A DNA stretch of 15,432 bases from Candidatus Thorarchaeota archaeon (GTDB lineage Archaea > Asgardarchaeota > Thorarchaeia > Thorarchaeales > Thorarchaeaceae). Position numbers and translations under genes: made by a program. This document shows positions 1-15,432 of the stretch, piece by piece (the first letter of the stretch is position 1; every line of letters starts with the position of its first letter). The notes below the pieces were generated by a model. The model was not told the DNA's origin. It made no database searches and saw only the letters and a program-made list of their open reading frames with translations. Location of the stretch: contig PRDH01000055.1 of assembly GCA_003345545.1 (NCBI GenBank), forward strand, positions 1 to 15,432. Reading direction: 5' to 3'.

Positions 1-27
1 TTAGCACTGCTTTTGCGGCCAATGTCG

Positions 28-3000
28 TTATGCTCTCGCATTCAGCTCCCTATCCACAATCTTGATCAGAACTTCAATCCGCTTGACTAGAGCTTGCTTT
101 AGCTTAAGTCCAGGGTCGGTAAGATCTTCCTCAAGTATGATTTCACCGAATGCCTTAACATATAGGTCATACGCATTTCGCAGCTCTTCTTTCACTGAGA
201 GGAGCACCTTTGTGTCCATTGCAGGAATTTGTTCTTGAAGTTCTCTCAGCCAATCAAGACTTGCGAGAATCTCCTCCCGTACCTTCACGGGGAGTTCTGC
301 CTCCTCCATGGACATCACTCGTTCAGGCCCTAGTGCTTTTTCAAGCGCTGCAACTCTCCGCCTTGTGCGCCTGACGTATAGTGCGCCTCCAACTCCGACT
401 AGTCCTATCACGCCAAATGTCGCGATGCCCATAGCAGTGCGCACAGGGAACCAATTGATGGTTGGATAGAGCCCTCGTTGATCCACTTGGGTCAACCCAT
501 ACGGGTCCATGATTTCCTCTATGATGTATTGCATAGTTCCAGCCCCCTGTGATGTTACATTGAGCTCCCATCTCTGTCTTTCTGCAACAAAGATTGCATT
601 TTGTCCATTGACAATCACAGTTGTGTTTGAATCTGAGAGGGCTGCACCATCTGACATGTAGTTCAGGTAGAAGTAGACTGTGACAGTCCACTCCAGCTCG
701 CATTGCAGTACCCGTCCTGCAGGTGAGTCTATTTCTGGGTCAAAAGCTGGAGCACTGCCCCACACTCCTGCGCGTGATACATAGATCAAATCCCAAGTGG
801 TTGTGCAGGTGAACTCAGTCCCCCCATCTATTACCTGTATGCCTCCAACCAGATCCAAATGTCCTGTGATACTGTAGCTATGAGTGCTGACCTCGCCTGA
901 GGTCACTGTGATATACCAGTAACTCTCTGTCGATAGAAATGTAGCCTTCACACCATTGATGTATATCTCTCCATCACTATCTGTGAACAGCGAACCGGTG
1001 TAGGATCTTCGAATACGGAACATAACATCAACTTCCTGACTAAGATCGGCGCGAGTCCGCTGAGATTCGCTCCAAAACACCTCGAGTTGATCCCAGATTA
1101 TATACTCGGCATCACTGTTGCTGATGAGAGAGACACCATGACCTACTGGGATGGCCAAGACGCACATGTATGCCCTACGACCCACAGTGCCATATTCGTA
1201 GGTCGTGTCGTTAAGCACCAGTGTTCCTATGTATGGCAATCCGTCGTAGTCAAAGGTTCCACTGACCAGGATGGAAGCATTGGTTCCTACGGTGATGTAG
1301 CGATTTCCAACTACCACTCTCACTGTGATTGAGTCCCAGGTGACGTAGATTCGTCCGCTCAACCGAATCTGTGTGATATTGTAGGTGTCTCCACTGGCTG
1401 AGGCACAAGTGTAGCCCTTTCTTCCAACAGAGTAAAGAATGTACACTGTGTCATTCAGAGTCAGCACTCCATCATACATCTTACCATCATAGTCATAGAG
1501 CGCATAGACTTGGATAGAGGCATTTCGACCGACATTGATATGCACACTGTTATTCAGGACATATACTCGAAGTGAGTCCCAAATGATGTATTCTTCATCA
1601 CTATATCCAATCACGGTTATGCCGTGAATTCCACCTGAGGCGACTGAAGCGGTGTATCCACGACGACCTACTGTGCCGTACTGATAGACTGTGTTATTCA
1701 GCGTGATGATTCCATCATAAGGAGTGCCATCGAAGGCATATATGGCTGAAATCCCTATTGTTGCGTTCTCCCCAACATTAATCCGGTTATCAGCAACGAT
1801 AAGCATTACCCTTAAGCAATCCCATATCATCGACGGTGACGTGACACGCTGATCGTATTGCGCTATCCCATTCACGTCGACTCCTGTGACACTCCAGATT
1901 AGACGAATGACACTTGCGCTTGACCAAGTGAGATCGATCCAGCCGCTGCCATTAATTGCATAGGGGGTCATATTGACGAAGAGAGACCCTTTAGTAACAG
2001 CGCTTCCATTTGTTGACCACTTGCAGTGGAAATAGACAGTCACATCAGTAACAATGTCTATTCTTCCATCTACATCACTTGCAAAGGCCATGTCAATAAC
2101 AACTACGGGACGCTCAGTCCACGTGACTATCAATAGATTAGCACTGAAGACTTGCAGTCCGTATTGATCATCTATCGCGCTGATCACGGTATAAATCCAG
2201 GTAGCATCAACTGGGCCATCCCACACATCAGAGAAATTGCCAACTACAAAGAACGATTCGTTTCTGTTCACCGAAGCTGTTAGTAGTTGAACTCGACCGC
2301 CATCGTAGTCCCTGGTGGCAATAAGTGTGAAGTTTACCAGTGAATGCCAATTGACAAGGAGCGCGTCGGCACTCAACACAACTTCAATCTTGTCCCAGAT
2401 TATAGAAACTGGAGCAGCCGGATATTCTACCGCTGTCAGTTCATGAAGGTCGTCAGTGACTCCTGATACTTGAAACTGCCATCGTCCGGTTACCATGTAC
2501 ACTCTATTCTGATACCAATGCATGAGCGACTGATTCCAAATCATGCTTGTACCGTTCAGATAGACTGTTCCGAGGGACCCAGTGAGAATTGTCGAGTCGT
2601 ATTCATATTCTACGGTTGCATAGATGGATTGAGTTGTTCCTACGTCGCAGTGTTCGTCTGAAACTGTATACGGCAACACGCGTAGTCGATCCCAAATTAC
2701 ATAGTCCTCATCATTGATAGATATCACATCAATGCCATAAGAATCGCCTGCAGCAGTCGCAATTGTGTACGACCATCGACCAACTTCATCATGAACGTAC
2801 GTCGTATCATTGAGAACAATGAATCCATCATAGATTGCTCCATCATAATCGTAGACAGCGGTCACATAGATTGAGGCGTTACCTCCGATATCGATTCTGT
2901 GGTCCTGAATTGTTAGGCTCACAGTCAAGGAGTCCCATATGATGTTCATCCATTGAGAGTTCTGGTCAACAGCAGTGATATGATATTCATTGTCTCCGCA

Positions 3001-6000
3001 CGAAACAGAATCAAAGAGTCTTCCCATAGCTGAGGACTCAGTCCGAACATGCTGCCAGATGCCCGCTTCAAGGTGAGTAAAGCTATAACCATTGACACTG
3101 ACTGCTCCGTCTGTTACTGGTGAGTCATCGAACTCATAGTGGAGTGTGACATTAATCCATGTGTACGACCCGATGTTGTTCCTAGAGTCACTTGAATCGT
3201 ATGCCATGACTTTTATTCTGTCCCATATGACGACTTGTGATTGAAGGTTTTGGTTCACGCTTGTTATTCCATATTGATTGTCGGTACAGACAACTAGGTC
3301 ATAAGTGTTGGATGTAACGATTGATTCTGAGGTGGCAATCCTCCAAATGCCAGATCCGTTGTACGTGGCTGGGACACCATTGATACTCACTGAACCATCT
3401 GAAACATCTGCATCATCATACTCGTACTCGAGATTGACATAAACATTGACGACATCGTTTAGATTTGCTCGACTGTCCGCAACAGAGTATCCCCTGACAG
3501 TTATCTGATCCCACGTCACGCTCTGTGACTGCCCGTTCTGACTGACCTGAGTAATACCAAGAGTGTTTCCTAATGCTGCCACATCATTATAGATACGACC
3601 TGTAACACTCGACTCGCTAGCGGTGATTTGCCAAATACCCAACCCTGCGTGGGTTGCTCCTATTGTATTCACTGTCACCATGCCATCTGTCACAGGTGCG
3701 CTGTCAAATTCATAGATTAGCGTCACTTCAATTGTCACAATGTCACCGATGTTGACTCGTGCATCCGCAACAGAATAGGACTCTACAAGAATTCTATCCC
3801 AGACCTGACCCAGAGACTGGCCGTTCTGATCAACTGAGCTAATTCCATATGTATTGCCTGAAGCAAGTACTGTGTCATAGGTGACCAATTGTACACCTGT
3901 CCTAACCTCGCTGAAGTCCCAGATTCCATTGGCGCCTGAGTAGACCGCAGCTACGCCATTTACCGAAACCGTTCCATCTGTCACGTATGAGCTGTCGTAA
4001 CTGAACTGCAACATGACATGACACGACGAGGCAGATCCTATGCTGATACGCTGGTCATCAGATGCATAGGAAAGCACAAGCACCTGGTCCCAAATACATT
4101 CAACGGACTGACCGTTGAGGTTGAGAGCGCTTATGCCATATGTGGTCTCCACCGAAGCATTGACAAAGTAGGTCCATTTACCAACAGAGGACCGGCTCCT
4201 TGCGAGTTCAAACCAAAAGCTACCAGGATCCCATGTCATAGGGGCACCATCTAGAGTGACACTATCGCCCGATCCCAGACTAGACTGGTCATACTCCAGC
4301 CATAATCTGACCCGTATCTCCACAGAACTCCCAACGCTCACTCTTCCATCGCTCACTGAGATTGCAGAGACCGCGACTCTATCCCAAATGATGTCGACGC
4401 TTCGTCCGTCAAGACTTAGCGCTGTTATCCCATAGACTGACTCAGCTGAGGCGTTGACATAGTATCTCCATCGCCCTACTGCTGACTGACTCCGGCTCAG
4501 TTCAAACCGCGAGTCTGCGGTATCCCACGTCATAGCTTGACCATCTAAGGTAACAGAGTCTCCAAGGCCGAGGAACGTATGGTCATACTCTAGCCAGAGG
4601 GTAACCCTTACCTCGACAGCTTGAGTAACACTCACCCTACTATCATCAACCACAGTGCTACGCACGACAATACGGTCCCAGACAATGAAGGCATCGGGAG
4701 CGGTCTGAATCCATGAGTTCAGTCCATATGTGCTATCGACTGCCAGCGCTATAGCGTACCCCACGCTCTTGACTGAACTCTGCACCTCAGTGTATATCCA
4801 ATGAGAACCGTTCCATGACAGAGCTTTAGAACCATTCAGTGATACAACCAGACCCGAAGAGATTGCCACGTCACCGTAGTCATAGCGTGCACTCCAGTAG
4901 ACACGACCCTGTGTATTGACATTGATCCTCGAGTCGTCTACTCCTGAGATATAGAACTCAATCCTGTCTGTGACAAATGTGTCCGTGCGTGAACTCGCGT
5001 AGTAGAGGTCCATACCACCAGCTCCTGCACCTTCTGACACGACCTTGAATGTGTAGAGGTTCAGTCTTACCAGGCTTGACGAGCCTATGTTAGTCACAGT
5101 GAATTGACCGCTTCCGTCAACATCAGTGGACCACGTTCCTGAAACGTCGTGTATCACCCACACATCGGTCTCATTGGCAAGAGGATGGAGGTTTGATGAA
5201 CCATAGTAGATGAGTGTGGAACTCGCCCACAAGTTCGAGGTTGAAATGTCACCCCGGTCATCCGAGAGAGATGGAGCCGTAGCGTAGTTGAGTCGTGTCT
5301 CAGTGTCCCAGTCGACCTCATAGAAGTCCTCGTCGCTATCTGAGCCATCTGTCACATACTGCCTCATGTCGATGTTCACTAGATCCGGATGGTCCCAATC
5401 GACCTTAATGACCCAAGTTATATCGAATCCAGTTGACCGACTTGATGCAGATGCCCAGCTTCCCAGGGCCACATACTCTGAGCCCTGTGCGATGGAGAAT
5501 GAACCGGTCAAGACAGCATAGCGAATGGTCCATACCAAGAGTGACCTTGTGTCATCGTATAGGGACAATTCAACGAAGTCGATGTCTGCAGACCCATCTA
5601 GGTCAGTCACGCTGGAGGTTACAGTATAGAACCGATACCGTGCATAGAGATTGTCAGTATCGTCTGCGTTCGTAATCTGTGGCGCCACGTCGTTTGTCGG
5701 GATCTCATTCGGTGCAATGGACCATGTGACCTGCAGAGTATTCGTGGTGAATGCAGTGATTCCATATAGCGACTCAGCCGTGATAGCAGTACTGGTGTAC
5801 TGATACGAAGTATCGGCATGAGTATCCACGAAGAGCGACGTGTTTGCATTTATGAACGACCTCCAGTGAGTTCCGTTCCTACTTATCATAACCTGATAGG
5901 TCGAGCATTGAGTAGAATCATAAGCGAACACAACAGTCAATGTGAAGTTCGCCTGGTGGTCATTGTAGGGTGTGCCATCGTCAACTCCGATGGTGACCAT

Positions 6001-9000
6001 CAGCCTATCGAATACACAATAGGTTTCAGCATTTGTACTAATGGCCGATATGCCATATATGCCTCCAGACGCGGACGCCACAGAATATCCATATCTGCCC
6101 ACAATTACGTGGTTGAATGTGGTATCATTCAACAAAAGGACACCATCGAATGTTGACGAATCGTAGTCATACATGGCGGATACTACTATCCCGGACGCAC
6201 TCGTGTTGATGTTGATCCGTTGATCTACGGGATTGCTGATGTAGATTGTCAGAGAGTCCCATATACAGAAAGTCACATCATTGGATGAGATCACAGTTAT
6301 TCCATATGCATCATTACCTAGAGCTGCACTGACAGTATAGTCTTTCCTCTGCGCAACACTGTATTGGAAGACGTTATTATTGAGTACTAGTGTGCCAGTG
6401 TATAGTGTGCCATCATAATCGTACGTGGCTGACACTGTAATTCCTGATGCATTCGTGTAGATGTTGATCCGCTGGTCACTTGGCCCCGTTATCAGGATGG
6501 TCAAGCTGTCCCAGATGCAATAGACCTCGTCGTTGGTACCGATTGCTGTAATTCCAAAAGCGTCATTTCCAGCAGCGGCGGAAACTGTGTAACCCTGCTT
6601 CTGAGCCGTAGCATACATGTACTGTGTGTTGTTAAGAGATAATGTCCCATCATATGTGGCGCCATCATAGTCATAGACTGCACTCACTTGGATAGTCGCA
6701 CTCGCACCGACATTGATTCTGTTATCAGCGATGGAGAGAGAGATGGCGAGAGAGTCCCAGATAATAGATGTTCCAAGACCCGGAGCGACCATATTCAGTC
6801 CATGGAAGGTGTCTGTTATTGAGGTCACAACAAACATGACTCGACTCATTATTGGTGAACTACGTTGCTGTTCCCACCGATAATCCACTGGATCCCAGGT
6901 CATGCTTGTCCCATTCAGATAGACAGTGCCTCTTGTGCCAGTGAATACAACATCGTCATACTCGTAGATCACCACTGCTGCTATGGTCTGGATGGATCCA
7001 ACGTTACACCGGGCATCACTGACCGAATAACTGGTCACCCGTAATCTGTCCCAAATGATAGACTCCACGTCGTTTGTCCCTATCACTGTGATATCATGTG
7101 AGTCTCCGGACGCAGAGATGACTGTATAGCTGTGCCGCCCAACGCTACTGAACAGGTAAGTTGTATCGTTCAGTACGAGTGTGCCATCGTAGGTCAGCTG
7201 ATCATAGTTATAGACAGCGCTGACATAGATGGAGGCATTCTGACCTATATTGATTCTGGAGTCTGAAACAGTGATTGTGATTGTCAAAGAGTCCCAGATG
7301 GCATACGTTTCGTCATTCGCGGCTATCGCAGTTATACCATGAGTGCCGCCTCCCGCTGACTGGACCTCGTACCCCCTCCGCCCGAATGTAGAGCGCTGGA
7401 AAACAGTATCATTCAGAATCAGGGACCCGTCGTAAGCACTACCATCGAAGTCGTATACCGCTGTGACTACGATTCCACTGGCATTCTCATTGAGATTGAT
7501 TCTCTGGTCGACCGGGTCAGTGATTGATATTGTCAGAGAGTCCCAGATCTGTTGTAAGGATTGGGCATTCTGATTAGTGATAGATATCCCGTACAAGTTG
7601 CCTGAAACAGTAACTGTGTCATAGACTACTAGCTGAGCTGTGGCCCTCGTAGCTCCGAAGTTCCAGATTCCATTTGCTCCACTATATGCAGCTATGACTC
7701 CGTTGATAGTGGTTGAGCCATCCGTCACCGGGCTGGAGTCATACTCATAGCGAAGAGTCACATGGTCACTAGCCGCAGTGTTGATGTTGATTCGGTTATC
7801 ATCAGTGGAGTAGGACACGACAATCACTCTGTCCCAGATGATGGACTGCGTCTTGGCATTCTGGTTGACATTTGTGATGCCATATAGATTGCCTGAACAT
7901 GTGACCAAGTTGTATATGTTCTGGACAACTGAAGGCTCACTGTCGACAATCCTCCAGACTCCAGAAACCTGATGAACAGCGCTTACACCATTTATCGTAA
8001 CGGTTCCGTCTGTTACAGGGCTGTCATCATACTCGTACTCGATTGTGACATCGACGTTCACATTCTCGTTTACATTTGCACGGGCATCGCTGGCCGCATA
8101 CCCTCGCACAGCGATTTGGTCCCATATGACTTGCAGCGACTGGGAGTTCTGGTCAACGACCGTGATGCCTAATACGTTCCCTGTACATGCAACAGAATTG
8201 TAGGCATTCGCAGTCACAATAGATTCAGTATCAGTTATGCGCCACACTCCAGAGCCCTGATGTGTTGCTGAGATACCATTGACAGTAACAGATCCATCTA
8301 CAACGGGTGAATCATCGTACTCGTATTCGATAGTGACATCTACAAGCGCGTTGTCGTTGATATTGACCCTTGCATCGACAGCAGAATAGCTCCTAACAGT
8401 AATCTTGTCCCAAATAACTGTCAGTGATTTTCCATTCTGATCGACAACATCTACTCCATGCAATCCACCAATATGAGTGACCGTATTGTATACCACTGCA
8501 GTCACGACAGTTTCAGAATCAGAGAATCTCCAGACACCAGACCCCTGGTGAGTCGCTGCGAATCCGTTGACAGTCACTAGACCACTAGTGACTAGTGTGT
8601 TATCGTAGTCATAGTATAGAGTCACGTCTATGATTACAACGATATTGATGTTCACCCTTGTATCCGTAATCGTATATGATTGAACCTGGACTCGGTCTGC
8701 AACGTACGTGTCTTGGACTACGTTTTGAAGCAGATTCGTGTCACCTGAACTACCGCCTTCCTTGACCACAGTTACAGTGTATGTGTCTATCCCGACTCCG
8801 TCATCTGCGTAGCAAGTCACGCTAAAGGCTCCTGATTCCAACTCCTGGTCTGACCAGGGCCCTATATTGGTTCCATACTCGGATGATGAAACCCAAATGT
8901 CTGTTTCATTGGACAGAGGATTCAACAATGATCCGAAATACGATATGACCCCTGATATGGTGAAGCTTCCATCGAGAGAGCCTCTGTCGTTAGTACCAGA

Positions 9001-12000
9001 ATCGTCGTCCAAAGTGAGTCCAGTGGTTACTACCCGAGTTTCGACGTCCCAGTTCTCTTCATAGAAGTCCTGATCGAAATTGGTCCCGTCATTCACATAC
9101 TGTAGGACATCGACATCTACCAAATCTGCATGGTCCCAATCTATCTTGATTTGCCATGATACACTGATGCTGCTTCCAAAGACAGAAACCGACGACCATG
9201 TCGCGAGTTCGACGTAGTCTGAACCGAACTCGACAGTGAAGGTGTCACCAGAAACCGTGTACCTGACGACCCACACAACCTCCGTACGTGCGTCATTGTA
9301 GAGCGTCAGCTCAATGTAGTCGATATCCCAACCACCATCACCATCGCTGACATTTGATATAATGGTGTAGAACTTATACCGTGCATACATGTTGTCTGTG
9401 TCATCTGCATTCAACAACTCTGGGGCGGAATCGTTTGTTGGAGCCTTGTTTGGTTCTGCAGACCATGACACCCACTGGGCGCTGGTTGTGAAAGCTGTGA
9501 TTCCATATAGGGTTTCAAGGTTCACACCAGAAACGATGTATTCATAGATTACCTCACTATTCCTATCGACAAACAGGCTCCTATTCGAATACGTGAATGT
9601 GTGCCAATGGGTCGCGTTGCGGGCCACTCTGACTTCGTATGATGTGCAGGCTATTCCATCAGACTCAAAAGTGATGGTCAGAGTGAAGTTCACTTGGATG
9701 TCGTTGTAGGGACTTGATGAGTCTGCAGATATGATGATGTGGAGACGATCCCAGATGCAATAGGTCTCGTCGTTCAGCGAGATGGCTGAGATACCATAGA
9801 GATCATTGCCTGCAGCATTTGCCACCCTGTATCCTCTACGGCCTGCAGTAGAATGCTGGAAGATTGTGTCATTCAGATTCAGTGTTCCCGTGTATTGAGT
9901 AGAGTCGTAATCATAGATTGCTGTGACGATGATGCCTGACGCATTCTGGTTGATGCTAATCCTTTGGTCAACTGGGTCCGTGATGGTTATTGTTAGAGAG
10001 TCCCAGATGCAATACGTGGCATCATTTGTGCTAATCACGGTGATCCCATAGGAGTCGTCACCTATAGCTGTCGCGACTCTATAGCCTTGCTTCTGTGCAG
10101 TAGGATACATGAACATCGTATTGTTGAGAGTAAGAGTCCCATCATAACTCGAACCATCGTAGTCATAGATAGCTGATACCACGATGCCAGACGCATTGGT
10201 GTTGATGTTGATCCGCTGGTCAGTCGGCCCTGCTATCAGAATGGTCAGGCTATCCCAGATGCATGACTCAATATCATTGGTGCCAATCACTGTGATGTCA
10301 TAGATGAAATCGCCTGCGGCACTCGATACGGTGTACCACTGTATCTGCGCAGTTGGATAGCTGAACTGAGTGTTGTTGAGAGTCAGGGACCCCTCGTAGC
10401 TAGTCCCATCATAGGCATAAGTGGCACTTGCCTGAACGGAGGCAACTTGATTGATGTTTATTCGATTGTCCACAATTGCGATACTGATAGTCAGCGCATC
10501 CCATATGATGGCGGGGCGGGCTGTAGTCTGAAAGACACTAATGCCATGATATGTGTCAGTGATTGCCGACACACCGAACACGAGGCGTCCCACCACGGAG
10601 GAGGTTCTCTCCTGGCTCCATCGATATGCAACTCCATCCCAGACCATTGCGGAACCATTGAGGTACACCGTCCCTCTTGCACCCGAGAAGAGGGTGGAGT
10701 CATACTCGTACACTACTATCGCTGTAACATTCTGAATAGAACCTACATCACACCGAGAATCAGTGACTGAATAACTGATCACTCTCAGCTGGTCCCATAT
10801 CTGGCTCGCACTCTGCCCGTTCTGGTTGACGGAGGTTATTCCATGGGTGTTTCCAGATGCTACAACACTGTTGTATGTAAAGAGCTGAACTGCTCCTCTT
10901 GCCTCAGCAAAGTCCCAGATACCGTTTGAACCTGAATACGTTGCGACTACGCCGTTTACAGTAATTGCCCCATCCGCTACGTATGTGCTATCATAGGTGT
11001 ATTGAAGAGCCACATGACCGGAACATGCTGTGCCAACATTGATGCGGGTATCGTCCGAATAGAGCGCAATCACAATTATCCGATCCCAGATGATGGTCGT
11101 GGACTTCGAACTCTGGTCAACAACAGTAATTCCTAAAGTATTCCCGGATACTGCAACATTGTTGTAGGTGTTATCTCCCACAGATACCTCGGAGTCGGTG
11201 ATTCTCCAGATGCCGGACCCTTGATTCGCGGCAAGGATTCCGTTGATGGTCACTGTGCCATCAATCAGCGGTGAGTTATCAAAGTCATAATAGAGTGTCA
11301 CATCAACGGTCACACTATCGCCGACATTGACACGGGAATCCGATACAAGATAGGACTGGACCTGAACCCTGTCCCATATGATTATGATAGCTTGCGCATT
11401 CTGATTCACGGAAGTGATTCCATGAGTGTTCCCAGATACTGTCACAGAATCATAGGTCTCCGAGGTGACAGCGGCTTGAATCCTAGTTGCAGACCACTGA
11501 CCACTAGAGCCCGTGTAGGTGAATGTAACGCCATCTACTACGACTATACCATTGATCACATCAGAGTCGTCATACTCGTATTCGAGCACAACGTAGACTA
11601 TGATTGAGTCCCCTACATTATCACGGGTATCCGATGCAGAATAGCTCCTCACGGTCACTTGGTCCCATATGACCTCCTGCATCTGTCCATTCTGGTTCAC
11701 ATTCGTTATGCCATATGAATTGCCAGAGCACACCACTGCGTTGTATACGTTGGAAATCACAATGATCTCTGTGTCTGTTACTCGCCAGACACCAGATCCT
11801 ATGTGGCTTGCACTCAATCCATTTATCGCGACTGCACCATCAGTCACGGGACTGTCATCGTACTCGTATTCCAGCGCTACGTCGACGTTGACACCGGTGC
11901 CCAGATTCACTCTGCTGTCTGCAACCGAATAGCCTCTCACGGCCACTTGGTCCCACACAACAAGCTGGGTCTGCCCGTTCTGGTACACAGCAGTGATCCC

Positions 12001-15000
12001 TTGGCCGTTCCCTGCGCAACTAACGGAGTTGTATGTGCTTCCAGTCACAGAGGCCTCTGCAACTGTTATTCGCCATATGCCAAGTCCCTGATAGGTGGCG
12101 GAGACACCGTTCACGCTCACAGAACCATCCATAAGGTCAGTGCTGTCGTATTCGTATTCCAGTTCAACGTCAATGTTGACTATGTCATTCAAGTTGACTC
12201 TCGCATCGACGACAGTGAATCCTCTCACGATGATGCGATCCCAGACGACCTGTTGCGACTGGCTGTTCTGATCTACAACAGAGATACCGTTAGAATTGCC
12301 TGACACCATTACCAAGTTGTAGGTGTTCGACACAACTGATGACTCAGAATCGACAGCTCTCCAGACCCCCAACCCTTGATATGTGGCTGCCAGACCGTTG
12401 ATGGCCACACTTCCATCAGTCACAAATGAGTCATCATAGTCGTAGCGCAAGATCACGTCAATGTTTACGTTATTACCCACGTTGACGCGAGAGTCCGTCA
12501 CAGTATATGACTGCACTTGCACCCTGTCCCAGATCTGGCCGAGACTCCGCCCATTCTGGTCAGCCGTATCTATGCCATACGTATTACCTGACACTAGAAC
12601 ACTGTCGTATGTAAAGAGCTGGACTGCTACCTTAATCTCACTGAAGTCCCACACTCCACTCGAACCTGAATAGGTCGCACCAACACCATTGACAGTCACA
12701 GTGCCATCAACCACTATTGCTTCGTCATAGTCATAATGTAGGATGACATGGCACGAACTGGATGCGCCCACATTGATACGTGAGTCATCTGAGGAATATG
12801 AAACGACCACGACTTGATCCCATATACACCAGGTCTGGTCGTTGACGCGTATGACTGTGATCCCATAGGCGTCATTACCAGCTGCACTCGCGGCTGCGTA
12901 CCCCTGTCTGCCCACGACAGCATAGGTGAATACTGTATTGTTGAGGGTGAGTGTGCCATCATAGGGAGTGGAGTCGTAGTCATAGAGAGCTGTGACGACG
13001 ATTCCAGATGCGTTTTCACCTATGTTTATGCGCTGGTCTGTGGGATTGGTTATTGTAACCGTAAGGCTGTCCCAGATGCACCAAGTGACATCGAATGATG
13101 AGATTGCAGTGATAGCATAAGCATCATCTCCGTTCACAGATGTGACATAGTACGCCTGTTTCTGCGCTGTGGCATACTGAAACACTGTGTTATTCAAGTT
13201 GAATGATCCTTCATAGATTGCGGAATCGTAGTCGTACGTGATGACAATCACGATACCAGACGCATTGCTGTTGACGTTGATTCGCTGGTCTGAAGGGTCG
13301 GTTATCGAGATGCTCAGACTGTCCCAGATGACTAATTGAGTCTGAGAATTCTGATTGACGGAGGTTATTCCATGGACGTTTCCACTGCAGACAACGCTGC
13401 CGTAGGCGACTCCTTGGGCGGGACTACGCGATTGTGTTATTCTCCAGACTCCCGCTCCCTGATGTGAAGCTATGAATCCATTGATTGCTACAGTTCCAGT
13501 TGTAACATCAGAATCATCATATTCGAACTCAAGGGTGACGTAGATGTATACATCGGTGTTAATATCCACCCTGTCATCAATAACCGAATAGCCCCTGACA
13601 ACAATCTCATCCCAGATGACACTCTGAGACAGACCATTCTGGTCAACCTGACTTATCCCATAGAGGTTCGCGGAGCATGCCACAGTGTCATAGGTGACTG
13701 ATTGTGCCGTGAGCCTGTTCTCAACTATCGTCCAGACTCCTGACCCGAGATGACCTGCACTAATATCGTTGATAGTGACTGCTCCATCAGTGACAGGAGA
13801 ATTGTCGTAATCGTACACCAGAGTGACATCGATGTTGACATCATCGTTGATATTCGCGTGTGCGTCGTCAACAACATAGGATTGCACTTGCACTCTGTCC
13901 CAGATCTGGTCCAGTGTCATCCCATTCTGATTGACAGAGGTTATTCCGTGTATGTTGCCCGAAGCCACAACACTGTTGTAGGTCAACAGCTGGACTGCTA
14001 GTCTGACCTCACCAAAGTTCCAGACTCCGTTTGAACCTGAATATGTTGCACTGATACCATTGACGGTGACGGCCCCATCGACGACAAAGGATCCATCGTA
14101 TTCATACTCTAGAGTGACATGGAGGGTGCTTGGGGTGCCTACATTGATCCGTGAGTCATCAGTGGAGTATGAAACGACGACGACTTGGTCCCAGATACAC
14201 CACGTCAAATCGTTCTGGCGTATGGCTGCAATGCCATAGGGATCATCACCGACCGCACTGGCTACTGTGTATCCCCTTCGACCTACTGTTGAATACTGGA
14301 AGATCGTGTCATTCAGATTGAGTGTGCCATCATAGGGTGTGAAGTCATAGTCGTACATCGCGATGACAACTATTCCTGACGCGTTGGTGTTGATATTCAC
14401 TCTTTGGTCCAAAGGATCACTGATGGCGATTGTCAGGGAGTCCCAAATACAATATGTCTCATCGTTCAACCTGATAGCACTAATTCCATACGTTCCGCCT
14501 GATGCAGACAGAACTCTATAACCCTGCTTCTGAGCAATAGCATAATTGAAGACCGTGTTGTTGAGGGTGAGTGTGCCATCAAAGGGAGTGGAGTCATAAT
14601 CATATACCGCTGTGACAATGATTCCTGTTGCATTCTCATTTATGTTGATTCTCTGATCTGGTGGCCCAGATATGGTGATCGTCAGGCTATCCCAGACGAC
14701 CTGTTGTGACTGTCCGTTTTGGTTGACCAAGCTTATCCCATTAGTGTTTCCGCTACATGCTATGCTGCTGTATGTAACACCTTGTGCGACGCTCCTTGAT
14801 TGCACCAACCTCCAGACTCCCGCACCTTGGTGAGTGGCCAGGAGGGTGTTGATTAGTACCGTACCATCTATAATTGGTGCGCTGTCATACGCATACGCGA
14901 GAGTCACATCTACATTTACGCTGGTGCCGATATTCACCCGAGTGTCGGCTACCACGTATCCTTGTACTACAACCTGGTCCCAAATCACAAGCTGCGTCTG

Positions 15001-15432
15001 ACTGTTCTGGTCAACGGCTGCTATTCCATAGGAGTTCCCGGACACTGCAACTGTATCATAGGTGTTTCCCACCACAGACAGCTCGCTGACGGATATCCTC
15101 CAGATGCCTGATCCCCGATTGGTTGCCACTATCGAGTCTATTGTGACTATGCCATCAGTCACTTGAGAATTGTCGTAGTCATAATAGAGTGTGACATCAA
15201 CATTCACCGAATCGCCAACGTTTACTCGGGAGTCCGTCACAGTATATGACTGCACTTGCACTCTGTCCCAGATTTGGGACTGTGTCTGACCGTTCTGATT
15301 GACGACACTGATTCCGTGTTGATTTCCTGAAGTGACCACATTATCATATGTGAGCATCTGTACACTCACGCGGGTCTCACCGAAGTTCCAGATGCCACTA
15401 GCTCCAGAGTAGGTGGCACTTAGTCCATTGAC
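28..15432 (-). CDS. Giant repetitive membrane-anchored cell-surface protein (adhesin/filament-like), 5'-partial, at least 5134 aa
   Basis: Single uninterrupted frame ending in TAA at 28-30. Upstream of the tracked GTG at 15369 the frame continues to the edge as VNGLSATYSGASGIWNFGETR, which is the middle of a class-B repeat, so the true start lies outside the window. Tandem beta-rich modules are followed by a C-terminal hydrophobic helix, basic cluster and cytoplasmic tail. Confidence 0.96.
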   Translation of the reverse strand, partial: VNGLSATYSGASGIWNFGETRVSVQMLTYDNVVTSGNQHGISVVNQNGQTQSQIWDRVQVQSYTVTDSRVNVGDSVNVDVTLYYDYDNSQVTDGIVTIDSIVATNRGSGIWRISVSELSVVGNTYDTVAVSGNSYGIAAVDQNSQTQLVIWDQVVVQGYVVADTRVNIGTSVNVDVTLAYAYDSAPIIDGTVLINTLLATHQGAGVWRLVQSRSVAQGVTYSSIACSGNTNGISLVNQNGQSQQVVWDSLTITISGPPDQRININENATGIIVTAVYDYDSTPFDGTLTLNNTVFNYAIAQKQGYRVLSASGGTYGISAIRLNDETYCIWDSLTIAISDPLDQRVNINTNASGIVVIAMYDYDFTPYDGTLNLNDTIFQYSTVGRRGYTVASAVGDDPYGIAAIRQNDLTWCIWDQVVVVSYSTDDSRINVGTPSTLHVTLEYEYDGSFVVDGAVTVNGISATYSGSNGVWNFGEVRLAVQLLTYNSVVASGNIHGITSVNQNGMTLDQIWDRVQVQSYVVDDAHANINDDVNIDVTLVYDYDNSPVTDGAVTINDISAGHLGSGVWTIVENRLTAQSVTYDTVACSANLYGISQVDQNGLSQSVIWDEIVVRGYSVIDDRVDINTDVYIYVTLEFEYDDSDVTTGTVAINGFIASHQGAGVWRITQSRSPAQGVAYGSVVCSGNVHGITSVNQNSQTQLVIWDSLSISITDPSDQRINVNSNASGIVIVITYDYDSAIYEGSFNLNNTVFQYATAQKQAYYVTSVNGDDAYAITAISSFDVTWCIWDSLTVTITNPTDQRINIGENASGIVVTALYDYDSTPYDGTLTLNNTVFTYAVVGRQGYAAASAAGNDAYGITVIRVNDQTWCIWDQVVVVSYSSDDSRINVGASSSCHVILHYDYDEAIVVDGTVTVNGVGATYSGSSGVWDFSEIKVAVQLFTYDSVLVSGNTYGIDTADQNGRSLGQIWDRVQVQSYTVTDSRVNVGNNVNIDVILRYDYDDSFVTDGSVAINGLAATYQGLGVWRAVDSESSVVSNTYNLVMVSGNSNGISVVDQNSQSQQVVWDRIIVRGFTVVDARVNLNDIVNIDVELEYEYDSTDLMDGSVSVNGVSATYQGLGIWRITVAEASVTGSTYNSVSCAGNGQGITAVYQNGQTQLVVWDQVAVRGYSVADSRVNLGTGVNVDVALEYEYDDSPVTDGAVAINGLSASHIGSGVWRVTDTEIIVISNVYNAVVCSGNSYGITNVNQNGQMQEVIWDQVTVRSYSASDTRDNVGDSIIVYVVLEYEYDDSDVINGIVVVDGVTFTYTGSSGQWSATRIQAAVTSETYDSVTVSGNTHGITSVNQNAQAIIIIWDRVQVQSYLVSDSRVNVGDSVTVDVTLYYDFDNSPLIDGTVTINGILAANQGSGIWRITDSEVSVGDNTYNNVAVSGNTLGITVVDQSSKSTTIIWDRIIVIALYSDDTRINVGTACSGHVALQYTYDSTYVADGAITVNGVVATYSGSNGIWDFAEARGAVQLFTYNSVVASGNTHGITSVNQNGQSASQIWDQLRVISYSVTDSRCDVGSIQNVTAIVVYEYDSTLFSGARGTVYLNGSAMVWDGVAYRWSQERTSSVVGRLVFGVSAITDTYHGISVFQTTARPAIIWDALTISIAIVDNRININQVASVQASATYAYDGTSYEGSLTLNNTQFSYPTAQIQWYTVSSAAGDFIYDITVIGTNDIESCIWDSLTILIAGPTDQRININTNASGIVVSAIYDYDGSSYDGTLTLNNTMFMYPTAQKQGYRVATAIGDDSYGITVISTNDATYCIWDSLTITITDPVDQRISINQNASGIIVTAIYDYDSTQYTGTLNLNDTIFQHSTAGRRGYRVANAAGNDLYGISAISLNDETYCIWDRLHIIISADSSSPYNDIQVNFTLTITFESDGIACTSYEVRVARNATHWHTFTYSNRSLFVDRNSEVIYEYIVSGVNLETLYGITAFTTSAQWVSWSAEPNKAPTNDSAPELLNADDTDNMYARYKFYTIISNVSDGDGGWDIDYIELTLYNDARTEVVWVVRYTVSGDTFTVEFGSDYVELATWSSVSVFGSSISVSWQIKIDWDHADLVDVDVLQYVNDGTNFDQDFYEENWDVETRVVTTGLTLDDDSGTNDRGSLDGSFTISGVISYFGSLLNPLSNETDIWVSSSEYGTNIGPWSDQELESGAFSVTCYADDGVGIDTYTVTVVKEGGSSGDTNLLQNVVQDTYVADRVQVQSYTITDTRVNINIVVIIDVTLYYDYDNTLVTSGLVTVNGFAATHQGSGVWRFSDSETVVTAVVYNTVTHIGGLHGVDVVDQNGKSLTVIWDKITVRSYSAVDARVNINDNALVDVTIEYEYDDSPVVDGSVTVNGISATHQGSGVWRITDTESIVTANAYNSVACTGNVLGITVVDQNSQSLQVIWDQIAVRGYAASDARANVNENVNVDVTIEYEYDDSPVTDGTVTINGVSAVHQVSGVWRIVDSEPSVVQNIYNLVTCSGNLYGITNVNQNAKTQSIIWDRVIVVSYSTDDNRININTAASDHVTLRYEYDSSPVTDGSTTINGVIAAYSGANGIWNFGATRATAQLVVYDTVTVSGNLYGISITNQNAQSLQQIWDSLTISITDPVDQRINLNENASGIVVTAVYDFDGSAYDGSLILNDTVFQRSTFGRRGYEVQSAGGGTHGITAIAANDETYAIWDSLTITITVSDSRINIGQNASIYVSAVYNYDQLTYDGTLVLNDTTYLFSSVGRHSYTVISASGDSHDITVIGTNDVESIIWDRLRVTSYSVSDARCNVGSIQTIAAVVIYEYDDVVFTGTRGTVYLNGTSMTWDPVDYRWEQQRSSPIMSRVMFVVTSITDTFHGLNMVAPGLGTSIIWDSLAISLSIADNRINVGASATIQVSAVYDYDGATYDGTLSLNNTQYMYATAQKQGYTVSAAAGNDAFGITAIGTNDEVYCIWDSLTILITGPSDQRINIYTNASGITVSATYDYDGTLYTGTLVLNNNVFQYSVAQRKDYTVSAALGNDAYGITVISSNDVTFCIWDSLTIYISNPVDQRININTSASGIVVSAMYDYDSSTFDGVLLLNDTTFNHVIVGRYGYSVASASGGIYGISAISTNAETYCVFDRLMVTIGVDDGTPYNDHQANFTLTVVFAYDSTQCSTYQVMISRNGTHWRSFINANTSLFVDTHADTSYQYTSTAITAESLYGITAFTTNTLQVTWSIAPNEIPTNDVAPQITNADDTDNLYARYRFYTVTSSVTDLDGSADIDFVELSLYDDTRSLLVWTIRYAVLTGSFSIAQGSEYVALGSWASASSRSTGFDITWVIKVDWDHPDLVNIDMRQYVTDGSDSDEDFYEVDWDTETRLNYATAPSLSDDRGDISTSNLWASSTLIYYGSSNLHPLANETDVWVIHDVSGTWSTDVDGSGQFTVTNIGSSSLVRLNLYTFKVVSEGAGAGGMDLYYASSRTDTFVTDRIEFYISGVDDSRINVNTQGRVYWSARYDYGDVAISSGLVVSLNGSKALSWNGSHWIYTEVQSSVKSVGYAIALAVDSTYGLNSWIQTAPDAFIVWDRIVVRSTVVDDSRVSVTQAVEVRVTLWLEYDHTFLGLGDSVTLDGQAMTWDTADSRFELSRSQSAVGRWRYYVNASAESVYGITALSLDGRSVDIIWDRVAVSAISVSDGRVSVGSSVEIRVRLWLEYDQSSLGSGDSVTLDGAPMTWDPGSFWFELARSRSSVGKWTYFVNASVETTYGISALNLNGQSVECIWDQVLVLSYASDDQRISIGSASSCHVMLQFSYDSSYVTDGTVSVNGVAAVYSGANGIWDFSEVRTGVQLVTYDTVLASGNTYGISSVDQNGQSLGQVWDRILVESYSVADARVNIGDIVTIEVTLIYEFDSAPVTDGMVTVNTIGATHAGLGIWQITASESSVTGRIYNDVAALGNTLGITQVSQNGQSQSVTWDQITVRGYSVADSRANLNDVVNVYVNLEYEYDDADVSDGSVSINGVPATYNGSGIWRIATSESIVTSNTYDLVVCTDNQYGITSVNQNLQSQVVIWDRIKVMAYDSSDSRNNIGSYTWINVTLHYEFDDSPVTDGAVSVNGYSFTHLEAGIWQHVRTESSAMGRLFDSVSCGDNEYHITAVDQNSQWMNIIWDSLTVSLTIQDHRIDIGGNASIYVTAVYDYDGAIYDGFIVLNDTTYVHDEVGRWSYTIATAAGDSYGIDVISINDEDYVIWDRLRVLPYTVSDEHCDVGTTQSIYATVEYEYDSTILTGSLGTVYLNGTSMIWNQSLMHWYQNRVYMVTGRWQFQVSGVTDDLHELTAVEYPAAPVSIIWDKIEVVLSADALLVNWHSLVNFTLIATRDYDGGRVQLLTASVNRNESFFVVGNFSDVWDGPVDATWIYTVISAIDDQYGLQVFSANLLIVTWTERPVVVIDMAFASDVDGRIDIVTDVTVYFHCKWSTNGSAVTKGSLFVNMTPYAINGSGWIDLTWSSASVIRLIWSVTGVDVNGIAQYDQRVTSPSMIWDCLRVMLIVADNRINVGENATIGISAIYAFDGTPYDGIITLNNTVYQYGTVGRRGYTASVASGGIHGITVIGYSDEEYIIWDSLRVYVLNNSVHINVGRNASIQVYALYDYDGKMYDGVLTLNDTVYILYSVGRKGYTCASASGDTYNITQIRLSGRIYVTWDSITVRVVVGNRYITVGTNASILVSGTFDYDGLPYIGTLVLNDTTYEYGTVGRRAYMCVLAIPVGHGVSLISNSDAEYIIWDQLEVFWSESQRTRADLSQEVDVMFRIRRSYTGSLFTDSDGEIYINGVKATFLSTESYWYITVTSGEVSTHSYSITGHLDLVGGIQVIDGGTEFTCTTTWDLIYVSRAGVWGSAPAFDPEIDSPAGRVLQCELEWTVTVYFYLNYMSDGAALSDSNTTVIVNGQNAIFVAERQRWELNVTSQGAGTMQYIIEEIMDPYGLTQVDQRGLYPTINWFPVRTAMGIATFGVIGLVGVGGALYVRRTRRRVAALEKALGPERVMSMEEAELPVKVREEILASLDWLRELQEQIPAMDTKVLLSVKEELRNAYDLYVKAFGEIILEEDLTDPGLKLKQALVKRIEVLIKIVDRELNARA
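31..372 (-). other. 114-aa cytoplasmic alpha-helical tail
   Basis: Abrupt switch to E/K/L/R-rich amphipathic sequence broken by Pro/Gly residues (VREEILASLDWLRELQEQIP; VLLSVKEELRNAYDLYVKAFG; LKLKQALVKRIEVLIKIVDRELNARA). Confidence 0.8.
373..438 (-). other. Single C-terminal transmembrane helix
   Basis: TAMGIATFGVIGLVGVGGALYV (22 uncharged residues) immediately followed by RRTRRR (355-372), consistent with the positive-inside rule. Confidence 0.9.
1096..1824 (-). repeat. Three tandem 81-aa class-C' modules near the membrane
   Basis: WD junctions at 1824, 1581, 1338, 1095, exactly 243 nt apart. Motif VG.NA[ST]I......[FY]DG..Y.G...LN[ND]T.Y.....GR..Y. Confidence 0.88.
4093..4971 (-). repeat. 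Class-H modules (one divergent + two closely related, 97-98 aa)
   Basis: Two adjacent copies share RVSV...VE.RV.LWLEYD...LG.GDSVTLDG..MTWD....FEL.RS.S.VG.W.Y.VNAS.E..YGI.AL.L.G.SV (4680-4387 and 4386-4093). Confidence 0.85.
4972..7053 (-). repeat. Seven-module cassette D-C'-C-C-E-F-G, copy 2
   Basis: Module lengths 98, 82, 84, 83, 96, 138, 113 aa, offset 3741-3744 nt from copy 1, same motif order. Confidence 0.9.
5311..5724 (-). other. Class-F module copy 2, 138 aa, cadherin-like/Ig-like with putative Ca2+-binding acidic motifs
   Basis: PNEIPTNDVAP, NADDTDN, DLDGSADID (5578-5604), VDWDHPD. Confidence 0.5.
8701..10797 (-). repeat. Seven-module cassette D-C'-C-C-E-F-G, copy 1
   Basis: Module lengths 98, 82, 84, 84, 96, 138, 117 aa. 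Unique motifs GTVYLNG, PYND.Q.NFTLT, RN.THW, NADDTDN.YARY and WD.ETR are shared with copy 2. Confidence 0.9.
9052..9465 (-). other. Class-F module copy 1, 138 aa, cadherin-like/Ig-like with putative Ca2+-binding acidic motifs
   Basis: PNKAPTNDSAP, NADDTDN, DGDGGWDID (9319-9345), IDWDHAD. The N-x-x-P start and DxDG loop resemble prokaryotic cadherin-like domains (inference). Confidence 0.5.
12532..15432 (-). repeat. Higher-order repeat B-A-A-C-C, period 1368-1371 nt (456-457 aa)
   Basis: WDRVQVQSY junctions at 15270, 13902, 12531; WDQVVVVSYS junctions at 14193, 12822; C-C pairs at 14694-14194 and 13326-12823. Confidence 0.9.

Follow-up and report, generated by a model that had tools for sequence, protein, structure and literature searches.

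Integrin β subunits with talin, and cadherins with catenins, combine a huge modular ectodomain with one transmembrane (TM) helix and a tail that recruits a helical-repeat adaptor. These tails are mostly unfolded peptides that lie on folded adaptors, and the adaptors are of the FERM or armadillo type. Prokaryotic surface proteins of the PGF-CTERM/archaeosortase, LPXTG/sortase and PEP-CTERM systems begin with an N-terminal signal, have a very large ectodomain of repeats that is probably glycosylated, and close with a hydrophobic helix and the basic residues after it. Their C-terminal signals end a few basic residues past the helix and are cleaved. The MIT domains of Vps4, spastin and calpain-7 are three-helix bundles of about 80 residues that sit N-terminally on an ATPase or protease, and they bind the MIMs of ESCRT-III tails as a helix in the groove between bundle helices. 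Asgard archaea are the prokaryotic group closest to eukaryotes, and their eukaryotic signature proteins include longin domains and expanded TPR proteins. Longin domains have roles in trafficking and GTPase regulation rather than chaperoning, while TPR proteins are common co-chaperones. To our knowledge, almost no Asgard longin or TPR signature protein has a known physical partner.

The locus described here, from a Candidatus Thorarchaeota archaeon, was analysed in a window of 15,432 nucleotides, the whole stretch of DNA under study. It holds the 3′ part of a giant surface-protein gene, whose open frame runs on to G000:C55:19890 on its contig and totals 6,620 codons. The protein starts with a signal-anchor-like segment and continues as a repeat-rich, sequon-rich ectodomain, in which DUF7738 is the only Pfam match; no paper mentioning DUF7738 was found in the literature. 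A survey of huge proteins counts three in Thorarchaeota (PMC11573180). The features of the gene and of its 3′ end are the following:

28 to 15432, minus strand: giant surface-protein gene, 3′ part, a single open frame
373 to 435, minus strand: single C-terminal TM helix, the last hydrophobic stretch, AMGIATFGVIGLVGVGGALYV
31 to 372, minus strand: cytoplasmic tail, exactly 114 residues after the TM helix, P0002:5021-5134
331 to 372, minus strand: basic juxtamembrane helix, net charge +5, ending at a G-P break, RRTRRRVAALEKAL
289 to 330, minus strand: acidic linker, modelled with low confidence, GPERVMSMEEAELP
220 to 288, minus strand: bundle helix 1, with a conserved W-L and an I-P motif at its end, VKVREEILASLDWLRELQEQIPA
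133 to 213, minus strand: bundle helix 2, with invariant E71 and an A..Y..AF motif, TKVLLSVKEELRNAYDLYVKAFGEIIL
34 to 114, minus strand: bundle helix 3, preceded by a D-P-G break and containing invariant E117, PGLKLKQALVKRIEVLIKIVDRELNAR
28 to 30, minus strand: stop codon, with the contig end 27 nt further on

The length of the tail is as the first-pass annotation had given it. In fold models, both single-sequence and alignment-based, the TM helix passes unbroken into the juxtamembrane segment, whose net charge, together with the positive-inside rule, places the tail in the cytoplasm. No PGF, LPXTG or PEP motif occurs before or within the TM helix (…INWFPVRTAMGIATFGVIGLVGVGGALYV), and, in contrast to the cleaved anchoring signals, 114 conserved, folded residues follow it. 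The proposed layout is thus an ectodomain of about 6,600 residues outside, one membrane-crossing helix, and a bundle directly beneath the membrane.

The tail is predicted to be a folded three-helix domain, in which a bundle of about 85 residues is preceded by the basic juxtamembrane helix and the conserved acidic linker. The AlphaFold2 model, built on an alignment with 22 homologues, has helices at residues 37-59, 62-88 and 95-121 (numbering of P0002:5013-5134, used throughout) and confidently closes the bundle inside a single chain; the same helices were already obtained from a single-sequence model. The tail is modelled as an ordered bundle, not as a disordered extension: the 10-residue blocks that cover the three helices have mean pLDDT values of 86-98, and the whole model has a mean pLDDT of 80.9 and a pTM of 0.71, with values below 50 at linker residues 23-32. 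At least three amphipathic segments had been read from the sequence at the outset. The segments and their G-P, I-P and D-P-G breaks are present, but only helix 2 clearly exceeds shuffled sequence, with a hydrophobic moment of 0.40 against a shuffled mean of 0.19 (reached by 2.3% of shuffles). The moments of helices 1 and 3 are not clearly above those of shuffled sequence, so that the word amphipathic rests mainly on the fold model. The I of the I-P motif is invariant among homologues and its P nearly so. The protein ends 0-3 residues past helix 3 in nearly all homologues, and six residues past it in one.

This tail is a previously undescribed domain family, about 115 residues long and clearly bounded. 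No Pfam family matches it at E ≤ 1, a profile search of the PDB with the tail gave nothing better than E 0.05, and the best Foldseek E-value for its model is 0.78. The nearest solved folds are the three-helix adaptor bundles of BAG, GAT and Nas2-N, and an ESM-Atlas fold search returned only generic bundles (BAG, PhoU, TerB, STAT) with TM-scores of at most 0.60. A literature search found nothing on the tail domain or on the tail–adaptor pair described below. Among 1.84 billion representatives the tail matches 23 proteins, 19 of them at E ≤ 1e-10. It was found in 19 of the 85 other genomes of its own Thorarchaeota family, in four genera, whereas a search of 315 other Asgard genomes, outside that family, gave no true match; the sole match there, in G302, is a DnaK lid and a false positive. 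The tail is at least as conserved among orthologues as the membrane-proximal ectodomain: its identity to distant orthologues is 36-46%, compared with 27-36% for the preceding ectodomain, and reaches 50-71% over the first 24 residues. The juxtamembrane helix and linker are the best-conserved part, with 50-100% identity across orthologues. The family is compact enough to suit a Pfam entry and structural study.

The first-pass annotation had also suggested that the tail loosely resembles MIT domains, which would link the filament to ESCRT-III. The bundle does have the three helices and about the size, 70-90 residues, of an MIT domain, yet such bundles are common to many unrelated families, and the A..Y..A pattern of helix 2 is TPR- or MIT-like by eye. 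Sequence and profile comparison show no similarity between the tail and MIT domains. Searched over 26 genomes at E ≤ 0.01, the MIT HMM (PF04212) matched no tail locus, though six of these genomes carry the tail; its matches were MIT-bearing frames of about 400 aa, the size of Vps4, and other proteins. When an alignment of 22 tails was compared with 21 Asgard MIT domains (matches of this HMM, mostly from the Vps4-sized frames), hhalign gave a probability of 0.55% (P 0.11, 39 columns), and the only stretch aligned was the A..Y..A segment that had been flagged by eye. No MIT chain was among the 50 matches listed in any of three structure searches (Foldseek-PDB, VIA wide and VIA second look). The PDB profile search gave two weak, non-significant echoes, a TPR protein (E 0.21) and the MIT region of calpain-7 (E 1.1). 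The remaining likeness to MIT domains is generic and consists in a three-helix bundle with a groove predicted to hold a partner helix.

The domain is also found on other proteins, but only in relatives; in this genome no second copy was found at E ≤ 10. The relatives encode mini membrane proteins of 140-145 aa that consist of a TM helix plus the tail, one tandem double tail and one receiver-like fusion. A PMT_2-like GT-C glycosyltransferase of the neighbouring glycosylation cluster has the tail inserted into one of its cytoplasmic loops (residues 232-352 of P0007); its orthologues in G362, the closest relative, and in this genome are without the insert. No adaptor gene lies beside the small TM-plus-tail proteins or the GT-C insert. 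Because the tail occurs on several membrane proteins, it may be an address tag that marks them for one common adaptor.

The candidate adaptor is a cytoplasmic protein of about 348 aa, whose gene directly adjoins the 3′, tail-encoding end in 17 loci from four genera. All 18 high-scoring adaptor orthologues (E ≤ 1e-143) fit this pattern or meet a contig end, with 17 located 10-90 nt from a tail and one at a contig edge. Gene maps of 10 further loci show the two genes to be convergent, and in G322 they run in the same direction; since the pair is convergent in most loci, it does not form an operon. G338 carries two separate tail–adaptor pairs, and the other flanking genes vary among loci. In G379, tail genes lie on two contigs without an adjacent adaptor: on C70 another giant gene follows the tail gene, and on C135 there are two tandem tail genes, the contig ending 0.47 kb past the second. 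The adaptor gene was not found in the present assembly by tblastn and profile search, because the contig ends 27 nt past the stop codon.

The N-terminal half of the adaptor resembles TPR repeats below threshold (TPR_12, 21.5 bits against a cut-off of 30.1; TPR_2, 20.8 against 27). Paralogues of about 680 aa have TPR scores well above the cut-off, in repeats upstream of the shared region, and language-model features link the adaptor to Asgard TPR clusters (0.93-0.96). The C-terminal domain appears longin-like. Comparison of alignment A4 with 14 Asgard segments picked up by PF19036, of which four exceed the curated cut-off, gave an hhalign probability of 98.45% (E 4.2e-15, 122 columns), which points to homology with Fuz_longin_1-type longins. 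Pfam longin and Roadblock HMMs alone do not reach this domain, a PDB profile search with it gave no match, and its language-model features point to longins at 0.86-0.87, as a lead only. It is the neighbouring gene, not the tail, that would be kin to Asgard Fuz_longin_1-type longins and to eukaryotic longin GEF or adaptor subunits, from which it differs in that its longin-like domain is fused to TPR-like repeats. A Roadblock/LC7 identity of the domain was rejected, with an hhalign probability of 0.62% against 17 Asgard Roadblock proteins and a Robl_LC7 HMM that is silent at the adaptor loci. An origin of the tail as a detached TPR copy from the longer paralogues was likewise rejected (hhalign 0.21% to these paralogues and 0.29% to the adaptor).

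Since the organism's own adaptor gene is missing from the assembly, the tail was co-folded with the adaptor of G362 (L042:356-1381, minus strand), a genome that shares 94% tail identity with the present one. The ipSAE was 0.78 (runs 0.79, 0.77 and 0.78), and the best of three controls scored 0.00. At least 63% of contacts are common to the runs, and the partner has a pLDDT of at least 77. Of 80 solved complexes 58 reach this ipSAE mark, as do 2 of 110 mismatched pairs; these counts are only a rough guide here as custom alignments were used in the co-fold. Such scores express the model's own confidence, and in the tool's own test 7 of 44 neighbours picked blindly passed as well. Most of the predicted interface is formed by helix 2, with E42, S46, W49, L50, L53 and Q56 contributed by helix 1, and it includes residues that are invariant in the families (adaptor G25, Y31, R33 and G34; tail E71). 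The interface helices co-vary across 16 tail–adaptor pairs, following clades; as adjacent genes are inherited together, this is not independent evidence. The linker, the best-conserved segment, lies outside the confident part of the interface, and another binder may act there.

On these models, the tail is probably an autonomously folding docking domain for a dedicated TPR-longin adaptor, and not an MIT domain. The face formed by helices 1 and 2 (W49/L50, E71 and A..Y..AF) would clamp the exposed first helix of the soluble adaptor, which would in turn tether the surface filament to longin-type, probably small-GTPase-related, proteins of the cytoplasm. The receptor-like layout suggested by the first-pass annotation thereby gains computational support from the conserved folded bundle, the adaptor gene in 17 loci and the co-fold score with its clean controls. 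It is from these results, together with the distribution of the family and the longin homology of the neighbour, that we infer binding in cells and everything downstream of the adaptor. Compared with integrins and cadherins, the system is not homologous, its tail is itself folded in the model, and its predicted adaptor has a longin domain.

A more far-reaching and rather doubtful proposal is that the locus encodes an outside-in coupling device of some Thorarchaeota, made of parts specific to the lineage. In such a device, a glycosylated adhesin filament of several thousand residues would be continued by a bundle that permanently docks the TPR-longin adaptor, the longin domain would provide the link to small-GTPase or trafficking machinery, and the portable tag would recruit the glycosyltransferase and the mini membrane proteins. 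If true, this would be an archaeal functional analogue of integrin- and cadherin-type adhesion complexes. The locus also offers a concrete pair for bench tests, a three-helix domain anchored in the membrane and its neighbour, a TPR-longin protein. Should the two bind, they would provide a first clue to the attachment of an archaeal longin protein, and they would show that a folded tail can connect a giant surface filament with the cytoplasmic proteins of an archaeon, a layout otherwise associated with eukaryotic adhesion receptors.

Docking to a standing adaptor has to be weighed against an unlikely role in biogenesis or quality control, in which the tail and linker would be recognized transiently during export, glycosylation and anchoring, leaving no lasting cytoplasmic link; the TPR-longin protein might then be a dedicated chaperone or targeting factor. 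The juxtamembrane-plus-linker region combines the highest conservation with a model that lacks fixed structure, a pattern typical of short recognition motifs. Next to the locus lies a glycosylation cluster with genes for GT1, a Wzx-like flippase, a deacetylase and a GT-C, one GT-C enzyme bears the same domain, and co-chaperone functions are frequent among TPR proteins. However, the predicted interface lies on the folded bundle and not on the linker, longins are associated with trafficking and GTPase regulation, and the mini TM-tail proteins carry no large ectodomain in need of assistance. Homotypic clustering is quite unlikely: the tails of giant proteins, mini proteins and GT-C insert would bind each other into patches, with or without the adaptor. 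Consistent with this, the domain occurs on several unrelated membrane proteins, once as a tandem pair, the predicted interface residues are conserved in all these contexts, and several structural neighbours oligomerize (histidine-kinase DHp domains, designed trimers). Clustering nevertheless leaves the strict adjacency of the adaptor gene unexplained, and it is opposed by the confident closure of the bundle within one chain and by the single tail copy in this genome.

It is very unlikely that the tail is a passive anchor, a bulky cytoplasmic stopper without a specific partner whose neighbouring gene reflects inherited synteny. No partner is known experimentally, and the convergent genes are not co-transcribed, both of which would suit a stopper. 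Against it, the adjacency outlasts the orientation flip in G322, the duplication of the locus in G338 and the replacement of every other flanking gene, copies of the domain have moved into other proteins, the conserved second stripe on helix 1 (S46, W49, L53) falls in the predicted interface, and the co-fold separates sharply from its best control. Least probable is a divergent MIT domain that binds MIMs of ESCRT-III/CdvB-type proteins and couples the filament to membrane remodelling, for although the bundle is of about the right size, its predicted partner helix lies in a groove between two helices as MIMs do, and the genome encodes an MIT-bearing, Vps4-sized protein (MIT hit at C44:125029-125202), the sequence and profile searches above argue against it, no MIT chain is among the structural matches listed, the tail is a membrane-tethered C-terminus with the first helix of a TPR-like array as its predicted partner, and the tightly linked gene encodes a TPR-longin protein and no ESCRT component. 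The analysis also does away with a tempting but unsupported ESCRT/MIT annotation.

The tail is more than a chance feature, as its matches and conservation show, and the sequence of window positions 1-1500 recurs outside this assembly. No RNA data set was listed as containing it, but two further metagenome runs from wetlands, of which one belongs to another study, each hold it within a single contig. In runs X2 and X5 the matching contigs, 14.6 kb and 20.8 kb long, reach 3.5 and 11.2 kb, respectively, past window position 1. The copies show 3-4 recorded differences from the window, and the three that are listed fall at 1402-1438, outside the tail.

A receptor-adaptor pair is the best-supported account of the C-terminal tail of the giant surface protein and of the gene that adjoins it in relatives. 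As modelled, a giant surface filament, probably glycosylated, would end inside the cell as a small folded bundle, and this bundle would dock a dedicated TPR-longin protein. The receptor-like layout proposed in the first-pass annotation is strengthened and made specific by the folded tail, the adjacent TPR-longin gene and their co-fold, all of them computational, whereas its MIT label is lost. The general logic of a receptor tail with an adaptor is well known. Literature searches on the tail and on the tail/TPR-longin pairing found no description, and the pairing is undescribed as far as these searches reach; through it, a longin protein of the Asgard archaea gains a candidate partner that can be tested.

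The window is nearly filled by a single open frame (28-15432, minus strand), which extends to position 19890 on its contig (G000:C55) and totals 6,620 codons. The protein starts with a basic and then a hydrophobic segment, signal-anchor-like, and continues as an ectodomain built of a long run of modules of about 80-140 residues each, in which a Pfam scan recognised no family other than DUF7738. Its C-terminal end reads from the sequence as follows.

373-435, minus strand: last hydrophobic stretch, AMGIATFGVIGLVGVGGALYV (TM helix)
31-372, minus strand: residues after the TM helix, RRTRRR and 108 more
28-30, minus strand: stop codon of the giant gene

On re-reading, the position (31-372) and length (114 residues) first given for the tail are exact. 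The basic cluster after the TM helix, together with the sequon-rich ectodomain, places the tail in the cytoplasm by the positive-inside rule, a location that we infer. The C-terminal 335 residues have close relatives in Candidatus Thorarchaeota archaeon SMTZ1-45 and in "uncultured archaeon" contigs. The window comes from an assembly of 2.69 Mb that is 93% complete. Two further wetland-metagenome runs, one of which belongs to a different study, each cover window positions 1-1500 with one contig, at 3-4 differences and no insertions or deletions; the three listed differences lie at 1402-1438, outside the tail.

AlphaFold2 without an alignment gives the membrane helix and three more helices at pLDDT 71, and with 22 homologues the mean pLDDT rises to 80.9 (pTM 0.71). 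The tail helices (residues 37-59, 62-88 and 95-121 of P0002:5013-5134, the numbering frame of the model) average 86-98 in 10-residue blocks. The TM helix is modelled as continuous through RRTRRRVAALEKAL, and the roughly 10 residues that follow (GPERVMSMEE) have pLDDT below 50. By hydrophobic moment, helix 2 alone clearly exceeds shuffled sequence. The tail is thus predicted to be a bundle of three helices from one chain, carried on a short stalk; given these confident helices, it is neither disordered nor a simple coiled coil, the two states that the first-pass annotation had set against a folded tail.

The suggestion, made by eye, that the tail is MIT-like is rejected by sequence and finds no structural support. 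A Pfam scan of the tail gave no match at E <= 1, and the MIT HMM, run across 26 genomes, matches MIT-bearing frames of about 400 aa (Vps4-sized) and other proteins, never a tail. Compared with a profile of 21 Asgard MIT domains (MIT-HMM hits), the tail profile reached 0.55% probability, in an alignment of 39 columns that covers exactly the A..Y..A region noticed at first. A profile search of all PDB sequences returned nothing below E 0.05, the weak matches including a TPR protein (E 0.21) and the MIT region of calpain-7 (E 1.1). The best Foldseek E-value for the tail model was 0.78, and an Atlas fold search gave equally generic matches.

The tail represents a new family of domains. HMMER, run exhaustively against 1.84 billion representative proteins, retrieved 23 relatives, of which 19 reach E <= 1e-10. 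In their alignment the R-T-R-R-R-V..LE.AL.PE..LS.EE segment is fixed, E71 and E117 are invariant, and helices 1 and 2 are joined by an I-P turn whose I is invariant and whose P is nearly so; the chain almost always ends 0-3 residues past helix 3 (six in one case). Identity of the tail to distant orthologues is 36-46%, above the 27-36% of the preceding 465 ectodomain residues, and reaches 50-71% in the first 24 tail residues. The tail profile was run on 400 Asgard genomes. Of the 85 that share a family with the window's genome, 19 gave a match, in four genera, a lower bound because giant repeat genes assemble poorly; in the remaining Asgard genomes the profile found no tail, bar one false DnaK match.

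When the sequence past the tail was compared between eleven loci, one gene family always adjoined it, while all other flanking genes varied (MFS, GNAT, ABC permease and others). When the profile of this family was searched in 86 genomes of the window's taxonomic family, the matches split cleanly into two sets. The first comprises 18 adaptor orthologues (E <= 1e-143), 17 of them separated by 10-90 nt from a 3' end that encodes a tail and the other truncated where its contig stops; the second (E 1e-49 and weaker) comprises paralogues of about 680 residues in 15 of 16 genera. The adaptor gene is co-directional with the giant gene in G322, across a 14-nt gap, and convergent with it in the 10 additional loci for which gene maps were inspected; in G338, each of two giant genes has its own copy beside it. 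The exceptions to adjacency are two contigs of G379 (65% complete): on C70 a second giant gene begins, with its signal peptide, 230 nt after a tail-bearing gene, and on C135 two tail-bearing genes stand in tandem, the contig ending 0.47 kb past the second. The adaptor gene was not found in the window's own assembly, where the contig ends 27 nt past the giant-gene stop (window 1-27). The matching contigs of the two further wetland-metagenome runs (X2 and X5) reach 3.5 kb and 11.2 kb past this break, so the missing neighbour should be recoverable.

The adaptor has about 348 residues; in the subgroup nearest the window, an acidic extension at the N-terminus brings it to 490-552. No clear membrane segment is seen by eye; the top 19-residue hydropathy window scores 1.29-1.64, in one copy at the margin of the customary 1.6 cut-off. 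TPR models match the N-terminal half of the adaptor below threshold, and this half shares homology with the final repeats of the ~680-residue paralogues, whose repeats upstream of the shared part score strongly as TPR; language-model features likewise group it with Asgard TPR proteins (scores 0.93-0.96). The C-terminal ~135 residues reached no Pfam model and matched no PDB sequence. Profile comparison aligned them over 122 columns with Asgard segments found by Pfam Fuz_longin_1 (98.45% probability, E 4.2e-15); Roadblock was rejected (0.62%). These matches together point to a cytoplasmic protein that is TPR-like plus longin-like. The paralogues (L099-L111, e.g. L099:385-2415) combine a long TPR array with a longin-like domain, and in five of six loci examined the next gene is a conserved one of ~475 residues that starts MT..EIL.IL..GE..N.EFK. 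In other Asgard genomes, L144 (G304:C1:1070744-1071019) and L152 carry a Fuz-type longin segment and directly after it a P-loop motif (GFGGVGKTT), which suggests longin-GTPase fusions, relevant to possible partners of the adaptor longin domain.

The proposed binding of tail and adaptor is supported by a co-fold model. With the adaptor of the closest relative, G362 (11-row alignment), and tail residues 9-122 (22-row alignment), ipSAE was 0.79, 0.77 and 0.78, and each of the three controls scored 0.00; at least 63% of contacts were common to the runs, with partner pLDDT of at least 77. In calibration, 58 of 80 solved complexes reached the ipSAE mark, as did 2 of 110 mismatched pairs, rates that hold only roughly here because custom alignments were used. 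The score is unlikely to stem from a solved look-alike complex, as no PDB sequence is related to either partner. The confident interface sets adaptor residues 22-36, 39 and 62 against tail helices 1 (E42, S46, W49, L50, L53, Q56) and 2 (V64, S67, V68, E71, L72, N74, A75, L78, Y79, K81, A82, F83). On the adaptor side these residues make up the first helix, with the invariant G25, Y31, R33 and G34 among them; matches of the paralogues to the adaptor profile start at position 30-33, and they thus have no recognisable first half of this docking helix. The juxtamembrane helix and acidic linker (RRTRRRVAALEKALGPERVMSMEE, window 289-372) are the best-conserved part of the C-terminal region (50-100% identity). 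Model residues 23-32 have pLDDT below 50, and the segment lies outside the confident interface, which does not account for its conservation; it may be a second contact, binding or processing site.

The same tail, when sought on other proteins, was also found outside the IWD-repeat surface proteins that form the majority of its carriers. Mini proteins of 140-145 residues consist of an N-terminal TM helix and the tail only (P0005; G338:C28, L041:1159-1596; G373:C62, L040:7528-7950), and P0004 has two tails in tandem. No adaptor gene adjoins these; a GlmS-like gene, assigned by eye, is among their neighbours. P0023 (L009:467-1066), known from a single 1-kb JGI metagenome contig, is a soluble protein of 199 residues with a receiver-like N-terminal domain (Response_reg 21.8 bits, below cut-off) and tail helices 2-3 only; it might act as a soluble competitor under regulation, or as a regulator itself. 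P0007 (L038:2019-4400, G322:C217), a multipass protein of 793 residues that matches PMT_2 (GT-C) weakly, carries the tail domain, in one lineage only, as a ~110-residue insert in a cytoplasmic loop. The insert is missing from both orthologues, the 684-residue one near the giant gene of G362 (L042:13322-15376), 41-47% identical on both sides of it, and that in the window's genome (L082:1710-3878, G000:C56). The GT-C gene belongs to a glycosylation cluster beside the giant gene and, in G322 and G362, lies ~14-20 kb from the giant-gene 3' end; the interval holds genes for GT1, a Wzx-type flippase and a polysaccharide deacetylase in G362, and further glycan-modifying genes in G322. That the bundle is reused, on mini membrane proteins as well as within a loop of a glycosyltransferase, suggests that it works as an address tag, a role which, like whatever lies downstream of the longin domain, we infer.

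Short complete tail-bearing versions also exist (such as P0012, 490 residues: signal, a few modules, TM helix and tail), and tail-bearing IWD-repeat genes can stand in tandem (L032:1405-2667, G379:C70; L034, G379:C135). In G362, the gene after next downstream of the giant gene (C8, L042:2126-7075) encodes a secreted protein of 1,649 residues with BNR_4 and DUF2341 matches; G322 and G366 also have homologues of it close to the end that encodes the tail.

What the first reader, a model, noticed from the sequence alone, without database searches (positions are those of the whole stretch)
454..15432. Linker-less 'IWD' module filament over 5100 aa built from an alphabet of about 8 module classes
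Seen: 53 modules with tightly fixed class lengths (A 96, B 97, C 83-84, C' 81-82, D 98-99, E 92-96, F 138, G 113-117, H 97-98 aa). Most have no flexible linkers; the final strand of one module runs straight through [IV]WD into the first strand of the next. The ectodomain is visibly Lys-poor and rich in Asp/Val/Thr/Ser/Tyr. I cannot assign the repeat to a named family. Inference: a stiff rod of Ig-like domains. At roughly 3.5-4 nm per Ig domain it would span on the order of 200 nm for the visible part alone, so it could be a single-chain appendage for cell-cell or syntrophic contact.
Basis: partly seen in the sequence, partly recalled or inferred. Interest (0 to 1): 0.75.

Follow-up and report, generated by a model that had tools for sequence, protein, structure and literature searches.

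The report
Giant Asgard Ig-like surface rod
The window holds the last 5,134 codons of a 6,612-codon gene of a Thorarchaeota (Asgard) archaeon that encodes a membrane-anchored, sugar-coated rod of about 60 linker-less Ig-like domains with a lectin-like tip; the repeat family has no proper name, but this kind of protein is already reported in Asgard archaea.

Summary
One minus-strand frame (stop at 28-30) fills the window. On its contig it starts at a GTG with a GGAGG site and encodes 6,612 aa.

- **Modules.** The window part has 53 modules. Their lengths are 81-84, 96-99, 138 and 113-116 aa, and most end in [IV]WD.
- **Composition.** Lys is 0.45% of the ectodomain against 4.8% in the proteome.
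- **One family.** All 81-100 aa classes align as one family. The short class lacks a 13-aa hairpin.
- **Structure.** A three-module AlphaFold model (pLDDT 96, pTM 0.82) is an extended Ig-like tandem. The last strand of each module continues into the next. It is closest to FdeC, invasin and intimin rods.
- **Pfam.** It gives only a partial, phase-shifted DUF7738 match.
- **Range.** The family has 908 cluster representatives and is almost confined to one Asgard family.
- **Layout.** Signal peptide, tandem CBM/lectin-like jelly rolls, three rod segments separated by a conserved ~350-aa three-domain block (~445 aa between [IV]WD motifs), one TM helix and a 114-aa helical tail.
- **Partner.** In relatives a TPR gene lies directly beside the tail's end of the gene at all 15 loci where a tail match and a strong partner match fall on one contig (convergent in 14). 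Here the contig ends first.

Best reading: an adhesin-like surface fibre about 200-300 nm long (inferred).

The scan met this family before on other genomes, and a 2025 preprint describes comparable Asgard giants. This is a new member of a known kind.

The parts
28..15432 (-). C-terminal 5,134 codons plus stop of the giant gene. The full gene is C55:28-19866, 6,612 aa.
   Evidence: A near-identical full-length database protein, P0002, has 12 mismatches in 5,134 aa.
31..372 (-). Cytoplasmic tail, 114 aa, Glu/Leu/Arg/Lys-rich and probably helical. Conserved motifs: RV.LE.AL.PE, LEWLR.L, MY..AFE.
   Evidence: The tail is shared by 11 of 58 giant homologues and found in 19 of 81 family genomes.
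373..438 (-). Single transmembrane helix followed by RRTRRR (positive-inside rule, so N-terminus out and C-terminus in).
   Evidence: Sequence.
439..1089 (-). Two divergent membrane-proximal modules (100 aa and about 106 aa) and a short stalk.
   Evidence: Each is a singleton class in the clustering. They are conserved only in the homologues that share this tail.
1090..4962 (-). Rod segment 3: 15 modules of 81-99 aa and one 191-aa double module (17 domains).
4963..6006 (-). Insert 2: an IWD-like module without the motif (97 aa), a 138-aa domain and a 113-aa domain.
   Evidence: The same block recurs in 57 of 58 homologues. A 442-450 aa spacing occurs 89 times in the family. No Pfam or PDB sequence match.
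6007..8694 (-). Rod segment 2: 10 modules.
8695..9747 (-). Insert 1: the same three-domain block (97 + 138 + 116 aa).
9748..15432 (-). Rod segment 1: 21 modules, the first cut by the window end, including two 97-96-96-84-84 super-repeats.
   Evidence: The three-module model of P0001 residues 57-331 (window 14440-15264) is.

Best explanation
The gene encodes a type-I membrane-anchored, probably N-glycosylated surface fibre of a Thorarchaeota (Asgard) archaeon.

From the N-terminus, which lies outside and far from the cell, to the C-terminus:
- A Sec-type signal peptide.
- An acidic, probably disordered stretch.
- Two CBM/lectin-like jelly-roll domains that form the tip.
- About 58 Ig-like 'IWD' modules joined strand to strand without linkers.
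- A conserved three-domain block that interrupts the rod twice; its two non-IWD domains also follow the head.
- One TM helix.
- A 114-aa helical cytoplasmic tail.

I infer that the rod holds the lectin-like tip some 200-300 nm from the membrane, where it binds a glycan or a surface on a partner cell or substrate. That makes it an adhesin. I also infer that the tail ties the fibre to a cytoplasmic TPR protein encoded next to it in relatives.

Shown here: the sequence architecture, the module family, its taxonomic range, and the tail-TPR gene linkage in relatives. Predicted: the folds and the rigid extended junctions. Inferred: the length, glycosylation, ligand binding and tail-partner contact.
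For: **Gene and topology**
- Full ORF with a GGAGG site 9 nt before the GTG start and a signal-like N-terminus.
- TM helix followed by RRTRRR.

**Modules**
- All 81-100 aa classes align as one family. Nearly invariant positions are D31, G38, N43, Y69, W95 and D96.
- AF2 three-module model: pLDDT 96.4, pTM 0.82, strands continuous across both junctions.
- Foldseek and VIA-align put it beside FdeC (Z 9.9, 243 residues aligned), InvE, invasin, intimin, InvD, SiiE, MpIBP and titin tandems.

**Head**
- AF2 model: pLDDT 89.
- Its first jelly roll matches CBM6/35/36, fucolectin, the Eph ligand-binding domain and Cry domain III at Z 9-11.
- The pair of domains matches reelin repeats, tandem CBM22 and GH101/GH85 accessory domains.

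**Surface chemistry**
- 82 sequons, 1.27 per 100 aa against 0.49 in the proteome.
- Lys 0.45%. D+E 746 against K+R 238.
- Lys poverty holds across the family, median 1.2%.

**Family**
- 59 giant homologues; every one that carries a name is called Asgard.
- 908 cluster representatives in 1.84 billion proteins.
- 47 of 76 genomes of the same family have it. Elsewhere in the phylum sample matches are weak, apart from one genome at E 2.5e-15.
- It is a single copy in this genome.

**Tail and partner**
- At all 15 loci where a tail match and a strong partner match (E <= 1e-60) lie on one contig, the TPR gene sits within about 30-290 nt of the tail's end. It is convergent in 14 of them. The loci span four genera (also L002 and L003).
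- Two further strong partner matches have no tail match in their genome; one of them lies at a contig end.
- The partner's nearest Atlas clusters are Asgard TPR_12 proteins, score 0.95.
Against: - No experiment exists for any member. There is no expression or localisation evidence here.
- Folds and rigidity come from AlphaFold only. The module alignment was built from the protein's own repeats, so the inter-domain geometry rests on few covarying rows.
- The CBM-like fold of the head does not show sugar binding. Z of 9-11 is common for jelly rolls.
- The TPR partner is absent from this assembly (92.9% complete; the contig ends 27 nt after the stop). The linkage is therefore shown only in relatives.
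- A convergent arrangement is not an operon.
Confidence: 0.72

Rival explanations
1. It is a structural coat or spacer rather than an adhesin. Many copies would form a brush-like glycocalyx or canopy that replaces an S-layer and keeps other cells, viruses or particles at a distance. The tip would have no specific ligand.
For: - The ectodomain is highly acidic, Lys-poor and rich in sequons.
- The rod is extremely long and rigid in the model.
- Foldseek also lists S-layer proteins among its weaker matches: SbsB and EA1, E about 1e-4.
Against: - It is a single-copy gene.
- Its length varies strongly between close relatives: 6,612 aa here, and a 4,666-aa frame in the same genus with a tail 92% identical.
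- The tip is a conserved lectin-like domain pair.
- No lattice-forming domain was recognised.
- 29 of the 76 family genomes sampled gave no match, although many of these assemblies are incomplete.
Confidence: 0.15
2. It is mainly a receptor. Binding or mechanical load at the tip would be passed through the single TM helix to the conserved tail and its TPR partner, giving integrin-like outside-in coupling to the Asgard cytoplasmic machinery.
For: - The tail is conserved from residue to residue across genera.
- The TPR gene is adjacent at 15 of 15 loci.
- The family carries at least two other tail types on the same kind of rod, which suggests exchangeable cytoplasmic connections.
- Small stand-alone TM-plus-tail ORFs of 140-145 aa exist in relatives.
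Against:
- The partner has no recognised enzymatic or signalling domain, only TPR.
- A 200-nm rigid rod anchored by one TM helix is not an obvious signal transmitter. The tail may simply anchor or sort the protein.
Confidence: 0.1
3. It is cargo of a mobile element, like the 'aloposon' giant genes (Otus/Ephialtes) of Heimdallarchaeum, which have distant relatives in Thorarchaeota.
For: - Wu et al. [quoted passage not shown]
- The gene's presence within the family is patchy.
Against: - The gene is not in tandem with another giant gene.
- Neither the tRNA site nor the MinD/ParA-type ATPase described for aloposons is among the neighbours identified on the contig. Those are DUF3795, an MFS transporter and a carotenoid-synthesis protein plus small ORFs. 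No tRNA scan was run.
- GC content is even across the gene and close to the genome's 48%.
- The architecture is that of a secreted, anchored surface protein.
Confidence: 0.03

Closest known systems
Asgard adhesin-like giant membrane proteins, for example the 5,416-aa LOKIASV2_19760 of Nerearchaeum marumarumayae (bioRxiv 10.1101/2025.07.22.663070)
   Same: - An Asgard host.
- An N-terminal signal peptide and a membrane-spanning anchor.
- More than 50 tandem Ig/fibronectin-like domains.
- A proposed reach of about 250 nm.
   Different: - That protein is described as fibronectin-like and comes from a Loki-type lineage.
- The IWD module profile gives only weak matches outside the Thor family sampled, apart from one genome at E 2.5e-15. 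Sequence kinship is therefore unlikely, but I did not test it directly.
- The passages I read mention no conserved tail or partner gene.
Inverse-autotransporter rods of Enterobacteria: invasin, intimin, FdeC, InvD/InvE (Big_1 domains)
   Same: - They are the best structural matches to the three-module model: Z 8.4-9.9, with up to 243 of 275 residues aligned across all three domains.
- Ig-like domains are joined without linkers into a rod.
- A lectin-like domain sits at the tip in invasin and intimin (own knowledge).
   Different: - No sequence similarity: 7-14% identity and no Big_1 Pfam hit.
- They are bacterial and anchored by an outer-membrane beta-barrel at the N-terminus.
- They have 4-50 domains.
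- They have no cytoplasmic tail.
Giant repeat adhesins SiiE (Salmonella) and MpIBP / RTX adhesins
   Same: - Dozens of BIg-type beta-sandwich repeats form a 100-600 nm fibre.
- They appear among the Foldseek matches, E about 1e-5.
- They are acidic and Asp-rich.
   Different: - Those rods are stiffened by Ca2+ at the domain junctions and are secreted by a type 1 system (own knowledge).
- Ca2+ binding could not be tested here.
- Their DNA repeats are often near-identical. Here the best module pair is 72% identical in DNA and the median is 58%.
Pfam DUF7738 (PF24880)
   Same: - It is the only Pfam family that reaches its whole-protein cut-off on this protein: 57.3 bits on the window's first half, 74.9 on the run of short modules, and 33.5 on a 456-aa stretch of five modules (one 97-96-96-83-84 unit), against a cut-off of 24.6.
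- It is precomputed on several homologues.
   Different: - Only profile positions 40-100 of 103 align.
- The match straddles the [IV]WD junction plus the first ~55 residues of the short modules.
- Single modules score nothing.
- No paper in the library mentions the family.

Membership tests
Pfam DUF7738 (PF24880) | Whole-protein score above the gathering cut-off of 24.6 bits. | tested here: met
   57.3 bits (window residues 1-2500), 74.9 bits (run of short modules), 33.5 bits (a 456-aa stretch of five modules, one 97-96-96-83-84 unit).
Pfam DUF7738 (PF24880) | The profile matches over its full length as one domain per module. | tested here: not met
   Only positions 40-100 of 103 align, across a module boundary. 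Nine single modules gave no hit at E <= 10.
Bacterial Ig-like domains Big_1 / invasin-intimin type | A sequence match to the Pfam models. | tested here: not met
   No Big_*, Cadherin, PKD or fn3 family at E <= 1 on either half or on single modules. The module profile against PDB sequences gave only chance hits, E 0.28.
Bacterial Ig-like domains Big_1 / invasin-intimin type | An Ig-like beta-sandwich fold in a head-to-tail rod. | tested here: met
   AF2 model with pLDDT 96.4. FdeC Z 9.9, InvE 9.4, invasin 9.2, intimin 8.4-8.8. This shows resemblance of fold only.
Asgard adhesin-like giant membrane proteins (Nerearchaeum preprint) | A signal peptide, many tandem Ig/FN-like domains and a membrane-spanning segment, in an Asgard genome. 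| tested here: met
   Homologues are named Thorarchaeota, Sifarchaeia, Hermodarchaeota and Promethearchaeota.
Ca2+-rigidified RTX/BIg adhesins (SiiE, MpIBP) | Ca2+ sites at the domain junctions, and type 1 secretion with a C-terminal RTX signal. | not testable with these tools
   Conserved Asp residues exist at and near the junction, but no coordinates or ion modelling were available. The C-terminus is a TM helix plus tail, not an RTX signal.
Carbohydrate-binding module / galactose-binding-like jelly roll (head) | A beta-jelly-roll fold. | tested here: met
   Model residues 4-153 match CBM35, CBM36, CBM6, fucolectin and Cry domain III at Z 9-11, rmsd about 3 A over 115-135 residues.
Carbohydrate-binding module / galactose-binding-like jelly roll (head) | A sequence match to a CBM or lectin family, or a conserved sugar-binding site. 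| tested here: inconclusive
   No Pfam family at E <= 0.1 on the first 576 residues. Binding residues were not examined.

The most novel reading that the evidence does not exclude
The rod, its conserved helical tail and the convergently encoded TPR protein form an Asgard-specific surface-to-cytoplasm coupling device, integrin-like in logic. Interchangeable tail types on the same rod family would plug it into different cytoplasmic adaptors. That would give these relatives of eukaryotes a way to anchor or sense contacts made 200-300 nm from the cell.
Probability: 0.2. Interest if true: 0.75.

Novelty: new member of a known kind. Interest (0 to 1): 0.4.

Why it matters
[quoted passage not shown] How they touch partners is largely unknown.

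This is one of the longest members of an unnamed, Thorarchaeota-centred Ig-like repeat family; only one of the 59 giant homologues found is longer (7,254 aa). It gives several handles for experiment:
- A clean module definition for a new Pfam-type family.
- A confident structural model of a linker-less rod.
- A lectin-like tip that can be tested for ligands.
- A tail-partner pair that can be tested for binding.

It does not overturn anything. Giant Ig-rod adhesins are familiar, and comparable Asgard giants are already in print.

Tried and rejected
- **Gene context of the complete copy.** Fetching the 76-kb contig that carries the full-length copy failed. I recovered the downstream neighbour from relatives instead.
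- **Partner in this genome.** The TPR partner was sought in the own genome and not found. The contig ends 27 nt after the stop, so this says nothing about absence.
- **Pfam and NCBIfam.** Searches on halves, single modules, inserts, head and tail gave only DUF7738 and chance hits such as Lum_binding, TDH and PuhB.
- **PDB by sequence.** The module profile and the insert gave nothing.
- **ESM Atlas on the insert.** Recognition was below threshold. It gave only leads to archaeal Big_3_5 and CarboxypepD_reg proteins, which I did not use as evidence.
- **Disulfide or isopeptide stabilisation.** Considered and set aside. There is at most one conserved Cys per module and almost no Lys.
- **Recent repeat expansion or assembly artefact.** Rejected. 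DNA identity between modules is at most 72%, and an independent database copy has the same length.
- **Plus-strand ORFs inside the gene**. Treated as shadows of the giant frame.

Full report
**1. What is in the window**

One open frame on the minus strand runs from the window's last base to a TAA/TAG/TGA stop at 28-30, giving 5,134 aa. The window is the first 15,432 bases of a 23,765-base contig, C55.

On that contig the frame continues to a GTG at 19866, preceded by GGAGG at a spacing of 9 nt. That gives 6,612 aa.

Two in-frame stretches read N: residues 569-703 and 1333-1478. A database protein of exactly 6,612 aa fills them (P0002). It differs from the window part at 12 of 5,134 positions. 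The gene is therefore real, intact and independently assembled.

**2.

Cutting after each [IV]WD gives 45 boundaries in the window. Module lengths are 81-84, 96-100, 191, 444 and 447 aa.

The 444/447-aa blocks resolve into a 97-aa IWD-like module, a 138-aa domain, a 113-116-aa domain and a 96-aa module. The 191-aa block resolves into two modules.

Clustering gives 10-13 classes at 35-45% identity. All 81-100 aa classes align as one family. Nearly invariant positions are D31, G38, N43, Y69, W95 and D96. The short class is the long one minus a 13-residue hairpin.

Composition:
- Lys is 0.45% of the ectodomain against 4.81% in a crude proteome.
- Asp, Asn, Thr, Tyr, Trp, Ser and Val are enriched 1.4- to 2.1-fold.
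- D+E is 746 against K+R 238.
- There are 82 N-x-S/T sequons, 1.27 per 100 aa against 0.49.

The regularity is a property of the family. In 57 homologues, 80% of 1,306 spacings fall in 79-101 aa (all but one at 81-84 or 96-101), peaking at 96, 98, 83 and 84. A second peak at 442-450 aa (89 cases) marks the insert. Lys poverty is also family-wide, median 1.2%.

**3. Structure of the modules**

I built an alignment for a three-module fragment (P0001 57-331) from the protein's own repeats (A1).

AlphaFold2 gave mean pLDDT 96.4 and pTM 0.82. The model is all-beta. Strand 91-96, which ends in IWD, is followed after one residue by strand 98-105. The same holds at 187-192 and 194-199.

- Foldseek lists titin Ig81-83, SiiE, InvD, FdeC, MpIBP and C3-type MG domains at E about 1e-5.
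- VIA-align ranks FdeC first (Z 9.9, 243 residues aligned over all three domains). InvE, invasin, intimin, InvD and titin I9-I11 follow.

The model is thus an extended Ig-like tandem without linkers. This is a prediction; the inter-domain geometry was not measured.

**4. Named families**

Pfam gives only DUF7738:
- It scores 57.3, 74.9 and 33.5 bits on runs of modules, against a cut-off of 24.6.
- Only profile positions 40-100 of 103 align, across the junction and the first ~55 residues of short modules.
- Single modules score nothing.
- No paper in the library mentions DUF7738.

NCBIfam and the PDB sequence search give nothing.

**5. Rest of the protein**

Residues 1-24 form a Sec-type signal: RRR, then a hydrophobic core, then SMHA|E. 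An acidic, low-complexity stretch follows.

Residues 90-345 were modelled with 23 homologous fragments (A3). The result has pLDDT 89 and pTM 0.67, and shows two beta jelly rolls.
- The first jelly roll matches CBM35/36/6, a fucolectin, Eph ligand-binding domains and Cry toxin domain III at Z 9-11.
- The pair of domains matches reelin repeats, tandem CBM22, and the GH101 and GH85 accessory domains.

This head occurs at the N-terminus of 43 of 58 giant homologues. The 138-aa plus ~115-aa domain pair occurs in 57 of 58. In this protein that pair appears three times: once after the head and twice inside the rod.

The C-terminus has two divergent modules, a TM helix (window 373-438), RRTRRR and a 114-aa Glu/Leu/Arg/Lys-rich tail.

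**6. Tail and neighbour**

The tail is shared by 11 of the 58 giants. It is strongly conserved, with motifs RV.LE.AL.PE, LEWLR.L, MY..AFE and LK..L..RI. Other family members end in long acidic tails with different terminal modules.

In two relatives the gene behind the tail is a convergent 490-494-aa protein with weak TPR hits. Its nearest Atlas clusters are Asgard TPR_12 proteins, score 0.95.

Across 81 genomes of the family, the tail was found in 19. At all 15 loci where a tail match and a strong partner match (E <= 1e-60) lie on one contig, the partner sits within about 30-290 nt of the tail's end. It is convergent in 14 of them. The loci span four genera. Two further strong partner matches have no tail match in their genome; one of them lies at a contig end.

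In this genome the contig ends 27 nt after the stop, and the partner is not in the assembly (completeness 92.9%). The physical link is inferred, not tested.

**7. Range**

- The module profile finds 908 cluster representatives (664 at E <= 1e-10) among 1.84 billion proteins. Nearly all of the 150 best listed carry four or more copies.
- In 301 genomes of the phylum it hits 59, of which 47 of 76 are in the same family. Outside that family there are only weak single hits, apart from one genome at E 2.5e-15.
- Every homologue that carries a name is called Asgard: Thor-, Sif-, Hermod- or Promethearchaeota.
- This genome has one such gene.
- A same-genus genome has a tail 92% identical at the end of a 4,666-aa frame, so module number changes quickly.
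- The modules themselves are old. Their DNA identity is at most 72%, median 58%.

**8. Reading**

A type-I anchored, glycosylated, acidic rod of about 66 domains carries a lectin-like tip. At 3.3-4.6 nm per domain it would reach roughly 220-300 nm. The lower figure is from my own knowledge of SiiE. The upper is implied by the Nerearchaeum preprint.

An adhesin-like fibre is the best-supported function. A passive coat, a receptor role and mobile-element cargo are rivals.

**9. Novelty**

- A 2025 preprint describes a 5,416-aa Asgard adhesin-like protein with 54 fibronectin-like domains reaching about 250 nm.
- Wu et al. 2022 catalogue giant Asgard proteins.
- A 2024 survey counts three proteins of at least 5,000 aa in Thorarchaeota.
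- Earlier notes of this scan had already met the same 'IWD' family, and the tail-adaptor idea, on other genomes. I re-tested gene adjacency independently and it holds.

The family itself is unnamed and undescribed in the papers I could search. The kind is known, so this is a new member of a known kind.

Noticed in passing
C55:15433-15870 and C55:17758-18162 (outside the window; L001:433-870 and 2758-3162): Two in-frame runs of N lie inside the gene (residues 1333-1478 and 569-703). P0002 has the same total length, so they are masked bases, not assembly gaps.
   Followed up: yes
L004 (CAYOSZ010000431.1, 2,555 bp): A contig binned as 'uncultured Ignavibacteria bacterium' carries a tail region 80% identical to this Thorarchaeota protein. 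It is probably a mis-binned archaeal contig.
   Followed up: no
G266:C28:1183-1581, G305:C135:21-419, G152:C62:13539-13931: Relatives hold small open frames of 140-145 aa that match tail residues 14-146 only. They look like stand-alone TM-plus-tail proteins without any rod.
   Followed up: no
P0006, P0025, P0009, P0013 (C-termini); P0010, P0016, P0024: The same rod and head family ends in at least two other tail types: long Glu/Pro-rich leashes that end in a conserved 'LTK.ELL..IP..I..TT.P.EL.RLTK.ELISLIES' module. Tails seem exchangeable.
   Followed up: partly
L002:10897-15846 (minus strand): Next to the TPR partner in a same-genus relative lies a 1,649-aa protein with BNR_4 and DUF2341 domains, another large surface-type protein.
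   Followed up: no
L001:4919-5987 (C55:19919-20987), minus strand: Three small ORFs (100, 123 and 116 aa) lie directly upstream of the giant gene on the same strand. Two have hydrophobic segments. They have no family, and their conservation was not checked.
   Followed up: no
window 9748-15264: Modules are old duplicates. The best DNA identity between any two same-length modules is 72%, and the two 97-96-96-84-84 super-repeats are 61% identical. This is unlike the near-identical repeats of many bacterial adhesins.
   Followed up: yes
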